Assembly (NCBI GenBank): GCA_963823335.1
Contig: CAWGLD010000004.1
Location: forward strand, 480,001 to 544,000
DNA: 64,000 nt
Reading direction: 5' to 3'
DNA from: an uncultured delta proteobacterium
GTDB lineage: Bacteria; Desulfobacterota; Desulfobacteria; Desulfobacterales; B30-G6
In this document: piece by piece, positions 1-64,000 of the stretch
Layout of the letters: every line of letters starts with the position of its first letter
Numbering within the stretch: position 1 is the first letter of the stretch
Notes under the pieces: generated by a model
What the model was told of the DNA's origin: nothing
Database searches by the model: none
What the model saw: only the letters and a program-made list of their open reading frames with translations
Made by a program: the position numbers and the translations under genes

Positions 1-1354
1 TGGCTGCAATCACCACACTGCCGTTGCGGACGGTGCCGGCAGCACTTTGTGCTGACCCATTCCGCCCCAAAATACCACCGGAGGTGTCCCTTTTGTGCGT
101 ATTCTGGCAACCATTATCTGCCATTTTATTCTTTTCCATACCGCCCTCTGATCTCTCTGAAGCATCCTGGCCGACAATCCGGTTGAATTTGTCTTTGAGA
201 TCCGCAAGAACGATCCTGTCCTGGGGTCGCGAAGGTCCGGCCACAGATGGTTCCACCTCAGAAATATCGAACTCGATGGTTTTGGAATATTCGGGATCCT
301 GTGTTCCGTCATAAAAAAGACCGGTTTCCCGAGTATAACACCCGACAATGTCTGCACGATCCTCCCGGTTGGTAATTTTTAGATAGTCGATGGTCTTTTC
401 ATCAACCGGAAAGAAACCCATGGTCGCACCATATTCAGGCGACATATTGGCAATCGTCGCCCGATCTGTCAATGTGAGCTGTTTCATTCCAGGACCATGG
501 AACTCGACAAATTTTTCGACAACATTTTCCGCCCGCAACATTTCAGTTATCCGCAGTACCAGATCAGTGGCCGTCACGCCCTGTTTCAATGCTCCGATCA
601 ATCTGACGCCAACGACTTCCGGTATTGACATGTAATAAGGCTGGCCCAGCATAACCGCTTCAGCCTCGATACCGCCAACGCCCCAGCCCATGACACCCAA
701 CCCATTGATCATGGTGGTATGTGAATCGGTTCCTACGAGGGTGTCCGGGAATGCAATCATCCCAGATCCGGTTTCTTCTGTAATGACAACCCGTCCCAGA
801 TATTCCAGATTGACCTGATGGCAGATACCGGAATTGGGCGGTACCACGCTGAAATGATCAAAACTTTTTTGAGCCCATTTCAAGAGTTCATATCGCTCCT
901 TATTTCTTTCGTATTCCTTGGCAACATTCTGTTTCAACGCATCGGGTGTCCCGAAGCTGTCGACCTGGATGGAATGGTCCACCACGAGCTCCACCGGAAC
1001 AAGCGGATTGATGATGCCAGGGTCACCACCCATGCTCTTGACGGCATCTCGCATGACGGCCAGATCCACCACAGCCGGCACCCCGGTAAAATCCTGCATC
1101 AGTACCCTGGCCGGATGATAGGGTATTTCCGGTGGCTCATCATAGTGCTTCCGCCATCGGGAAATGGCAAGGAGGTCCTGCTCCGTCACGATGGTACCAT
1201 CCAGTTTGCGCAAAAGATTTTCTACCAGTACCCTGATGGAAAACGGAAGCCGTTGAATATCGGCAATACCTTTTGCTTCAAGCTGTTGGATATCGAAAAT
1301 CGACAGAGTGTTTCGATTTGCATCAATGCGACGGACAAAATCTTTATGATTCAT
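1..1354 (-). CDS. acnA: Aconitate hydratase AcnA, 5' part (runs off window edge; absent from ORF track)
   Basis: Manual translation from ATG 1354: [10 protein letters not shown]...[66 protein letters not shown], which are AcnA/IRP motifs. Confidence 0.95.
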
Positions 1355-1545
1355 GGTTTTTCCCCCTTAATTTTTTTTGAAGCACCTTGCAACTTGTGGT
1401 GATGTACTTCAATAAAAAATTGATTATCATGGAATTTTAGGCTAAGCAATACACTTTAAACCATTCGCTGTTCAGGCTATAGACTGTTAGACATTTAACG
1501 GCTAATAGCCTACAGTCTACAGCCTGTACTGGCTTACCACTGAAA

Positions 1546-2430
1546 GTGATTATTTTGCATTGGACCGAACCAAAAAATATTTCTGAATGGGCTCAAAGAC
1601 TCCTTTCCGCAAGAACATTGATGATGAGTATGTTGCTGCTTGTTCTCGTCATTTCAGAACTCCGCTTTGACTGGTTGGAACAGACCCTGGGATCCTTTCT
1701 CGTCTCCACAAATGCCACCCGTCCCGAATCGGGTGCCATCTGGGAAATTGGAAAACAGACCCGAACAGCCCACCAGGCCATTGAAAAAATCGTCACCGAC
1801 CGCCGGACCTCTTATCGGGAAGCGGAGAATGCCACGAGTTTTAAACAGATAGCAGCCACCATCCAGCCGGAGGAATGGCTCCTGGTGCCGCCCGATCTAT
1901 TCCGCAAACTCTACCTGGAGTTGCCGTCTGAAGTAGCCCAGGAGATTATCCCGTCCTTTGAACTCCTCGAACTGATCAACAACCGGGATTGGGAACGAAC
2001 CTATTTTGAAAAAGATGGGGACGGTTTGAACATCTATATGCTCGACAAAGAGAATCGCGTTCTGAAACGTCTGCCGATTTCACCGGATCTCCTCTATATG
2101 ATGGCCGACAGTGATATGGCATTTGGCAAAAAACTCGAAGATTTTTCCATTTTTGAAGGTCGCATATATCCTGCCGATCTCTTTTTCCACGTCCTGAAAG
2201 ACCTGACCCTGGAGGTTAGAGACGGGGTTATTCGTCGTCCAGAGCATCTCCTCCGCATACCCGGAAATATTGTCAGGGTTGGTGTTTCAGACGAGACCGT
2301 ATCCGGATATATCCAGATCGGGTTTGAAATCGAGTCGGGTGCTCAGCAAATGGTGATACTGCTGAGGGGACATGAATGGGCGGTCTGGCGGCTGCATTCC
2401 TTACTGGAAAACAAACACTTGAATCCTTGA
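1546..2430 (+). CDS. Hypothetical protein with N-terminal TM helix
   Basis: 294-aa ORF, hydrophobic LMMSMLLLVLVI segment, co-oriented with the PBP gene. Confidence 0.7.
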   Translation: MIILHWTEPKNISEWAQRLLSARTLMMSMLLLVLVISELRFDWLEQTLGSFLVSTNATRPESGAIWEIGKQTRTAHQAIEKIVTDRRTSYREAENATSFKQIAATIQPEEWLLVPPDLFRKLYLELPSEVAQEIIPSFELLELINNRDWERTYFEKDGDGLNIYMLDKENRVLKRLPISPDLLYMMADSDMAFGKKLEDFSIFEGRIYPADLFFHVLKDLTLEVRDGVIRRPEHLLRIPGNIVRVGVSDETVSGYIQIGFEIESGAQQMVILLRGHEWAVWRLHSLLENKHLNP

Positions 2431-2652
2431 ATCCTGGACTCCTTGAACCCTTTCTCCCAACTGATTGGGAGATGATCCTAAAATTTGTATGTTTTGTGGG
2501 AAAAAAATTAAAAGCAATCACGAAAACACGAAAATTTTATCATGGTCTTTTTCGTGGTTTCGTACTTTCGTGATTTCGTGATGAAAAATCTTTATCTTTT
2601 CCGGGTTGGTTTTAGGCGATAAGCCGTTGATGGCCCATTAATAAGGTAACCC

Positions 2653-4671
2653 TTGTCAAAAGAAACTGTTATCAACACATTCAAATATCTAACGGGTTTC
2701 TATTACCTCGCACTGACCCTTGTTGGGCTTGGAGCGAGCTTTACCGTAATTCTGTTTTTTTTCGTTCTCCAGGATCTGCCCAGGGTTCCCGAACCCCTGA
2801 GCCGGATAATTGAAACACCTGCCACGGAAATCATTGCCGGAAGCGGTGAACGGATTCTCATTCTGGGTGGGAAAGAATCCATCCCTTTGGACCGTGTCTC
2901 CCCCTATTTTGTGCGGGCAGTCGTTGCAACCGAAGATCACCGCTTCTGGGAACATCATGGCGTCGATAAGCTTCGAACATTGAAGGCCTTGTGGATAACC
3001 CTGTTCGAACCCGGGAAAATACAGGGGGCCTCGACCATCACCCAGCAACTGGCTAAAAATATGTTCTTCAGCTTCAAGCGCTCCTACAAGCGAAAGTTTC
3101 ATGAGTTGCTGGTTGCTTTGCAGATCGAATCCCGTTACAGCAAAAACGACATCCTTCAGGCTTACATGAATCAAATCCCCTTCGGGGTAGGAGCCCATGG
3201 AATCGAAAACGCCTCCCAGACTTTTTTCGGGAAAAGTGCATCGGATTTGAATCTCGCTGAAGCCGCCCTCCTGGCAGGTCTTCCCAAATCACCCACACGT
3301 TACAATCCCTATCTCTATTTTGAGCGTGCCAAAGCGAGACAGCAAATCGTTCTGGGGAGAATGGTCGCCGTGGGCGCCATTTCAGGGGCAGAAGCCGACG
3401 CCGCTTACCAGAAACCTTTGCCACTTCAGCCCTTCAGTTCCGGCGCCCGTACGGGAAGTTACTTTATAGACGCCGTTATTCAACAGCTCGAAGATACCTA
3501 TGGACCCGAAATCGTCTACCATGGGGGCTTAAAAATCACCACAACCCTCGACCCGCAAATGCAGCGTTGGGCCGTGGAATCTATCAGGGACGGCATGGAA
3601 TCCCTGGACAACATCATGGGGCTGAAAAACAAACGTACTCAGGGCAATGACGATGAAAGGGAGCGCCCCCAGGGCGCACTGGTTGCCGTGGAAACCAATA
3701 CCGGTGCCGTAAAAGCCCTGGTTGGTGGTAGAAACTATGCTGCATCCGAGTACAATCGGGCCATACAAAATCACCGTCTGCCTGGATCAGGATTCAAACC
3801 GTTCCTGTATTATGCGGCATTTGACAAGCTGAACCTGCACCCGGCATCAGTTTTTGAAGATCAGCCCGTTCGTATTTCCATACCGGGCGCCGGAGACTGG
3901 CAACCACAAAATTTTTCTATGAAATTCGAAGGCCCCATGCTCTTGAAACAGGCCTTCATCCACTCCGTCAATACCGTTGCAGCTCAGTTGGTCGAGCTCA
4001 CAGGACCGGAGGCCGTGATTGCAGCGGCCAAAAATTTCGGCATTACCAGTTCTCTGGATCCTGTATATTCCATTGCCCTCGGCACCTCCGGTGTCAGCCC
4101 CCTGGAAATGGCATCTTCGTTTGCCACCTTCGCCACCAATGGTGTCCGCCACGAACCCTTTTTTATCAAGCGTGTGGAAGACGCTGCAGGCAGAATTCTG
4201 GAGGAGCACATTGTCAGGGGCCAGAAACATCTCGACCCGGCATGCGTGTATCAGGTGGTGGATATGATGCGGGGGGTGGTCGATGAGGGAACGGCCAGCA
4301 TGGTAAGGCAGATGGGTTTCAAGTTGACGGCGGCGGGTAAAACCGGCACCACCAATCAATACAAAGATGCATGGTTTACAGGGTTCACACCCACCCTCTG
4401 CACCTCTGTCTGGATCGGTTACGACAGGGAAATGGGTTTGCGGGATGCCAATCGTGTAGGCATCACCGGCAGCCGGGGAGCCTCGCCCATCTGGGTGGAT
4501 TTCATGATGAAAGCCACGGCCGGGGAACCATCCAGAGAGTTCGCCATGCCGCCCAATATCCACTTTGAAAGTGTCGATGCCGCCACAGGCAAAAAAGCCT
4601 CCTTCTTTACGGATGCGCCTGTACAGGTGGTGTTAAAAAATGGCCAGGAGTTAAAAAGATTGTGGCAATAA
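2653..4671 (+). CDS. Penicillin-binding protein 1A family (transglycosylase/transpeptidase)
   Basis: EDHRFWEHHG and GASTITQQLAKN (TG); SGFK (SxxK), SVN, KTGT (TP). Confidence 0.95.
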   Translation: MSKETVINTFKYLTGFYYLALTLVGLGASFTVILFFFVLQDLPRVPEPLSRIIETPATEIIAGSGERILILGGKESIPLDRVSPYFVRAVVATEDHRFWEHHGVDKLRTLKALWITLFEPGKIQGASTITQQLAKNMFFSFKRSYKRKFHELLVALQIESRYSKNDILQAYMNQIPFGVGAHGIENASQTFFGKSASDLNLAEAALLAGLPKSPTRYNPYLYFERAKARQQIVLGRMVAVGAISGAEADAAYQKPLPLQPFSSGARTGSYFIDAVIQQLEDTYGPEIVYHGGLKITTTLDPQMQRWAVESIRDGMESLDNIMGLKNKRTQGNDDERERPQGALVAVETNTGAVKALVGGRNYAASEYNRAIQNHRLPGSGFKPFLYYAAFDKLNLHPASVFEDQPVRISIPGAGDWQPQNFSMKFEGPMLLKQAFIHSVNTVAAQLVELTGPEAVIAAAKNFGITSSLDPVYSIALGTSGVSPLEMASSFATFATNGVRHEPFFIKRVEDAAGRILEEHIVRGQKHLDPACVYQVVDMMRGVVDEGTASMVRQMGFKLTAAGKTGTTNQYKDAWFTGFTPTLCTSVWIGYDREMGLRDANRVGITGSRGASPIWVDFMMKATAGEPSREFAMPPNIHFESVDAATGKKASFFTDAPVQVVLKNGQELKRLWQ

Positions 4672-4792
4672 AATCGATGTACGATTTTATTTGAAGCGAC
4701 GTTGTCGCTTTTTACTTCATCATTCGACATTGGATATTCTTGCAATTAGACGCTTACCGGATTGTTAGAGCTTATCTGGAATAGGAAATATT

Positions 4793-6250
4793 GTGATCCA
4801 TGCACTGAAACATATGGCGATCCGATTATGGCTGACTATTCTGATTGGAAGCCTCACAGCACTGGCCGGTTTGCAGGCATTTGGAATGCCATTCGGGCTC
4901 GAATGGGCATTTGCTCTGGCAGCCCCTGTTTTTGTGGCGGTGTTCTATGCCATCGGCTGGCTTTTCAACCGACTTGGGCTGAATCTGGTTCGACGCTTTA
5001 TCAACGAAGCCTCTGTCTGGGAAAGAGCCGGGAAAACACCCCAGACTGAAAAACTCCTCCGAAAAGCTGTAGCCGTATTTGACAGCTTCCTTATATCACC
5101 GTACAACAAAGAAAGGCGTGCGCTCGAACTGACCGGGCACATGGCCCGTTTCTACCTGACACAGACGGATATCAGCCCTGAAGCCGAAGATACCATACTG
5201 GCCTACCTGAAAATGCGACCGGAAGACCATGCGGTAGCCGAAGCATGGCTGCAACGCCTCGAAAACAAGGATCGAAACCCCAAAGAGATGGAAAGCCTGT
5301 TGTCCTTCCTCGGAAAATCCCAGAGCGACAACCCCACAGTTCACACATTGATTGCCCGGCGCTATCTTACGGACAGACGAACCGACTTTCAGGCATTGCA
5401 GAGTTACCGCCGTTTCATCGAAAACAACCAGAATCCGGATGAATCCATGATCATCCAAATGGCTGAACTGTTCTTCGAAAAAAGGCGTATGGATGCATGG
5501 GCCCTGCAAGCCTATATAACAGCATATAAACTGGATAGAAAAAGACGTCATCTCATCCATGGCATTGCCGCCTGTTTGTACGGGACACAAGAGGACATCA
5601 CCGATTCAGCTTTAATAAATGAAGCCAGGGCATTCCTTTCGAAAATCGACGAAACAGTGCTGAAGAAAATGGTTGCAGGATTCAGGCCCGTTGCACCCCC
5701 GGCGGGAAAAGCGGATATATCCCCAAAAACCGGCATGCTGAAAACGCTGGCCACTGCCACGCTAGGAGCGGCCCGGACATTGACCACCGGCATCACGTCT
5801 GGGGTGACATTATCCATTGCAATGCTCACGGCAGCATATCGACATATCCGGGAATACCCAAAATTGAAACCAATCCTCAGGTGGACAGCCGTAGGTCTTG
5901 CCGGAGCCGGTCTCGTGATACTGGGTATCAATACAACAAGCTATCTGATGCAGAGCAGACCATCGGAACCCGAAAAAATTGAAACGTCACCAGCCGTGGT
6001 GATCACAGACCCGTATACCCTCCAGGTTGCCGCCTATCTCAAGATCGAGCATGCAGAAAACTACGTCGCACAATTGAAACAATCCGGTCTGGATGCCTAC
6101 TGGACAAAAGCCCAGGGTACCAAGAGCAAATGGTATCAGGTCAGGCTTTCCCACTTTGCCGACAAGGCCTCTGCACGTGCCTACGGCGACAGCTTGAAAG
6201 CCAAGGGCATTATCGACGATTTCTATGTGGCCAACTATCAGCAGCCGTGA
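4793..6250 (+). CDS. SPOR-domain membrane protein
   Basis: C-terminal YTLQVAAY...AENYVAQLKQSGLDAY...WYQVRLSHFADKASA is SPOR-like; TM segments upstream. Confidence 0.8.
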   Translation: MIHALKHMAIRLWLTILIGSLTALAGLQAFGMPFGLEWAFALAAPVFVAVFYAIGWLFNRLGLNLVRRFINEASVWERAGKTPQTEKLLRKAVAVFDSFLISPYNKERRALELTGHMARFYLTQTDISPEAEDTILAYLKMRPEDHAVAEAWLQRLENKDRNPKEMESLLSFLGKSQSDNPTVHTLIARRYLTDRRTDFQALQSYRRFIENNQNPDESMIIQMAELFFEKRRMDAWALQAYITAYKLDRKRRHLIHGIAACLYGTQEDITDSALINEARAFLSKIDETVLKKMVAGFRPVAPPAGKADISPKTGMLKTLATATLGAARTLTTGITSGVTLSIAMLTAAYRHIREYPKLKPILRWTAVGLAGAGLVILGINTTSYLMQSRPSEPEKIETSPAVVITDPYTLQVAAYLKIEHAENYVAQLKQSGLDAYWTKAQGTKSKWYQVRLSHFADKASARAYGDSLKAKGIIDDFYVANYQQP

Positions 6251-6256
6251 TGTTGT

Positions 6257-6325
6257 TAGAAACCATCTAAGAAACGTCTTTTGGCCAAAATCCTGTGTTG
6301 GGCTCCCGTTTCAAGTCCTCAAAAT
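6257..6325 (+). mobile_element. Truncated copy (one end) of the MITE family with IS5-like termini
   Basis: TAGAAACCATCTAAGAAACGTCTTTTGGCCAAAATCCTGTGTTGGG...TTTCAAGTCCTCAAAAT aligns with 22457.. and the reverse complement of 48831.. Confidence 0.65.
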
Positions 6326-6347
6326 CGTTTCACGACGTTATTTGTAT

Positions 6348-6396
6348 TTGACACGCGCGCTTCTTTTCGTTAACCTCTCTCCGCTATATGGATAAC
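6348..6396 (+). promoter_or_regulatory. Sigma70 promoter overlapped by a BirA operator
   Basis: TTGACA (6348-6353)-17-TAACCT (6371-6376); GTTAACC-N14-GGATAAC palindrome (6369-6396) upstream of birA-bioY. Confidence 0.75.
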
Positions 6397-6416
6397 CAAA
6401 CAAAACTTACAATTAG

Positions 6417-6496
6417 GGGACGATGGTGAAATATCGACATTTGGAGTTGTCTCTTCTTTTTCAGTCTTTTTAATGTCAATATTTCACCATCGTCCC
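6417..6496. repeat. Palindromic REP/MITE-like element, copy 1
   Basis: 25-bp inverted arms GGGACGATGGTGAAATATCGACATT / AATGTCAATATTTCACCATCGTCCC (1 mismatch). Confidence 0.85.
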
Positions 6497-6523
6497 GTAG
6501 CTCTTTTTGGAGTACTCTATTAA

Positions 6524-7459
6524 GTGAAGTCCCAACTGCTCAAAATACTGAACGAAAAGACTGATTTTATTTCTGGCGAAGCGCTCAGCAAGCATCTGGG
6601 TGTCTCCCGGGTAGCTGTCTGGAAACATATTCAGAAACTACAGGCCTGTGGATACGACATCCATTCGGGGCCCAGGGGATATCGTCTCATCCGGTCTCCT
6701 GATACGCCCTTTCCCTGGGAATTTCCAGAAAGGGAATCCCGAATGCATTTTTTCGATACAGCAGGCTCGACCATGGACATCGCCAGGGAACTTGCCAGGA
6801 AGGGCTGCCCGGATTTTACCGTCGTGATTGCCGAAACCCAGACCAGCGGCCGTGGTAGGATGGACCGCAACTGGGTGTCACCACAAGGCGGGCTCTATTT
6901 TACCCTGGTGATAAGACCGCACATACCACCGGTGATGAGCCCTCTGGTCAATTTCGGTACTGCAGTTGTTCTGGCCAGAACACTCCAGGAATTCTGTGGT
7001 GTCGATGCCCGTGTCAAATGGCCCAACGATGTCCTGATACACGGCAGAAAAGTGTCTGGAATGCTGTCTGAAATGGAAGCCGCCGGTGACCAGGTCTCGT
7101 TCGTCAATATCGGTATCGGTATCAACATGAACAACGACCTGCCTCCTGACCTGCCATGCGCAACCTCCATCAAGAATACCTCCGGAAAAACCTGTTCCAG
7201 AATCGCGTTTCTATCTGAATTCCTGAATCGCCTGGAAAACAGGATTCACCAGCCGGATCTGACTAGTGTCATTGCGGAATGGAAGACCTGTTCCGCCACC
7301 CTGGGACAGCCGGTCAGAATTGTCTCGCGTCAGGGTGTTACAGAAGGAAAGGCAGTGGATGTGGACCCAAACGGCGCCCTGGTCGTGCGCACGGCAGGTG
7401 GTGTTTTAAAAAAGATGTATTATGGAGACTGCTTTCACAGCAACCCTCAGGAGCTGTGA
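6524..7459 (+). CDS. birA: Bifunctional biotin--protein ligase / biotin operon repressor
   Basis: N-terminal HTH (SGEALSKHLGVSRVAVWKHI), QTSGRGR, KWPND, KVSG. Confidence 0.95.
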   Translation: MKSQLLKILNEKTDFISGEALSKHLGVSRVAVWKHIQKLQACGYDIHSGPRGYRLIRSPDTPFPWEFPERESRMHFFDTAGSTMDIARELARKGCPDFTVVIAETQTSGRGRMDRNWVSPQGGLYFTLVIRPHIPPVMSPLVNFGTAVVLARTLQEFCGVDARVKWPNDVLIHGRKVSGMLSEMEAAGDQVSFVNIGIGINMNNDLPPDLPCATSIKNTSGKTCSRIAFLSEFLNRLENRIHQPDLTSVIAEWKTCSATLGQPVRIVSRQGVTEGKAVDVDPNGALVVRTAGGVLKKMYYGDCFHSNPQEL

Positions 7460-7460
7460 C

Positions 7461-7621
7461 AAGCTCTAAATTCGAATACCGAAATACGAAACAAATCCAA
7501 ATATCGAATGTTCAAATGACCAAAACAGCCCATGGATTTATACGTTATCCTGTTTGTTTTGATCATTCGAATTTGGGTCGTTGGATATTGTTTAGGATTT
7601 CGATATTCATGCTTGAGATTT
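7461..7621. repeat. Long imperfect intergenic inverted repeat
   Basis: Arms TCGAATGTTCAAATGACCAAAACAG ... CTGTTTGTTTTGATCATTCGA, with outer CGAAAT/ATTTCG-type units. Confidence 0.6.
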
Positions 7622-7647
7622 AATTTTTCATACCTTGGATTTAAATC

Positions 7648-8169
7648 ATGGATCAGCTTCGAATGACCGCCTATGCCTCTCTTCTAGCCGCTTTGACAGC
7701 AGTTGGCGCCTATATAGCCATACCTGTCGGGCCGGTGCCCATTGTTCTCCAAAATCTGTTTGTCTATCTGACCGGCCTGCTCCTCGGCAGCCGATGGGGG
7801 ATGATGGGGATCGCGGCATACCTGCTGGCCGGTGCTGTAGGTCTTCCGGTCTTTGCCGGTGGAAAAGGCGGTATCGGGCATCTGGTTGGCCCGACCGGTG
7901 GTTATCTCCTGGGATTCCTGCCTGCCGTTGCCATCATCGGCCTCGTCACGGAAAAGACCGGGGGAAAAATCCTGTTTGGGATAGGGGCCCTGATTGCCGG
8001 GACTGCCGTCATCTATGCCTGTGGGGTTACCTGGCTGAGTATCGTCACCGGCATGACAGTCGTCCAGTCGCTGTTCGTGGGAATGGTTCCTTTTCTCCTC
8101 GGGGATGCCGTAAAAATAGCTGCGGCTCTTTTCATTGCCAGATCCCTGCGGCCGATAATACAAAAATAA
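7648..8169 (+). CDS. bioY: Biotin ECF transporter S component BioY
   Basis: PVPIVLQ, GLPVFAGG, GPTGGYLLGF motifs; next to birA. Confidence 0.95.
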   Translation: MDQLRMTAYASLLAALTAVGAYIAIPVGPVPIVLQNLFVYLTGLLLGSRWGMMGIAAYLLAGAVGLPVFAGGKGGIGHLVGPTGGYLLGFLPAVAIIGLVTEKTGGKILFGIGALIAGTAVIYACGVTWLSIVTGMTVVQSLFVGMVPFLLGDAVKIAAALFIARSLRPIIQK

Positions 8170-8236
8170 AATCGTTACATGATGCTATATGACGCGACTT
8201 CGTCGCTATTATAAGCTTGGTATGAACGCATACAGT

Positions 8237-9034
8237 ATGATGAACACAGACCCTATAAAAGATAAAGAGCCAGCACCTACCCGAAAGGAGATCATAACCA
8301 TCGAGCACCTGTCCCATCGTTTTTCAGATCAGGGTATAGGTCTTGATGATATCACCCTCACCATCTGTTCGGGGGAATTCGTAATACTTGCTGGACCCAA
8401 TGGGTCGGGCAAATCCACACTCCTGAAACATCTGAACGGCATTCTTTCCCCCTCGGAGGGAACCATCCTTTTGAAGGGTCGTCCTGTTTCGGAAGATCTT
8501 CAGCGGGCGCGTCGACTGGTGGGAATGGTCTTCCAGGATGCCGACAGCCAGATCGTGGGGGAAACCGTCTGGGAGGATACCGCTTTCGGCCCCCAAAATC
8601 TTTCCCTGAAAAAATCGGTCATTCAAGAAAAAGTACAGACAGCCCTGGAGACGGTGGGGATGGCACACCTGGCAGAAAAACCACCCTATCTCCTTTCCGG
8701 CGGTGAAAAAAGGCGGCTTGCCATCGCAGGCGTACTCGCCATGGACCCACAGATAATCGCTTTTGACGAGCCTTTTTCAAATCTGGATTTTCCCGGCACC
8801 TGTCAGGTTCTGGATCAGATGCTCCGACTGCAGCAAAATGGGCACACACTTATCGTGGCCACCCATGAACTTGACAGGGTGTATCGCATGGCCGATAGAC
8901 TGATCATCATGCGTAATGGCCGCTTGGTGAAAGACGGCACACCCAGAGCCGTTCTGACAGATGCCGCTGGTTACGGTCTCAAGCTGCCTTTCATGGATGT
9001 TTCCGCCCCGGAAAAAGACCCATGGCAACCCTGA
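8237..9034 (+). CDS. bioM: ECF transporter ATPase (BioM/EcfA); start uncertain (8189-8240)
   Basis: GPNGSGKST, VFQD, LSGGEKRR, FDEP. Confidence 0.85.
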   Translation: MMNTDPIKDKEPAPTRKEIITIEHLSHRFSDQGIGLDDITLTICSGEFVILAGPNGSGKSTLLKHLNGILSPSEGTILLKGRPVSEDLQRARRLVGMVFQDADSQIVGETVWEDTAFGPQNLSLKKSVIQEKVQTALETVGMAHLAEKPPYLLSGGEKRRLAIAGVLAMDPQIIAFDEPFSNLDFPGTCQVLDQMLRLQQNGHTLIVATHELDRVYRMADRLIIMRNGRLVKDGTPRAVLTDAAGYGLKLPFMDVSAPEKDPWQP

Positions 9035-9777
9035 CCCCCTTCCATTACCGCCACGGAGACTCGGTCCTGCATGTTCTTGATGCCCGATTCAAAATCGTGC
9101 TGATGGTGATGTTCAGTCTGTCTCTCCTCGATGCATCGCCCCTGGGTCTCTGCGCTTTGGCATTGTTGCTGGTATTTCTGTTTCTGCATACCCGGATACC
9201 CATCACATCCGTGATAGCAGAGTTGCGCTATTTTTTCGTTTTGCTACTGCTTGTGTTTGTTCTCAGGCTCATTTCAACCCAAGGCGATCCCCTTTTCAAG
9301 ACACCATGGATCAGCCTGTCAAAACAGGGCTTTATAGAAGGCGCCATGGTGTGCTGGCGCTTGTTGATGGTCGTTTTGCTGGGTTTCCTCTTTATTTCCA
9401 CGACCCGTATCTCGGCCATAAAAGCCTCTGTACAGCGGCTCCTGGCCCCTGTTCCCCTGATACCCGAAAAACGTATGGCCACCATGATGGGGCTGATCGT
9501 ACGCTTCATACCTGTCATCTTTCAAAAAACTCGCGATATTTCCGAAGCCCAGAAAGCCCGCTGCGTGGAACTTCGAAAAAATCCCCTCTATCGACTCGAA
9601 GCCTTTGCCATGCCGCTCATGCGCGGTGTGTTTCAGGATGCCGACAAACTTGCCATGGCGATGGTCGCAAGATGCTACCATGAGAACCAGCCTGTCGAAA
9701 CCACGGCAGCTCGGAAACGCGACTGGCTGGTGCTGGCATCCGGGGGACTGTTTTGCTTGTTTCTTCTATTTATCTGA
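9022..9777 (+). CDS. bioN: ECF transporter T component (BioN/EcfT)
   Basis: LHVLDARFK, RFIP, AQKAR and MVAR X-R motifs. Confidence 0.85.
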   Translation: MATLTPFHYRHGDSVLHVLDARFKIVLMVMFSLSLLDASPLGLCALALLLVFLFLHTRIPITSVIAELRYFFVLLLLVFVLRLISTQGDPLFKTPWISLSKQGFIEGAMVCWRLLMVVLLGFLFISTTRISAIKASVQRLLAPVPLIPEKRMATMMGLIVRFIPVIFQKTRDISEAQKARCVELRKNPLYRLEAFAMPLMRGVFQDADKLAMAMVARCYHENQPVETTAARKRDWLVLASGGLFCLFLLFI

Positions 9778-9855
9778 TGGATGACCACTGCATCGAACTT
9801 GTGGTTTGCTTTTTCGTCTTTGTTTGTGATTTGATATTTTGAGTCATTTTTTAAG

Positions 9856-9942
9856 GGGACGATGGTGAAATATTGATATTTAGTCCTGGGATTTCTAACT
9901 TTTTCTCGAATTATTTAAATATCAATATTTCACCATCGTCCC
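9856..9942. repeat. Palindromic REP/MITE-like element, copy 2
   Basis: Perfect 27-bp inverted arms GGGACGATGGTGAAATATTGATATTTA / TAAATATCAATATTTCACCATCGTCCC. Confidence 0.85.
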
Positions 9943-9956
9943 TAGTATTCTGACCA

Positions 9957-9985
9957 TTGACACCTTCTCCTCCCTATAATAAAGT
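9957..9985 (+). promoter_or_regulatory. Putative sigma70 promoter of trkAH
   Basis: TTGACA-17-TAAAGT. Confidence 0.45.
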
Positions 9986-10076
9986 CGTTGCTGCAATGAT
10001 GGTTCTTATCATAAACACAATATCATTTTGGATAGTTGTAGGCTTTTTGGATTTATAACAAGGGGAGTGGAGCCCA

Positions 10077-11441
10077 TTGAAAATCATCATCGTCGGGGCT
10101 GGTGAAGTTGGATTTCACATTGCCGGTCGTCTTGCCCTGGAAAATAAAGATGTGGTGCTTATCGACAACGATATGGACTCGATTCGCCGCGTCACCGACC
10201 ACATCGATGTCCAGACCATCCATGGGTCCGGAAGCAGTCCCGCCGTTCTGGATGAAGCTGGTATTCGCGGCGCGGAAATATTGCTGGCCGTCACGGACAG
10301 TGATGAAACAAACCTTGTGGCCTGCCTTGCGGCCCATATCATTTCACCAAACACCAAGAAACTGGCCCGACTTCGCGATGCCGCATACGACTCTTATCAT
10401 CAGATATTCCGGGATAATCCCCCGCATATCGATACCATTATCAACCCGGAGATAGAGGTCGTCAACACCATCCACAGGCTCCTCAGTGTTCCAGGTGCCG
10501 TGGATGTGTACGATTTTGAAAATGGCCGTATCAAATTCGTCGGTGTTACTATGAATGCAAGCTCACGCATGGCCGGAGCGGCACTTTCCGATCTTCCCGG
10601 TATCTTTGGAGATTCCCGACCCCTTATCGCCGCCATCGTTCGCAATGAAGAACTCATTGTTCCCGACGGGAAGGATCGCTTGATGCCCGACGATCTGGTC
10701 TATTTTATCTGTAAACAAGATATTCTCTCCGATACACTCCAGATGTTCGACAAACACGATGCGCCTCTCAACCGGGTTCTCATTGTCGGCGGCGGTAGAA
10801 TTGGTTACCGCCTGGCAGCCCTGCTCGAAAAAAAATCGATCTACACCAAAATTATCGAACGAGGCAACGAGCGATGTGATGCCCTCGCCAAAACCCTGAA
10901 CAAGACCGTGGTTCTGTGCGGTGATGGTTCGGATCAGGAACTCCTCAAAGAAGAAAATATCCAGGACATGGATGCCCTGGTGGCCGTAACAGACAATGAA
11001 GAGACCAACATTCTTGTTTCCCTTCTCGGCAAACGAATGGGGGTGCGAAATTCGATTACCAAGATCAGCCGTTTCAGTTATTTTCCCCTGCTGTCCACCA
11101 TCGGTCTCGATCAGGTGGTCAGCACGCGCCGCTCTGCCATCAGCAGCATTCTGCAGCACATCCGCAAAGGAAAAATCCTGTCCGCCATGACACTGAAGGG
11201 TGAGCAGGCGGAAGTGCTCGAAGCCGTGGCTTTGGAGACATCGGGTATCGTCGGCAAGCCCATCAAGAAGGTTGCATTCCCCAAAGGTGCCCTGCTCGTC
11301 AGTGTCGTCCGCAAGGAAGACATCATTATTCCTACGGGCGACACCGTGGTTGAGCCAGGGGACAAGGTCATTCTTTTCGCCAAGAGACAGGCCGTTCCAA
11401 AGATTGAAAAAATCCTCACCGTCAAACTGGAATTTTTCTAA
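10077..11441 (+). CDS. trkA: Trk potassium transporter NAD-binding subunit
   Basis: Two RCK-N GxGxxG motifs (GAGEVG, GGGRIG), 454 aa. Confidence 0.95.
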   Translation: MKIIIVGAGEVGFHIAGRLALENKDVVLIDNDMDSIRRVTDHIDVQTIHGSGSSPAVLDEAGIRGAEILLAVTDSDETNLVACLAAHIISPNTKKLARLRDAAYDSYHQIFRDNPPHIDTIINPEIEVVNTIHRLLSVPGAVDVYDFENGRIKFVGVTMNASSRMAGAALSDLPGIFGDSRPLIAAIVRNEELIVPDGKDRLMPDDLVYFICKQDILSDTLQMFDKHDAPLNRVLIVGGGRIGYRLAALLEKKSIYTKIIERGNERCDALAKTLNKTVVLCGDGSDQELLKEENIQDMDALVAVTDNEETNILVSLLGKRMGVRNSITKISRFSYFPLLSTIGLDQVVSTRRSAISSILQHIRKGKILSAMTLKGEQAEVLEAVALETSGIVGKPIKKVAFPKGALLVSVVRKEDIIIPTGDTVVEPGDKVILFAKRQAVPKIEKILTVKLEFF

Positions 11442-12889
11442 TGCGCTGGCGCCTCATACTCTATGTGGTGGGACTGCTGACCCTCTTTTTCGGTCTGACC
11501 ATGGCGGCGCCGCTAGCGGTAAGTCTCTATTTCAGGGATGGCAGTGGGTTCCCCATGCTGATTTCACTGGCCATCACGATTCTGTTCGGCGTATCCCTAA
11601 CCCTCGGCTTCCGGGGTGTCCAAATCGCCGACATTCGCCAGCGAGAAGGTATGGCCATCGTCTTTTTCGGCTGGACAGCCATGGGCCTTTTCGGCGCCCT
11701 GCCGTTTTTCTTGGCCGGTGAAGGGGTTTCTTTTACGGATGCCTTCTTCGAGTCGATCTCCGGGTTTACAACCACCGGGGCATCCATATTCACCAACATC
11801 GAGCGGCATGCCGAGGGCTTTCTGTTCTGGCGAAGCTTTATCCAGTGGCTCGGTGGAATGGGGATCATCGTGTTGTCCCTGGCCGTACTCCCCTTTCTAA
11901 AGGTCGGCGGCATGCAGCTTTACAAGGCAGAGGTCCCCACTCCGGTCCCAGACAAACTCAAACCCCGCATCCAGGAAACCGCCGTTACCCTGTGGAAAGT
12001 GTATATCCTGTTTACCTTTCTTCAGATTCTTTTGCTGATGGCCGGCGGCATGAATCTCTATGAAGCGGTCTGCCACACCTTTACCACCATGCCCACCGGC
12101 GGGTTCTCCACCAAAAACGCATCCATTGCCCACTACAACAGTGCTTATTTCGACACTGTTTTTATCCTGTTCATGCTGATGGCCGGAATCAATTTTTCTC
12201 TGCATTATCAGATGCTGAAAGGAAAACCTCTGGCAATCTGGCGCGATGCTGAGGGACGTTTCTTCCTCTTTCTTTCACTGCTGCTGGTGCTGCTGGTCAG
12301 CTGGAACATCTATGGAGAAGTCTACCACACTCTGGGGGATGCCATCCGTTATGGAGCCTTTCAGGTGGTGTCGATTCTGACAACCACAGGATTTGCCACG
12401 GCGGATTATGAGACATGGCCGGCCATGTCCCAGATAATACTGTTTCTGTGCATGTTCATCGGAGCCTCGGCCGGGTCCACCGGCGGCGGCGTCAAATGCC
12501 TCAGAATCATGCTGCTGTTCAAGTACTGCGCCAGAGAGCTCTTTCTGCTGGTACACCCCAGGTCCATAACGCACATCAAAATCAATGGCAAACCTATTCC
12601 GGAAGAGATTGTCCGCAGTGTTATGGGGTTTCTGGCCCTCTATATCGGTCTCTTTGCCCTCTGCACCGTGATCCTATCCGGCCTCGGCGTCGATTTCATG
12701 ACATCACTGACAGCTGTCGCCTCCTGCATCGGCAATATCGGCCCGGGCTTCGGCATGGTGGGCCCTGTGGAAAATTATGCCGCCATCCCGGCCCTGGGCA
12801 AGTGGCTCCTCATCTGGTGCATGCTCCTGGGTCGACTTGAAATTTATACCGTTATCATTCTTTTTGCACCGGCGTTCTGGCGAAAATAA
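11441..12889 (+). CDS. trkH: Trk potassium uptake membrane protein
   Basis: ESISGFTTTGA, TGGFS, TTTGF, GSTGGG, GNIGPG, LLGRLE motifs. Confidence 0.95.
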   Translation: MRWRLILYVVGLLTLFFGLTMAAPLAVSLYFRDGSGFPMLISLAITILFGVSLTLGFRGVQIADIRQREGMAIVFFGWTAMGLFGALPFFLAGEGVSFTDAFFESISGFTTTGASIFTNIERHAEGFLFWRSFIQWLGGMGIIVLSLAVLPFLKVGGMQLYKAEVPTPVPDKLKPRIQETAVTLWKVYILFTFLQILLLMAGGMNLYEAVCHTFTTMPTGGFSTKNASIAHYNSAYFDTVFILFMLMAGINFSLHYQMLKGKPLAIWRDAEGRFFLFLSLLLVLLVSWNIYGEVYHTLGDAIRYGAFQVVSILTTTGFATADYETWPAMSQIILFLCMFIGASAGSTGGGVKCLRIMLLFKYCARELFLLVHPRSITHIKINGKPIPEEIVRSVMGFLALYIGLFALCTVILSGLGVDFMTSLTAVASCIGNIGPGFGMVGPVENYAAIPALGKWLLIWCMLLGRLEIYTVIILFAPAFWRK

Positions 12890-12955
12890 TCGAACAAGCT
12901 GACAATTTTTTATTGACACCTGTGGAAATTACCGTTAAATGGTGTTGTTTTACAC

Positions 12956-13031
12956 GGGCCGTTAACTCAGTCGGTAGAGTATCTGCCTTTTAAGCAGAGA
13001 GTCGCGCGTTCGAGCCGCGCACGGCCCACCA
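12956..13031 (+). tRNA. tRNA-Lys(TTT)
   Basis: Cloverleaf GGGCCGT...ACGGCCC-A-CCA, anticodon loop CTTTTAA, GTTCGAG T-loop. Confidence 0.97.
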
Positions 13032-13051
13032 ACACAATAGCAAACCATCAC

Positions 13052-13129
13052 GACCCCATCGTCTAGCCTGGTCCAGGACACCGGCCTTTCACGCCGGCAA
13101 CGGGGGTTCAAATCCCCCTGGGGTCGCCA
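13052..13129 (+). tRNA. tRNA-Glu(TTC)
   Basis: GACCCCA...TGGGGTC-G-CCA, anticodon arm CCGGC-CTTTCAC-GCCGG. Confidence 0.97.
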
Positions 13130-13636
13130 CCCAATTAAAACAGGGACTTAGAAGAAATTCTGAGCCCCTGTTATTTTTTGTGTTTATCCAATACCCAACA
13201 ACAAATCCCTATATCAGGCCATTTGTTGTGTTTCCCGGCGAAATATATAAATACAAACCCGAAACCTGTTTCTGTTCATAATCTTGTGGCATCAACCATT
13301 AATCCTGATTTGCTTTAAAGAGTTCGATACTTTGCTGTTTTTGAATTTAGGGACTGGGATTCTTGATTGACCATCATCTATCACATCTTTTTCCGTCTGA
13401 CCAAATGCGATATAACCCCCAAATATTTGAAAATACTCACTTAATTTATTGATAGCATTTTCAATGTTTCTTGTTTCAGATAACCAAATTTGGGTATTAA
13501 GGTTAAGAATTCAGATAAATACATTAAGTTTGAAATCTACATCCACAGTTATGACAAATGTATGTTGGCTTTACAAGCAAGAGGAGGAGGCCGATGGGAA
13601 AAAGCATAATCATTAATCCTATGAGCCAACACCCCC

Positions 13637-14383
13637 TTACACCGAATGCTTGTCCACCACATCTGGGGCAAGAAATCCAATTAAGCGACGAGTATAACGT
13701 CTAAGTTTGCGACCATCTTGGGTGCGCCGTTTCTTTCTTCCTTTGCGATGTGGCGAGATCATTTCAATGCCACGTTCTTCGCTAAGCGTCTGATCAAGTT
13801 TGTCACTATCGTAAGCTTTATCCCCGATAATTTTATCAGGGGCATATTTGGTAAAACCACTGTCAATAGTGGCCTCGACCAGTTTCACCTCATGGGGCGA
13901 AGCGCTTTCAATGTGAGCGGCGATAGGAAGACCAGAAGCGTCTGCGATGGCCATGATCTTGGTGCCTTTGCCGCGTTTCGTCTTGCCGACAGCAAGACCC
14001 CTTTTTTTGCCGGCGCGAAGCTGCCGTCTATGAACGCCTCACGAATGTCAATTTTACCGCGTTCATATAGGTCTTCTGCCAGCTCTTGGACAACCCGTTG
14101 GAAAATTCCTTGTCGCACCCATTGCTGGAACCGCCTATGGCATGTCTGGTATGGCGGATACCGTGGGGGCAGATCTTTCCAAGGTGCGCCGGTTCGAAGA
14201 ATCCACATTATTCCATTCAATACTTCCCGTGGATCCCTTGGATGGCGGCCTCTCGGGTCTTTTATAGGGGTTAAGGATGAAATCACAGGCTCTATCCGGT
14301 CCCATTGTTCGTTTGTGAGTTCCATCCTAATTCTATTACATATTCAGTCCCTTATGTCTAGATTTATTTTGAGATAGCTTGTA
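13637..14383 (-). pseudogene. IS5-family transposase in two frames joined by a -1 frameshift, 3'-truncated; one terminal IR at 14365-14383
   Basis: MELTNEQW...ILRTGAPWKDLP...YQTCHRRFQQW, FIDGS, then [18 protein letters not shown]7G4 slippery site 13998-14008; the RWxVER segment with the catalytic Glu is missing. Confidence 0.9.
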
Positions 14384-14856
14384 AGTAAATCTTGACTTTG
14401 ATTCTGATAAATGTTTCGTTTTTTCATAGGTGAAACTCCTTTTGTTTTGTAGCTGCTTCATTGCAGACTACGCATCAATTATGCCACAGGCCAAAACCTG
14501 ATGGCTCATTAAACAGGGGAGTTTCACCTTTATTATTTTGGAATTGGATAATTACGGGGGAATTTAAGGCTTGAAAACCCCTATCGATAGAGTTGTGGAG
14601 ACTCCGCGAGCTACACCCTAGCCGGACACTACTGACCAAGTCTGGTACAAAGAACACAAGATATTTAGGCTATCAAGTGATTAAAAAGTTGAGGGCTCAA
14701 CAGAAGAATCTTGCAGATTAATATTTTTGCTATTCAAGGTATAATTGCCCAATTTCGTTTGAGATTCGGGGATTATAATGGAAACTTGTTTTTCAACACC
14801 TCAAATAAACGGCTTGGAATCACTCCGGGCCTTTTCCTTTTTTAAAATGACGGATA

Positions 14857-15276
14857 TCAGCAGGCTGCCTCGCTTTGTTGCGATGTAAAGTCTTCGTCGA
14901 ACATGAAAGCAGGCATATTTCTTCCAACTTGAATATCAAACTGTGTCGCCAATGCTACCGGTTTTTTACGCCGATCCTCCTCAATGAGATCTACGATTTG
15001 ATGTCTTTGAAAAGTTTTCAGTGTTCGAGACAAATTGCTCTTATTTCTTCCGGATATTCTGGATAACTCATCTATCGATGCTGGTTTTTCTTTTTCTATA
15101 AGTTTTAATAGTTCGATATTTCTTGTGCTCAAAACCTGCATACAAGTCTCTACAGACTCAAACCAAATCATGGGGGCATTTTTTTGAGGTTTATATTTCC
15201 CACAGGCTATTGCCTTTGTATATTTTTGAAATACTTTAAATGGCATTATACCAACCTTGACAATCTTCGTTCTCAT
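14857..15276 (-). CDS. Winged-HTH protein (HVO_A0114-like), putative antitoxin
   Basis: WFESVE..QVLSTRNIELLKLI..KPASIDELSRISGRNKSNLSRTLK; directly after the DUF6516-like gene. Confidence 0.75.
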   Translation of the reverse strand: MRTKIVKVGIMPFKVFQKYTKAIACGKYKPQKNAPMIWFESVETCMQVLSTRNIELLKLIEKEKPASIDELSRISGRNKSNLSRTLKTFQRHQIVDLIEEDRRKKPVALATQFDIQVGRNMPAFMFDEDFTSQQSEAAC

Positions 15277-15299
15277 TTTTGCCTCCCCTTCAGAACTTC

Positions 15300-15662
15300 C
15301 TATCCATATACTATCTCGTTCACAGCCTTCCAAAAATCGTCCAGAAGTTGGCTGGCTGATGAAAATAAATAGCGCTCAACTTTTTCTTGTTTGTGAACGT
15401 GGTCCCAAGTGATGATACGGCCAGTGTATTTTTTCGGTCGACGCCCTCTTTTTGGTATCGCATGTGCGTTATCGAAACCTAAAACCCGTGTGTTGTTTCG
15501 ATCATGCAACGTTAAAGAGTAGTTGATGCCGTGGGGACGGAATTTATCTTTGTCCACTTTACAAGCTTCAAGTTTAACCCAGTAACCGTTGTCGCACCAA
15601 AACGAACAGCCATTTAAGTCAAGTAAGGTTAGCAGCTCGGCATCTTCTGCTTCGTATTTCAT
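15300..15662 (-). CDS. DUF6516/TumE-like putative toxin
   Basis: RPHGINYSLTLH...RVLGFDNAH...DHVH...QLLDDFWKAV pattern. Confidence 0.75.
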   Translation of the reverse strand: MKYEAEDAELLTLLDLNGCSFWCDNGYWVKLEACKVDKDKFRPHGINYSLTLHDRNNTRVLGFDNAHAIPKRGRRPKKYTGRIITWDHVHKQEKVERYLFSSASQLLDDFWKAVNEIVYG

Positions 15663-15674
15663 TTGTATGCCCTT

Positions 15675-15703
15675 AAGTTATCAACGGATCACAACCTTGT
15701 CAA
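15675..15703 (-). promoter_or_regulatory. TA promoter with operator-like palindrome
   Basis: Minus strand TTGACA-17-TAACTT; imperfect IR GTTGTGA-N5-TGATAAC in the spacer, overlapping the -10. Confidence 0.55.
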
Positions 15704-15926
15704 CCAAAATATAATATATTTTTAAATAGTAAAGGTTATATTAATAATTTCATAAGCATTTTTTAAACTAACTTCAGTAAAAAAACAAGCATTTTTACAG
15801 TTTAGAATAGCGGACACTTCCCGGACACTGATTGCCATGCTTTTAATGTACTTTCATGACTCTCATGCATTTCGTTAATTAAAATATATCAATATATTAG
15901 ATATTTACAGGGGAGGCGCGGAGGGT

Positions 15927-16013
15927 CTTTCACGCCGGCAACGGGGGTTCAAATCCCCCTGGGGTCGCCACCCAATTAAAACAGGGACTTAGAAGAAATT
16001 CTGAGCCCCTGTT
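15927..16013 (+). repeat. attR-like duplicate of the tRNA-Glu 3' half plus downstream hairpin
   Basis: Identical to 13086-13172. Confidence 0.92.
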
Positions 16014-16165
16014 TTATTTTGGTATTTCTTAGGTCCCCCTATTAGTCCCCCCAAGCACAACAAGAATGAAGGTAACAATCCACACTCGTCACCACTTGAC
16101 CTTATCGGCCATATTTGACATCTTGTTCCACCCTACCCCGTTCGCTACATTCAAAAGGAGCATGA

Positions 16166-16450
16166 ATGACACTAACAAAAGCTGATCTTATCGAACATAT
16201 TCGATCCAACAATGACCTGACACAAAAGCAGAGCACCGACCTTGTTGAGACAACCATCAATATCATCAAGAACACACTTGCCTCTGGTGATGATGTCCTG
16301 ATCAGCGGCTTTGGTAAGCTCTGTGTGAAAGAAAAAGCGGAACGGAAAGGTAGGAACCCCGTTACTGGGGATGATCAGATGTTGCCGGCAAGACGCGTTG
16401 TTACATTCAAGTGCTCAGGTAAGCTACGGGAGAGTGTAAATAGCAAGTGA
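16166..16450 (+). CDS. ihfA: Integration host factor alpha-like (HU/IHF family)
   Basis: MTLTKADL, ISGFGKL, RKGRNPVTG, RRVVTFKCSGKLR. Confidence 0.9.
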   Translation: MTLTKADLIEHIRSNNDLTQKQSTDLVETTINIIKNTLASGDDVLISGFGKLCVKEKAERKGRNPVTGDDQMLPARRVVTFKCSGKLRESVNSK

Positions 16451-16470
16451 TCATCCTGACATATGAGTTT

Positions 16471-16670
16471 TAAGCCATGCCTCCATGCTCATTTGCACTG
16501 TAGTGTATTGATAAAGAACAACATAAAAACCCGAAATCCGTCTCCGGAAATCGGGTTTTCAGGTTTTGATGACGTTTCTGATGTCTAAAAACACAACTTT
16601 TCAAAAATATGGCCATCAACATGTCAAAGGATGTTATCACAGGTTTGCCTAACCTGTTGATGAGTTGGAG
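16471..16670. repeat. 200-bp dispersed repeat, copy 1
   Basis: About 90% identical by eye to 54385-54585 (1 indel). Confidence 0.9.
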
Positions 16671-16915
16671 GCAGTGCGCAACTCGCAAAAGTAGAAAAGC
16701 AGGGTCTAATTGGCCCTGCTTTCACAATAATAGTCGGTGTCTCGGTGTCCCACACTAAACCAGTACCGCCAATAACCTAAAGTGTAGTTTTTCCAATGCT
16801 TACGCTTGCCAAGATGAATATCCTGGTTAAATTGTAAGTGAAACTTTTAATTTTCGGATACGGGAATTGAAGCGGTTCCGCTCCCCGATGACATATCCCC
16901 CCAAAAGGAGAAGCC

Positions 16916-17818
16916 ATGGATCGAGTCGATATCCTCATCATCGGCCAGGGGCCGGCGGGCCTGTCCGCCGCCATCTATGCGGGCCGGGCCGGCATGCGAA
17001 CCCTGGTACTGGGTTGCGATCCCAAGGTGGCCGGTGACTACATCATCGATAACTATTTCGGGTTTCCCGAACCGATCACCGGAAAGGAACTCATCGCACG
17101 CGGTGTCAGCCAGGCCGAACGGTTCGGCGTGGGCATGCGCTGCGAACGTGTGTTGGGGATTCATGCCGAAGAAGAGGGTTATGTGGTGCGCACCGAGGCC
17201 GAAGAGATCGCAACGGCGGCCCTGATCCTGGCCACCGGGGTGTCCCGGGTGCGGCCCGGCATCGCAAATATCGCCGACTACGAGGGAAAAGGGGTTTCCT
17301 ATTGCGTGAGCTGTGACGGGTTTTTTCACCGAGACAAGACGGTGGCGGTGCTCGGCGAGGGGATATTTGCCGCCAACCAAGCTCTGGAACTGCTCCAGTA
17401 TACCCCCCATGTGACCATCTACACCCAGGGAAAAGCGTTGGAAATGACCCCAGCCTATACCGACATGCTCGACGAGGCGGGCATTGCCATCTACGAGAAC
17501 AAGATCGTCTCCCTGGAAGGAGAGGGCGAATTAATTGCTGCCGTTTTTTCCGACCAGAAGAAAGTGTCCATAGACGGTCTTTATATCGCCATGGGTCAGG
17601 CCAGTGCATCGGATTTCGCCTACAGCCTTGGCCTGGTGCGAAACGGCGATTTCATAGAAGTGGACGACCGACAGCAGACCAACCTGCCCGGCGTATTCGC
17701 CGCCGGCGACTGTGTGGGCCGGTTTCTACAGATCAGCGTGGCCGTGGGAGAAGGGGCCCTGGCCGCCCGGGCCGCCATTGGCCATGCCAAAAAGGTGCGC
17801 AAAGCCGAAACCAGCTAA
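16916..17818 (+). CDS. trxB: Thioredoxin reductase-like FAD/NAD(P) oxidoreductase
   Basis: GQGPAG, GKGVSYCVSCDG (CxxC), TNLPGVFAAGD. Confidence 0.85.
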   Translation: MDRVDILIIGQGPAGLSAAIYAGRAGMRTLVLGCDPKVAGDYIIDNYFGFPEPITGKELIARGVSQAERFGVGMRCERVLGIHAEEEGYVVRTEAEEIATAALILATGVSRVRPGIANIADYEGKGVSYCVSCDGFFHRDKTVAVLGEGIFAANQALELLQYTPHVTIYTQGKALEMTPAYTDMLDEAGIAIYENKIVSLEGEGELIAAVFSDQKKVSIDGLYIAMGQASASDFAYSLGLVRNGDFIEVDDRQQTNLPGVFAAGDCVGRFLQISVAVGEGALAARAAIGHAKKVRKAETS

Positions 17819-17963
17819 CCGGTTTCCCTTTCTTAAAAAACCGGTCTCAAGACCGGCGAAATCCATTATGATTTCATCGGGTATTGTTGATTGTTGCATA
17901 TGGTGCAAAAGTATCGCTTAGGATAATAACCTTGATAGTCTGGTTTATGGAAAAAAACTGATA

Positions 17964-18089
17964 TCACAGGTCCCCACCCTCAAAAAACAAAAGTTATGGG
18001 GTGGTGAATTTTGGAGCGACGGCAAATATATCGGCACTGTTGGAGAAGCTACATCCGAGAAAGTAATAAGAAGATACATTCAAAATCAG
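17964..18089 (+). pseudogene. C-terminal remnant of an IS200/IS605 TnpA (Y1) transposase
   Basis: Manual translation KLWGGEFWSDGKYIGTVGEATSEKVIRRYIQNQ, containing the YIxNQ motif. Confidence 0.75.
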
Positions 18090-18326
18090 AGTCTCGATAA
18101 AACAGAAACCATGCTTTTCACCAAAGGTAAGAGCTGGAACACAGGTACCTGCCAACAGCAAAATAACCTGCAGATGCAGCTTTCCATTTTCAACGGGTCA
18201 CATTGGTATCTATTGAAGGATAGGGCTGTGGGGAACTGATATCTGTTTTCTTTAATGAAGGAACTTGATGTCGAGGATAAGCTATCTTCAAAGAAATCAA
18301 GTCGACCTGACCGGGAGAATATATGG

Positions 18327-19478
18327 ATGACTAATCCGGCCAAACGAACCGGCATCGTTCATCACCCTCGCTATACGGACCATTGTGTAGGCCCTGGTCA
18401 TCCCGAATGCCCCGGGCGTTTGGCGGTGCTCTATACTATGTTGGAGGAACCCGGTATGCGGGGATATTTTAAGGACATCACCCCGAGAAATGCAGAAAAA
18501 GAAGAGCTTCTCCAGGTCCATTCTCAAAAATATGTTCGGAGCTTGGAGGCCACACAAGGCATAGCATGCACCTATCTGGATGCTGACACCCAGGCTTCGC
18601 CCCATTCCTATGAAGCATCGCTGTTGGCTGCCGGCGGCCTTTGCCGGGCCATCGAGCAAGTCCATAAAGGAGAACTGGACAACGCCTTTGCTATGGTCCG
18701 GCCCCCCGGACACCATGCCGAAAAATCAAAAGCCAAAGGATTTTGCCTTTACAACAATGTGGCAGTGGGCGTGCGCTATGCCCAGACACGCCTTGGCCTC
18801 AACCGCATCATGGTGGCGGACTGGGATCTTCATTTTGGAAACGGTACCCAGCACTGCTTTGAAGAGGACCCGTCGGTACTTTTTTTTTCAACCCATCAGG
18901 TATTCACCTTTCCCGGAGGCGGAAAATTTCGCGAGATTGGAAAGGGCGACGGCAAAGGGTTTTCCGTCAATATTCCCTTGCGTCCCGGATGCGGAGACGG
19001 GGAATACATTACCCTCTTTGAAAAAATTTTAAAACCTGTTGCCCTTGAGTTCGACCCCGAACTGATTCTGGTCAGCGCCGGTTTCGATCCCCATTTCAAC
19101 GACCCACTCGGGGGCATGCGGGTAACGCCTGAGGGGTTTGCTGGAATGACCCGCTCGATCCTGGATATTGCCGACCGCTGCTGTGGAGGCAAGGTGGTTA
19201 TGACTCTTGAAGGAGGATATGGCCTGGAGGGGCTCCGAGATTCCGTCCGGGCGGTTCTTAGAGAGTTGGCCGGACTGCAGCGAACAGATACTGCCGCGAT
19301 CATGGCTACAGCAGATCAGATAAAACTCAAATACGTGCTCTGGCGGGTAAGGCGAGTCCTTGGCGGGCACTGGAAAAGTCTTCAGACGTCCCCAGACGAC
19401 GACGCGAACCTGAGGCTTTCCCTTTCAGAGCGGTTGGGTGAAACCGTGGCACGCGTTCTGGATTATCTTAAAAGTTGA
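18327..19478 (+). CDS. Histone deacetylase-family (Zn-dependent) amidohydrolase; ORF can extend to 18255
   Basis: HPECPGRL, RPPGHHA, GFCLYNN, DWDLHFGNGTQ, SAGFD, LEGGY. Confidence 0.93.
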   Translation: MTNPAKRTGIVHHPRYTDHCVGPGHPECPGRLAVLYTMLEEPGMRGYFKDITPRNAEKEELLQVHSQKYVRSLEATQGIACTYLDADTQASPHSYEASLLAAGGLCRAIEQVHKGELDNAFAMVRPPGHHAEKSKAKGFCLYNNVAVGVRYAQTRLGLNRIMVADWDLHFGNGTQHCFEEDPSVLFFSTHQVFTFPGGGKFREIGKGDGKGFSVNIPLRPGCGDGEYITLFEKILKPVALEFDPELILVSAGFDPHFNDPLGGMRVTPEGFAGMTRSILDIADRCCGGKVVMTLEGGYGLEGLRDSVRAVLRELAGLQRTDTAAIMATADQIKLKYVLWRVRRVLGGHWKSLQTSPDDDANLRLSLSERLGETVARVLDYLKS

Positions 19479-20086
19479 CAAAGAAGGAACCCGACATGGC
19501 ACCATTCAGGGAATCTATCCGGCGCCTCGCGCAAAACATGCAATCCTGTGAGGAGTGGCTCGAACTTGCCAGGGATCTTAACGAGCCAATTCACATAGGC
19601 AAGGCGCCCGCCGGCCTGCATATGCGGTGGGCCCGCAATGAGGATCTGTTTACCATCAATGCCATGGAAGGGTTTGTAAAAGAAACTGAATTCATGGAAA
19701 AATCCCTTCGAAAAGGAGATCGCTGCCTTCTGTTGGAGGACGACGGAACCATGTGCGCCTTTACCTGGGTAACGTTCCGGGATTTCAAGCTTGCCCCCTG
19801 GTACACCCTCAAACTACCTCCGGGTTGGTGGTACCTAGTCTATATTTTCGTGCACCCGACATACGGCCGCAGAGGCATCGCTTCCTTTCTGTTGGGGTCC
19901 TTGATGGAAGCCCTGCGCGACAAGGGCGGCAGTCGTCTGGTATCCGGCATGTACAGCAACTGGAAGGCTTCCATCGCGCTGCACCGTAAAATGGGCTTTT
20001 TTGTCCATCGGCGCCTAACCCAGTGCAAACTGCTGAACATATTCCCAACACCGCCCAGTATAGAGGAGGGCGAGGGGATAACATAA
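19475..20086 (+). CDS. GNAT-family N-acetyltransferase
   Basis: FVHPTYGRRGIA motif A; N..SIALHRKMGF motif B. Confidence 0.85.
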   Translation: MTKKEPDMAPFRESIRRLAQNMQSCEEWLELARDLNEPIHIGKAPAGLHMRWARNEDLFTINAMEGFVKETEFMEKSLRKGDRCLLLEDDGTMCAFTWVTFRDFKLAPWYTLKLPPGWWYLVYIFVHPTYGRRGIASFLLGSLMEALRDKGGSRLVSGMYSNWKASIALHRKMGFFVHRRLTQCKLLNIFPTPPSIEEGEGIT

Positions 20087-20317
20087 AATCAGTTGTTCTT
20101 TCCTCCCCCGCCTTTGCAGGGTCGCAGGGAGGCGATCCACTTTTCAGTTAAATTATGTCAATGAGGAAACATACAAGGTATACAAGTATTTGGAGCCTCT
20201 CTAAATGTACAGATACTATTGACATGATACGGCAGAGTATTTCCAGCTGCTTTCGACGGAAAGCTTAAACACCTAAAGAAAATTAGCGACGCTTATGGCG
20301 ATGGTCGATTAGATAGT

Positions 20318-20351
20318 CTGGCGTCCGGGGGAGATGGGGCCCGGACGCCAG
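20318..20351. terminator. Hairpin between convergent genes
   Basis: CTGGCGTCCGGG...CCCGGACGCCAG. Confidence 0.5.
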
Positions 20352-20371
20352 CGATAGTCAGGTTCAATGTA

Positions 20372-21928
20372 TTACTGCCCCAGGTTATTTTGCATCGTCT
20401 TTAGCACCTGTTCGAGATTAAAGCTGGCCGGTTTTTGTCGCGGGGGGAACTCCTTATACGTCGCGAGGTGATTCGCTACATAGGACGCGCCTGGCAGAAG
20501 CAGATAGACGCGCTCGAAGCGCCACATATTATACGCCTCCGCCTCGTGATCGGCGCGTTCGAAAGGATCGGTTCTCAGGCAGAAAAGCTTAGGCACGCGC
20601 AGTGTTACCAGCGGTTCCTGCCACACATCAAATCCATGTGCCCGCTGTTCCATGAATACCAGTTTCCATCGGTCGTAGCGAAGATTGGCCAAGCCACCGT
20701 CATCGGTCCAGTAGAAAAATTCCTTGCGCGGTGACTCTTTAACCTCGCCCTTGAAAAAGGGAAGCATGTTGTAGCCGTCAAGATGGACTTTGAAATTCTT
20801 CCCATTGGCCTGATGACCTTTCAGGAGTTTTTCTTTGATATCCGGCTCACCCGCCGCAGCCAGAAATGTCGGCACAATGTCTTCGTGGGAGAAGATATCA
20901 TTATAAATGGTTCTGGGCTTGATCACACCTGGCCACTTGATCAGAGTGGGAACACGGTAACCTCCGTCCCAGTTAGAGTTTTTCTCGTTACGGAACGGGG
21001 TGGAGCCGCCGTCCGGCCAAGAGAAACACTCCGCACCGTTGTCACTGGAATACATGATGATGGTATTATCGGCAAAACCGAGTTCATCAAGCTTATCAAG
21101 CAGCTGGCCCACATGACCGTCATGTTCGACCATGCCGTCCGGATAAACACCCAGGCCGGTGACGCCTTGTGATTCTTTCTTGAGATGCGTAATCACGTGC
21201 ATCCGGCTGGAGTTCCACCACAAGAAGAACGGTTTGTTTGCCTTTTTGGCCCGATCCAAAAAATCGAGGGCGCCGACGGTGATCTCTTCATCAATGGTTT
21301 CCATTCGTTTTTTGGTCAGCGGGCCGGTATCCTCGATTTTACCGTCTGAAGTGGACTTGATCACGCCCCGGGGGCCAAACTTTTTCTTAAACTCCGGATT
21401 CTTTGGATAATCAGCATGCTCTGGCTCTTCTTCGGCGTTCAGGTGATACAGGTTGCCTAGGAACTCATCGAAACCATGTGCGGTCGGCAGGTGCTCATCA
21501 CGATCGCCCAGATGATTTTTGCCGTATTGAGCGGTCATATAACCATGGTTTTTGAGCAGCTCAGCCAAAGTCGGGTCTTTTTCTGAAAGGCCTTCTTTTG
21601 CTCCAGGCAGGCCGACTTTGAGCAAACCGGTGCGAAACGGGCTCTGGCCGGTAATAAATGCAGATCGCCCCGCAGTGCAGGACTGCTGGCCATACCAGTC
21701 TGTGAACAAGGCACCTTCATCAGCAATACGGTCAATGTTTGGCGTTTTGTAACCCATCATACCGCGATTGTAGCAACTGGGGTTATTCCAGCCGATGTCA
21801 TCACCCCAAATCACGAGAATGTTGGGTTTGTCCACTTTTGCCATTACAGGGGCCGCAAACCAGACTACGGCAATCAGTGCGGCAAATAAAATAATTACTG
21901 TGCTTTGATATGATAATCGGGCATTCAT
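20372..21928 (-). CDS. Secreted arylsulfatase (Cys-type)
   Basis: Signal peptide; KPNILVIWGDDIG; SCTAGR (CxAxR) motif; GKNHLG; SDNG. Confidence 0.93.
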   Translation of the reverse strand: MNARLSYQSTVIILFAALIAVVWFAAPVMAKVDKPNILVIWGDDIGWNNPSCYNRGMMGYKTPNIDRIADEGALFTDWYGQQSCTAGRSAFITGQSPFRTGLLKVGLPGAKEGLSEKDPTLAELLKNHGYMTAQYGKNHLGDRDEHLPTAHGFDEFLGNLYHLNAEEEPEHADYPKNPEFKKKFGPRGVIKSTSDGKIEDTGPLTKKRMETIDEEITVGALDFLDRAKKANKPFFLWWNSSRMHVITHLKKESQGVTGLGVYPDGMVEHDGHVGQLLDKLDELGFADNTIIMYSSDNGAECFSWPDGGSTPFRNEKNSNWDGGYRVPTLIKWPGVIKPRTIYNDIFSHEDIVPTFLAAAGEPDIKEKLLKGHQANGKNFKVHLDGYNMLPFFKGEVKESPRKEFFYWTDDGGLANLRYDRWKLVFMEQRAHGFDVWQEPLVTLRVPKLFCLRTDPFERADHEAEAYNMWRFERVYLLLPGASYVANHLATYKEFPPRQKPASFNLEQVLKTMQNNLGQ

Positions 21929-22336
21929 TGTTTTTCTCCTTTCTGAAGTAAAATTATTGGTTGTTCTACAAACCGCGTGCTAAATACTCGGTTCCGAACC
22001 AAAACGCTTGGAGACATGCCGTCTCCGGATCTTTTTTCGTTTTGCAGAAAAAGAATTTAAACAGGAGATCAATTGATCGGACATCACAACATTTATTCGA
22101 ATGATGACAATAAGCGGATTGGCCGGCTTGTTCTTCATCGGTTTCCCCCCTCTCAAATGGTTTGCATGATTTAAAGAAGATGATAGGTCTGAAAGGGAAG
22201 AACAGGTCAAGGATCAGTTCAGATACGGCTCAGATATGGAGATTCAGCTTCAGACCAAATGTGGTTTGAATGCTATAAGAGCTGCATACATGAATAGGTT
22301 GAATGTGTCAAGATTCGGCTATTTCTGCAGTACCGA

Positions 22337-22378
22337 GTCGGGTGGCCCAGGGGAATCTCACCCCCAGGCTCCCACAGA
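22337..22378 (-). other. Group II intron 3'-end remnant (end of DV plus DVI)
   Basis: Minus strand TCTGTGGGAGCCTGGGGGTGAGATTCCCCTGGGCCACCCGAC: DVI-like hairpin ending ACCCGAC. Confidence 0.6.
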
Positions 22379-22455
22379 GGGGGGCATTTTTCGGCCTTAA
22401 CTTACCACCGCCGTTATACCTGTATCGTCCTGTTTTATTTGCCACCGGAAACATA

Positions 22456-22656
22456 TTAGAAGCTATCTCAAAAAAAAGCTTTTGGCCCAATTTCTGTGTT
22501 GGTCCCTTGCTTCAACTCCTCGGAATACTTCAGTATGCACCCCAAGGGCATTTCCTGCGGGCACCTGCGGGTTGAAGTTCGGGTCCACCTTGAACTTGAC
22601 GAAGATCCCGCTCTTTTTGCGGGGAACCAAAAGCTTTTTTTTGAGATGGTTTCTAA
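22456..22656. mobile_element. MITE with 30-bp terminal inverted repeats, TA flanks
   Basis: TTAGAAGCTATCTCAAAAAAAAGCTTTTGG / CCAAAAGCTTTTTTTTGAGATGGTTTCTAA (2 mismatches). Confidence 0.85.
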
Positions 22657-23231
22657 TCAGTGGCCAATTTTCCAAGCAACCAAGCCATGTTCTGACCGAG
22701 CGTTGCCATGGTTCCCTTGGCCTCTTCATCCTTTTCCACATCACCGATATTCCGGCCGAAACCCATGTTCCAGTAATTAGATCCAGGCACAATCATCTGA
22801 CTGATAAAGAAAAAGTGGTTCAAGGAATCAAATGTGTGTATAGCCCCACCCCTGCGGGCGGCAACCACTGCGGCTCCCACTTTTCGCTTGAGCATGCCAC
22901 CATTGGCAATAGATGTCATACCAGACCGGTCGATCAATGCCTTGATCTGAGATGTGAGATCGGCAAAATATACCGGAGACGCCAAAATTATACCATCAGC
23001 CGTGAGCATTTTTTCAATGCATTCATTGGCGATATCTTTTTCTACAGCACAGCGCTGATTTTTATTCTCAAAACACTTGTAGCATGCAATGCAGCCGTTG
23101 ATTCTTTTTCCTTTCATCTGGTATAATTCGGTATCGATTCCCTCTTTCTCCAATTCAGCAAAGACCCAGCGAACCATCGTTGCTGTGTTCCCATCCTTAC
23201 GTGCACTTCCATTGAATGCGACAACCTTCAT
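22653..23231 (-). CDS. Iron-sulfur flavoprotein (flavodoxin family)
   Basis: NGSARKDGNT, CIACYKC-x6-C, ASPVYF, RRGG. Confidence 0.9.
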   Translation of the reverse strand: MKVVAFNGSARKDGNTATMVRWVFAELEKEGIDTELYQMKGKRINGCIACYKCFENKNQRCAVEKDIANECIEKMLTADGIILASPVYFADLTSQIKALIDRSGMTSIANGGMLKRKVGAAVVAARRGGAIHTFDSLNHFFFISQMIVPGSNYWNMGFGRNIGDVEKDEEAKGTMATLGQNMAWLLGKLATD

Positions 23232-23281
23232 AGCTGAACTCTCCCTGTTTATCCGTTCCGGATAAAGTTTGTTATTGACTC

Positions 23282-23695
23282 CTATGCCTTCGTATAGACA
23301 CCCCTACCTACACTCTTGATCTTGCCCTGCTTCCTCAACTTAAAAACAATATTTGCCAGTTTCTTTTTATCAAATCCAGTCTTTTCTAAAAGATCTGCGG
23401 AAGTGACGCCACTTTTTGACCCTGTGATAGAATTCAGCACAGTATCGGAGGCAGTGTCAGTTTTCACAGCTTCTTTGATCGGTGCCTTCTTCGCTGGTGC
23501 TTTCTTGGGTGCCGTTTTCTTTGGTTTTGCCTTAGTCTTTGGCACAGGTTTGGCCTTAGTCTTCCTAACAGGTTTAGCTTTAGCCGGTTCCTTAGGTGCT
23601 ACCTTTTCCAGCTTCTCTGCCAACTTCTCCACACCCTGTGCTATAGTTCTCAGGCCTTCCGCTACTGCTTTCAACGCTACATCAAAATCCTTCAT
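23282..23695 (-). CDS. Basic K/A/P-rich protein with C-terminal winged-HTH (putative nucleoid-associated)
   Basis: N-terminal coiled helix, PAKAKPVRKTKAKP linker, C-terminal LLEKTGFDKKKLANIVFKLRKQGKIKSVGRGVY. Confidence 0.7.
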   Translation of the reverse strand: MKDFDVALKAVAEGLRTIAQGVEKLAEKLEKVAPKEPAKAKPVRKTKAKPVPKTKAKPKKTAPKKAPAKKAPIKEAVKTDTASDTVLNSITGSKSGVTSADLLEKTGFDKKKLANIVFKLRKQGKIKSVGRGVYTKA

Positions 23696-23872
23696 AAATT
23701 ACCTCCTGTAAAATAAGTTTGGGGTAGTATAGTGCAGGCGTTGAATAACGCAAGTGGAAAAATATAGAGGTTTGTTGGTAGGTGGCCTTTTTATAAAAAT
23801 ACCTCTGTCTATTCACCCCATGCTTTTCTTATTTCATCATCAGTGTTGAAAATATAATCTTGGGCATGTGTT

Positions 23873-24307
23873 TCAAACTGCAACCCGTTCCGGAACAGCC
23901 CCCGTTTCTTTACCAAACACATATGAGAACAGAATCGCAATAAGATCCCCAATAATGTACGATAGGAAGACAACCACATGGAGAATCGCATAAGGCTGAA
24001 ATCTCCCCGTAAACAGGATAGGTGCAACAACCCCTATAAACCAGACAGCCTTGTAACAAAGCTGAAGGAGCAAGACTGGTACAAATTTCAAAGGCGCTTT
24101 CAGTCCCAGTATCGATAGGAGTCCAGATGATAAATACACACTGCCCATTACTCTGTAAACGATTGGATCTTGGGCAGGCCGGTTGAAAATCATACGCATG
24201 TAGGCAGGCATCACGATTATCCCCAGACCGAATCCCCCTGCACCAACAATGGTGTAGATGTACATGGCTTTGAGCCAAGCATATCGAATTTTGTGATCCC
24301 CTGGCAT
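23873..24307 (-). CDS. Hypothetical 4-TM membrane protein
   Basis: Hydrophobic 144-aa ORF with RBS GAGGTGA. Confidence 0.7.
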   Translation of the reverse strand: MPGDHKIRYAWLKAMYIYTIVGAGGFGLGIIVMPAYMRMIFNRPAQDPIVYRVMGSVYLSSGLLSILGLKAPLKFVPVLLLQLCYKAVWFIGVVAPILFTGRFQPYAILHVVVFLSYIIGDLIAILFSYVFGKETGAVPERVAV

Positions 24308-24805
24308 ATCTCACCTCCCCACCTCAGAAAAATAGTAAACAAGACCATCACTGACCCTGCATAGGAAACCTCCTTCCATTCAAAATAGTAGCTGTAAATC
24401 ATGAACGTAATTACCACGCGCCTCCATTAGGGGACCTCCCCTCTGGAGGCACCATAAAAGCAACTTTAAACATCCTTGTGTCAGATAAAGGGGAATGCGC
24501 TCGCTGTTGCGGTTCAGATATAGATCTTGAACAGTGGTTTCTGCCATTGTAGAAATGACTGATTAAAAGTAGCGGTATGTGTAGGATGCCGGTCTCGCCG
24601 AAAATAAGATCGGGTAAAAAATACTCGAATTGAAACCTATATTAAGTAGCACGATCACCGCAGGATGACAATCCGTCATTGTTTGAACCAAAAACGGGCA
24701 ACGACCCGCTTAACCAAATATCAATTGACAGTGAACCGTGCATTTCTGTAACGTGGCGAACAATATCACTGAAAAAACATCTTTTTATGGTGTTCGACTA
24801 TTTTT

Positions 24806-27800
24806 ATGAAAACAAGGTCAAAAATAACCCTAATTTCCATCGGTGTGCTCGCCTCATGCCTGCTGGTATTGGCAGTCAGTCTCTCTATCTTTGTCAACAC
24901 CGATCAATTCCGAAATATCCTTTTGAATAAAATCAACCCTTCCATTGCCGGAAATCTGACCGTGGGCGGCCATGATATTTCACTTCTGAAAGGCAAAATC
25001 GCCCTTCAGAACCTTACGCTCGAAAACCCCCCGGGAAACCGCCTTGCAGCCCTGGAGTATCTGATGGCGGATATCGCATTTTTGCCCCTTCTGACCCGAA
25101 CCCTTGTCATTGAAACACTCACCTTAAAAAAACCGGAGATCCGGGTTAAAATCGATAAAGACGGGGTTGTGGATATCGTCGAGGCCTTCAACGCCTCTCC
25201 ACCGGTAAAAAAGGTACAGACCCAGGAGGAGTCGAGCACCCCGTTTAATGTGATCGCAGAGAAAATCTGGATTACAGACGGCGATTGTAACATCACCTCC
25301 ATACCAGACAATCTTCAAATGGACCTGAATCGGATAACTGTTCAGGCCACAGCGGATCTTTTTAAAAAAGCAGGCCAGATCGACATCAGGGTTGAGGACA
25401 CTGCCCTCGCATATGATACACGCCACATGAAAATCAGCCCTGTCACATTATCTGTTCTGCTGACGAAAGATCAGTCCGCGTCCGTGGCATTCAAAGCCAA
25501 AACCGATTTTGCAGAGATCGCATTGACTGGTGAGGTGGGCCAGGTACTTCACAATCCGGATTTGAATCTCGATCTGACCTTTGATGTTTCACTTTCCGAA
25601 TTGAAAAACCTGCTGCCCTTGCCGGCTGTGTTTTCGGGGAAAACAAACGGCGTGTTGACCGTTCGGGGCGACTGGCGTAATCCAGAAGCGGATCTGCGTC
25701 TGCAGTACAGTGGCGGTTCTCTGGCAGGGTATCCTGTGGATGGATTGCATACAGACCTGCGATTGAAGGACAGACAGCTTCTTGTGCAGCAACTTCAGAT
25801 CCTGGCAGGCAACGGTGAAATCAGTCTTGCCGGCAATATAGACCTGCAGGAAGTATTTCCGGAGGGTCTGGTTTCTTCACGGATACAGCCCCATAAAGTC
25901 CGTTATGCCCTGGATGCAGGTCTGAAACATATCGATGTCGCCTTCCTGGATAAAGACACCCTTGGCGTCAAAGGTTTTTTGAATTCCACGACAGCGTTTC
26001 AAGGAGCAGGAATCGACTTCAACACGCTGTCGATAGCCGCCAGCATGGATGCTGTACTGGAAAAATTCTTTCTGGAAGGGATGCAACACCCCATTGATCT
26101 GAAAATGCATGCATCGGGAAAAATGGAAGACGGCGTCATCGATTCAAAACAGGTAACCATCGTTGCCGCAGGCACCCGTTTGAATGCCAGTGGCATGCTT
26201 GATCTGCCATCCGCTCACATCCAGGCGCAATTGACCGCCGACACAGAAAACATCGAAAATCCACTGTCCCTGCTCGGTATGACCGGAAATTCAGGGGTTT
26301 GTGCCATGAAAGCAGATGTGTCCGGTTCCTGGGAGCAGCCGGTCGTCGGGCTTGAAATAAATGCAAAGAAAATGCAGTTCAACGGTCTGCGCCTGGGGGA
26401 TGTCGATCTGGCAGCGAACATGGATCAAAACGGTCTTATTAAGATTCTTTCCTTGAAACTTGACAATCAGGGGACGCAGGCCCAGGGAAACGGAACAATC
26501 CAACTGCTCAAGGATAAATTTCAGCTTCACGAAACCATGCCCCTCAAAGCCGAATTGAAAATCGCCAATGCGCAGGCACGTGATTTTTTAGATGACGTGC
26601 CCGTCAACGGCTCTTTCGAAGGAGAGATGCAGGTTCATGGAAACGTTCGTTCGCTTCAGGCTTCGACAGTTTTGAGCGGAAAAGATGTCGCCTATGAAAA
26701 AATATTTTTGGGGGATGTGGACACGAATCTACGGTTTTTTAACGGGAAAGTCCTTCTGGATCAATTGCGGATCAAAAACCAGACCGCTGCATGCTCTCTG
26801 AATGGCGACATACAGGTTTTCGAGCCCAATTCATGGCATCGGCTGTCAGACCCTGTTTTGAATCTGGATTTGAAAGCGGAGACACCATCCATTGCAGCGT
26901 ACATTCCCGACATCGAGGGAAATCTGTATCTTGACGCGCATCTTGATGGGCCTGTATCCCGCCTGCAGGGAAGAGGATCTGTCAAAGGGGATCAACTTGA
27001 CTTTTCGGGACAGTCTGTGGAAAAGGTGACGCTGGATATTGAACTGAAGGACAATCGTCTGCATGTGCAGCCTTTGAAGGTGGTTTTCGAAGCGGAAAGT
27101 GTCGTGACTGGATCCGGCTGGATCGGTTTCGACGGGGATTTTGCCTTGGATCTTCATTCAACGGACTTGCTGCTCAACAGCATCGGCAAGATAAAAGAGA
27201 CGGGAATGGTCGAGGGTAAAATGGATTTCCATGTTCGGGGGGAAGGCAACGTCAAAAGTCCATCCATTTACGGCGATATCCATGCCAAAGAGGTTCTGGT
27301 CAATAATCAGAAAACGGATGACTTCGATTTTCAAGTCACGCTGGTTGACAACCAGGTATCCATCAAGGGACGTCAAACCTTTGAACTCAACCTTGTTTAC
27401 CATCTGCTGAACAAGAATTATTCCATCAATCTTTTCTTTGCAGATACGAACACCTCACCCTTATTTCTCATAATCGGTAAAAAGGATATTGGTGGGAAGC
27501 TGAGTGGAGAGCTGGTAGCCCAGGGAAACATGGCGTCTCTCGAAAAAAGCGAAGCCTCTCTGGACATTTCAAGCCTGTCTTTGACCTATCTGGGTGTATC
27601 TTTTGTCAAGGCAAACCGCATTCAGGGAAATCTGAAAGATCAACAGCTGACACTTCCTGAATTCCATCTGAACTTCCTGGAATCAGGCGAACTGAAGGTA
27701 AAAGGATCCGGAACGTTAGATGGCTATTTTGATATGGCAGTTGACGGTAATGTCCCGACGGAAGCCGCCGTGTTGTTGTTACAGGATCTCACGGATATGA

Positions 27801-29023
27801 AAGGCCATATAAGCATCCATGCCGAAATTAAAGGAACTGTCTCGGAACCCGATTTGTCAGCAGAAATTGTTTTTCACGATGTGGGGTACACGCTGCCGCA
27901 AATAGATCCCACCTTTAAAGAGATAAATGGAAATCTCAAATTGACGCCTTCCCACCTGTTGCTCGAAGACATAAGCGGAAAGATCGATTCAGGGAGGTTC
28001 CAGTTCAACGGAGAGGTGGCGCTGGAAAATTTTCGCCCCGGTCGCATTCGACTCGACTTGACAATCAATAATATGCCCATCACCGTTCCAGGAACGATGG
28101 ATGTTTTGATCAATACGGATCTGTCAGCTTCGGGAACAATGGAAAACATCCTTTTAGAAGGTGATCTCGTCCTAGGTGAGGGCGTATATTATAAGAAAGT
28201 ACAAACGAGCCTGCTCGAGAGCATGAAAGAACAAACCCGGACCATAGAAGTGCCCGCGAATAAAAGGAAGTCCTTTCTTTTCGACAACATCTCCTACAAT
28301 ATCAGGCTGAAATATCGCGAGCCATTTATCGTGGACAACGATATTGCCTATCTGGAAATTCATCCCGATCTGACCCTCTCCGGAACGTTGAACGACCCTG
28401 TCATCACCGGCGCAGCAAAAGTTCACGAGGGAACCATTACCTTTCAAAACAAATCTTTTGTCGTCGAAAGAGGCATCGTCAATTTTTTGAATCCCTACAA
28501 AATTGCGCCGGAGGTCGATATCGTGGGCAGTATAAATATACGGCAATGGCATATTTCCCTGATGGTGTACGGACCGCCAAACAAACTCGTGGTGGAACTG
28601 TCGTCCACACCATCGGAGGAGGATGCCGACATACTTTCGCTGCTCGTTTTCGGGAAAACCACCTATGAAATGAGAAGCGGCGGTGACGCGGATGCGGACT
28701 CTACCGAAGCACTTCTGGCGCAACTGGTAGCGACATCGTTCGGAGGGGACATCAAAAAAACCACCGGACTGGACTACCTGGAAGTTAATACCGAGGAGGG
28801 TAGAACGGAAAGTGATCCAAATATCATTAACGTGACGGTGGGAAAAGACCTTACCGATCGGATGGCCGTAAAATATACCATCGGGTCGGGAAGTGGCGAA
28901 TATCAACAACGCGCCTCCACAGAATACAAACTTATCGAATACATTATACTGAGCGGATTTCAGAGTATTGAAGGAAGTTACGGTGGTGAAATTATTTTCA
29001 GGATCGAGTTCCGTTTGTTTTAG
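24806..29023 (+). CDS. tamB: Translocation/assembly module TamB-like protein
   Basis: 1405 aa, N-terminal anchor, repeated beta-taco segments, DUF490-like C-terminus (LSSTPSEEDADILSLLVFG, TVGKDLTDR). Confidence 0.85.
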   Translation: MKTRSKITLISIGVLASCLLVLAVSLSIFVNTDQFRNILLNKINPSIAGNLTVGGHDISLLKGKIALQNLTLENPPGNRLAALEYLMADIAFLPLLTRTLVIETLTLKKPEIRVKIDKDGVVDIVEAFNASPPVKKVQTQEESSTPFNVIAEKIWITDGDCNITSIPDNLQMDLNRITVQATADLFKKAGQIDIRVEDTALAYDTRHMKISPVTLSVLLTKDQSASVAFKAKTDFAEIALTGEVGQVLHNPDLNLDLTFDVSLSELKNLLPLPAVFSGKTNGVLTVRGDWRNPEADLRLQYSGGSLAGYPVDGLHTDLRLKDRQLLVQQLQILAGNGEISLAGNIDLQEVFPEGLVSSRIQPHKVRYALDAGLKHIDVAFLDKDTLGVKGFLNSTTAFQGAGIDFNTLSIAASMDAVLEKFFLEGMQHPIDLKMHASGKMEDGVIDSKQVTIVAAGTRLNASGMLDLPSAHIQAQLTADTENIENPLSLLGMTGNSGVCAMKADVSGSWEQPVVGLEINAKKMQFNGLRLGDVDLAANMDQNGLIKILSLKLDNQGTQAQGNGTIQLLKDKFQLHETMPLKAELKIANAQARDFLDDVPVNGSFEGEMQVHGNVRSLQASTVLSGKDVAYEKIFLGDVDTNLRFFNGKVLLDQLRIKNQTAACSLNGDIQVFEPNSWHRLSDPVLNLDLKAETPSIAAYIPDIEGNLYLDAHLDGPVSRLQGRGSVKGDQLDFSGQSVEKVTLDIELKDNRLHVQPLKVVFEAESVVTGSGWIGFDGDFALDLHSTDLLLNSIGKIKETGMVEGKMDFHVRGEGNVKSPSIYGDIHAKEVLVNNQKTDDFDFQVTLVDNQVSIKGRQTFELNLVYHLLNKNYSINLFFADTNTSPLFLIIGKKDIGGKLSGELVAQGNMASLEKSEASLDISSLSLTYLGVSFVKANRIQGNLKDQQLTLPEFHLNFLESGELKVKGSGTLDGYFDMAVDGNVPTEAAVLLLQDLTDMKGHISIHAEIKGTVSEPDLSAEIVFHDVGYTLPQIDPTFKEINGNLKLTPSHLLLEDISGKIDSGRFQFNGEVALENFRPGRIRLDLTINNMPITVPGTMDVLINTDLSASGTMENILLEGDLVLGEGVYYKKVQTSLLESMKEQTRTIEVPANKRKSFLFDNISYNIRLKYREPFIVDNDIAYLEIHPDLTLSGTLNDPVITGAAKVHEGTITFQNKSFVVERGIVNFLNPYKIAPEVDIVGSINIRQWHISLMVYGPPNKLVVELSSTPSEEDADILSLLVFGKTTYEMRSGGDADADSTEALLAQLVATSFGGDIKKTTGLDYLEVNTEEGRTESDPNIINVTVGKDLTDRMAVKYTIGSGSGEYQQRASTEYKLIEYIILSGFQSIEGSYGGEIIFRIEFRLF

Positions 29024-31778
29024 CGGCATTTTGCTGCTGCTCCTGGTGTCATTCTGTGGACAGGCTTCTGCGGCGACACTTCCGGAATCACACTACGAGA
29101 ATTCTCTGATCTGGGATATCCGGGTTGATGTCAAAGATTCCTACGGGAGTGAACAGCAATGGATCGATATGGTACAGTCTGTTGCCTCAACGTATATCAA
29201 GAAAGGAGACCAGTTTTCAAGTTTCGAAGTGACGCGTCTGGCGGACGCCCTAAAAGCCTGTCGAAGATTTCGATCCATCCACCTGGACACTGAAATGACC
29301 GAAGCCGGCCTTTTACTCCTAATCACCGTGACTCCTTTCAGGCTGATCAAAGATATCCGTATCCGAGGCAAATATCCCCTGTTTGAAAAACAAATACAAA
29401 ATGTCATGACGATCTATCCCGGAGATGCCTTTAATGCGGAAGAAGTTCACAAACAACCTGAGTTGATTGCCGAATTATACCGCAGCTACGGATATATCGC
29501 CCCGAAGATCACGATCGAAAGCACCCGGGACCTTCACAACAGTCATTATTTTCTTGTTGTTTTGATTCAAAAAGGAAAGCCGTATCGACTGCGCCGGTTC
29601 GAAATGACAGGCAACACAGCTTTCCAGACATCCGAATTGAGATGGAAAATGAAATCCGTGAGAAGTACCACCGAAAATTTTTCTGAAAAATTATTTTTAG
29701 AGGACCTGAAGAAATTAACAGCCTTTTACTGGGCTCAGCGGTTTCCGGATATTATGATCAAACATCAACTAGAAAAAAACCCACAGACAGGGGAAGTCGA
29801 AATCCAGATAGCCGTCGATGAAGGGCCTCGTTACGATGTTTCATTTGTCGGTAACACGGCCTTTGGAAACAGAGCCCTTAAAAAAGAACTCGCTCTTTTC
29901 AAATCAGGAAACCGGCGTGGTACTGGGTTGAGAAAAAGCATCCGCAACATAAATGAAAAATACCACAAGGCGGGTTATGCCGATATGACCGTCAAAGTAG
30001 AAACCGACACGGCAGTGGAGGAAACCATCTCTGTCCAGAAACTCCGTTTTATTATCGACGAGGGCATGCGCTCCATTGTCCGGAAAATCGTTATCGACGG
30101 CAACGCCTTCTTCAGCGAGAAGACGCTGAAAAAGCAGATGCTGACCCGTCCTCCCGGCTGGATGCATGACGGCGAATATGTTGCCGAAAGGCTTGACGAA
30201 GATATTCTGGCCATAGAAAACCTGTATCACGGAAACGGGTATCTGGATGTCGACGTGGAAAAAACGGTCGATTTCTCCCCTGAGCAGGAAGGTGGGGTGG
30301 TCGCGCTGAAAATTCATGAGGGGCAGCAGACCCGTGTATCCCGTGTGGCACTGGAAGGATTGACGGCCGTTCCGGAAGCGATGGTCATAAATAATATGCA
30401 GATTCAGCCAGGTCAGCCGTTTAACCACAGCAAGCTGAACAACGATGAAAAACGAATCGCCATGGTGATTTCCGAAAAGGGATATCCCTATGTAAAGGTT
30501 TCAGGCGATGCAACTTTCAATGAAGACCGGACAAAAGCCGAAGTTGTATTCAAGGTACGGCAGAACGCATATGTCAAGAGCGGCAACACCTTCCATACGG
30601 GGAATTTTCATACCAAGGAGAAAGTCCTCGACCGGGAAATGGTCATGAAACCCGGAGATCCGTTTTCATTGAAAAAAATGGCCGAGGGTCAGAAAAACAT
30701 CCGCTCCATGAACATCTTCCGCTCGGTTGCATTTCATCCCGTGGGCTTGAAGGAGGAAGCCGAAACCATCCATCTTTTCACGGAAGTGGAAGAAGAAAAA
30801 CCCTTATACTTCGAGGTGACTGGCGGGTATGACTCGGAAAAGGGCTTAAACACAACCAGCACCATTGGGGATCATAATTTTTTGGGGTCCAACAAGGACT
30901 TTAAAATCGGCGGTGAACTCAGTAAAACAGGTTATAAAGGAGAATCGCGACTTTTTGAACCCAGGTTTTTAGGTACGCGGATATCGTCTGATCTGGGTGT
31001 ATACTTTGAGCGCAGCGAACCCTTTAACCAGAATTTCGGTACAGACAAAATTGGGACCGATCTGCAGTTTTCACGAAAATGGAAAAAAAACATCAAGCTG
31101 GGGCTTGGTTTCAACTACGAGAGACGGGAACAGTACCCCAGGGGTCGTGATGTGGATGAAGACGATGTATTTGACCTCAGAAGTATCCTGTCGGTGACAC
31201 CTTCCATCAGGTTTGACAGCCGGGATAATTTTTTGAATCCAAAAAATGGTGTCTATTGGCTGTTGGAGACCGGTGTGTATAAGGGGATTGAGAACTCTCT
31301 GGATGACTTTTACAAAACGCGTTTCGACCTGAGGGCATATGTAACACCCATTAATCGATTGACGTTTGCCGGTCGTGGCAGTGTCGGTAAAATAAATCCC
31401 TATGGTTCCAAGGGGAGGATACCGGATGACCAGTTGTTTTTTCTGGGCGGTACAACCACTGTCCGGGGGTTCGATGAAAACCAGCTTTTAACAGATTATG
31501 ACAATGACCCTGTGGGGGGGAAATTGATGTTCCTGGGAAATGCAGAGACGAGAATCGATCTTGGTTCGAATTTCGAACTTTCCTTTTTTTACGACATCGG
31601 GAATCTCGGCAAGACCTCCGGTGACGAAAGGTCTGACAAGATCCGTTCTTCAACGGGAGTCGGCCTCCGGTATGTTACACCGGTTGGAGCCGTCGGGTTG
31701 GTCTATGGATACAAAATCAACCCTGAACCGTACGAGAGTTCCGGTAAATTTCATTTCTCCATCGGCTATACCTTTTAG
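28968..31778 (+). CDS. Omp85 (BamA/TamA) family outer-membrane protein
   Basis: POTRA repeats, FFLGGTTTVRGF, GLRYVTPVG, C-terminal FHFSIGYTF. Confidence 0.9.
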   Translation: MKEVTVVKLFSGSSSVCFSGILLLLLVSFCGQASAATLPESHYENSLIWDIRVDVKDSYGSEQQWIDMVQSVASTYIKKGDQFSSFEVTRLADALKACRRFRSIHLDTEMTEAGLLLLITVTPFRLIKDIRIRGKYPLFEKQIQNVMTIYPGDAFNAEEVHKQPELIAELYRSYGYIAPKITIESTRDLHNSHYFLVVLIQKGKPYRLRRFEMTGNTAFQTSELRWKMKSVRSTTENFSEKLFLEDLKKLTAFYWAQRFPDIMIKHQLEKNPQTGEVEIQIAVDEGPRYDVSFVGNTAFGNRALKKELALFKSGNRRGTGLRKSIRNINEKYHKAGYADMTVKVETDTAVEETISVQKLRFIIDEGMRSIVRKIVIDGNAFFSEKTLKKQMLTRPPGWMHDGEYVAERLDEDILAIENLYHGNGYLDVDVEKTVDFSPEQEGGVVALKIHEGQQTRVSRVALEGLTAVPEAMVINNMQIQPGQPFNHSKLNNDEKRIAMVISEKGYPYVKVSGDATFNEDRTKAEVVFKVRQNAYVKSGNTFHTGNFHTKEKVLDREMVMKPGDPFSLKKMAEGQKNIRSMNIFRSVAFHPVGLKEEAETIHLFTEVEEEKPLYFEVTGGYDSEKGLNTTSTIGDHNFLGSNKDFKIGGELSKTGYKGESRLFEPRFLGTRISSDLGVYFERSEPFNQNFGTDKIGTDLQFSRKWKKNIKLGLGFNYERREQYPRGRDVDEDDVFDLRSILSVTPSIRFDSRDNFLNPKNGVYWLLETGVYKGIENSLDDFYKTRFDLRAYVTPINRLTFAGRGSVGKINPYGSKGRIPDDQLFFLGGTTTVRGFDENQLLTDYDNDPVGGKLMFLGNAETRIDLGSNFELSFFYDIGNLGKTSGDERSDKIRSSTGVGLRYVTPVGAVGLVYGYKINPEPYESSGKFHFSIGYTF

Positions 31779-32938
31779 GGTTGATAATCTTTGAGAAATA
31801 ATGCCACGACAATACCGCCGGCAGATATCAACAAACTGCCGATGACGAACACATGCGAAAGACCAAACATATCAAGGATGATCCCCGAAAGGATGGGGGA
31901 CACAATCATACCCAGACTCCAGGCGGCATCGGTTAAACTCATCAGAGATGCCATACCCATGGTGCGCCCGAGTTTTGCGGTAATGACAAGCCCACCAGGC
32001 AATGAGACACCATTGGCCATGCCCATAAGAATATTCAGCAAAAGAATCATTAAAAAGCCCTCAACAAACGGCATCCCCAATACCGTCATCCCCGAGGCAA
32101 GCGTGCCCAGAATGATAAGATACTTCGGGTTGACCCGGTCGGCCAGGGCGCCACAGGTGCGCTGGAGAAATGCAATCAGAAAAATATTGGCTCCTAAAAT
32201 GATACCGACCTGGGAGCTTGTCAGCTCAAGCTGAAGCGCAAGGATCGGCAGAAAAGTATACACCGCACCCTGCCCGGAGGCGGTTAAAAACCGCATCAGA
32301 AAAATTCCCAGAACCACGCGATGGCTCAACATTTTTCTGATTGAATAACGGTTTCGACTTTCTCCTGCCCCCTGCCGTTGTCGATCGGAAGGTATAAAAA
32401 TGATAACCAGCAGACAGGTTAAAAGTGCCAGGACACCCATGGCATAAAAAGCAGCATCCATCCCGAAATGATCACGAATAGTGCCCCCAAGCACAGGCCC
32501 GATACCAAGACCGAGCATAACCGCCATATTCAGGGTGCCCATATACAGACCGAGTTTTTGTACCGGTGCGATATCAGCTGCAAGAGCCATGGCGATGGGT
32601 ACCACAAGAACGGATGCCAGGCCATGTAGAAAACGCACCAATATAAGTGTTTCGGCATGTTCAGGCAACACGTACAACACCGAGACACCGGCATAGACAA
32701 AAAGCCCGGCCACCATGAACTTCTTTCGCCCCCACCGGTCGGAAAGCTGTCCTGCAAGTGGATTGAAAAGAGTTTTGGAAACATTGAAGCCGGCAATAAT
32801 CAACCCAACCAGAACCCCCCCGGCGCCGAGATCCACAGCGTATACCGGTATGAGTGGCCAGATGATGCCGAGTCCGATCATGGCAACGCCGACTGACAAT
32901 GAGAGAAGGAACAAGGTGCCGGAAGAAGATTGATTCAT
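31775..32938 (-). CDS. MFS transporter
   Basis: GQLSDRWGRK motif A, ~12 TM. Confidence 0.9.
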   Translation of the reverse strand: MNQSSSGTLFLLSLSVGVAMIGLGIIWPLIPVYAVDLGAGGVLVGLIIAGFNVSKTLFNPLAGQLSDRWGRKKFMVAGLFVYAGVSVLYVLPEHAETLILVRFLHGLASVLVVPIAMALAADIAPVQKLGLYMGTLNMAVMLGLGIGPVLGGTIRDHFGMDAAFYAMGVLALLTCLLVIIFIPSDRQRQGAGESRNRYSIRKMLSHRVVLGIFLMRFLTASGQGAVYTFLPILALQLELTSSQVGIILGANIFLIAFLQRTCGALADRVNPKYLIILGTLASGMTVLGMPFVEGFLMILLLNILMGMANGVSLPGGLVITAKLGRTMGMASLMSLTDAAWSLGMIVSPILSGIILDMFGLSHVFVIGSLLISAGGIVVALFLKDYQP

Positions 32939-33212
32939 GGTTTCCGTTTTATGCCGCTTGTCATAATAATGTTCCGAAAATAAGATGGCGGCATAAGGGG
33001 TTGTAGCAGAAAAAAGGTCCTCAATCGGAACGTTTTTCTGACAACCCCTATATATCGGGTTTTAGAAAATATGGGAACATCTTTTCGAAATAGCCGGAAT
33101 GTTCTTTTGGCAGATGTGGAAATACACGAAAAAATCAGAGGAAGGGTGTTCAATTGGAAAACTGTCTGAGTTAGCAAATTGTCTTTTCTGAAGATTGTAT
33201 CGCGTCCGTTGA

Positions 33213-33809
33213 TCAAGAAAATATTTTCTCAATTTCCTTGCGACGAAGATCCGCGACACCCAACTCCATCCTGTCGATTATATAGCGAAGATCCTGCGGG
33301 ACTCCCTCTATGTCCGGTAATAATGACAGGTTGAAGGCATTTTCAGTTAGATTGAGCTTGTTGCAGAACAGCAGATAATTTAATTTGGTCCTGTAATGGG
33401 CCCGTATCATTTCCTTATAGCTATTTCCAGATACAGCGAGCATAGAGCGGTAGTGGTCAACCAGGAGCGACATCCAATCACGGTATAAGCGCCGGGCCTC
33501 AGCAGGAATAGTGTCGGCCTTCTCCACCAGGCGATCAATCTCAGGAAGGTTGCCACTCAGTTCAGCTTCAAATGCTGTGTTCAGGGCACGGCGTCTGGAG
33601 ATGAGATAGTTCTCTTCGAAACTTTTCAGTCCATTGGAGTATTGTTTGATCTTCCAGGCATAAAAAACAAAAAATATCGGGATAAGTATCATCCACACAG
33701 CAGGAACAGGCTTTTCGATTACCCGCCTGGCAAGTTGCCTGGCCATAAATTCTTCATTGTCGAAAATCTGTCTTTTCTTATCTTCCATGGAGAGATTGCT
33801 CAACTTCAC
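33213..33809 (-). CDS. Conserved hypothetical protein (resembles NF038143-type family)
   Basis: 198 aa, VIEKP..VWMILIPIFFVFY segment; in the transporter operon. Confidence 0.6.
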   Translation of the reverse strand: MKLSNLSMEDKKRQIFDNEEFMARQLARRVIEKPVPAVWMILIPIFFVFYAWKIKQYSNGLKSFEENYLISRRRALNTAFEAELSGNLPEIDRLVEKADTIPAEARRLYRDWMSLLVDHYRSMLAVSGNSYKEMIRAHYRTKLNYLLFCNKLNLTENAFNLSLLPDIEGVPQDLRYIIDRMELGVADLRRKEIEKIFS

Positions 33810-33895
33810 GACCTCTGGTACTGGCTGTTTTGTCTGCTATAAGTCGATTGGCGACGGACAGGCCATCCTACAAGACAAAGGAGATCACCCGTTGC

Positions 33896-34138
33896 TTACT
33901 TGGTATTGAGGACTGAATCCAGATACTGTTCGGCCTCTTTTACCTGTTCGACATCCGTATAATAGTAACGGGTAGGATCAATTCCATTCTCATCGAGATA
34001 AGCGGACATGCTGCTCAGGATGGCGAACGAATCGGTCAAAAAAGGCAGGAAGACATAGACAAACAACAATACACCACCGAGGAGAACGATAAAAGTACGG
34101 AATCGATGGAGCAGGCTTTTGTCGATTATAGTTTCCAT
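33896..34138 (-). CDS. Small membrane protein
   Basis: METIID..., one TM, GIDPTRYYYTDVEQV; follows the YeiH gene. Confidence 0.65.
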   Translation of the reverse strand: METIIDKSLLHRFRTFIVLLGGVLLFVYVFLPFLTDSFAILSSMSAYLDENGIDPTRYYYTDVEQVKEAEQYLDSVLNTK

Positions 34139-34193
34139 GTTTTTCGGGTGAACCGGGGGGAGCCCCCCCGGTTCGCTCCTTTGTAGATTGATA

Positions 34194-35963
34194 TTAGATT
34201 TTGGCGGTAATTTCCGGGAACACCAGATAAAACATGATATACGCCATGACGAGTGTGAGAACCAGGTTGAAGCTCTGACCACAGACATAAAGAATCAATG
34301 GCTTTCCACCTTTGAAATACTTGGCAAGTTCCCGGAAATTGGTGGAAAGACCGATTGCAGCGAACGACAGGGCAAAGAACCAGCCGCGCAACAGGCGGGT
34401 ACCGCCACGGACTGCACCCTGGTCTATAAGAGCGCCACTCATCTCCTTACCAAGATTACTATCCAGCATTGAGAACACAATGGATGCGGCAAGAAAGCCG
34501 AGGACGAATTTTGGGAAACGATGCCAAATTTCGCCAGCGCCGACCGTTCTTTTGTCTGTGCCGTTCTGTTCCACCTTCATGCACCAGTAGAGTGCCACAC
34601 AGAAGGCGGTGACACCGATCATGACGTTCTGGATCATTTTGATGGTTGCCGCTACATACAGGGCTTTTTCACCTAGAAAGGCTCCTGCTGCCGCAACAGC
34701 TCCAGTGGCGTCGATTGTTCCACCCATCCAGGCACCCCCCAGAATCTCCGGCATACCGACGGATTTAATAAAGGCCGGCATGGCAATCATCATGATCGCC
34801 GTAAAGACCAGGGACAGGCCGATGGACAAGGTCAGCTCTTCTTTCTTTGCCCTACAGGCTGCGGCAGTAGCGATCGCAGCTGAGGTTCCGCAGACCGACA
34901 TGTCAGCGGAGATAACGATATTGAGCGTCTTTGAGGGCATTTTAATGACGGTCTGCCCGAAAATATAGGTCAAGATCAGAACGGTCGGGGTAACCACCCA
35001 GGCCACGAAAATTCCCGGAATACCGATGGACATAATTTTACTGAAAAGCACCTCCGCACCAAGCAGCACAAGACCTGTTTTAATGAAGAATTCCACCTTG
35101 CAGGCTGGAAGTACCCACTTCGGCGTGCCAATGGAGTTGGCTATAATCATACCGAGAAGAACACCCCAGGCTTCGGCACCGAAGCCGTACTGTTTAGAAA
35201 TCGCCTGGCCGCCAAGCAGGTAAGCCAATACAGAAACAAAAAAAACGATGAAGAAACCCTTTCCGAAGCCGGCAACACTCTCACCCATCAGTGCTATGCC
35301 GCTACCAAAAAAAACGATCATAAAGATGCACAGCCCGATCAGGGTTGGGATGTAGTTGTAGGGCTTATTGCCTGCTTTTGCCTTGGCGGATGCGGATTTT
35401 TTCTCGGCTGCACGCCAGTCGGATATTTTTGCTATGACCTCTTCGTTCAGGGCCTGGTTCTTGAATGCGCCGGCTGCTGCTGCCTCCTCTGCCTGGGTGG
35501 CGGCGGCCAGCGCGGCTGATGCCTTGGCCTTGGCTTCATCATAGGCGGGCATAGCCTTTTCGTTCATTGCTTTGGCTTGGGCATCTGTCCGGATGAAGGC
35601 ATCTACCGGGTTTGTTTTCCAACTGCCGGGGGACTTTGTCCAGTGGGACAGAAATTTGCCAAAACCAGTGGCACTTGAAGCCTTGAGTTTTTTGGCCTGA
35701 TCGGCTTGGTACCAGGCGGTGGTCTTGAAAGGTGCCCTCTCAGCCTCGGTCGCCTGGATCTGCTTTGCCTCATTGATCTTCTGGTCGAATTCCGCCTTTG
35801 GCGCAAATCCTAAATAGGCAATGAGACAGACCACAATGACGAGGAAGCCGAGCCAGATAGCCAGGTAATCCTCCTTGGTCCAGAGATCTGACCAGCGGCT
35901 TTGGCCGTGGTCTACAACAATGTTTGCATCTGCTTTAGCCATATTTCTTTCCTCCTGTGTCAT
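34194..35963 (-). CDS. YeiH / putative sulfate exporter (PSE) family transporter
   Basis: FIKTGLVLLG, SVCGTSAAIA, GGTIDATGAV, RFPKFVLGF. Confidence 0.88.
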   Translation of the reverse strand: MTQEERNMAKADANIVVDHGQSRWSDLWTKEDYLAIWLGFLVIVVCLIAYLGFAPKAEFDQKINEAKQIQATEAERAPFKTTAWYQADQAKKLKASSATGFGKFLSHWTKSPGSWKTNPVDAFIRTDAQAKAMNEKAMPAYDEAKAKASAALAAATQAEEAAAAGAFKNQALNEEVIAKISDWRAAEKKSASAKAKAGNKPYNYIPTLIGLCIFMIVFFGSGIALMGESVAGFGKGFFIVFFVSVLAYLLGGQAISKQYGFGAEAWGVLLGMIIANSIGTPKWVLPACKVEFFIKTGLVLLGAEVLFSKIMSIGIPGIFVAWVVTPTVLILTYIFGQTVIKMPSKTLNIVISADMSVCGTSAAIATAAACRAKKEELTLSIGLSLVFTAIMMIAMPAFIKSVGMPEILGGAWMGGTIDATGAVAAAGAFLGEKALYVAATIKMIQNVMIGVTAFCVALYWCMKVEQNGTDKRTVGAGEIWHRFPKFVLGFLAASIVFSMLDSNLGKEMSGALIDQGAVRGGTRLLRGWFFALSFAAIGLSTNFRELAKYFKGGKPLILYVCGQSFNLVLTLVMAYIMFYLVFPEITAKI

Positions 35964-36073
35964 TTAGTGCCCCGATCGGTCCTGATTGACCTCCGGCGCT
36001 TTGGGCCATAAAAACTATTTCTTGATTACGCTTATCCATTTAGACAATTGAAAACCAGGAACTAATTATATAA

Positions 36074-36090
36074 TGCAACCGACATGCCAA
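36074..36090 (-). promoter_or_regulatory. Sigma54 (-24/-12) promoter of the YeiH operon
   Basis: Minus strand TTGGCAT-GTCGG-TTGCA matches TGGCAC-N5-TTGC; next to a sigma54 activator. Confidence 0.8.
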
Positions 36091-36159
36091 ATATGATCTT
36101 AATTTATTTCAATTAATAACAACAGGTTAAAAACAATATGCCCTAAATCAACACCAGGA

Positions 36160-36310
36160 TGCCGCCAAAAGACGGCACCCTGACTACGGACATGAAGACC
36201 ATGGGGGGGTTCCAACGTTCGAAAGCCGCAAATCATGGCCTGGATAGTGTCTCTGCTATCTTCAGACCGATCCGGGTGAGTTGCATGGTAAATGCCGTCG
36301 AAAAGCGGCA
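36160..36310. promoter_or_regulatory. Putative enhancer sites TGCCG-N8-CGGCA (36160-36177, 36293-36310)
   Basis: Two palindromes with identical arms upstream of the sigma54 promoter. Confidence 0.6.
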
Positions 36311-36398
36311 CTGCCACCGACAGTTGCCGGTATTCCTGTTCAATTCCTGATATTTCAGCTTGTTTTGGGTGATAGCTTCCTGCAGGTGGTGCCGATGA

Positions 36399-37829
36399 TC
36401 ACGGTGCCGGGGTATTACGGTAGGATTCCACAGAAATGTCGTATCTTTTGATGATTTTCTGGAGAGACTGCCTTTTGATACCACTGATTTTGGCTGACAA
36501 GGTAATATTGCCCTGGGTATGGGCCAGCAGCTGCCGGAGATACTCCACGGTAAAGGTGTGGATGGCAGCCGCCTTCAGCTTTTTGTATGGTTTGGAAACA
36601 TCCGTTTCCTGTGGCACGGCACTCGTCTGGAAAGACACTGCGCCCGGTATGCGCCTGCCGGTGATGGTATCCCCTGCGGTGACCGCACACCATCCCCGGA
36701 TGGTGTTTTCCAGTTGACGGATATTACCCGGCCAGTCTTTTTCAATTAAATAGCGCACGACTTCGGGCGCCAGTTCCTTCTTAGTTGCTTCCTGCTCAAT
36801 GGAGACCTTGGTCAGAAAGTGATCCATGAGAAGGGGGATATCCTCCCTGATATGGTCGAGCCGGGGCATAACCAGCGAGGCTACATTCAAACGATAATAC
36901 AGGTCTTCCCGAAAGGTGTGGTCGCCCATTTTCCGGATTAAATCCTGGTTCGTGGCAGCGATAATACGCACATTGACCTGGACGCTTTCCGTACCACCCA
37001 GAGGCTTGATGGTTTGGTCCTGCATGAACCTGAGCAGCTTGGTCTGGAGCGATGTGGGCAGGTCCCCGATCTCGTCCAGAAATACCGTGCCGCCATCAGC
37101 GCTCACAAGCAAGCCTTCCCTTTCCTGACCGGCATTGGTAAAAGCGCCTTTTTTATATCCGAACAACTCGCTCTCGAGAATATTTTCCGGCAGGGCCGGA
37201 CAGTTGACCGTCACAAACGGCTTCCGGCTCCGGCTACTTTTGGCATGGATAGCCTTGGCTGCCAGCTCTTTTCCTGTCCCTGTCTCTCCCAGTATCAACA
37301 CGGTGACATCGGTCCTGGCAAGCATCTCAATGGTTCTGAAAATTTCCTGCATGGGTTGGCTTCTGCCAACTATGTTTTCAAAAGGCTCAATCGATTTGAT
37401 CTTGCGAGCCAGGCGTTCATTTTCGCGCACCAGGCGGTTACGCTCCAGGCTGTTCCGCAATAGATGCAGCAGGCGCTTTTCATCAAAGGGCTTCTGAATA
37501 AAATCGTATGCCCCGAATTTTATGGCTTCCACAGCCTTTTCAATACTCCCGTAGGCAGTCATGATCACCACGGTCAGATTCGGATCGTCTCTTAAAGCGC
37601 TCTCCAGTAACTTCATGCCGTCCATTTCCGGCATCCGGATATCTGCCATAACCAGATCTACGATATCCTTTGTCAGGACATGCAGTGCGGCCCGGGCACT
37701 CTGTGCCGTAAGAACACGGCATCCCAGGGTAATTTCGATGGTGCGCTTCAAACCTGCCAGAAGATCTGCCTCATCATCCACGATCAGGATGGTCTCTTTG
37801 GCTGTTGCATACTGCCCGGTTTCGATCAT
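36399..37829 (-). CDS. NtrC-family sigma54-dependent response regulator
   Basis: Receiver domain, GETGTGKE, ESELFG, GAFTNA (GAFTGA variant), FLDEIG, C-terminal HTH. Confidence 0.93.
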   Translation of the reverse strand: MIETGQYATAKETILIVDDEADLLAGLKRTIEITLGCRVLTAQSARAALHVLTKDIVDLVMADIRMPEMDGMKLLESALRDDPNLTVVIMTAYGSIEKAVEAIKFGAYDFIQKPFDEKRLLHLLRNSLERNRLVRENERLARKIKSIEPFENIVGRSQPMQEIFRTIEMLARTDVTVLILGETGTGKELAAKAIHAKSSRSRKPFVTVNCPALPENILESELFGYKKGAFTNAGQEREGLLVSADGGTVFLDEIGDLPTSLQTKLLRFMQDQTIKPLGGTESVQVNVRIIAATNQDLIRKMGDHTFREDLYYRLNVASLVMPRLDHIREDIPLLMDHFLTKVSIEQEATKKELAPEVVRYLIEKDWPGNIRQLENTIRGWCAVTAGDTITGRRIPGAVSFQTSAVPQETDVSKPYKKLKAAAIHTFTVEYLRQLLAHTQGNITLSAKISGIKRQSLQKIIKRYDISVESYRNTPAP

Positions 37830-39808
37830 GATCGGAGCCCTTTCTCTTTCACCCGGGCATCTTTGGATATTTCCGGGTTCAGGGGAAGACAGATCCTGAA
37901 CATGCTGCCCCTTCCTGCGTTAGTATGTACCTCAATATCGCCGCCATGCTGCTTGATAATACCGTAACTGACAGACAACCCAAGGCCTGTACCGCCCTTT
38001 TCGGATTTGGTGGTGTAGAAAGGGTCGAAAATCCTGGCTCGATCTTCTTCGCTGATACCGGTTCCGTTATCCGAAATTTCAATCCACAACTCCCTTTCGA
38101 TGGAATCCACCAGCGTTCGAATCGTGATGTCCCCCTCTTCTTTAATGGCCTGCTTGGCGTTCATCAGAATGTTCATAAAAACCTGTCGCATCTGCTGGGT
38201 ATCCACCGTCACACCGGGAATGTCCCTTCCGTACCGCCGGGTTATGGTAACATCTTTTTCCTGAAGCTGAATCTCAAGAACAGCCAGGACATCATCGATA
38301 CAGCGATGAATATCGGTTTCCAATTTCTCCGGCTTCGACACCCGGGCGAAATTCAAGAGGGCTTCCACAATCTGTCTGCAGTTTTGGGTGTGTTTCTGGA
38401 TAACAGCAATATCGTTCTGCACCTGTTCACTGATGGAAGGGTCTTTGGTAACCAGGCTGGCATATAAGCGGATAATCTCCAGAGGATTGTTGATTTCATG
38501 TGCCACACCCGAAGCCAACTGACCGATGGAAACAAGTTTTTCTGTCTGGGCCATGGCCTTCTCGAGATGCCGTTGCTCAGTGATGTCATGCAGTACTGCA
38601 TTGAGTCCGTCGAAATGTCCTGTCTTGTCATACCTGGCCGTAGCTGAGATCATGACCATCATTTTCCGGCCGTGCCTGTCCACCATCGATATTTCCAGGT
38701 TTCGAACAAAACCCTCATCCTTCACCTCCTGGATAAACGGCCGGGCATCCCGGGGGTCCCAGAAAAGCTGGTATACCCATTCGATGGACCGGGCTTCATC
38801 CAGGTCGATGAATCCGAAAAGAAGAATCCCCGCCTGATTGATATCCATCAGACGCTCATCCCGATCAAATATGAGGATTACCTCCTGGGACGTTTCGAAT
38901 AACTGGCGGTACTTGGTCTCGGATGATTTCAGATTCTCATGCGCCAACCTGAGATCCGTGGCCACGGCTTCAAATGCGTTTTTCAGCTGTTCGGTCTCAT
39001 CTCCTGCAGCTTCGAAATCCTCTGGGTCGCGGTCCCCACCATTTCCGGAGATACTAGTAAACTTGGTTAAAAGTCCTTTCAGTTCCAGTACGATGGTGCG
39101 GTTGAAGAGTAGATAGAACAGAAAGAAGAGAGAAAACATCGATGTAACCACCAGCAAGAAAACTGCCCAGGAAATCTCCTTGATCCGCTGAAAAGACACG
39201 TCCACGGGAATATAAATGGTGTCGGCCGCGACAGCGCTGCCCACATCGTAGCGATAACCGCCTTGAACACCGTAAATCCGCTTCATCTCTTTTGGAGCGT
39301 CATTCGGATCACCATGACAGTAGAGACATTCCGTTTCTGCATATATCGGCCGCAGCCTTGTAAAATAGGATCTTTCTCCTTTCTGGATCAGACCATGCCA
39401 CTCAGATCTGGCCTTGTTGGCGTTGAACCAGGCCAGCATTTCCAGTTCAAATTCGTCAGCCTGGTTGATGGGGTTCATGGGATTGAAAGCGGCACGCTTG
39501 TACTCAAAATCGGGAAAGCGGTTTTTCAGACGGCCCATGACCTCCCGTCCCACAAACGAGGTGGACATGGCCTGGGGAATAAAGGCTTCCGGCGGCAGCA
39601 GTCCGACAATCGTCGGTCTGAGCATATCCTTGACATAGGTCCGTGTAGCATCTGCCGTTGCGATGAATATCTCTGTCTCCTTGTAGATAGTCTCGGTGAC
39701 ATTGTTTTTCAGATATAGATAGGCAACTATGGAAGTTGCCGCACAAAAAACGATCAGGATGCATGCCGCCCCGATATGAAACCGGGTCTTGACATTCATT
39801 TTTTTCAT
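37826..39808 (-). CDS. Sensor histidine kinase with DUF3365-like heme-c sensor and PAS domain
   Basis: CLYCH (CxxCH) between TMs; AHEINNPL H-box; DNGTG, FDPFYTTK, GTGLGL. Confidence 0.9.
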   Translation of the reverse strand: MKKMNVKTRFHIGAACILIVFCAATSIVAYLYLKNNVTETIYKETEIFIATADATRTYVKDMLRPTIVGLLPPEAFIPQAMSTSFVGREVMGRLKNRFPDFEYKRAAFNPMNPINQADEFELEMLAWFNANKARSEWHGLIQKGERSYFTRLRPIYAETECLYCHGDPNDAPKEMKRIYGVQGGYRYDVGSAVAADTIYIPVDVSFQRIKEISWAVFLLVVTSMFSLFFLFYLLFNRTIVLELKGLLTKFTSISGNGGDRDPEDFEAAGDETEQLKNAFEAVATDLRLAHENLKSSETKYRQLFETSQEVILIFDRDERLMDINQAGILLFGFIDLDEARSIEWVYQLFWDPRDARPFIQEVKDEGFVRNLEISMVDRHGRKMMVMISATARYDKTGHFDGLNAVLHDITEQRHLEKAMAQTEKLVSIGQLASGVAHEINNPLEIIRLYASLVTKDPSISEQVQNDIAVIQKHTQNCRQIVEALLNFARVSKPEKLETDIHRCIDDVLAVLEIQLQEKDVTITRRYGRDIPGVTVDTQQMRQVFMNILMNAKQAIKEEGDITIRTLVDSIERELWIEISDNGTGISEEDRARIFDPFYTTKSEKGGTGLGLSVSYGIIKQHGGDIEVHTNAGRGSMFRICLPLNPEISKDARVKEKGLRS

Positions 39809-39953
39809 TGAAGATTCCTTCGCTGATATTAGGGCCAGTCGCTGCAAGTTAACACGATACCGACGGGTTGTTTGTTCCGCCGCCCTGTGAACCCCGAAAG
39901 CTGCGCATCGATCTGCAAGCAAAATTTTGCAGCTTATCGCTTACAGCGTAAAG

Positions 39954-40838
39954 CTACCTGCTCGGATCCACGTGCACAATGGCCCGGCCAACGTCATCGA
40001 TGTCATTTATCAGGCATACTTCCACTTCCTTGGCAATACCATGCCCTTCTTTCACCGTCAGTGACGCATCAACGACAATATGAATTTCTATCTGGTGCAG
40101 GCCGCCGGAGGTACGAACACGCAGGTCGTGAATCTCCATTACCCCTCCCGTGCTCAGGGCGCACTGCCGAATACTGTCCATGGTGGCAGGATTCGGCGCT
40201 GTATCGCTCAGTTCCCGAAATGTGTTGCCCATGATGTCGAGGCCAACTTTTAGGATAAAGAAAGAAACCAGCAAGGCAGCAAAGGCATCGAATATGTGCC
40301 AGGAAGGTTTGATCTGGGCCAGAGTAACTCCTGCCAATACAGCAACCGACGAAAGGGCGTCTGAGCGATGGTGCCAGGCATTGGCCACCACGAGCTGGCT
40401 CTTCATACGGCGCCCTGCCCGCACGGTGTATCGATAGAGCACTTCCTTCAGTATGATGGAGGCACCCGCCCCGATGATAGCCAACGCATTGGGGTGGGAC
40501 TCCTGGTGCAGATAGATATCTTTGGCTGCCTGAAAACCAAGGTACATAGCTGTGATAAGCAGCGATATACCCACGATAGCCGTAAATAAGGCTTCGATAC
40601 GACCATGACCGAAAGGGTGCCTGTCATCGGGGGGTCTGCGTCCCCGCCAGATTCCGATCAGCACTACCACATCGGTGAAGAGATCGGAAAACGAATGCAC
40701 CGCGTCGACAATCAAAGCGTTGCTTTTCCCGAAAATGCCTGCCACCAGCTTGAGCCCTATCAAAGCAATGTTGACCAGTGCCCCGATCAGCGTGACGTTA
40801 CGTCCGCTCGCATCTGATGGTGATATATTGTTTCTCAT
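39954..40838 (-). CDS. Cation diffusion facilitator transporter
   Basis: DAVHSFSD, HPFGHGRIE, HHRSD, VHVDP. Confidence 0.92.
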   Translation of the reverse strand: MRNNISPSDASGRNVTLIGALVNIALIGLKLVAGIFGKSNALIVDAVHSFSDLFTDVVVLIGIWRGRRPPDDRHPFGHGRIEALFTAIVGISLLITAMYLGFQAAKDIYLHQESHPNALAIIGAGASIILKEVLYRYTVRAGRRMKSQLVVANAWHHRSDALSSVAVLAGVTLAQIKPSWHIFDAFAALLVSFFILKVGLDIMGNTFRELSDTAPNPATMDSIRQCALSTGGVMEIHDLRVRTSGGLHQIEIHIVVDASLTVKEGHGIAKEVEVCLINDIDDVGRAIVHVDPSR

Positions 40839-41051
40839 GATGCATCCTGAATTGTGTGCTTCAGCTCTTTAAGAATATTGAAATTTACTTAGTCTCATAA
40901 TCGAAACCACTTTTCAAGCCAACACAATTAAAAACGTGTAACGATGTGACAACCTGCTGGACAACGAACTCAAGGAAATCATTATAACCGATACGTCGGG
41001 AAATGCCCACACGTTTAAATAGGATCACACGCCGACCCAAGTTTTCAACCC

Positions 41052-41079
41052 TTGACTTCTTGAGCTATCCGTTTATAAT
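41052..41079 (+). promoter_or_regulatory. Putative sigma70 promoter of the sugar ABC operon
   Basis: TTGACT-16-TATAAT. Confidence 0.5.
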
Positions 41080-41155
41080 CACTTAAATTCCTACCCGACA
41101 TACCAAGCCCTTTCATTTGTTCAAACCAACCTACAAGGATCGAAAGGAGGAGACA

Positions 41156-42409
41156 ATGAATTCAACGTTATTTAAAACAATCGCTGTCTTAATATTGGTG
41201 GTGTTTCTTGTGCCCTGTGCTTTTTCCGGGGAGGTTGAAGTCCTTCACTGGTGGACCTCCGGTGGAGAAGCAAAATCTGTTTCTGTCTTGAAGGATCTTC
41301 TTGAAAAGGAGGGCCACACCTGGCAGGACATGGCCGTAGCCGGCGGAGCGGGCGCTAATGCGATGACCGTTTTAAAATCAAGGGCGGTTTCCGGGAACCC
41401 GCCCACCGCAGCGCAGGTGAAAGGTCCCCAGATTCAGCAATGGGGCGATGAAGGCGTATTGACCAATTTGGATGATGTGGCCATGGCGGAAAACTGGGAC
41501 AAACTCCTGCCCAAAGTTGTTGCCGATATCATGAAATACAAGGGCCACTATGTTGCTGTTCCCGTAAACGTTCACAAGATAAACTGGATGTGGGTCAATC
41601 CCGAGGTGTTTAAAAAATCCGGGGCAACGATACCCACCACCTGGGCTGGATTTGAAACAGCAGCCAAAAAGATAAAAGCAGCCGGATTTATTCCTGTGGG
41701 CTGGGGTGGACAGAACTGGCAGGAAGCCACCGTTTGGGAATCCATCGTGCTGGGCGTCGGGGGGGCTGCTTTTTACAGGAAAGCACTCATTGAGGCCGAT
41801 CCCAATGCGCTGGGAAGCGCCACAATGGTAAAATGCTTCGATACCCTGCGGATGGTTCTGGGGTATATCGATAAGGACGCTCCTGGTCGGGACTGGAACC
41901 TGGCCACATCCATGGTAATCCAGGGCAAGGCCGGCATGCAGTTCATGGGAGACTGGGCCAAAGGTGAATTCAAAGCCGCGGGAAAAAACTACGGCACGGA
42001 CTATATTGCCATGCCAGTTCCCGAAACCAGCAACGGGTATCTTTTCAATGTGGACAGCTTCATTATGTTCAAGGTCAAGGACGCGGGTGCCAAAGAAGCG
42101 CAGAAAGCCATGGCCCGACTCATCATGGGGCCCAAATTCCAGGAAGTATTCAACGTAAACAAAGGCTCCATTCCCTGTCGCCTGGGCATGTCCCGCAACC
42201 CATTCGATTTTCCGGCCATCTGTTCCTTTGATACCTTTGAGGCCACCGCGGCTGGGGGCACACTCCTGCCGAGTATGGCGCATGAAATGGCGGTCTACCC
42301 GGCCATTCGCGGTGCCATGTTCGATGTTGTAACCAGCTTCTGCAACTCAAGTATGACCTCCCAAGAGGCTGCCAAAAATCTTGCCACAGAGGTCCAGAGT
42401 GCCATTTAA
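41156..42409 (+). CDS. Sugar (glucose/mannose, GtsA-like) ABC substrate-binding protein
   Basis: VEVLHWWTSGGEA, GNPPTAAQ, MGDWAKGEF; RBS AGGAGG. Confidence 0.9.
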   Translation: MNSTLFKTIAVLILVVFLVPCAFSGEVEVLHWWTSGGEAKSVSVLKDLLEKEGHTWQDMAVAGGAGANAMTVLKSRAVSGNPPTAAQVKGPQIQQWGDEGVLTNLDDVAMAENWDKLLPKVVADIMKYKGHYVAVPVNVHKINWMWVNPEVFKKSGATIPTTWAGFETAAKKIKAAGFIPVGWGGQNWQEATVWESIVLGVGGAAFYRKALIEADPNALGSATMVKCFDTLRMVLGYIDKDAPGRDWNLATSMVIQGKAGMQFMGDWAKGEFKAAGKNYGTDYIAMPVPETSNGYLFNVDSFIMFKVKDAGAKEAQKAMARLIMGPKFQEVFNVNKGSIPCRLGMSRNPFDFPAICSFDTFEATAAGGTLLPSMAHEMAVYPAIRGAMFDVVTSFCNSSMTSQEAAKNLATEVQSAI

Positions 42410-42532
42410 CCCGGCAATTTCAAAAACCTGATCGGTTCGGGCTAAAGAAACTTTAGAAATAATAGAGCAACAGCTTCCACATCTTTGGCTGCGGAAGCTG
42501 TTGCAACCTAAAATGCGAACGGTAACCATTCG

Positions 42533-43450
42533 ATGACGTCGATAGCGCATACAAACACAGTTCCCAAAAGGAGCATTTTTGACCGCATCGAATATCTTCT
42601 GCCCAAAATTGTCCTTGCGCCAACCTTTATCGCCGGACTGGTCTTTGTATACGGTTTCATCCTCTGGACAGCAGTGCTCTCTTTTACAAGTTCACGTCTG
42701 CTGCCGAAATACGAATTTGTCGGTCTGTACCAGTATCTTAAACTTTTCACCAATGACCGCTGGTGGGTGGCCAGTAAAAACCTTCTTGTCTTCGGATCCC
42801 TGTTTGTTGTCATTTGTGTCCTTCTGGGACTTTTTCTCGCGATTCTGCTGGACCAGCGGATTCGTATTGAAGGCGCTATTCGCACAATCTACCTTTACCC
42901 CATGGCGCTTTCCTTTATCGTCACCGGTACGGCCTGGAAGTGGATCCTGAACCCCTCTCTGGGTTTTGAACGACTTATCCGGCAACTTGGTTTTGAGAAT
43001 TTTTCTTTCGACTGGCTGGTTAATTCCGATATGTCCATATACACTGTGGTCATCGCCGGTGTATGGCAGTCGTCCGGTTTTGTCATGGCACTTTTTTTAG
43101 CTGGGTTGCGTGGTATCGATGATACGATTATCAAGGCAGCCCAGGTGGATGGCGCCAGCCTTGCAAGAATTTACTGGCGGATTATTATCCCAAGTCTTCG
43201 GCCTGTATTTTTCAGTGCCGTCATTATCCTGTCTCACATCGCCATCAAAAGTTTTGATCTTGTCATGGTGCTCACGAGGGGCGGTCCGGGATATTCATCG
43301 GACCTTCCGGCAACATTCATGTATGCGTTTGCCTTCACCCGCAGCAGGCTCGCTTTTGGAGCTGCAAGCGCTATGGTGATGTTCGGCGCCGTAATGGCGG
43401 TTATTATCCCGTATCTCTATTCGGAATTGAGGGTGAAACGTAATGGATGA
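42533..43450 (+). CDS. Carbohydrate ABC permease (GtsB-like)
   Basis: EAA-loop variant IKAAQVDGAS; TM pattern. Confidence 0.9.
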   Translation: MTSIAHTNTVPKRSIFDRIEYLLPKIVLAPTFIAGLVFVYGFILWTAVLSFTSSRLLPKYEFVGLYQYLKLFTNDRWWVASKNLLVFGSLFVVICVLLGLFLAILLDQRIRIEGAIRTIYLYPMALSFIVTGTAWKWILNPSLGFERLIRQLGFENFSFDWLVNSDMSIYTVVIAGVWQSSGFVMALFLAGLRGIDDTIIKAAQVDGASLARIYWRIIIPSLRPVFFSAVIILSHIAIKSFDLVMVLTRGGPGYSSDLPATFMYAFAFTRSRLAFGAASAMVMFGAVMAVIIPYLYSELRVKRNG

Positions 43451-44330
43451 CCCAACCTTTTATAGGGCACCCATAACAGCAGGGGGATTTGCCGGCAGGG
43501 TGTTCATCTATGGCCTGCTGATTCTGATGGCTCTTTACTTCCTGCTGCCATTTATTGTCATGGTCCTGACATCCTTAAAGACCATGGAGGATATCCGAAC
43601 CGGAAACCTGATTTCATGGCCTATAGAATTCACATTGGATGCCTGGAAAGCGGCCTGGGGTTCGGCCTGTATTGCTGTGGAATGCAACGGCATCAAGGTC
43701 TATTTCTGGAATTCCGTTAAAATAGTCATCCCGGCGGTTATGATTTCCACCCTCATGGGTGCAGCAAATGGATATGTATTCTCCAAATGGAAGTTCCGGG
43801 GCAGCGAAGTCCTGTTCTCTGCCCTGTTGCTGGGTTGCTTTATACCCTTTCAGGCCATATTGCTCCCCATGGCGCAAACTTTAGGGAAACTAGGGCTGTC
43901 TCAGAGTCTTGCCGGCCTGATACTTGTCCACATAGTATACGGACTGGCATTTACAACCCTGTTTTTCAGGAACTATTACGTCACGATCCCGGATGAACTT
44001 GTCAAGGCAGCTCGCATCGACGGCGCAGGCTTTTTCAGGATATTCTGGAAAATTTTACTGCCGGTCTCCACACCCATATTCGTGGTCTGCGTCATCTGGC
44101 AAACGACCCAGATCTGGAACGACTTTCTGTTCGGCGTTGTCTTCTCCGCAGGCGGCAATCAACCCATCACGGTGGCATTGAACAATCTGGTCAATACTTC
44201 AACGGGTATAAAGGCGTATAACGTCGATATGGCTGCAGCCATTATTGCCGCCACGCCGACACTACTGGTGTACATTATCGCAGGAAAGTATTTCGTACGC
44301 GGTCTGACGGCGGGCTCCGTCAAAGGGTAG
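43443..44330 (+). CDS. Carbohydrate ABC permease (GtsC-like)
   Basis: ELVKAARIDGAG, WNDFLF, GLTAGSVKG. Confidence 0.9.
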   Translation: MDDPTFYRAPITAGGFAGRVFIYGLLILMALYFLLPFIVMVLTSLKTMEDIRTGNLISWPIEFTLDAWKAAWGSACIAVECNGIKVYFWNSVKIVIPAVMISTLMGAANGYVFSKWKFRGSEVLFSALLLGCFIPFQAILLPMAQTLGKLGLSQSLAGLILVHIVYGLAFTTLFFRNYYVTIPDELVKAARIDGAGFFRIFWKILLPVSTPIFVVCVIWQTTQIWNDFLFGVVFSAGGNQPITVALNNLVNTSTGIKAYNVDMAAAIIAATPTLLVYIIAGKYFVRGLTAGSVKG

Positions 44331-44385
44331 TCTAATCAGACCATCCATTGGAACAACCGCTTTGCAAAACTGGAATTAATAACTT

Positions 44386-45498
<1,113 letters not shown>

Positions 45499-45570
45499 TC
45501 CGGCAGACAGGGATCTGCCGGGGGATATTATAGCGCTCTTTAACCTTAGATGCTTTTTTCCATGTCAGTT

Positions 45571-46491
45571 ATGAAACCATATCAAATCGGTATCGATCTG
45601 GGTGGAACGAAAACAGAGACCATACTCTTTGACCCTGCTGGTGACGTGTTGCACCGCACAAGAGTCCCAACCCCCAGAAATGACGATAAAGCCAAAAACT
45701 ACCTTGCGATTCTGGACACCGTCCAGGAGCTGATTCTGGACACGGCCAAACTGATCCCCTGCGCTGGCAAATATACCATCGGGGTCGGAATCCCCGGCAC
45801 CATCAACCCGGAGACCCATCTCGTTCAGAATGCCAATACCACCTCTTTAAAAGACCGTCCCTTCAAGGCTGATCTGGAAAAGCGCCTCAACGGAAAAATC
45901 TCAATGGAAAACGATGCAAATTGCTTTACCCTGGCGGAAAGCATTGCCGGTTCAGCCAAAGGATATGGAATCGTTCTGGGAATTATTATGGGCACGGGCT
46001 GCGGTGGCGGTATCTGCGTACATGGTAAAATTCATACCGGCAGTCAAAATATCGCCGGCGAAATAGGACATTTTTCCATCGATCCCAAAGGGGCAAGGTG
46101 CTGGTGCGGAAACCGGGGATGCATCGAGACAAAGTTGAGTGGCACCGGCGTGGAAAACATGTTTTATAAAAAGTTCAATCAACGTCGCAAGATGACAGAT
46201 ATCGTCCAGGGTTACAGAAACAATGATTTGAGCTGTTTGGACATTTTCGATCAGTTTCTCGACGACTTCGGCCGCTGCATTGGTGGACTGATATCCATCC
46301 TGGATCCGGATATCATCATTCTTGGCGGCGGTCTGTCAAACATCGAAGAGCTCTATAGCCAGGGCGCTGAAAGGGTAATTCGCTATGCCTTTCATAAGCA
46401 TGTCCAAACACCCATTCTGAAGAACACTCTCGGGGATTCAGCCGGTGTATACGGCGCCGCCTGGATCGGCACAGGAGAGCACGTCGCATGA
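45571..46491 (+). CDS. ROK-family sugar kinase (Mak/fructokinase-like)
   Basis: GIDLGGTK, ENDANC, GEIGH, CWCGNRGCIE, GDSAGV. Confidence 0.9.
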   Translation: MKPYQIGIDLGGTKTETILFDPAGDVLHRTRVPTPRNDDKAKNYLAILDTVQELILDTAKLIPCAGKYTIGVGIPGTINPETHLVQNANTTSLKDRPFKADLEKRLNGKISMENDANCFTLAESIAGSAKGYGIVLGIIMGTGCGGGICVHGKIHTGSQNIAGEIGHFSIDPKGARCWCGNRGCIETKLSGTGVENMFYKKFNQRRKMTDIVQGYRNNDLSCLDIFDQFLDDFGRCIGGLISILDPDIIILGGGLSNIEELYSQGAERVIRYAFHKHVQTPILKNTLGDSAGVYGAAWIGTGEHVA

Positions 46492-46635
46492 TCAACGCTG
46501 TCAGCGAGTCTCTACCCGTGGAAAAGATGGGCTCAAGATACCCTCTATAAAGAAATGGAATTGAAGACCCTCGCAGCATGCGAAGCATTGCCGAACGGCA
46601 GAACCTACGAGGGATGCGCTCGCTTTTTCGGTTCA

Positions 46636-47025
46636 TTAAACGGTAATTTCAATTCGGTTGTTTTCCGGATCCAGTACAACACTTTCGTAATAGCCATCAC
46701 CTGTTTTCCTGGGGCCATCGAGAACCTGATAACTATCCCGGACCAGCTCGGAAGATAGCGCGTCTACTTTCTCCACCGAACCGACAGAGATGGCAATATG
46801 GATATATCCGGTAAACTGCTGATTGGGATCATTAGCGCTTTCCGGAATAGACGGCATTTGCATGATTTCCAAACGTGCACCAGAATCAAAACTTAAGAAA
46901 TAAGAAGAAAATATTTTCCCCTCATGGGTGTATTTTTTATTTGAACTGGCTCCAAAGTATCGCACATAGAAATTTTTTAATTTTTCTATATCCCTGGCCC
47001 AAATGGCGACATGTTCTATTTTCAT
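46636..47025 (-). CDS. VOC/glyoxalase family protein
   Basis: MKIEHVAIW, GYIHIAISVG, DGYYESVVLDPENNRIE. Confidence 0.88.
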   Translation of the reverse strand: MKIEHVAIWARDIEKLKNFYVRYFGASSNKKYTHEGKIFSSYFLSFDSGARLEIMQMPSIPESANDPNQQFTGYIHIAISVGSVEKVDALSSELVRDSYQVLDGPRKTGDGYYESVVLDPENNRIEITV

Positions 47026-47123
47026 GTTATGTTTCAAAATTCCTTTTCCGAAATTGTCAGCAACCCTCCATCATGCCACTTCCCCGCACCCCATCATTCC
47101 AATCTCCCACCATTTCATGATGC

Positions 47124-48578
47124 CTAATTTTCGTGACTGGAAATGTTTTCAAGCCTTTCCAACAGTCTTGCATGAATATTGTCGAACCCACCGTTGGACA
47201 TCACCAGAATCACGTCACCGGGGCGGGTCATTTTTGTTAGAAAGTCGATAATCTCCTCCGTGTTTTCGAAGTAGTCCGCATCCAGACCGCGCTTGTTGAG
47301 ATCTGACACGAGCTGTTGCGATGAAAAACGTTCTCCGATAGGAATCTTTTCCAGCAGTGCGGGTCTGCGGATGCACACCTTATCCGCACCGTCAAAGGCT
47401 TCTGGATACACATCCTGAAAAATGTTGCGCATACTGGTGTTGGTCCGGGGTTCGAACACGGCCACGAGACGACTCTCCCGATAATAGCCCTTGATGGCCT
47501 GAATGGTTTTTTTTACGGCCGTGGGATGGTGGGCAAAATCGTCGATGACGACAATCCCGTTCTTTGTTCCCCGGACTTCCTGGCGCCGTTTCACGCCCTT
47601 GAAGCTCTGGAGGGCTTTTTGAATGAGCTGCCCGGGTATGTTGAGTCGATCTGCCACGGCAATCGCGGCCAGGGTATTGGACAGGTTGTGGTCACCCGGC
47701 ATGGGGGATTGAAAACGTCCATAGAACTGTCCGGATTTGTATACATCGAAAATCGTCCAGGGAGGGTCGATACGAACCGGTTTGATGACCCAGTCACCTC
47801 CTTCGTTGCCATAGCGGTATACCTTGCAGGGGGCTGCCTGGATCACGTCGTCCACATTGCGGTCGTGCTGAAAGGCAACCAGGGTTGCATCTTTTTTCAG
47901 ACCGGAAACAAAACTCGAAAAAGCTTTCTTGATATGATTCAGATCTTTGAAGATGTCGGCGTGATCGAACTCCACACCGGTGAGAACCGCGATGGTCGGA
48001 TCATAATGCAGGAACTTGGGCCCTTTGTCGAAAAAGGCCGTGTCGTACTCATCCCCTTCCACCACCAGAAAATCACCGGCACCCAGGAAATAGTTGCTGT
48101 CGAAATTTGCCAGGATACCGCCTATCACAAAAGAAGCCCCCATGCCGGCGCTGTGAAGCAGCCAGGCGATCAGGGAAGACGTGGTTGTTTTGCCATGGGT
48201 TCCGGTAACGATGATGGTCTGTTTCCCTTTTCCGGCAAAAGCGTTGACAGCCTGGGGCATGGAACAGAAATTCAGTCCCATCCGACCCATCTCCACCACC
48301 TCGGGGTTGTCCTTCGACACCGCATTTCCCACCACCACCAGGTCAGGTCCATATACAAGATTTTCAGGTCGGAAGCCCTGGGACAGGGTGATCCCCTTCT
48401 GCTGAAGAAAGGTGCTCATGGGCGGGTAGACATGTTGATCCGAACCCGTCACAGTATAGCCCAGCTCTTTGAGCAGGCAGGCCAGTGCCCCCATACCCGT
48501 GCCGCAAACCGCTATCAGGTGAATGCTTTGAACATCTTCTGGGATTTTGTTGTTTTCCAAGTTCATAAATAAAGTCAT
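47124..48578 (-). CDS. mpl: Murein peptide ligase Mpl
   Basis: AVCGTGMG, YPPMS, GTHGKTTT, EGDEYDTAFFDK, DDFAHHPT, MSNGGF. Confidence 0.93.
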   Translation of the reverse strand: MTLFMNLENNKIPEDVQSIHLIAVCGTGMGALACLLKELGYTVTGSDQHVYPPMSTFLQQKGITLSQGFRPENLVYGPDLVVVGNAVSKDNPEVVEMGRMGLNFCSMPQAVNAFAGKGKQTIIVTGTHGKTTTSSLIAWLLHSAGMGASFVIGGILANFDSNYFLGAGDFLVVEGDEYDTAFFDKGPKFLHYDPTIAVLTGVEFDHADIFKDLNHIKKAFSSFVSGLKKDATLVAFQHDRNVDDVIQAAPCKVYRYGNEGGDWVIKPVRIDPPWTIFDVYKSGQFYGRFQSPMPGDHNLSNTLAAIAVADRLNIPGQLIQKALQSFKGVKRRQEVRGTKNGIVVIDDFAHHPTAVKKTIQAIKGYYRESRLVAVFEPRTNTSMRNIFQDVYPEAFDGADKVCIRRPALLEKIPIGERFSSQQLVSDLNKRGLDADYFENTEEIIDFLTKMTRPGDVILVMSNGGFDNIHARLLERLENISSHEN

Positions 48579-48623
48579 TCCAAGAGTTTATGAAATGCGA
48601 CGTTGTCGCTCTATTAGAGATTT

Positions 48624-48675
48624 TACTCCAATTGAAGAACCTCGCAGCCTGCTGCGAGGTTCTTCAATTGGAGTA
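48624..48675. repeat. Perfect 25-bp-arm palindrome (REP-like)
   Basis: TACTCCAATTGAAGAACCTCGCAGC-CT-GCTGCGAGGTTCTTCAATTGGAGTA. Confidence 0.9.
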
Positions 48676-48685
48676 TTATGCACAC

Positions 48686-48831
48686 TATAAGCTATCGAAA
48701 AAATAGGATTTTGGTCCAAGGTCAAGGCGGGCGAGTGTTTCAATCCGGAGGAATACTTTTGTATTTTGAGGAGTTGAAACACGAACCCAACGCAGGGATT
48801 GGGCCAAAGGACATTTTTTCGATGGCTTCTA
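48686..48831. mobile_element. MITE of the same family as 22456-22656, inverted
   Basis: TIRs TATAAGCTATCGAAAAAAT / ATTTTTTCGATGGCTTCTA; interior aligns to the reverse complement of the 22.5-kb copy. Confidence 0.8.
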
Positions 48832-51588
48832 GGGGCGCACAGCCCGCACAGAGCCACACGCCTCCACATCATGGGTGACTTTCCTGAACACCGTTTCCTG
48901 CTTGGCTGACACGGTATTGACGATGTATGAATACCCTTTGGCGAAAATTTCCGACGTCCAGTACCACTCGGCACCGCTGTCAGGAAAATAGGGTTTGTTC
49001 TTGTAAATACCTGCCAGTTCCGCAGAGGTGGGCAGCCGCCAATCGTCGTGACTGTCGTACCTCAGTTCCTTGACATACCGCCTCGCTGATCTGTGATCCA
49101 TACAGGCACCGAGCTCACGCTGAGAATCGAGCAGACTCCACATGAGCCCGGTTCTTTGATCCATCACAGAGTTGTCTCCAGCTAGAACAAAGCGCCCTTC
49201 CGTCTCAGCCAGGGCCGCAACGGCTTTCTGTTTTTCACGCCTGACCCGGTCCAGCTCAGTCTGTCGTTTTACCAGGGCGGCATATTGTTCCTGGACTTCT
49301 TTTTTGGCCGTCTCTTCTGAACTCAGACTTTTGATGGACTGTTCACGCTCAGAAGAACGTATGTCGGCTTCCTTTTGCAGGGATTCCAGGATTTCTAGGG
49401 CTTCCGGACCATAACGACTGGTGCTGTTCTGGGAAATATATTTCTCGATCCTGTCGATTTTTGCCTGCAGACTCAGACCGGAACCTTGCATGCTTTTCTT
49501 GAGCGACGCCCATTGGCGCCCTGTTGCGACATCCAGATCCATCTGCTGGAGATTTTTTTTGATTGCTTCATTATTGGGAGAATCGGGATAGGTTGTCATG
49601 TATGCCATGTACAAACGCCTGACGGCATCATCCTCCACCCCCTGGGCCTGCGTCTGCAAAATAGAATAATCCTTTTGCATCTGCATACGGTGCTGTATAC
49701 TCTTTATCTCACGGGTATCGAGATAGCCTGAAAAATCTGTCAGGTAGTCGTCACATATGGCCAGGCACGTGTCCCACTCGGCATCCCGCTCACAGATCGT
49801 GATCTCTTTTTTGAAGTTCATATAAGACTCGCCCAGGGTCTCCGAAAACATCTGTTTCACGGCATCACGGTGTCTGCCCTGGGGATAGAGAGACAGGTAG
49901 TTTCTGTAGGAATCAATCTTCTGAATATAGTTCTTTTCCCCTATATTTCTCAAGTTGCTGAAAACGATATCTTCCGACAAACCGGATATCTCGGATACGG
50001 CTCGTTGAATATCTTCTGCATGTGGCGTATTGGGATACTTTTCCAGAAACCGAGTGTAGAGTGTCTTGGCGTTTTTCTCGAAGGCCTCGTCAATGGGTAG
50101 TTTATTGACCGCATCGATGGTCTTTTGATAATTGACATCCTCGTTCTGCAGCCAGATTTCCTGAAGCTTCATTTCGGCCCTGCTGGTATTCTCTCCAAGC
50201 TCATGCGTATTGATGAAATCCATCAGCAGTTTTTCCTGCGCATCTGCATCTTTGAGCCGTGCCACCTTTGTCATGAGTTGCTCAAAATCACTGATACCGG
50301 CCGATCCCTTTATCCCCTGGAAAATAAAATACCCGGCAACACACAGAACCAGGACCGCCAGTACGGCCAGCATGGCAACCTTATTTTTCGGTATTAAACC
50401 GACGGCCGATTTGTCAACGACCCGACGTTTTAGGGGCCGAGATGCCTCCTTCTGAATCAAGGTGCTATCGATAGCATCATCCGCTTCGGGTGCTTTTTTC
50501 TGTGGTTCAGGGGGGCTCTCTTCTACGGGTCCGGGCAAATGCCTGTCAGGGCTTTCTTTTTCCGGGGCGACGTTTACCTTGTCCCGTTCTACATCCGGTT
50601 CCGGTTTTTTCGGCTTAGGTGCCGATGGCGCCGGCGCTGCCTTTTTATCACTCCTTTGGGGTGTACTTTCCGGGGGCACCACAGGGGGGTCGGCTTCTCT
50701 CCGGTCCGGACTTTCCGTTTCTTTCTCTTGTGCTGTTTTCCCTATTGTTTTTTTCGGTGGTGCATCTTTTTCAAATTCCAGCTGATCCTTCTGCCGCATG
50801 CTGTCCATGAGCAGGTGCCTCAGGGGCAACTTAATTTCATTCTTGGTTCGACCCACTGTCTTGAGAATTTCGATTGCGGGATTGTCCCAGCCAAGAATGG
50901 CATAGGCCGCGTCTTTGTGTTTCAATTCATCGGTTTCTGCGTCGATGAGGTTCCCGTTGAGAAGATGCAGCATACCGGTGTTACCCCCGGAACTGATCCG
51001 CAACGAACACGTGGATCCCTCCATTTCCGACATCTGCAAAAACGATGGCAGGCTGATTCCCTGCACCTGGCCGGCAAGACCGCTTTCCACCTCTTCCGAT
51101 ACCCGCTGGGTAATGGTTTCCGTTACCAGTTTTTCCAATTTTTCAGAATCATCGTCCGACATGACAGGGTTGCACAAACCCAGATGCACGGTAATGACAT
51201 TGACTTTTCTCTGCCACGGGAAAAGAGCGCCATAGAGCTCGCTCTGGCCGATTTTTTTGAGGAACAGCGTCTGGTCCTGCTTGACACCCCCCAGATAGCT
51301 GATGGTGAAGTTGTCATTTAGATCACTTGGGAGCGGTGCCCCTGCCTGTTTGGCAGGTTCACCAAAAAAAACACCCAGAGCCGCCTCGAGAGCCGCCATC
51401 TCTTTTTCTTTGGAAATGGCATGGTAAAGGCTTATACCATCCTCGGACACCCGGCGATCCATTTGCGGTAGCTTGTCCAGCGTGTCGACAAGTTCCAGAA
51501 ATGCGGTCAGTTGGTCCAGATTCTCTTTGAGAACTTCGAGTTCCGGTCCGCCGTCATCCAGTATTTCCAGTATGGTGTCCTGGTCCAT
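48829..51588 (-). CDS. DUF4388-like + Pro-rich linker + TM + C-terminal DUF1566 (Lcl)-like protein
   Basis: GISLPSFLQMSEMEGSTCSL...GNLIDA; DQRTGLMWS...DWRLPTSAEL...WYWTS...VRAVR. Confidence 0.75.
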   Translation of the reverse strand: MDQDTILEILDDGGPELEVLKENLDQLTAFLELVDTLDKLPQMDRRVSEDGISLYHAISKEKEMAALEAALGVFFGEPAKQAGAPLPSDLNDNFTISYLGGVKQDQTLFLKKIGQSELYGALFPWQRKVNVITVHLGLCNPVMSDDDSEKLEKLVTETITQRVSEEVESGLAGQVQGISLPSFLQMSEMEGSTCSLRISSGGNTGMLHLLNGNLIDAETDELKHKDAAYAILGWDNPAIEILKTVGRTKNEIKLPLRHLLMDSMRQKDQLEFEKDAPPKKTIGKTAQEKETESPDRREADPPVVPPESTPQRSDKKAAPAPSAPKPKKPEPDVERDKVNVAPEKESPDRHLPGPVEESPPEPQKKAPEADDAIDSTLIQKEASRPLKRRVVDKSAVGLIPKNKVAMLAVLAVLVLCVAGYFIFQGIKGSAGISDFEQLMTKVARLKDADAQEKLLMDFINTHELGENTSRAEMKLQEIWLQNEDVNYQKTIDAVNKLPIDEAFEKNAKTLYTRFLEKYPNTPHAEDIQRAVSEISGLSEDIVFSNLRNIGEKNYIQKIDSYRNYLSLYPQGRHRDAVKQMFSETLGESYMNFKKEITICERDAEWDTCLAICDDYLTDFSGYLDTREIKSIQHRMQMQKDYSILQTQAQGVEDDAVRRLYMAYMTTYPDSPNNEAIKKNLQQMDLDVATGRQWASLKKSMQGSGLSLQAKIDRIEKYISQNSTSRYGPEALEILESLQKEADIRSSEREQSIKSLSSEETAKKEVQEQYAALVKRQTELDRVRREKQKAVAALAETEGRFVLAGDNSVMDQRTGLMWSLLDSQRELGACMDHRSARRYVKELRYDSHDDWRLPTSAELAGIYKNKPYFPDSGAEWYWTSEIFAKGYSYIVNTVSAKQETVFRKVTHDVEACGSVRAVRP

Positions 51589-51590
51589 AG

Positions 51591-51618
51591 TAAGCTGTAA
51601 GCTATAGGCTGTAAGCTG
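51591..51618. repeat. Tandem heptamers TA(A/G)GCT(G/A) x4
   Basis: TAAGCTG TAAGCTA TAGGCTG TAAGCTG. Confidence 0.7.
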
Positions 51619-51632
51619 TTTAAGGCCATCCC

Positions 51633-52928
51633 TTATACGAGGTTTTTAAATACCTTCTCCGCAGCATCGATAGTCTTTTCAATATGTTCTTTCTTATGGG
51701 CTGCCGATATAAACATGGATTCAAATTGCGATGGGGCCAGATATATCCCCTGCTCGCGCATTCCAGCGTAATATGCGGAAAACATTTCCAGGTTGGAGGT
51801 TTTTGCATCCTCTATATTTTGAACGGATTGTCGGGTAAAAAACAGCCCCAGAATGGAAGCGACCCTGCAGACCTGGGCGGGAACACCGGTCTTTTCTATA
51901 GCGGCGCGCATTCCCTGCAGCAGACTTTCAGCACCTTGCTCCAGCGATTCATAAAATCCCGGTTGTTTCAGTTCCTTCAACATGGCTATTCCTGCCGACA
52001 TGGCCAAGGGGTTTCCGGACAGGGTTCCCGCCTGATAGACCGGTCCTTCCGGAGCGATTCTGGACATGATCTCCCGGCTGCCGCCGTAGGCGCCCACGGG
52101 CATTCCCCCGCCGATGATCTTTCCCAGCGTGGTAATGTCAGGCATGATGTTGTAGCGTTCCTGGGCCCCGCCGTAGGCCACACGAAAACCGGTAATCACC
52201 TCGTCAAAAATCAGGAGGCTGCCGGCCGCATGCGTCAGCTCTCGCAAGGCCTCCAGAAACCCTTGTGCGGGTGGTACCAATCCCATGTTGCCTGCCACGG
52301 GCTCGACAATCACACAGGCCACATCAGACCCCTTTTCCTGCATCACACGGCTGATCTGAGGGATGTCGTTGTAAGGAAGAGACAGGGTCTTTTCGGCAAA
52401 GCACTCTGGAACGCCCGGGCTGCCGGGTATGCCCAGCGTGGCCACACCCGAGCCTGCTTCCACCAGAAGTGTGTCGGCATGCCCATGATAACAGCCGTCG
52501 AACTTGACAATCAGGTCCCGCCCGGTGACCCCTCTTGCCAGACGGATGGCACTCATGGTGGCCTCGGTGCCGGAATTGACAAAGCGCACCATTTCCATGG
52601 ACGGGACTGCCGCCACCACCATCTGCGCCAGTTCGATTTCAAGATCCGTGGGTGCGCCAAAACTGGTACCCCGCTTCATGCTTGAAGCAATGGCATTCAG
52701 TACGGCAGGGTGGCGATGTCCCAGGATCATGGGTCCCCAGGATCCCACATAATCGATATAGCCGTTTCCGTCTGCATCGTAAATCATGCAACCGTCCGCC
52801 CTGTCGATGAACAGGGGCTCGCATCCCACAGACTTGCAGGCCCGCACCGGGCTGTTCACGCCCCCGGGAATGACTTTGACGGCCTGCTCAAATAAAGAAC
52901 GTGATTTTTGATAGGTCATGAATTGCAA
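51633..52928 (-). CDS. hemL: Glutamate-1-semialdehyde 2,1-aminomutase
   Basis: [49 protein letters not shown]. Confidence 0.97.
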
Positions 52929-53178
52929 CTCCTCTTCATAAATCCATTCATTACCGAATAGATCATATGCGGCTCTGCCGCTTTTAGCGCAAGCAAACCA
53001 TCCATAGTTATTTATACGGCTTTTAATCTTGCAACAGTTTTATTTATCAGAGACATGAAATCAGGTCAAGCATCCTGATTTCGTTCATAGTTCCGAAAAT
53101 TTTTATTTATATTGAAATCTGACAGCTATCACCATAAAATAAAGGGTATGAAACTTTACAAGGAGACGTTTCCCGCCA

Positions 53179-53910
53179 ATGCATGATCTGAAAAAACAGG
53201 CCAGGTTCCTCAAATACATGCTGGGATTGAGACCGGACGAATTCGGCCTGGTACCGGACAAGGAGGGCTATGTCAAAATCAAGGATTTGCTCAAGGCCGT
53301 CCATGAAGAAGATGAGTGGCGGTCCTTTCGCCAGGCGAATATCAACGAGATGATGGTCTCCCTGACGGACCCGCCCTTTGAAATCAGTGAAAACCGTATT
53401 CGCGCCAAAGATACCCAGCAGATCCCCAAACGGGTGTCACCGGAAAACCTGCCCAAACTGCTGTTTACCTGTCTGCGCCCCAACGCGTTGCACACGCTTG
53501 CCGAAAAGGGGATCCTGCCCATGGGACGCAAGCATGTGATCCTCTCCTCTGACAAAAACATGGCCAAAAGGATTGGCATGCGCATCCATGCGTCACCGGC
53601 GCTGATAACCGTCATCGCCGACAACGCCATAAAGCGGGGAACCCTCTTTTTACAGGCCGGTGAGAATCTATTCCTGGCCAGAAGCATCCCCGTGGAATGT
53701 TTCACGACACCACCCCTGCCCAAAGAACCGCGGCTGACAAAACTCAAAGAGCCTCCCAAGCCTAAAGAAAGGGACAGATTCCCCGGCAGTTTTTTCCCGG
53801 ACCTGACCGAGCAGATCGAAACCGTCGAACCCAAAAAATTGACCCGCAAGCAACGCCGGGAAAAGGACATCGAATGGAAGAAATCGCGCAAACAGACGCG
53901 GCGGCGGTGA
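53179..53910 (+). CDS. RNA 2'-phosphotransferase (KptA/Tpt1)-like protein, degenerate active site
   Basis: PDEFGLVPDKEGYV, FEISENRIRA, GILPMGRKHVILS, FLARSIP. Confidence 0.7.
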   Translation: MHDLKKQARFLKYMLGLRPDEFGLVPDKEGYVKIKDLLKAVHEEDEWRSFRQANINEMMVSLTDPPFEISENRIRAKDTQQIPKRVSPENLPKLLFTCLRPNALHTLAEKGILPMGRKHVILSSDKNMAKRIGMRIHASPALITVIADNAIKRGTLFLQAGENLFLARSIPVECFTTPPLPKEPRLTKLKEPPKPKERDRFPGSFFPDLTEQIETVEPKKLTRKQRREKDIEWKKSRKQTRRR

Positions 53911-54142
53911 AATAAAAACAATCACGAAAACACGAAAACTACAAAAATAAAACGGCAAAGCCGCGCCAGAAAAGAAATTTGAGAATCAAATTTCTTTTTT
54001 CTCAAATTTCTTTTTGACAACCCGATTCAGGGTTGATATGTGGTTTGTTTGTTTTATGGTTTTAATCTGCGTTTAGCGATTCTTATTGGCAAACATAAAA
54101 GCGACCTAGTCGCGCCATATGAAAGCGCGCAGCGATTTCATT

Positions 54143-54219
54143 GGGCCGTTAGCTCAACCAGGCAGAGCACCTGACTCTTAATCAGTAGGTTGAAGGTTCG
54201 ATTCCTTCACGGCCCACCA
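54143..54219 (+). tRNA. tRNA-Lys(CTT)
   Basis: GGGCCGT...ACGGCCC-A-CCA, anticodon loop CTCTTAA. Confidence 0.97.
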
Positions 54220-54384
54220 ATTTTTAAAATTATTTTAAGCACTTAACGGAATATCGTTAAGTGCTATTTTGTTTTATATCCCTCGGTGCTATGCCGGTGC
54301 TATGAGAGCTTTTGATTTAGGAACTTTAAATGATAGAGTTAGCAATCAGTTTCGCTAACTTTTCCCCTTACTTTTCACTCCCAG

Positions 54385-54585
54385 TAAGCCATGCCTCCAT
54401 GCTCATTTGAACTGTAGTGTATTGATAAAGACCAACATAAAAACCCGAAATCCGTCTCTGGAAATCCGGTTTTCAGATTTTTGGTGCCGTTTCTGATATC
54501 TAAAAACACAACTTTTCAAAAATATGGCTATCTATATGTCAAAGGATGTTATCACAGGTTTGCCTAACCTGTTGATGAGTTGGAG
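54385..54585. repeat. 200-bp dispersed repeat, copy 2
   Basis: About 90% identical by eye to 16471-16670. Confidence 0.9.
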
Positions 54586-54852
54586 AATGGATTGTTCGGG
54601 GAGAATTTATGACTTGAAGTCCCTTGTAGATAGCTTTGCGGAGGCTCCGCGAGCTATACCCTTCGGGCTCGCTCGCCTCCCCAAAATCTATCTACAGGAA
54701 AGGTACCAGTTAGTGCAGGTTTCAAAGGCCTTGAAAAATCAGCTCCTTTCATTTCATTTTATTGCTGATTTAGAGCTTATCACATTGTCAAATTTTAGGG
54801 GATCACCATCCTTTTCTGCCTGTTTTGGTCCCCCAACGGGGGGCTAACAATG

Positions 54853-54933
54853 AGCCTCCCCGGGGCAAGCTCCGGGGTATCAATCTCTCATTTTAGATTT
54901 TTTTCGCGGCAAGCCGCGGGGAATTAAACCCTA
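54853..54933. repeat. Double-hairpin REP/IS200-end-like element
   Basis: CCCCGGGGC-AA-GCTCCGGGG and CGCGGC-AA-GCCGCG hairpins. Confidence 0.55.
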
Positions 54934-55386
54934 ATCGATATTAACTGTTTTGTCATCAATCATTTTCACCGTTGCCCGCTCCTTCCAGTTTTTCAGCGCA
55001 TACCAGATACCGATTTGCCTACCGTCAGGGGTGACTATCTCTGAGCCATTTTGAGTCAGGGGAAAACCATTTCTCGAAGGGTTTAGAATATCAAACCATC
55101 TTTTCAGTAAAGTTTGTGTAAGATCAACGGGTTTCCAAAATTTTGATTCGAGATGATACTCATTTCGAATCCCGATCACGGTTCTCGGTAAAGCATCCGG
55201 TCCATTGTAATAGTAAGTGTGATTCGGCGGTATCTGGTAAGTTTCAAATGCCGTTTTTACCTTATCACTATGAACGAGCTTTCCATAGTTTGCATTTCCA
55301 GCACAGCTTGCCACAAAAACAACAGCAACCGATAATAAAAATAATCTTGTCGTACAATTTGCCCGTAATCGATTTAACATATTCAT
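54931..55386 (-). CDS. Hypothetical lipoprotein
   Basis: Lipobox VASC after a hydrophobic stretch; RBS GGGAGA. Confidence 0.75.
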   Translation of the reverse strand: MNMLNRLRANCTTRLFLLSVAVVFVASCAGNANYGKLVHSDKVKTAFETYQIPPNHTYYYNGPDALPRTVIGIRNEYHLESKFWKPVDLTQTLLKRWFDILNPSRNGFPLTQNGSEIVTPDGRQIGIWYALKNWKERATVKMIDDKTVNID

Positions 55387-55480
55387 ATCTATCTCCCTCT
55401 GTAAAATCCGTGCTTAAATAGTTTTTATGGGATATCTTGACAGTGTCCTATTTTGTTTTGCCCCACCGGTGATATATGGA

Positions 55481-57260
55481 GAGACTGTCGAAAAAGGCAT
55501 TTCGGCGAACCGGTTCATCGCTCGACATTCTCGATTTCAATAGATCCATCTTTTTTACTTCAAGATGCTATCATATTTTACAGATTCAGCCTACTTATTT
55601 GGTCTGTACAGCCTATGCATGCCCGTAATTAGCCACTTTCTCTATATTGTGTACCATGCAGTACAGCAACCACTGAATATTTACCTTTATCTTTCCCCTT
55701 AAGTTAAGCCTGTCCATTCGTTTTTGGATGTGGATGTTTCCAAATACAGGTTCAACGATGGCAATTCTTCGCGGATAGATTTTACGACCTTTTTCAGATT
55801 CAATCTTCTTGATCATTTCATGGGATATATTCTTGCCAGACGCATCCACATAGAATGTAAAATGTCGTTGTTTAGCATCTTCATACCTAAGACACTTAGC
55901 CCTGAGTCGACAGGACCTACAATCTATCTCCCGAGAAATATATCTTTTTAAAAGTTTGCCCCTATGTAAACCAGGTTTCCCATTTCTCTTAAGCCGCTTA
56001 CCATTTGGGCAAACATAGTGGTCCTGCTTGCGGTCATGCTTAAAATCTGCAAATGTAAACTTTTTAGAGTTTGACTGATTGTTTATCCGACTTGAGAACC
56101 TCTCATCTCGATTACGGAATTTGTTGTCTGGAATATAGGCATCTAATTTTTCATCACTGCATTTATTAATATTCGTTACGCTGTGATAACTTGCATCGGC
56201 TGTTAATATCTTATCTTCGAAATAGTCCTCTGGCTTGCCGATGCTTTGAAGTTATTCTTTGGCACCATCAATCACAGGAGGCAGATTTTCATGATCAAGC
56301 CCTTTCCCTATTGCCTCGCCATTAACAATTACCTGGTGCTTGGAATCGACTAACGCCTGACAGTTATATCCCTGAACAGTTCCGTGTGAGGTATGCATTT
56401 TAACAGAATCGTTGTCAGTTACATTGCTGTGAAGTTCTTTTCCATAGGCACCAATTATTTTGTCGTTTTCTGAAAACCATTGCTCAATCTTTTCAGCCTG
56501 CCGCTTAAGTCTCTCAATTTGTTTGTCACGATTTGCAGCCATCTGAGTCTTGGCCCTATCGTCTGATTGGTCTTTTTCAAGATGATCTCGAACGAACGAC
56601 TTAATCTTATGTTCAAGCTTTTCTTTCTTTTTCTTCAAATCATCTATTTTCCCACTACATTCTTGGGATGCATTGGACGATAGCTTGCAGCCATCAATGG
56701 CAAAGAAGGTTCCGCCTAAAAGATTCTCTTGCTCGCATACTAAAAGAATATCGCTGAACAGAGGTTGAATTTGATCTTCCATAGAAGAAACGAATGAAGC
56801 AATGGTGCTGTGATCAGGACGTTGGTTGCATGACATCGCCATAAAAGTCACATTCTCACAACATGCTCGTTCGATTTGGCGTGATGATATCAACCCACGT
56901 GAATAAGCAAGCAAGACAACTTTCAGTAGTATCTTAGGATTATAGGCACTGCGGCCGGTATCGTCGTTTTGATACCTCGTATCAAATACGGACATATCCA
57001 TCCGCCGTTCCACAAGGGTGTGGATGGCGAACTCTAACGTCCCTGGCATCAATTGTTTTTGGAGGGAAACAGGTATCAATAAACTTTGAGAGTAGTCGTA
57101 GTGCTTATACTTTGCCATGCCTAATTCCTGTATGTTTGGCCATTGTCATTTGCTCATTTACCTAAACAATGACTAGCATAACGGTAGGATATGTCAACGG
57201 TTTATAGAGATAATTATACATCTTTTAAGGTTAGATAGGAGGATCTTTTTCGACAGTCTC
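55481..57260 (-). mobile_element. IS1182-family insertion sequence
   Basis: 16-bp perfect TIR GAGACTGTCGAAAAAG / CTTTTTCGACAGTCTC; GGA on both flanks. Confidence 0.92.
55613..57118 (-). pseudogene. IS1182 transposase with one in-frame TAA (56252-56254)
   Basis: GRSAYNPKILLK..SSRQIERAC, PDHSTI, IDGCK; same frame continues ADASY, YVCPNG, VEPVFG to 55613. Confidence 0.9.
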
Positions 57261-57351
57261 GGAGACAATCACCGGTTGAGACCGAGTTCATATATCATCA
57301 GTATCACAGTCTTATTAGTTGGGATAGGGCAACAGTAAAGGAAGATGGGCT

Positions 57352-57699
57352 TCAAGCAATCTTAACATTCTCTGCCCCTTTAAACAGTTGAATAATTTCC
57401 CTTACATAGGCGCATTCACATTCGGCCCGACACTGTCTTAATTCCTTCTTGTTCAAACAGTATTCTGGGCACTCATCTGTCCCAGTTTTTGGCTCCGAAA
57501 AAATTGGTCCGTCATAAAGATCGACAAAAAGATCGGCGGATAAGGTGATAGTATTCTTACAACTGTGATTGAAGTATAATAGGCCAGCTTCCAGATTTTT
57601 AAAATTCACTTGATAACCGACAATCATTATATCCTGGTCGGCAATAAAATCTCGGCGGGTTGACCATTTATGCCCGCAAACTTTACACTGTTTAAACAT
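57352..57699 (-). CDS. Cys-rich hypothetical protein (putative metal-binding)
   Basis: MFKQCKVC...HSC...CPEYC...CRAECEC. Confidence 0.75.
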   Translation of the reverse strand: MFKQCKVCGHKWSTRRDFIADQDIMIVGYQVNFKNLEAGLLYFNHSCKNTITLSADLFVDLYDGPIFSEPKTGTDECPEYCLNKKELRQCRAECECAYVREIIQLFKGAENVKIA

Positions 57700-57761
57700 G
57701 AAGGTGCTTTCGTAATTTTTAATATGTCGTCTGAAAACCAAGTATCAGGACGGTGTTGATG

Positions 57762-57930
57762 AATGGAGACAAGTCCAACTATCCGATAATTGAAAAAAAT
57801 GCAAGATACCATCTGGCTATGCCCACGGTACCACGGAGGGGTCTATAGATGCAAGATTTGGCCTGTTGTGATAATTTTCGCACACCGGTAAAATTTTAGG
57901 GGTCTGATATCTACCATTTTGTTGGAGGTA
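57762..57930 (-). repeat. 169-bp inter-module repeat, copy A
   Basis: Colinear without indels with 60808-60976 and 61773-61941; A vs C 133/169 identical by hand. Confidence 0.92.
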
Positions 57931-57957
57931 CCGGCAATCAAAGAAACCAGTCCAATA

Positions 57958-58488
57958 TTACTTGTTCAATAGTGACCACATTGAATTTGTCAGTTCGTGC
58001 TTCAGATGATCACCAGTACGGTAGTGATCATTTTTTGCCCAATCATCGCTTACTTGATGCATCCAAGTAATGGGTTTCGGAGGGACATCTTCCCATTCAA
58101 TGGTTGGTGGATAAAAGAGATAGATATCCCAAGCGACATGACCATCCCAACCAACACTTGTCGCAATCTCCTTTCCCGATATTTGTTTAGGATCATAGAA
58201 ATGTTGAATACGATCATCATTTAACAACTTGATGGTCGGTAATGCAGCTTCTAATGAATCTTCAGGCAGCATATTAATCCAAACAATGGACCCGTTGATA
58301 TCGGTCTTAGGAAAACTCTCAAACACATTCTTATGCACCGCCCGGGCACCTTGGTCACGTCACAATGGGCAAGTGGGGGATAGAAGGGCAAGGAATCGTA
58401 TTTTTCCCTTTCCTCTGTTGAAATGGTCTTTTAGATGGTCCAGCGAGCCCAACAGCTTGATATTGTCCTTTGTTTCGCCGGTTTTCAT
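57958..58488 (-). CDS. Thioredoxin-fold selenoprotein (CxxU), 176 aa
   Basis: RBS GGAG + ATG 58488; RFLALLSPT-C-P-L-U (TGA 58360-58362), in frame with ORF 57958-58338; SECIS-like hairpin follows. Confidence 0.85.
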
Positions 58489-58520
58489 TTTCGAATCTCC
58501 TAACTAAGAGTCTGAAGTCG

Positions 58521-59018
58521 CTAAGCCATTTTGAAAGATTTTTTCCCGGTCAATTTATCCACCACCTGGCGGACATCAGCCAAACATCAGCGGCCTTTGG
58601 GATTCTTATTGGCACAATCGCATCCATCGGCTTTTTTCTCGGCTGCAATTTCAGCCATTATCGTAGATCGGCCATTTTTCTGATAATCCTGTTCAATGTC
58701 CCTCCTGGTATGCTTAAAACAGTAGCAGACCAAATCATCCAAGTTAAATTCACTGGTTTTTAACGTATTTGATTTAGCGGTATCCCGCACCAGCTGGCCG
58801 TTTAATGATGCAACGTATCCTGCCTTTATCAGGGCATGCTTCATATCTTCGAATGAAAGCAATTCCGGATCATAGGAAACAACAGCTTTTTTCTCGGCAT
58901 TACTGGCGGTAGCCTCCTTTACCCCCTCAAGCCCTTCCAGGGCCTTTACCACTTTGGGCTCTCACCCCATTCAGGTCATACCTTGGATAGACAGTTCGAT
59001 CTTCAGATCTTTAGACAT
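58521..59018 (-). CDS. CopZ/HMA + BFD-like [2Fe-2S] fusion with three selenocysteines, 165 aa
   Basis: ELSIQGMT-U-MG-U-EPKVVKALEGLEGV (HMA GMTCxxC); LVCYCF...GCDCANKNPKGR-U-CLADVRQVV; TGA at 58971-73, 58962-64, 58587-89. Confidence 0.85.
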
Positions 59019-59196
59019 ACATTTCCCACCTTTGTTTATTCGTCACAACAAATTTCCAGATCAATAGTTTCACTGCGTTCAAGATTGTCAAACGATTCCA
59101 GTGCTTTCATTGCCCATTGTTCCCCGGGGCAACCAGATTCGGTGATTGCCACATTGAGAAATTCTACAAGCTCTTTAGCAAGAACCTGTTTTCTTA

Positions 59197-59496
59197 CTAT
59201 TTTGAATGCATAATTTCTCTGACTGCATTCGAAAGTGAATCCATGTCCGGTATGTTGTCAAAGGCTATGCGTTCATTGATAATAATCGATGGAACTGAAG
59301 GCATTCGCTTACAGATTGTACCGAGTTCAGCGTGCCTCATCACACCCTCTTTAGAACTGACATCGACCACCGTCCACTGGAGAACGCCCTTCTCAAATTC
59401 GGGGGCAATTTCTTCCAGTATTGCAAGCGCCAAATCGCACAACATGCACCCTTTCTTTTTTGCAACAATTTCTACAATTACGTTTTGCAAATCCAT
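59197..59496 (-). CDS. Thioredoxin/glutaredoxin-like protein (CxxC)
   Basis: GCMLCD, SVPSIIIN cis-Pro motif. Confidence 0.8.
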   Translation of the reverse strand: MDLQNVIVEIVAKKKGCMLCDLALAILEEIAPEFEKGVLQWTVVDVSSKEGVMRHAELGTICKRMPSVPSIIINERIAFDNIPDMDSLSNAVREIMHSK

Positions 59497-59923
59497 GTAC
59501 CAGAATCTCTATTACACATTTTTCAATTTTAAAATTAATCCTTTTTTCCAATGGCCCTATGTAAGGTCGAGTGGTGATAAATGGAGAGTAGTCACGGTTT
59601 AACAGACCCGTAAAAACCTGTGATTACATCACATCCCGCTCTAATAATTGCCACGATCGCCATTACAGATATCATTTTTCTTACAAATTTGCAAAAAAGG
59701 GAAAATCGTCGAAATGATCCTCCCGCATGATAACATAGAAATACAACGTGAGTGACGATTGCGTGTAGTGGTGATGTGTTATGGTATCTGCAATTATCGT
59801 AAAATACCGATGAGTTGGAGATAGTACGAGTTTACGACCTTCAAAGCGATCTGTGATATAAAAAGTGGCAAAACTAAGGTAGCTCTGCCACTTTAATATA
59901 TCCAACCTGTACAACTTAGATTA

Positions 59924-60715
59924 TTAGTTCAGCGCTTCAATAAAGCAGCCACCGCCACCGCCACCGCCACCGCCACCACCATCATCGTTACTAATAGTGG
60001 CGTTAAAAGTACCAGTGTCACCGGTTACAGAATACCACCAGCCTGACATGCTCACACCATTTATTTTACCCCAAAACGCAAATTCCTCGTCATTCGGACC
60101 ATCTCCATCGTCATGAAAATAGCCGTCAGGATGCAGCCAACCCTGTTTAAAGGCATAATCAGCACCATCAATTGTCACCGATCCGGTGATGTCGCCCAAG
60201 ATTTCTCCATTAGATTTAATTGAGATGACTATTTTACCAGAGTTATCTCCAATATAGGTGCCCTTATAAGTTCCTACATATTGGTCAATAAAGTCGTCTG
60301 AAGTGATTTTACTGCCAATTAAATTTCCTGAATCAGCTGAATCTGTATCGGACCATGTTCCCGTAACCGACCCATTAGATGAATCGACTTCAATGGCGAA
60401 TTGGTAGCCCCAAAGATACGAGGGTCCGACAGAATAATTTCCGACCGTGCCTGCTTCACCTTCATAGTTAATCGAACTTGATGGGCCGATATCACCCTGG
60501 CTGATATCTGTCGAATAAAACCAAAATTTTGCCCCTAAATTTATATCGAGTGCAAGATACCAAACACCATTATCATCGCCCGAATATGTGCCTTTATATA
60601 GGCCGTTATAATCTTCTTGGGCGCACCATGAATTTGGAGCCAATAAAAACAATAGAAGGGATAGGTATAGTAGGATGTGAGCTATTCTGCTTGGACTGTT
60701 GGTCACCATCAGCAT
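59924..60715 (-). CDS. Secreted protein with poly-Gly-CFI C-terminal tail
   Basis: Signal peptide; repeated YxGxYKGTYxGD; ends DDGGGGGGGGGGGCFIEALN. Confidence 0.8.
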   Translation of the reverse strand: MLMVTNSPSRIAHILLYLSLLLFLLAPNSWCAQEDYNGLYKGTYSGDDNGVWYLALDINLGAKFWFYSTDISQGDIGPSSSINYEGEAGTVGNYSVGPSYLWGYQFAIEVDSSNGSVTGTWSDTDSADSGNLIGSKITSDDFIDQYVGTYKGTYIGDNSGKIVISIKSNGEILGDITGSVTIDGADYAFKQGWLHPDGYFHDDGDGPNDEEFAFWGKINGVSMSGWWYSVTGDTGTFNATISNDDGGGGGGGGGGGCFIEALN

Positions 60716-60807
60716 TTTTCCTTTCAATTTGAGATTGATTTGATAACGCGGGGGGAAAGATAAATAGGTGAAAGTTATTAACATATTTGGAGATTGAATG
60801 CAATTGT

Positions 60808-60976
60808 AATGGAGAGATATCCAGTTATCAAGCTCAACCAAATTATTACCGATACCATCTGGTCATCACCAAGGTATTACGGCAGGGCCTATCAATGCAA
60901 GATTTGGCCCATTGCGATTATTTTCGCACACCGGTGATATTTTAGGGGTCTGATAACCTTGTTTTTGTAGGAGGTA
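60808..60976 (-). repeat. 169-bp inter-module repeat, copy B
   Basis: Colinear with copies A and C. Confidence 0.9.
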
Positions 60977-61035
60977 TCTTGATAACGTTTAAACATCTAC
61001 GGCTTGACCGTAGCATGTTTCTTGCTTGAATTATA

Positions 61036-61743
61036 TCAGATTGTTTTTTTTCTGATCAGGTAGATACCGTCACAGAAGGTGAGGAAGAGTTTCTCCACCC
61101 TGTTGTCAGCGTTTACCTCTTCGTTAAAGAGGGCTATGGCTTTACTGGACTCATCTTTGGGCTCAAAGATCCGACCGTACCACAGGGCATTGTCAACAAC
61201 AATGAGGCCGCCTTTCCGCAGAATCCTCATTGATTCGTGATAGTAAGCCAGGTAGCTGGTTTTATCAGCATCAATGAAGACAAGATCGGTTGCTTCGGAC
61301 GGCAGGGATTTTAGAATATCAATGGCTTCTCCCCGCTGCAGATTGATCTTGTGGCCCTGCGGACTCCTGTCAAAAAAACCTTGAGCGATGTCGGCATTGG
61401 CGGAATCATGTTCGATTGTCAGCACCTTGCCGTCTGGCGGAATTGATTCGGCCATAGCCAGGGCCGAGTAACCGGTGAATGTGCCGATATCGATCACATT
61501 CCTGAATCCCGATAGAACGATAATCAACTGCAGAAAACGTCCTTCAATCCGGCCGGTAAGCCAGTTGGGAGACTCGGTTTTGTTGAGAGTGTAGTTCTCA
61601 ATCTCTTCAAGAAGCGGAGACAAGGGTGAGGTGTGGTCTGCGGCATATTGTTCGGCTTCCCACGCCACCATGTCCATAAAGGAATGGATGGCCTTACCGG
61701 TTTCTTGCTGTCCGTCTGCGTTTTCAGAACTATTTTTTTCCAT
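61036..61743 (-). CDS. Class I SAM-dependent O-methyltransferase (caffeoyl-CoA OMT-like)
   Basis: IDIGTFTGYS, FIDADK, GGLIVVDNALW. Confidence 0.92.
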   Translation of the reverse strand: MEKNSSENADGQQETGKAIHSFMDMVAWEAEQYAADHTSPLSPLLEEIENYTLNKTESPNWLTGRIEGRFLQLIIVLSGFRNVIDIGTFTGYSALAMAESIPPDGKVLTIEHDSANADIAQGFFDRSPQGHKINLQRGEAIDILKSLPSEATDLVFIDADKTSYLAYYHESMRILRKGGLIVVDNALWYGRIFEPKDESSKAIALFNEEVNADNRVEKLFLTFCDGIYLIRKKTI

Positions 61744-61772
61744 TTTTCTCCTACCGATACCGGATACAGATA

Positions 61773-61941
61773 AATGGAGAGAAGTCCAGTTATCAGGTTT
61801 GATGTAAATATTGCCGATACCATATGGTCATGCCCAGGGTACCACGGAAGAGTCTATGGATGCAAGATTTGGCCTGTTGTGATACTTTTCGCACACCGGT
61901 AATATTTTGGGCGCTTGATATCTTTGTTTTTGTTGGAGCTG
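61773..61941 (-). repeat. 169-bp inter-module repeat, copy C
   Basis: Colinear with copies A and B. Confidence 0.92.
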
Positions 61942-61988
61942 TCTGCAATTTGGTGGGGTGTTATTTTCTGGTTTTCAATAGATTTTTG

Positions 61989-63671
61989 CTAAAGCAGGCC
62001 TCCTACAAAACAACCATAGCCATCACCACCACCGGCATCCGACGTAGAATCATATTCAGGGGATATATTAGCCTTGACACCTGGACCGCCTATATCAACA
62101 ATAATTCCATTTTCAGCTAAATCGTCATCTCCCCTTTTTCCATCAACAAAATACAGCGTGATGTTATTTTTATTAATTTTAGCTCCGGTCTGGCCGTTAA
62201 AAATGAATTCATACCAGTGATCAAATGGATCATCCGGGGTCAGGCCATACTTAGAATACGTGTTAAATGTAATCTCAGAGGGAAAATAAAAAGTTACGGA
62301 TGTAGCGCCCCCGATGCGAATCCCTGCCACGGTAAATGAAAAAAATCCATATGAGAAATCTACGCCGGACGGATAATTGGTGTCTGGTGGTTCAATAACC
62401 GCTTTACAATTTTTAATTGACGTGCCGGGAGGCGTTTCGAGCACCACGTAATCAGTCGCATTGTCAATCGCTAAAGAACTCACATTGCTTTGAAGACTGT
62501 CAAGTATACCATCATTATTTCCATCACCATCGATTGGACCAGCATTTTCCTCTTTATTGCTAACACCATCATTATCATAATCTGCTAAGAATACAGCTGT
62601 AATGGTCACGTCAGAATTGATAGATATTTTCTCAGGATTATCAGAAGAATCAAGCCCACCGCTCCATTCACTAAACAGCCACCCTGAATTGGCCGTTGCT
62701 GTCATCGTAATTAATGAACCCTTAGAGTAATAATCTTTTTCAGGATCAATCTCGACATTACCTGAACCAACGATATTTATGGTTATGCTCAACAACTTAT
62801 TCACTGTATTTATTGTATAGTTCTGATTTGATTGATTGTTAGTTACGTTACTGTAGCTCCGAGATGCCGGGGAAAAAATGTAACCCTCCTTTGTTGGGGT
62901 AACCGTACCACTCCAGCCATAAGTTACATTACGGCTGTAGTACCCTGAACTGTTTGTAGTATCTGTACCTCCGCCATTACCAAACGTTACCGTGACGCCA
63001 CTGAATCCGTTGCCTGACGAAGTGCGGACATAACCGGAAATGGTTCTATCCGGCTGAGCTTGTGTCCCGGTGTAGTTCTGGTTTGATTGATCGGCGTTTA
63101 CGTTACTGTAGCTCCGAGATGCCGGGGAAAAAATGTAACCCTCCTTTGTTGGGGTTACCGTACCGCTCCAGCCATAAGCTATCTCATGACTGTAATACCC
63201 AGAGCTATTTGTAGTGTCTGTACCTCCTCCGTTACTGAACGTAAGCGTAACTTCGTTAATCCCTCCGCCTGAAGATGTACGAACATAACCGGAAATGGTA
63301 TTGGCCTGATGAACCTGGGTCCCAATATAGTCTTGGTTTGATAGATTAGAAGTCACGTTAACGTAACTCAGTGATGCTGGGTTAAAGCTGAAACCATCTT
63401 TGGTAGGTATACTTTTACCACTCCAGCTATTTGGGATACCTATGCTGTAATAACCAGATTCGTTCGTGGTTGTGGATCTGACATTATCGAATGTAACATT
63501 GACTCCCTCAATCCCACTGCCTGATGATGTGCGGACATACCCGGATATCTCTTTTGCGAAACCATCAGCTACTCCAATGAATAATGAAATTATAAGCAGA
63601 ATAAACAAGTGTAATAAGCATACGATAGGAGATATATTGCTGTAAGCAGTTTTTAATTGTTCTGTTTTCAT
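61989..63671 (-). CDS. Surface protein: three ~85-aa beta repeats, InlB-B-like domain, choice-of-anchor U-like domain, Gly-rich CFV tail
   Basis: ISGYVRTSSG repeats (255-bp DNA period); GDGNNDGILDSLQSNV, ITLYFVDGKRGDDDL..NGIIVDIGGP; ends GGGDGYGCFVGGLL. Confidence 0.8.
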   Translation of the reverse strand: MKTEQLKTAYSNISPIVCLLHLFILLIISLFIGVADGFAKEISGYVRTSSGSGIEGVNVTFDNVRSTTTNESGYYSIGIPNSWSGKSIPTKDGFSFNPASLSYVNVTSNLSNQDYIGTQVHQANTISGYVRTSSGGGINEVTLTFSNGGGTDTTNSSGYYSHEIAYGWSGTVTPTKEGYIFSPASRSYSNVNADQSNQNYTGTQAQPDRTISGYVRTSSGNGFSGVTVTFGNGGGTDTTNSSGYYSRNVTYGWSGTVTPTKEGYIFSPASRSYSNVTNNQSNQNYTINTVNKLLSITINIVGSGNVEIDPEKDYYSKGSLITMTATANSGWLFSEWSGGLDSSDNPEKISINSDVTITAVFLADYDNDGVSNKEENAGPIDGDGNNDGILDSLQSNVSSLAIDNATDYVVLETPPGTSIKNCKAVIEPPDTNYPSGVDFSYGFFSFTVAGIRIGGATSVTFYFPSEITFNTYSKYGLTPDDPFDHWYEFIFNGQTGAKINKNNITLYFVDGKRGDDDLAENGIIVDIGGPGVKANISPEYDSTSDAGGGDGYGCFVGGLL

Positions 63672-64000
63672 TATCTTTGCATTTCTTGAGACTATAATCT
63701 GTTTAGCAGGGCGATGACGTCCTTTTTAATAAATATAAATTCCTAAAATGGGATCCTTGCCTTAAGAACAGAAGCACTATTGATTTATAATAAGAAGGAG
63801 TAGCGGTGAAATCAAATCAATCTGAGCTGGCTAGGATAACCTTCTTAACCATGAAATGATCCTTTTACGAAGGTTTGATATTAGGATGTGAAAAAAACTT
63901 CTAAAGAATACTAAAAAGCGGTGTTGATGTCAATAAATTTATATAAATCAACATATTGTATAATATCTTGCCACTTTATGGAAAACACTTTCTCAAAGAC

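Follow-up and report, generated by a model that had tools for sequence, protein, structure and literature searches.

A repeated promoter-like joint suggests a recombinase-driven gene-cassette system in marine-sediment sulfate-reducer relatives

The window analysed here, a 64,000-nucleotide stretch of DNA from an uncultured delta proteobacterium, contains three copies of a repeat that appears to join interchangeable genes into long rows in uncultured relatives of sulfate reducers from marine sediment. We read these rows as a recombinase-driven cassette system with promoter-bearing joints, integron-like in its working yet not an integron, and assign this reading a probability of about 0.55. If it is true, these bacteria own integron-like gene shuffling made from different parts. 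The initial annotation of the window had suggested an integron-like capture platform or a portable promoter system; the joints, their orientation and a co-occurring recombinase argue for that suggestion.

Junction repeats and gene modules of the window

A repeat search of the window revealed three direct-repeat copies of one family, at 57762-57933 (A), 60808-60979 (B, the reference) and 61773-61944 (C). Gap-free identity to the reference is 72% for A and 78% for C, and all three copies have the orientation of the minus-strand genes. The conserved unit, determined by reading of the alignment, extends from CTCCAAC to TCTCCAT and takes up ~165 nt per copy. The search and the alignment confirmed the three same-orientation copies with the features listed for them in the initial annotation: the palindrome TGCGA-N6-TC(A/G)CA, the hexamer pair TTGCAT-N18-TACCnT (with TG in A and C, not in B) and a sharp 3′ end, which lies at TCTCCAT.

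Arrays are laid out as same-direction gene modules with a junction element between each. Within the element the order is CTCCAAC, a palindromic putative protein-binding site, an outward promoter-like site, a short leader and a core. The core, located at the 3′ end of the repeat, has inverted arms GATAAYTGG and CCATnTATC flanking TCT/CCAT (the slash marks the break point). The following features were mapped in the window:

54931..55386, minus strand: module 1, a 151-aa lipoprotein-like gene, no Pfam match
55471..55482, minus strand: core TCTCCATATATC preceding the lipoprotein module; its other half (…GTCTCC) is at 57261-57266, across the insertion sequence
55481..57260, minus strand: IS1182-like insertion sequence within the core, inverted ends GAGACTGTCG…, transposase frame broken
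57352..57699, minus strand: module 2, a small Cys-rich protein, no Pfam match
57758..57783, minus strand: core of repeat A, with left arm GATAGTTGGA, spacer, TCT/CCAT and right arm ending ATC
57763..57927, minus strand: junction repeat A, separating the selenoprotein-type operon from the Cys-rich protein module
57825..57854, minus strand: promoter-like site of A, with TTGCAT at 57854-57849, an 18-nt spacer and TG-n-TACCGT at 57833-57825
57867..57882, minus strand: palindrome TGCGA-N6-TCACA of A (equivalent in B, 60913-60928)
57958..59496, minus strand: module 3, a three-gene operon of selenoprotein type
57958-58488, minus strand: thioredoxin-like gene of module 3, one in-frame TGA
58587-59018, minus strand: HMA-domain gene of module 3, two in-frame TGA codons
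59197-59496, minus strand: glutaredoxin-like gene of module 3
59581..59820, minus strand: second-family junction element, ~240 nt, starting CTCCAAC and ending TCTCCAT, separating the CFI-tail module from the selenoprotein-type operon
59924..60715, minus strand: module 4, a secreted protein with a C-terminal Gly run and CFI
60809..60973, minus strand: junction repeat B, 5′ end CTCCTAC, 3′ end TCTCCAT, between the O-methyltransferase module and the Gly-run CFI-tail module
60815-60809 (B) and 61780-61774 (C), minus strand: TCTCCAT of the core
60900-60895 and 60876-60871, minus strand: promoter-like hexamers of B
61036..61743, minus strand: module 5, an O-methyltransferase (PF01596)
61774..61938, minus strand: junction repeat C, separating the 560-aa secreted-protein gene from the O-methyltransferase module, nhmmer score 202
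61989..63671, minus strand: module 6, a 560-aa secreted repeat protein

Modules do start shortly after junctions, as noted earlier (~30-90 bp); start codons are 36-100 nt past the core. Two loci described as related junctions proved real: positions 59581-59587 are the core that ends the second-family element, and 55476-55482 is the core split by the insertion sequence. Related second-family cores are found at C1:1511034, C1:1769473, C7:225778 and C9:46733, and the element itself also occurs in genome G007. The joint 55476/57266 had no repeat prior to the insertion sequence. It precedes module 1, the final module before tRNA-Lys (54143-54219); a copy of this module in G004 begins exactly at the core, behind a normal repeat. 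Other IS1182-like copies lie within cores at C7:~231150-232950 and C1:~1767114.

The reading of the repeat as a promoter is plausible on sequence grounds. Across 126 aligned copies, TG-n-TAnnnT and TTGCAT rank with the best-conserved columns: the T, A and final T of the second hexamer and the TG each reach ~90%, and so does every letter of TTGCAT except its C (70%). All three versions of the element have an outward promoter-like site ~60-75 nt before the core, with different sequences at the same position; in the recombinase unit it would be TTGACA-N17/18-TAnnnT, directed away from the recombinase gene. Counting against a promoter, a consensus promoter scan did not list the site of the repeat, which is weak by consensus. 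Columns of the palindrome are at least 90% conserved in the 126 copies. In repeat A it lies ~105 nt before the core, its centre ~21 nt upstream of the -35 hexamer. The earlier idea that the palindrome could be a recombinase core was not borne out: break points map to TCT/CCAT and to the 5′ CTCCAAC, and none to the palindrome, for which a putative operator or accessory-protein site is the better reading.

Arrays and break points in related genomes

The window repeat family is far beyond chance. A profile built from the three window copies detects 87-88 copies genome-wide at E<0.001, including 50 of full length; copies are 72-85% alike. The repeat has no inverted ends, CTCCAAC and TCTCCAT being direct. 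Seventy-three of 87 copies sit in 10 same-direction arrays, where 111 of 145 ORFs of at least 80 aa, and 85% of ORF bases, are co-oriented with the array. Random orientation to genes, which the initial annotation had named as evidence against its proposal, was not observed; orientation is uniform, with 71 of the 73 arrayed copies following their array. The cassette genes are functionally unrelated (URO-D, SUI1, GDSL lipase, MFS, DnaJ, Ni-SOD, YceI, acyltransferase, O-methyltransferase and others), and the arrays are rows of same-direction, variable cassettes with bounding sites. The window array extends past the window end, with more repeat pieces at C4:543986-546798. For 9 of 47 tRNA genes a repeat is no more than 6 kb away. 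The C7 array is part of a tRNA-Arg island, which as a whole is bounded by a partial tRNA-Arg copy.

The 12-mer core pattern TCTCCATnnATC occurs 86 times in the genome, compared to ~8 occurrences expected. The window repeat family accounts for 58 of these; a further 18, of which 16 are co-oriented, are found behind other junction families no more than 10 kb from an array. Core arms GATAACTGGA and TCCATGTATC mirror each other at 8 of 10 positions. Poor conservation of the left arm in the remaining junction families counts against the recombinase-cassette reading. We propose that the core with TCT/CCAT would be the crossover site, module break points clustering there.

Ends of shared segments were counted across the genome of the window (G000) and the genomes G001, G004, G005 and G007. 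Of 196 5′ ends, 37 are no more than 30 nt from a core (chance, ~0.9%); of 200 3′ ends, 15 are equally close to a repeat start. Thirty-three 5′ break points are within 20 nt of the core and only 2 inside the 140-nt repeat body; of the 3′ break points, 14 coincide with the repeat start and just 4 with the next core. Between species a module is thus usually found without inheritance of the repeat behind it. Since module 3′ ends fall at the repeat start rather than at the next core, one crossover site is insufficient, which counts against the recombinase-cassette reading. As judged from these comparisons, the main break point is the 3′ TCT/CCAT and the second is the 5′ CTCCAAC. Past the core, module 5′ ends show conserved sequence in a few classes.

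Individual loci illustrate these counts. The O-methyltransferase module recurs in G001, G004, G005 and G007 at 94-99% identity, each time with different neighbours. In G000, G001 and G005 it stands behind three different left neighbours, the shared sequence beginning with (T)CCAT, and the 99%-identical module of G000 and G001 ends 10 nt into repeat B. C7 contains a 1113-nt duplicate, 99.6% identical, whose limits are the TCTCCAT motifs of two successive repeats, and G007 has two more segments duplicated within its genome that have a core at their start or end. In one rearrangement, of G000 C4 relative to G007, the joints fall within the repeat body, as homologous recombination would give; this counts against the recombinase-cassette reading.

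The repeat stays constant while downstream genes vary, a check the initial annotation had called for: at selected loci in four related species, 0 of 129 joints keep both neighbours in another species. Empty sites, with both flanks adjacent elsewhere, were likewise seen at 0 of 129 joints in this set. Neither circular joints nor presence/absence polymorphism within a species was found, which counts against the recombinase-cassette reading.

Under the mechanism we propose, the recombinase would swap strands at cores and, less often, at CTCCAAC ends. The stretch between two sites would exit as a circle and re-enter at another site, and modules would be shuffled, duplicated, gained and lost. Each joint would drive transcription of the module behind it, probably under a palindrome-binding regulator. 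The difference between the end motifs CTCCAAC and TCTCCAT counts against this; differing end motifs are normally not tolerated by a tyrosine recombinase in one reaction.

The recombinase-bearing version of the repeat

Co-occurrence of a recombinase, also listed for checking, was established, the gene being located inside a long version of the repeat. This 1.1-kb version has the same two ends; its opposite strand encodes a "simple" tyrosine recombinase, Xer-like and 278 aa long, and PF00589 is the only domain encoded. The unit comprises, in order, a left part, a terminator, the recombinase gene (opposite strand), a putative promoter and a right part with the core. The full arrangement is present in G000:C1 and G015. 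The G000:C9 copy is truncated, and the G001 unit agrees as far as its contig, which begins inside the left part, reaches. The best model for the protein is archaeal XerA-type (98.6 bits, under the cut-off of 220), and the nearest solved structures are XerA and XerD. Integron-integrase models gave 32.3 bits (TIGR02249, cut-off 265) and 28.9 (PRK15417, cut-off 435). The genome contains two full-length Xer-like genes, at C3:153957 and C5:425746.

In two bacterial families and at many metagenome loci, recombinase unit and repeat have both exact ends in common. The 80 best metagenome recombinase loci were compared by recombinase identity: at 68% or above, the CTCCAAC end is present in 29 of 41 cases and the TCTC(C/A)AT end in 27 of 38, compared to 0 of 22 and 3 of 25 below 68%. 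Because recombinase and site are physically linked, their co-variation is not independent evidence. The recombinase version stands in unrelated flanks on dozens of metagenome contigs; pairwise comparison of outer flanks shows a relation in only 3 of 351 cases. The common ends and the intermediate forms lead us to infer that the 170-nt form may be a recombinase-less derivative of the 1.1-kb element. "Split" repeats in C1 retain the recombinase terminator and a TTGACA-N18-TAGACT site and therefore fit internal-deletion intermediates.

In 45 of 75 recombinase loci with an intact 5′ region an A9 run is present, and in 38 of these 45 the ATG is out of frame. In-frame starts occur in four loci, which have A8, and in more distant relatives, which lack the run; intact 278-aa forms exist. 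We read the conserved A9 run as possible slippage-limited recombinase expression. Both G000 copies are either out of frame (A9) or truncated, which counts against the cassette reading.

The main weakness of the cassette reading is the absence of the recombinase from most repeat-bearing genomes, together with the failure to find circles or empty sites. The close recombinase clade was detected in only 4 of 13 repeat-bearing genomes of the family (G000, G001, G002), plus G006, whose copy is partial and in which the repeat was not found. In the repeat-rich G004, G005, G007 and G012-G014 the close-clade recombinase is absent, or only distant or partial copies are present.

Alternative explanations and known systems

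The repeat could be a non-autonomous miniature element derived from the 1.1-kb recombinase element, inserting alone at …TCT/CCAT… before genes that are not cassettes, with the arrays as hot spots in tRNA-linked genomic islands. The recombinase unit is indeed discrete, with fixed ends and unrelated flanks; CTCCA at both ends of the repeat resembles a duplicated or shared target; modules mostly end at the repeat start between species, which makes the repeat a unit itself; one repeat-free joint is known (55476/57266 of the window); and repeats lie near tRNA genes, including the tRNA-Arg island of C7. We consider this explanation fairly unlikely, given the core-to-core duplication of gene-plus-repeat units, the few classes of conserved sequence past the core at module 5′ ends, the lack of empty sites at the 129 joints, and the presence of the core before modules behind unrelated junction families. 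A regulated promoter module reused without a dedicated recombinase, exchanged by homologous recombination between copies, one of which received the recombinase element, would account for promoter and operator features being the best-conserved parts, for the many repeat genomes lacking the recombinase and for the rearrangement with joints within the repeat. Parts of the literature available to us describe PeSL-type shuffling with mini-circles (PMC2839356) and promoter reuse ahead of unrelated genes (PMC3575422). Such reuse is distinctly unlikely here: break points are at the two ends (33 near the core against 2 in the body), copies 72-85% identical are a poor substrate for homologous exchange, the recombinase unit has both exact repeat ends in two bacterial families and many metagenome loci, and a 12-nt core is common to otherwise unrelated junction families.

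The position upstream of genes, in the same direction, and a possible stem GGTATC…GATAAC, the "bulged hairpin" of the initial annotation, could point to a cis-regulatory RNA leader or a small RNA gene family. The stem failed on comparison, with zero compensatory changes in 126 copies and only one-sided ones, e.g. CG to CA in 28 copies and GC to AC in 21. The repeats had no Rfam match, tRNA included, at E up to 1, and RNAalifold gave no consensus structure for the 126 copies; an RNA function is very improbable. Same-direction unrelated genes with one conserved site per joint also recall integrons proper, or clusters of unusually long attC sites that have no integrase (CALIN), and CTCCAAC resembles the RYYYAAC box of integrons. 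This is scarcely credible, as the two ends are direct rather than inverted, single-strand DNA folding is no better than that of shuffles (mean z -0.81, top strand, and -0.60, bottom strand; 50 copies each), and the integron-integrase model reaches 32 bits against 265. The direct ends, shuffle-like folding and lack of consensus structure agree with the earlier statement that the sites are not canonical attC. A single-strand HUH (IS200/IS605-like) element, inserting 3′ of a short target and ending in the same word, would match the lack of inverted ends, the same pentamer at left flank and right end, and the strong orientation bias. We regard it as very unlikely, since 0 of 8 Y1-transposase matches of the genome lie in or beside an array, subterminal hairpins are missing and the linked gene is an Xer-type tyrosine recombinase.

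The recombinase-driven cassette system we favour shares traits with several known systems. Integrons, including sedentary chromosomal ones and CALINs, also have long arrays of same-direction, mostly single-gene unrelated modules with one site per joint, and content that varies between relatives. Their tyrosine recombinase gene stands back-to-back with an outward promoter beside a recombination site, an arrangement that the recombinase unit here, present in a minority of genomes, may parallel with its promoter-like site and putative crossover site; most arrays here, like CALINs, have no recombinase. Promoter cassettes without an ORF are reportedly known in integrons (PMC6557892). In contrast, the recombinase here is simple Xer-like, not IntI, its frame needs a shift at the A9 run, and its gene is inside a joint; the sites are not attC hairpins but ~165 nt, of double-strand type, with direct ends; every joint has a promoter-like site; and there are several copies and arrays per genome. 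MITEs have parent insertion sequences, and some carry promoters, e.g. Correia elements. As here, the coding parent is far less common than a short non-coding derivative that has its ends and may drive neighbouring genes, whereas the present repeat has no inverted ends, a tyrosine recombinase instead of a DDE or HUH transposase, uniform orientation to genes and confinement to arrays.

In Xer-dif sites the core has a short spacer, 6-8 bp long, with an inverted arm on either side, and the core here, with arms of ~9-11 bp, may be of this kind. In cer and psi sites, accessory sequences lie on one side; cer is resembled by the one-sided long accessory arm here, with its palindromic putative protein site ~100 nt off. 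The pdif sites of Acinetobacter plasmids, as far as the available text of PMC9771954 goes, combine an Xer-like enzyme with site-bounded gene modules, as here, but flanking sites there are inversely oriented, while 71 of the 73 arrayed sites here are direct. Different from Xer-dif are also the dedicated, element-borne recombinase, the chromosomal location, the tens of sites and the promoter-like sites at joints.

PeSL of T4-type phages, in the accessible portion of PMC2839356, resemble the promoter-like joints here in being repeated promoter modules between non-essential genes, where relatives swapped, gained and lost genes. They are phage-borne, combine promoter and terminator stem-loop, and recombine repeat with repeat using no recombinase of their own, whereas break points here are at repeat ends, a recombinase-bearing version exists and no stem-loop is conserved. 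Tycheposons, according to the available part of bioRxiv 10.1101/2020.12.28.424599, are tyrosine-recombinase elements that remodel flexible tRNA-adjacent islands through stacked insertions and degraded remnants. They are kilobases long, with replication modules and partial-tRNA flanks; joints here are not tRNA-derived, and units are single genes. Putative mobile promoters, near-identical promoter regions ahead of unrelated genes, are presented in the available text of PMC3575422 as a pattern without a mechanism; the repeat described here differs by its defined ends, break points and linked recombinase.

Repeat family and arrays

A repeat search of the window (C4:480001-544000 of the 4.37-Mb, 11-contig assembly) revealed three direct copies of one family, at 57762-57933, 60808-60979 and 61773-61944. 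The outer copies are 72% and 78% identical to the middle copy, without gaps. When the copies were aligned in the minus-strand gene orientation, all features listed for them in the initial annotation were present, the structure of the hairpin excepted. Similarity begins at CTCCAAC on the 5′ side (CTCCTAC in the middle copy) and ends sharply at TCTCCAT on the 3′ side. The surrounding modules are unrelated to each other, as had been noticed: a lipoprotein-like gene, a Cys-rich protein, a three-gene redox/metal operon, a secreted protein, an O-methyltransferase and a 560-aa secreted repeat protein.

A profile built from the three window copies produced 88 matches in the genome at E<0.001, 50 of them full length; a profile rebuilt from these 50 produced 87. 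Ten clusters of at least three copies, hereafter arrays, take in 73 of the 87. Orientation is uniform and not random, with 71 of the 73 clustered copies following the direction of their cluster. Among crude ORFs of at least 80 aa in the arrays, 111 of 145, accounting for 85% of ORF bases, are co-oriented. The largest array (C7:199.7-235.9 kb, 19 copies) contains genes for a URO-D-family protein, SUI1, GDSL lipase, MFS transporter, DnaJ-domain protein, Ni-superoxide dismutase, YceI-rhodanese, acyltransferase, serine hydrolases, thioesterase, SDR and several proteins without family. Of 47 tRNA genes, nine have a repeat copy within 6 kb. The C7 array lies within an island of ~43 kb (C7:198846-241923), with tRNA-Arg at 198846-198921 and a 58-nt, 81% copy of its 3′ half at 241868-241923, adjoining a 375-aa classical integrase gene (C7:240497-241624).

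The family was found in 15 of the 41 related genomes searched, the genome with the window (G000) counted: in 12 of 14 genomes of the same taxonomic family, in one of a second family of the order, and in one as a weak match. No match was found in the plasmid collection.

The repeats had no Rfam match at E up to 1, folding of 50 copies as single-stranded DNA was no better than that of shuffles (mean z −0.81 and −0.60), and RNAalifold found no consensus structure for 126 full-length copies from four species. The bulged hairpin proposed earlier was not borne out, since pair counts gave one-sided changes only. The repeat ends are direct rather than inverted. An attC site, which the initial annotation had also set aside in its canonical form, a structured RNA and a MITE with inverted ends were therefore ruled out. 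Y1 transposases of the genome show no linkage to the arrays. A sigma-54 reading of GGCC-N9-GC was rejected, the spacing being one short and the GG not conserved.

Junction core and break points of exchange

The 3′ end of the repeat contains a core, TCT|CCAT, between two arms. The sequence TCTCCATnnATC occurs 86 times in the genome, compared to ~8 expected, and 58 of these occurrences are at ends of repeats of the family described here (family 1). Among the other 28, 18 have an array within 10 kb, 16 of them in its orientation. Cores near arrays that do not belong to family 1 are preceded by an element of a second junction family, by a short third type or by no element; the last case is a joint split by an insertion sequence at 55481-57260. 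The second family is represented in the window, and in the related genome G007, by the following element:

59581-59820, second junction family element

The core is flanked by a left arm, GATAACTGGA, and a right arm, TCCATGTATC, which match each other in inverted orientation at 8 of 10 places, the predicted layout being that of a double-strand site of Xer, Cre or FLP type; outside family 1 the left arm is weakly conserved. An exact scan of one genome per species matched the core pattern in 49 stretches. Forty-three of them are in MAGs labelled delta proteobacterium, Desulfobacterales or Thermodesulfobacteriota, and the remaining six are about the chance level for 19 fixed bases.

In each of three places an IS1182-like insertion sequence (ends GAGACTGTCG…) lies exactly in a junction core, between …GTCTCC and TCCAT, and seems to target the core:

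window 55481-57260, IS1182-like copy, transposase frame broken
C7:~231150-232950, IS1182-like copy, intact 501-aa transposase frame
C1:~1767114, IS1182-like copy

The first 20–45 nt of many modules fall into a few classes, each with its own conserved words past the core, for instance …TGATATTTGGTTTTC, which repeats the left-arm word once more in direct orientation, or …TTATTAGCG. Examples are:

G000 C7:213586-213610, module 5′-end class example
window 57735-57750, module 5′-end class example

The positions at which sequence similarity breaks off were determined within and between genomes. Within-genome duplicates are few and there is one clean case. In the C7 array, two copies of an Lcl_C-domain gene are 99.6% identical across 1113 nt; identity starts at TCTCCAT of the preceding repeat and stops at TCTCCAT of the following one, the two upstream repeats being only ~70% alike.

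For the cross-genome comparison, array regions of G000, G001, G004, G005 and G007 were compared. Shared segments were found with the repeats masked (144 pairs) and were then re-extended unmasked, scoring stopping below ~83% identity. Of 196 5′ ends, 37 were within 30 nt of a core (chance ~0.9%) and one was near a repeat start. Of 200 3′ ends, 15 were near a repeat start and six near the next core. In 20-nt bins, 33 5′ ends fell within 20 nt of the core and only two in the 140-nt repeat body; 3′ ends were bimodal, with 14 at the repeat start, four at the next core and four inside. The O-methyltransferase module has three different left neighbours in G000, G001 and G005, its common sequence beginning at (T)CCAT. 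Between G000 and G001 its 99% identity stops 10 nt into the next repeat, which is only ~80% alike. The gene is in a different context in G004 and G007. That downstream genes vary while the repeat is constant, as the initial annotation had asked, was confirmed: at none of 129 joints were both 200-nt flanks adjacent elsewhere, with or without the repeat, in the sequences compared.

Recombinase unit and proposed mechanism

The genome contains 11 matches to PF00589, five of them in or beside arrays. Two of these five represent one gene located inside the repeat, a co-occurring recombinase such as the initial annotation had asked about. This 1.1-kb version of the repeat (the recombinase unit) has the same two ends. 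The gene lies on the opposite strand, between the palindrome TGCGA-N6-TC(A/G)CA and the GGTATCGG block, with a ribosome-binding site and promoter before it and a terminator hairpin after it. The layout is the same in G015, from another family of the order. The unit of G001 matches as far as its contig, which starts inside the left part, extends; the module behind it is the O-methyltransferase.

Judged from its sequence, the 278-aa product (PF00589) is a tyrosine recombinase of the "simple" kind. Among NCBIfam models the best is of archaeal XerA type (98.6 bits, under cut-off), the integron-integrase model scored 32 versus a cut-off of 265, and the closest solved structures are XerA and XerD. 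The IntDes subgroup, described as Desulfovibrio-specific and as having an arm-binding domain (PMC8138268), was excluded on both grounds. The best match in the plasmid collection was 31% identical. In metagenomes the recombinase family is very common in sediment, with 4657 proteins at E≤1e-10 among the candidates scored. The closest relatives are mostly on contigs of 1.0–1.9 kb and most copies on contigs of ~1.1 kb; the elements probably break many assemblies.

End motifs were counted in the best 80 of 282 metagenome loci. At identities of at least 68%, a CTCCAAC-type left end was present 95–150 nt past the stop codon in 29 of 41 loci, and a TCTC(C/A)AT-type right end 95–150 nt ahead of the start codon in 27 of 38; below 68% the counts were 0 of 22 and 3 of 25. 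Pairwise comparison of the outer 120-nt flank of the left end showed relatedness in only 3 of 351 pairs. End motifs at fixed places between unrelated flanks argue that the 1.1-kb unit is a discrete element, inserted in many contexts, whose ends are those of the 170-nt repeat. In C1, two "split" repeats with a terminator-like hairpin and a different promoter where the gene would be look like deletion intermediates. Genes of HU/IHF-like DNA-binding proteins, possible accessory factors, adjoin two recombinase copies:

G000 C9:37479-37775, HU/IHF-like gene
G007 C16 (loci L022, L029), HU/IHF-like genes

In G000, G001, G002, G007, G010 and G015, the start codon and its ribosome-binding site are offset by one base from the reading frame of the gene body, the junction of the two frames being a run of nine A. 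Among 75 metagenome loci with an intact 5′ region, 45 had A9, the ATG being recognisably out of frame in 38 of them. Other loci had A8 (four, in frame), A10 (three) or A8G (two); relatives below ~68% identity have an interrupted AAAGAAAA, in frame. In-frame 278-aa proteins are present in the protein collection. Because the run is constant while nearby codons vary, and is seen across assemblies of different kinds, we read it as programmed. The alternative to programmed slippage is replication slippage giving phase variation. Transcriptional slippage is known for A runs longer than 7 (PMC3711429); the main text of that GeneTack programmed-frameshift paper makes no mention of integrases or recombinases.

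In 126 copies of the repeat, each fixed letter of TG-n-TAnnnT is ~90% conserved, as is every letter of TTGCAT except the C (70%); the middle of the second hexamer is variable. The recombinase unit has TTGACA-N17/18-TA(A/T)TTC directed away from the recombinase gene, whose own promoter, TTGC(C/A)G-N17-TAGAAT, is on the opposite strand and shares the −10 region. In the split repeats the corresponding sequence is TTGACA-N18-TAGACT. Transcription of a module from the joint in front of it is plausible, and the strongest point in its favour is that three unrelated promoter-like sequences occur at an equal distance from the core. The palindrome centre is ~57–61 nt ahead of the predicted start, the binding place of class I CRP/FNR-type activators. 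This start is expected ~7 nt past TACCnT, and candidate proteins for the palindrome, guessed from its sequence, are of CRP/FNR or ArgR type. A consensus promoter/terminator scan gave 13 sites compared to 17.1 ± 4.9 in shuffles and did not list TTGCAT-N18-TACCnT, which speaks neither for nor against this site.

We propose that the recombinase would bind the inverted arms and exchange strands at TCT|CCA. Two direct cores would release the intervening stretch as a one-site circle, and the reverse reaction would insert it, which could explain core-to-core duplicates. Exchanges at CTCCAAC, pairing either two 5′ ends or a 5′ end with a core, would explain the independent assortment of modules and repeats over longer times. 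The long one-sided arm with the palindrome may serve to control or direct the reaction, in the manner of cer/psi accessory sequences.

A recombinase-driven cassette system with promoter-bearing joints is our main reading, with a probability of roughly 0.55. It is held at this level because the recombinase occurs in a minority of genomes, no circle, empty site or same-species polymorphism was seen, and metagenome contigs are fragmented. The close recombinase clade is present in 4 of 13 repeat-bearing genomes of the family, and both copies of G000 are disabled or truncated, so most arrays must be fossil, depend on transient copies working in trans or be substrates of a different enzyme, e.g. host Xer. 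Contigs from four metagenome runs compared with window 54500-64000 were short with repeats collapsed, many apparent joints being repeat-to-repeat links only; loose ends at 60809 and 61751 fit other neighbours, with other species as a possible source.

We consider it unlikely that the repeat is an independent miniature element. No empty sites or conserved neighbours were present in the sequences compared. A promoter module spread by homologous exchange appears a little less likely still. A larger rearrangement between C4 of G000 and G007 has its joints within the repeat and looks like such an exchange; 5′ ends of shared segments at repeats fall mostly at the core.

To our knowledge, integrons are the sole well-understood dedicated bacterial platform for gene capture and expression, and they rely on one special integrase and folded single-strand sites. 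The system described here would work in a similar way, but both defining tests fail, with no IntI and no attC. Extending the recombinase-driven reading, we suggest tentatively, at somewhat under even odds, that uncultured marine-sediment Desulfobacterales carry an independently evolved integron counterpart: a minimal Xer-like recombinase whose synthesis depends on A9 slippage, joints that each contain a lox/dif-like double-strand site, and gene cassettes in alternation with ORF-less "promoter cassettes", each captured gene being expressed from a standard regulator-controlled promoter, in several arrays by tRNA genes, the arrays taking up ~150 kb of the genome. If true, this would be a second platform, one that combines a plain Xer-like recombinase with ordinary double-strand sites and a regulated promoter that is portable, and would mean that such platforms evolve repeatedly. 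It would also explain the upkeep of a large flexible gene pool in abundant uncultured sediment bacteria (~145 array ORFs in G000 alone), and would make available for study a compact pair of recombinase and site as well as a recombinase limited by frame-shifting.

Enzyme type and core layout are shared with Xer/dif systems and pdif modules as presented in PMC9771954, the notion of shuffling at promoter modules with PeSLs (PMC2839356), and island remodelling by tRNA genes with tycheposons (bioRxiv 10.1101/2020.12.28.424599). In a literature search, with subscription journals outside its scope, we found neither the repeat family, nor Desulfobacterales cassette arrays, nor a tyrosine recombinase dependent on slippage described.

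Gene modules and other elements of the arrays

Two genes of the redox/metal operon are open only with TGA read as a residue:

57958-58488, minus strand, thioredoxin-like protein gene, CPL-U
58587-59018, minus strand, HMA metal-binding domain gene, both GMTCxxC cysteines being TGA (GMT-U-MG-U)

Both are probably selenoprotein genes, and the double-Sec HMA motif would be unusual if real. The secreted proteins encoded at 59924-60715 and 61989-63671 (both minus strand) have a C-terminal Gly-rich stretch followed by C-F-(I/V) and 4–5 residues, without a membrane helix; this tail may be a common C-terminal processing or anchoring signal. Within the gene of the 560-aa protein, 62815-63548 consists of three tandem repeats of 255 nt, 71–91% identical, which encode CarboxypepD_reg/Ig-like domains.

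Arrays also contain group II intron sequences, namely reverse transcriptase genes and intron 5′ ends (G000 C7:233110-234432; G007 loci L032 and L101). In G007, an intron comes after a small hairpin sitting directly 3′ of the CTCCAA that ends two modules. The window also contains a 30-nt inverted repeat at 54625-54696, and its hairpin word recurs ahead of a second-family junction in G007 and ahead of one C9 recombinase copy.

Follow-up and report, generated by a model that had tools for sequence, protein, structure and literature searches.

The question raised by this locus is whether an open reading frame that carries UGA at three conserved cysteine positions encodes a selenoprotein and, if so, what role such a protein may have. 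The gene lies within a 64,000-nucleotide stretch of DNA from an uncultured delta proteobacterium (hereafter, the window). It occupies the minus strand, a detail absent from an earlier sequence-only reading, with its ATG at 59018-59016 and a TAG stop at 58523-58521. When TGA is translated as selenocysteine (Sec, U), the frame yields a 165-residue protein in which U occupies positions 16, 19, and 144. The resulting motifs, GMT-U-M-G-U and NPKGR-U-C, place Sec at both cysteines of the HMA motif and at the first cysteine of NPxGxCC, and the translation bears out the earlier assignment of these three codons. The features of the locus are collected in Table 1.

Table 1. Features of the three-Sec fusion gene and its immediate neighbours, in window coordinates.
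Feature	Position	Strand	Basis
Three-Sec HMA/CopZ-NT-like fusion CDS	58521..59018	minus	165 aa + TAG; translation, domains, 41 distinct full-length copies
Shine-Dalgarno-like AGGUGGG (putative)	59025..59031	minus	7-13 nt 5' of the ATG; suggested by eye
UGA codon 16, first Sec of GMT-U-x-x-U	58971..58973	minus	TGA in 41/41 distinct copies
UGA codon 19, second Sec of U-x-x-U	58962..58964	minus	TGA in 38/41 distinct copies, Cys (TGC or TGT) in 3/41
UGA codon 144, Sec of NPxGx-U-C	58587..58589	minus	TGA in 41/41 distinct copies; 2hu9 alignment
HMA domain, residues 9-68	58815..58994	minus	Pfam PF00403, 57.4 bits (cut-off 24.8)
CopZ-NT-like / BFD-like Cys-rich domain, residues 96-153	58560..58733	minus	C98, C100, C133, C135, U144, C145; NF047645, Fer2_BFD
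SECIS-like hairpin 1	58929..58945	minus	AGGCCCU-GGA-AGGGCUU; MFE fold; 5-bp conserved core 58931-58943, loop GGA
SECIS-like hairpin 2	58557..58574	minus	GUCCGCC-AGGU-GGUGGAU; 7 bp, loop AGGU 19 nt after UGA144
Downstream partner, 176-aa thioredoxin-fold selenoprotein, SPT-C-P-L-U	57958..58488	minus	Sec codon 43 at 58360-58362
Upstream neighbour, 99-aa thioredoxin-like protein, CxxC	59197..59496	minus	NF047660, 58.6 bits, below cut-off of 105; Cys form of HUIPC-type family

The TGA columns were counted over 41 distinct full-length copies of the fusion, the window copy included. The argument that three stops at conserved Cys positions speak against decay holds up across these copies, in which codons 16, 19, and 144 are TGA in 41/41, 38/41, and 41/41, respectively. 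The three TGAs recur in homologues at 46-64% protein identity, and five more loci that fall beyond the motif filter agree with the Sec pattern as far as their contigs reach. Homologue pairs of Sec and Cys forms are also found. Codon 19 is Cys in four loci (L079, L081, L085, and L084), codon 144 corresponds to the leading Cys of CC in PDB 2hu9 and protein P0103, and comparison with the Pfam HMA family shows Cys where the fusion carries Sec at codons 16 and 19.

The Sec machinery is present in the source genome. SelB (373 bits), SelA (610 bits), and SelD (372 bits) all score over their curated cut-offs, a tRNA-Sec is located at C6:16589-16686, and the SelD gene has a TGA of its own. Elsewhere, TGA is used as a stop codon; it is the first stop after the conserved C-terminus in 14/34 homologues, and inner TGA codons are absent from SelA, SelB, and 23 MerA-like matches of the source genome. 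These observations bear on an alternative in which the TGAs are sequencing errors, products of decay, or a sense codon (Trp or Gly) in another genetic code. Its support comes from the databases, where 66 matches of the fusion were found and 23 aligned; nine of the 23 have W at all three Sec sites, as a caller set to code 4 or 25 would print. The W residues in these nine entries arise because gene callers read TGA as Trp, and relatives have Cys rather than Trp at each of the three sites. Moreover, TGA stands at the same codons in 38-41 of 41 distinct copies drawn from many assemblies, and a 155-nt contig from an independent run (X4, record 23) spans 58823-58977 with codons 16 and 19 unchanged. 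The contigs from the sequencing runs cover the gene piecewise, and those over codon 144 are short pieces only, 3-5 letters off and probably from relatives. None of the runs listed as containing the stretch is an RNA run. The alternative of errors, decay, or recoding is extremely improbable and, as far as comparison goes, refuted. The TGAs are evidently real, free of sequencing error, given their recurrence in the 41 distinct copies, and the fusion gene is almost certainly a true selenoprotein gene.

A further alternative holds that only a partial product is made, ending at UGA16 or UGA19 or, from a later start, at UGA144 (the 121-codon table-11 frame 58952..58587), and such a product would lack either the metal site or the C-terminal helix. 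Most of the other 14 of the 23 aligned database matches consist only of the piece between codons 19 and 144, in most database entries the gene caller's prediction is precisely this 121-residue piece, and three UGAs in one message should be read through inefficiently. However, in-frame conserved residues precede codon 19 and follow codon 144 in all 41 copies, with the conserved flanks comprising the HMA β1 strand and the CLADVRQVV helix. The 121-residue piece also lacks the first strand of the HMA fold, and both SECIS-like hairpins are conserved. A partial product as the sole outcome is accordingly judged very unlikely.

In SECIS elements, the apical loop contains a conserved G, according to a figure legend in PMC1976440, and a stem-loop with a loop G (GGA or AGGU) is found downstream of each UGA of the fusion. 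Both hairpins are located where the sequence-only reading had placed them, and RNAalifold, run unaided on 41 sequences, recovers the same two. The loop of hairpin 1 lies 32 nt after UGA16 and 23 nt after UGA19. Pairing of its core holds in 99.4% of 165 cells, and the core displays compensatory change, with C-G replaced by U-A in 8/33 distinct rows; codon usage is frozen at L27 (CTG in 40/41) and G29 (GGG in 29/30). The six inner pairs of hairpin 2 persist in 39-41 of the 41 rows. Covariation gives no signal in this hairpin (each observed measure is reached in 414 to 489 of 500 shuffles) because the sequence barely varies, and support is instead provided by frozen synonymous sites, namely V149 (GTC in 38/39), R150 (CGC in 34/34), Q151 (CAG in 34/34), V152 (GTG in 38/40), and V153 (GTG in 41/41). 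Since the three TGAs recur in such divergent homologues and RNAalifold recovers both hairpins, the pattern is beyond chance. No SECIS family emerged from an Rfam scan of 57500-60000, in which the matches were all at chance level and far below their cut-offs. A further small hairpin around UGA19 (columns 6-9 with 15-18) was rejected, as only 70.5% of its cells are paired and covariation is absent.

The spacing rule for bacterial SECIS elements is 16-37 nt. UGA16 and UGA19 would most likely both be decoded via the single hairpin 18-27 nt downstream, while UGA144 would be decoded via its own. The earlier idea that one hairpin serves UGA16 and UGA19 is reasonable, because UxxC variants keep the hairpin and its spacing, with codon 16 as the sole UGA left for it to serve.

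The AF2 model of the fusion finds its best structural match in 6a71_A, with Z 13.0 and an rmsd of 1.2 over 72 residues. The model displays the β-α-β-β-α-β secondary structure of an HMA domain with the metal motif at loop 1/helix 1, and U replaces both motif Cys. The best NCBIfam match for residues 6-72 is NF041115, which likewise describes an HMA fold in which Sec takes the place of the two metal-binding Cys and is listed with UxxU as a 'putative mercuric reductase' in Table 1 of PMC13188914. NF041115 is a single domain of ~74 residues with two Sec, whereas the 165-residue fusion adds another domain and with it a third Sec. With 61.5 bits against a cut-off of 95 (48.5 in a six-frame search) and its two-domain length, the fusion is not a member of this equivalog. 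The same fold is found in NmerA and MerP (2kt3, Z 10.2; 1afi, Z 9.9). MerP has a signal peptide, whereas the fusion, as its sequence reads, has none and starts directly at the first β strand; its score with the MerP model (TIGR02052) is 37.8 bits, well under the cut-off of 92.55. NmerA and MerP are HMA modules of the mercury resistance system; the fusion is not joined to MerA.

The UxxU motif had been described as best known from SelL. SelL harbors two Sec three positions apart in a thioredoxin fold. It differs from the fusion in its fold, its domain of life, and the position of its SECIS, and the resemblance is one of motif only. SelL is not the nearest precedent, because UxxU in an HMA fold is already catalogued, both in NF041115 and in Table 1 of PMC13188914. 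The main text of Zhang & Gladyshev 2007 makes no mention of the UxxU protein.

The C-terminal part had been described as a BFD-like Fe-S domain. A second, Cys-rich domain is indeed present, but the Fe-S half of the CopZ N-terminal domain is the better name for it, because NF047645 (CopZ_Nterm_CC) matches with E 3.9e-15 whereas Fer2_BFD (PF04324) reaches only 21.5 bits on residues 96-153 (E 3e-4), below the Pfam cut-off of 26. The NF047645 match (56.3 bits, cut-off 100) extends over profile positions 70-137 of 138 only, and with this score and the Zn subdomain missing, the fusion falls outside that family. The Cys pattern CxC…C…NPxGxCC is present and aligns with 2hu9 residues 74-120, with U as the first C of the CC pair, and the Cys columns of the domain are invariant in 27 sequences. 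The best PDB sequence match of the fusion is 2hu9_A (E 0.024, single sequence). A value of E 8.9e-9 for 2hu9 from profile A6 was discarded as overstating the link, because P0103, a 455-residue protein with a complete CopZ-NT and two HMA domains, was part of the profile. The Foldseek and VIA match lists for the fusion model are filled by the HMA domain.

The C-terminal domain shares the GxUC motif with cd10141 form 1. The proteins of that form are single-domain, whereas in the fusion the domain sits behind the UxxU HMA domain. Stand-alone GxUC proteins of 70-90 residues with one TGA, 44-75% identical to fusion residues ~90-160, occur in 18/40 related genomes, and the source genome encodes such a paralogue.

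Both domain types are found in one chain in Archaeoglobus fulgidus CopZ, of which the VCYC…C…NPxGRCC segment aligns with fusion residues 97-145. There are, however, several differences between the two proteins. CopZ consists of an N-terminal Zn/[2Fe-2S] domain (PDB 2hu9) and a C-terminal HMA domain, while the fusion has the reverse order, with HMA first, and retains only the Fe-S half of CopZ-NT, without the Zn subdomain. The fusion has an extra invariant Cys (C133), three of its ligand positions are Sec, and its source is a bacterium of the Desulfobacterota rather than an archaeon. A sentence in PMC7830388 cites CopZ as a copper chaperone, with reported reduction of Cu(II) to Cu(I). On the basis of homology and gene context, the fusion may be called a putative metallochaperone and its second domain a putative Fe-S domain.

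The genes that most often accompany the fusion encode thioredoxin-fold proteins. A CxxU/UxxU partner lies directly 3' of it in 23/54 other fusion loci. The CxxU partner has no Pfam or NCBIfam match; its AF2 model (pLDDT 88) has a TlpA/ResA/Sco-like fold, and Cys homologues of it exist (P0313 and P0302). The CxxC thioredoxin-like gene directly adjoins the fusion in 11 other loci and is found farther off in L076 and L077. Comparison demonstrates Sec coding, the identity of the domains, and a conserved two- to three-gene cassette.

Genes for metal handling form the second recurring group. By count it is the smaller one: of the 54 other fusion loci, at least three have MerA next to the fusion and at least two have a P1B-ATPase near it, figures that are minima because many contigs are under 3 kb. 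In L078, the order is MerR, MerA, MerT, MerP-like, an unknown gene, the fusion, and the CxxU protein, with a MerA of 528 bits (TIGR02053) that has no N-terminal HMA. In L098, a P1B-ATPase, MerR, and MerA are followed by the fusion and the CxxU protein. MerA adjoins the fusion in L084 too, and L095 has a P1B-ATPase nearby. In all three loci with an adjacent MerA (L078, L084, and L098), that enzyme is without an N-terminal HMA domain of its own. In L041, the two halves of the fusion are separate adjacent genes, flanked by a membrane protein with CC in its first hydrophobic stretch (called MerT-like by eye alone) and by a CopZ-like gene with a P1B-ATPase. The fusion of L077 is set among arsenite-methyltransferase-type selenoprotein genes. 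No metal gene stands beside the cassette within the window, where its neighbours comprise hypothetical genes and a fragment of an IS1182 transposase, and no MerA of the source genome scores above the cut-off (best 385 bits versus 454).

From these data, we infer a role in the handling of soft metals, which metal and what the partners do included. The explanation that joins most of the evidence, and the one considered probable, is that of a cytoplasmic three-Sec selenoprotein for soft-metal capture or transfer with support from a redox domain. In CopZ, MerP, and NmerA, two thiolates bind Cu(I) or Hg(II); the N-terminal HMA domain would offer a putative diselenolate, U-x-x-U, at that site. This site may capture or hand on a soft metal ion, with Hg(II) or Cu(I) being the most likely. 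The C-terminal domain would correspond to the Fe-S half of the N-terminal domain of Archaeoglobus-type CopZ, with six conserved Cys/Sec and Sec as the first Cys of the CC pair. Together with the thioredoxin-fold neighbours (CxxC upstream and CxxU downstream), it is proposed to keep the easily oxidised Se-Se or Se-S sites reduced or to aid metal release. Against this explanation stand the small number of loci with metal genes, the lack of such genes beside the cassette in the window, the lack of a MerA above the cut-off in the source genome, and the scores of the fusion, which fall below the cut-offs of all NCBIfam metal-chaperone models.

The same neighbours lend themselves to a different reading, in which the three-Sec protein is a redox relay and not a metal carrier. 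The U-x-x-U motif would cycle between diselenide and diselenol, and electrons would pass among the Fe-S-type domain and the two thioredoxin-fold neighbours toward a substrate unrelated to metal trafficking. Consistent with this, the most constant neighbours are the thioredoxin-fold redox proteins (CxxU in 23/54 loci, CxxC in 11) rather than metal genes, and the fusion of L035 is located among rhodanese, DsbD, and flavin-reductase genes. Prokaryotic selenoproteins are mostly held to be redox proteins, and UxxU is listed for redox families such as Prx-like proteins (PMC13188914, the latter in its Table 1). However, metal-binding HMA domains share both the fold and the place of the motif, the non-redox genes that recur nearby belong to mer and cop, and the sole studied protein with such a domain pair is a copper chaperone, as cited in PMC7830388. 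A purely redox function is therefore considered unlikely.

The metal-handling reading can be extended to a more ambitious one, in which the cassette is an undescribed selenium-based soft-metal module; all of its parts holding together is doubtful. The diselenolate HMA site would outcompete cellular thiols for Hg(II) or Cu(I), and the HMA domain would stand in for the missing NmerA where an HMA-less MerA is encoded alongside. The Sec-bearing Fe-S domain and the CxxU/UxxU selenoprotein would reduce or unload the metal site, and one SECIS hairpin would recode two UGAs nine nucleotides apart. If true, the spacing tolerance of SelB would be wider than the E. coli model allows.

Selenoprotein families had already been catalogued for each half of the fusion on its own, namely NF041115 (UxxU) and cd10141 form 1 (GxUC), and the fusion unites these two families in one chain. 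The three-Sec fusion itself is absent from a 2026 inventory of 119 selenoprotein families, and no NCBIfam model reaches its cut-off on it. An all-Cys full-length fusion is not among the best 150 matches listed from a search of 1.84 billion representatives. These 150 are mostly multi-HMA proteins, and the 12 inspected include eight tandem-HMA proteins, two stand-alone forms of the C-terminal domain, and one long CC-form fusion. Annotation misses both the fusion and its partner because nearly all database entries are truncated or have Trp at the Sec sites.

Three-Sec proteins are rare in bacteria, with one in the 2026 inventory of 119 families. Counting the downstream partner, Sec codons number four in the cassette of the window and five in cassettes with a UxxU partner. 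The cassette constitutes a compact natural test of how far a bacterial SECIS can reach from its UGA (one hairpin at 18 and 27 nt) and of what is gained by a selenolate over a thiolate at a metal-binding site. Its association with mer and cop clusters in Desulfobacterota of sediments is relevant to how mercury and copper are handled in anoxic sediments.

The fusion gene encodes a 165-residue protein in which translation of TGA as selenocysteine (Sec, U) places U at positions 16, 19, and 144. U16 and U19 stand where the GMTCxxC motif has its two metal-binding cysteines, and U144 stands where the NPxGxCC motif has its first. An AGGUGGG sequence lies 7–13 nt 5′ of the start. The coordinates, codons, and motifs assigned to this gene by the sequence-only reading are all correct, and its interpretation, a triple-Sec metallochaperone joining a UxxU HMA domain to a BFD-like domain, is upheld in its genetic and structural parts.

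Coordinates of the fusion gene, its neighbors, and related loci (window positions unless a genome, G000, or a homologous locus, L, is named)
Feature	Location	Strand	Remarks
Fusion gene	ATG at 59018, TAG at 58523-58521	minus	translated with TGA as Sec
Hairpin 1	58929-58945		after UGA16/UGA19
Hairpin 2	58557-58574		after UGA144
Downstream partner	58488..57958	minus	176 codons, one TGA in SPT-C-P-L-U; 32 nt 3′ of fusion gene
Thioredoxin-like CxxC protein	59197-59496	minus	upstream neighbor, 99 residues; related to HUIPC-motif selenoprotein family, 58.6 bits vs cut-off 105
Open frame ending CCDE	59039-59152	minus	38 codons, between thioredoxin-like gene and fusion gene
Cys-rich hypothetical protein	57355-57699	minus	115 residues, several CxxC-like pairs; no family match
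IS1182-family transposase fragments	55613-55849 and 56255-57118	minus	148 bits, below cut-off 270; just downstream of cassette
SelD	G000:C5:144246-145172	minus	locus L010; one in-frame TGA, selenoprotein form
Stand-alone GxUC-domain paralogue	G000:C1:1761472-1761669	minus	locus L014, same genome; one in-frame TGA
MerA genes	L078:1306-2706, L098:2227-3627		467 residues, ~527 bits (above cut-off); without N-terminal HMA (NmerA)
175-residue gene	L078:3419-3943		no family match; also in L081, L084, L104, L051; mer-type contexts
Split cluster	L041:613-5141		UxxU HMA (106 aa, signal peptide), stand-alone GxUC domain (81 aa), CopZ-like gene, P1B-ATPase
Frame-shifted copy	L038:4418-4462		genome-bin copy; one extra base just past UGA144

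Residues 9–68 match the Pfam HMA domain (57.4 bits vs a cut-off of 24.8), while residues 96–153 give a sub-threshold match to the BFD-like [2Fe-2S] domain (21.5 bits vs 26). The protein falls below the cut-off of every NCBIfam model. The top matches are NF041115, the UxxU metal-binding (seleno)protein, at residues 6–72 (61.5 bits, cut-off 95), and NF047645, CopZ_Nterm_CC putative iron–sulfur cluster-binding metallochaperone, at residues 79–149 (E 3.9e-15, 56.3 bits, cut-off 100), the latter spanning only profile positions 70–137 of 138. An AlphaFold model built from 27 sequences (mean pLDDT 75.8) comprises a β-α-β-β-α-β domain (residues 5–77), a disordered linker (residues 76–89), and a mainly helical domain (residues 96–157). 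The first domain resembles solved HMA structures of ATP7B (6a71_A, Z 13.0), Hg-NmerA (2kt3, Z 10.2), and MerP (1afi, Z 9.9); HMA domains took up the whole of these structural hit lists. The nearest solved sequence relative of the second is the N-terminal domain of Archaeoglobus fulgidus CopZ (2hu9, E 0.024); a profile comparison gives E 8.9e-9, a value overstated by the inclusion in the profile of a long relative with a whole CopZ N-terminal domain. The alignment to 2hu9 matches VCYC...C...NPxGRCC, with U144 facing the first cysteine of the CC pair. Six Cys/Sec residues of the second domain are invariant or nearly so (C98, C100, C133, C135, U144, and C145), two more than one [2Fe-2S] cluster requires. 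A Cys form of the U144 motif (GSCC) occurs in the database protein P0103, and one stand-alone relative of the C-terminal domain has Arg at the Sec site.

The selenocysteine machinery is complete for the four components sought: the genome (4.37 Mb, 11 contigs) contains SelA (610 bits), SelB (373 bits), SelD (372 bits), and a tRNA-Sec whose anticodon is TCA. Among 5.8 billion proteins searched, 66 relatives of the fusion protein were found, and 23 of these were aligned. Nine are full-length forms with Trp at all three Sec sites, attributable to a gene caller reading TGA as Trp. Most of the other 14 are pieces of ~121 residues running from beyond codon 19 to residue 143, as a gene caller would produce where both flanking codons are TGA. 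That only truncated products are made from the gene is very unlikely. Scans for relatives yielded 29 loci in genomes and 80 in metagenomes; 49 of the loci, together with the window, passed a motif filter for the full fusion gene, and 41 of these copies are distinct. Across the 26 homologues aligned, protein identity to the window copy is 46–64%. Codons 16 and 144 are TGA in all 41, and codon 19 is TGA in 38, with TGC or TGT in the remaining three (L079, L081, and L085). Five further loci outside the filter are concordant: L084 is of the U-x-x-C type, all three Sec are present in L087 and L103, and the sequences of L090 and L111 stop short of codon 144. The anticipated Cys/Sec homologue pairs exist, with Cys at codon 19 in L079, L081, L085, and L084. 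In one copy, L038, the frame shift could be an assembly indel or mark a broken gene.

Sequencing error or another genetic code is an extremely unlikely source of the TGAs. Codons 16 and 19 are unchanged in a contig from an independent run covering 58823–58977. Reads support codon 144 weakly, and a search of sequencing runs found no RNA run containing the stretch. Of 34 homologues, 14 use TGA as the first stop beyond the conserved C-terminus (doubled in L080), and no inner TGA occurs in SelA, SelB, or the 23 MerA-like matches of this genome; judged from these genes, TGA still serves as a stop, which argues against another code. The fusion gene very probably encodes a selenoprotein.

Both SECIS-like hairpins proposed from the sequence appear when the 70 nt past each window UGA are folded to minimum energy, and RNAalifold on 41 aligned sequences predicts exactly these two and no other helix. 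Their loops, GGA in hairpin 1 and AGGU in hairpin 2, lie 32, 23, and 19 nt from UGA16, UGA19, and UGA144, respectively, in agreement with the bacterial SECIS spacing rule. The 5-bp core of hairpin 1 is paired in 99.4% of 165 cells, and pairing drops from 86% to 71% or less when the 3′ partner is slid. One C–G pair becomes U–A in 8 of 33 distinct rows (11 of all 41) through a synonymous Ala change (GCC to GCU) matched by a Gly-to-Glu change (GGG to GAG). Hairpin 2 gives no covariation signal against shuffles because it hardly varies. Its codons scarcely differ at synonymous sites (Val GTC 38/39, Arg CGC 34/34, Gln CAG 34/34, Val GTG 38/40, and Val GTG 41/41), while four or five synonyms appear for each of Pro, Gly, Arg, Leu, and Ala in the flanking codons. 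The four U-x-x-C variants have codon 16 as their sole UGA near hairpin 1, so the longer spacing must also be workable for this hairpin; these variants support the suggestion that one element may serve both UGA16 and UGA19. A small second hairpin around UGA19 was rejected (70.5% paired).

The downstream partner directly follows the fusion gene in 23 of 54 other fusion loci; many of those without it lie on contigs that break off early. It carries C-P-L-U in 19 loci and U-P-G-U in four; Cys forms (C-T-E-C and C-K-E-C) exist, and a conserved hairpin lies 3′ of its UGA. It matches no Pfam or NCBIfam model and lacks a hydrophobic N-terminus. Its predicted structure (pLDDT 88) has a thioredoxin fold, with TlpA, ResA, CcmG, DsbE, and Sco proteins as the closest matches (best E 3e-4, TM ~0.5), and the gene may represent an uncatalogued selenoprotein family. 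Its database entries are truncated or carry W at the Sec site. The CxxC thioredoxin-like gene directly adjoins the fusion gene in 11 other loci. The 38-codon frame has one tblastn match (53% identity), adjoining a stand-alone GxUC gene in L126, and the Cys-rich gene did not turn up next to the fusion at other loci. Comparison of loci shows that the fusion is a two-domain protein with three Sec, belonging to a small conserved cassette that also includes one or two thioredoxin-fold proteins.

The fusion is much rarer than the stand-alone GxUC domain. It occurs in one of 10 genomes searched in the genus (the window's own) and in three of 401 across the phylum (G000, G207, and G350). The stand-alone domain with one in-frame TGA is found in 18 of 40 related genomes, and 42 of 72 matches in the phylum-wide sample, among the matches listed, are the C-terminal domain only with an in-frame TGA. 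All six genome records with the fused gene, as well as L041, are labeled delta proteobacterium, Desulfobacterales, Desulfobacteraceae, or Candidatus Desulfacyla. The patchy distribution (three of 401 genomes) and the IS1182 fragments hint at horizontal transfer. Each half belongs to a catalogued selenoprotein family, NF041115 for UxxU and cd10141 form 1 for GxUC, hence the finding is not categorically new. Table 1 of a 2026 review (PMC13188914) lists no such fusion among 119 families and a single three-Sec family, arsenite methyltransferase/AhpD; a 2022 review lists the same two separate families. No description of the fusion was found in the literature searched, which included the main text of the 2007 Olavius paper, where the UxxU protein is absent. 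New here are the three-Sec fusion, the single hairpin behind two UGAs, and a conserved CxxU/UxxU partner without a Pfam or NCBIfam match.

The A. fulgidus CopZ is the only studied protein sharing this domain pair; a citing sentence in PMC7830388 describes it as reducing Cu(II) and handing Cu(I) on to CopA. Among the window neighbors no metal gene lies near the cassette, this genome has no MerA above the cut-off, and L035 is surrounded by rhodanese, DsbD, and flavin reductase genes. A pure redox relay, the main rival function, is nevertheless rather doubtful, and metal handling is modestly favored. L078 has the order MerR, MerA (528 bits, without an N-terminal HMA domain), MerT, a MerP-like gene, the 175-residue gene, fusion, and CxxU protein; L098 has P1B-ATPase, MerR, MerA, fusion, and CxxU protein. 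Both MerAs align only to positions 98–558 of the long MerA model. MerA and MerT occur in L084 as well, L095 has a P1B-ATPase, and L077 is surrounded by arsenite-methyltransferase-type and DUF2284 selenoprotein genes. The 175-residue gene immediately precedes either the fusion or a stand-alone GxUC gene. L041 carries the two halves as distinct neighboring genes between a CC-motif membrane protein (MerT-like by eye only) and the CopZ-like and P1B-ATPase genes.

In metal handling, the HMA domain would bind a soft metal ion between two selenolates, and the CopZ-NT-like domain and neighboring CxxU/CxxC proteins would maintain the selenols in reduced form or assist release of the metal. The role of NmerA underlies a further possibility: beside a MerA without its own HMA domain, the fusion protein could act as a free-standing NmerA.
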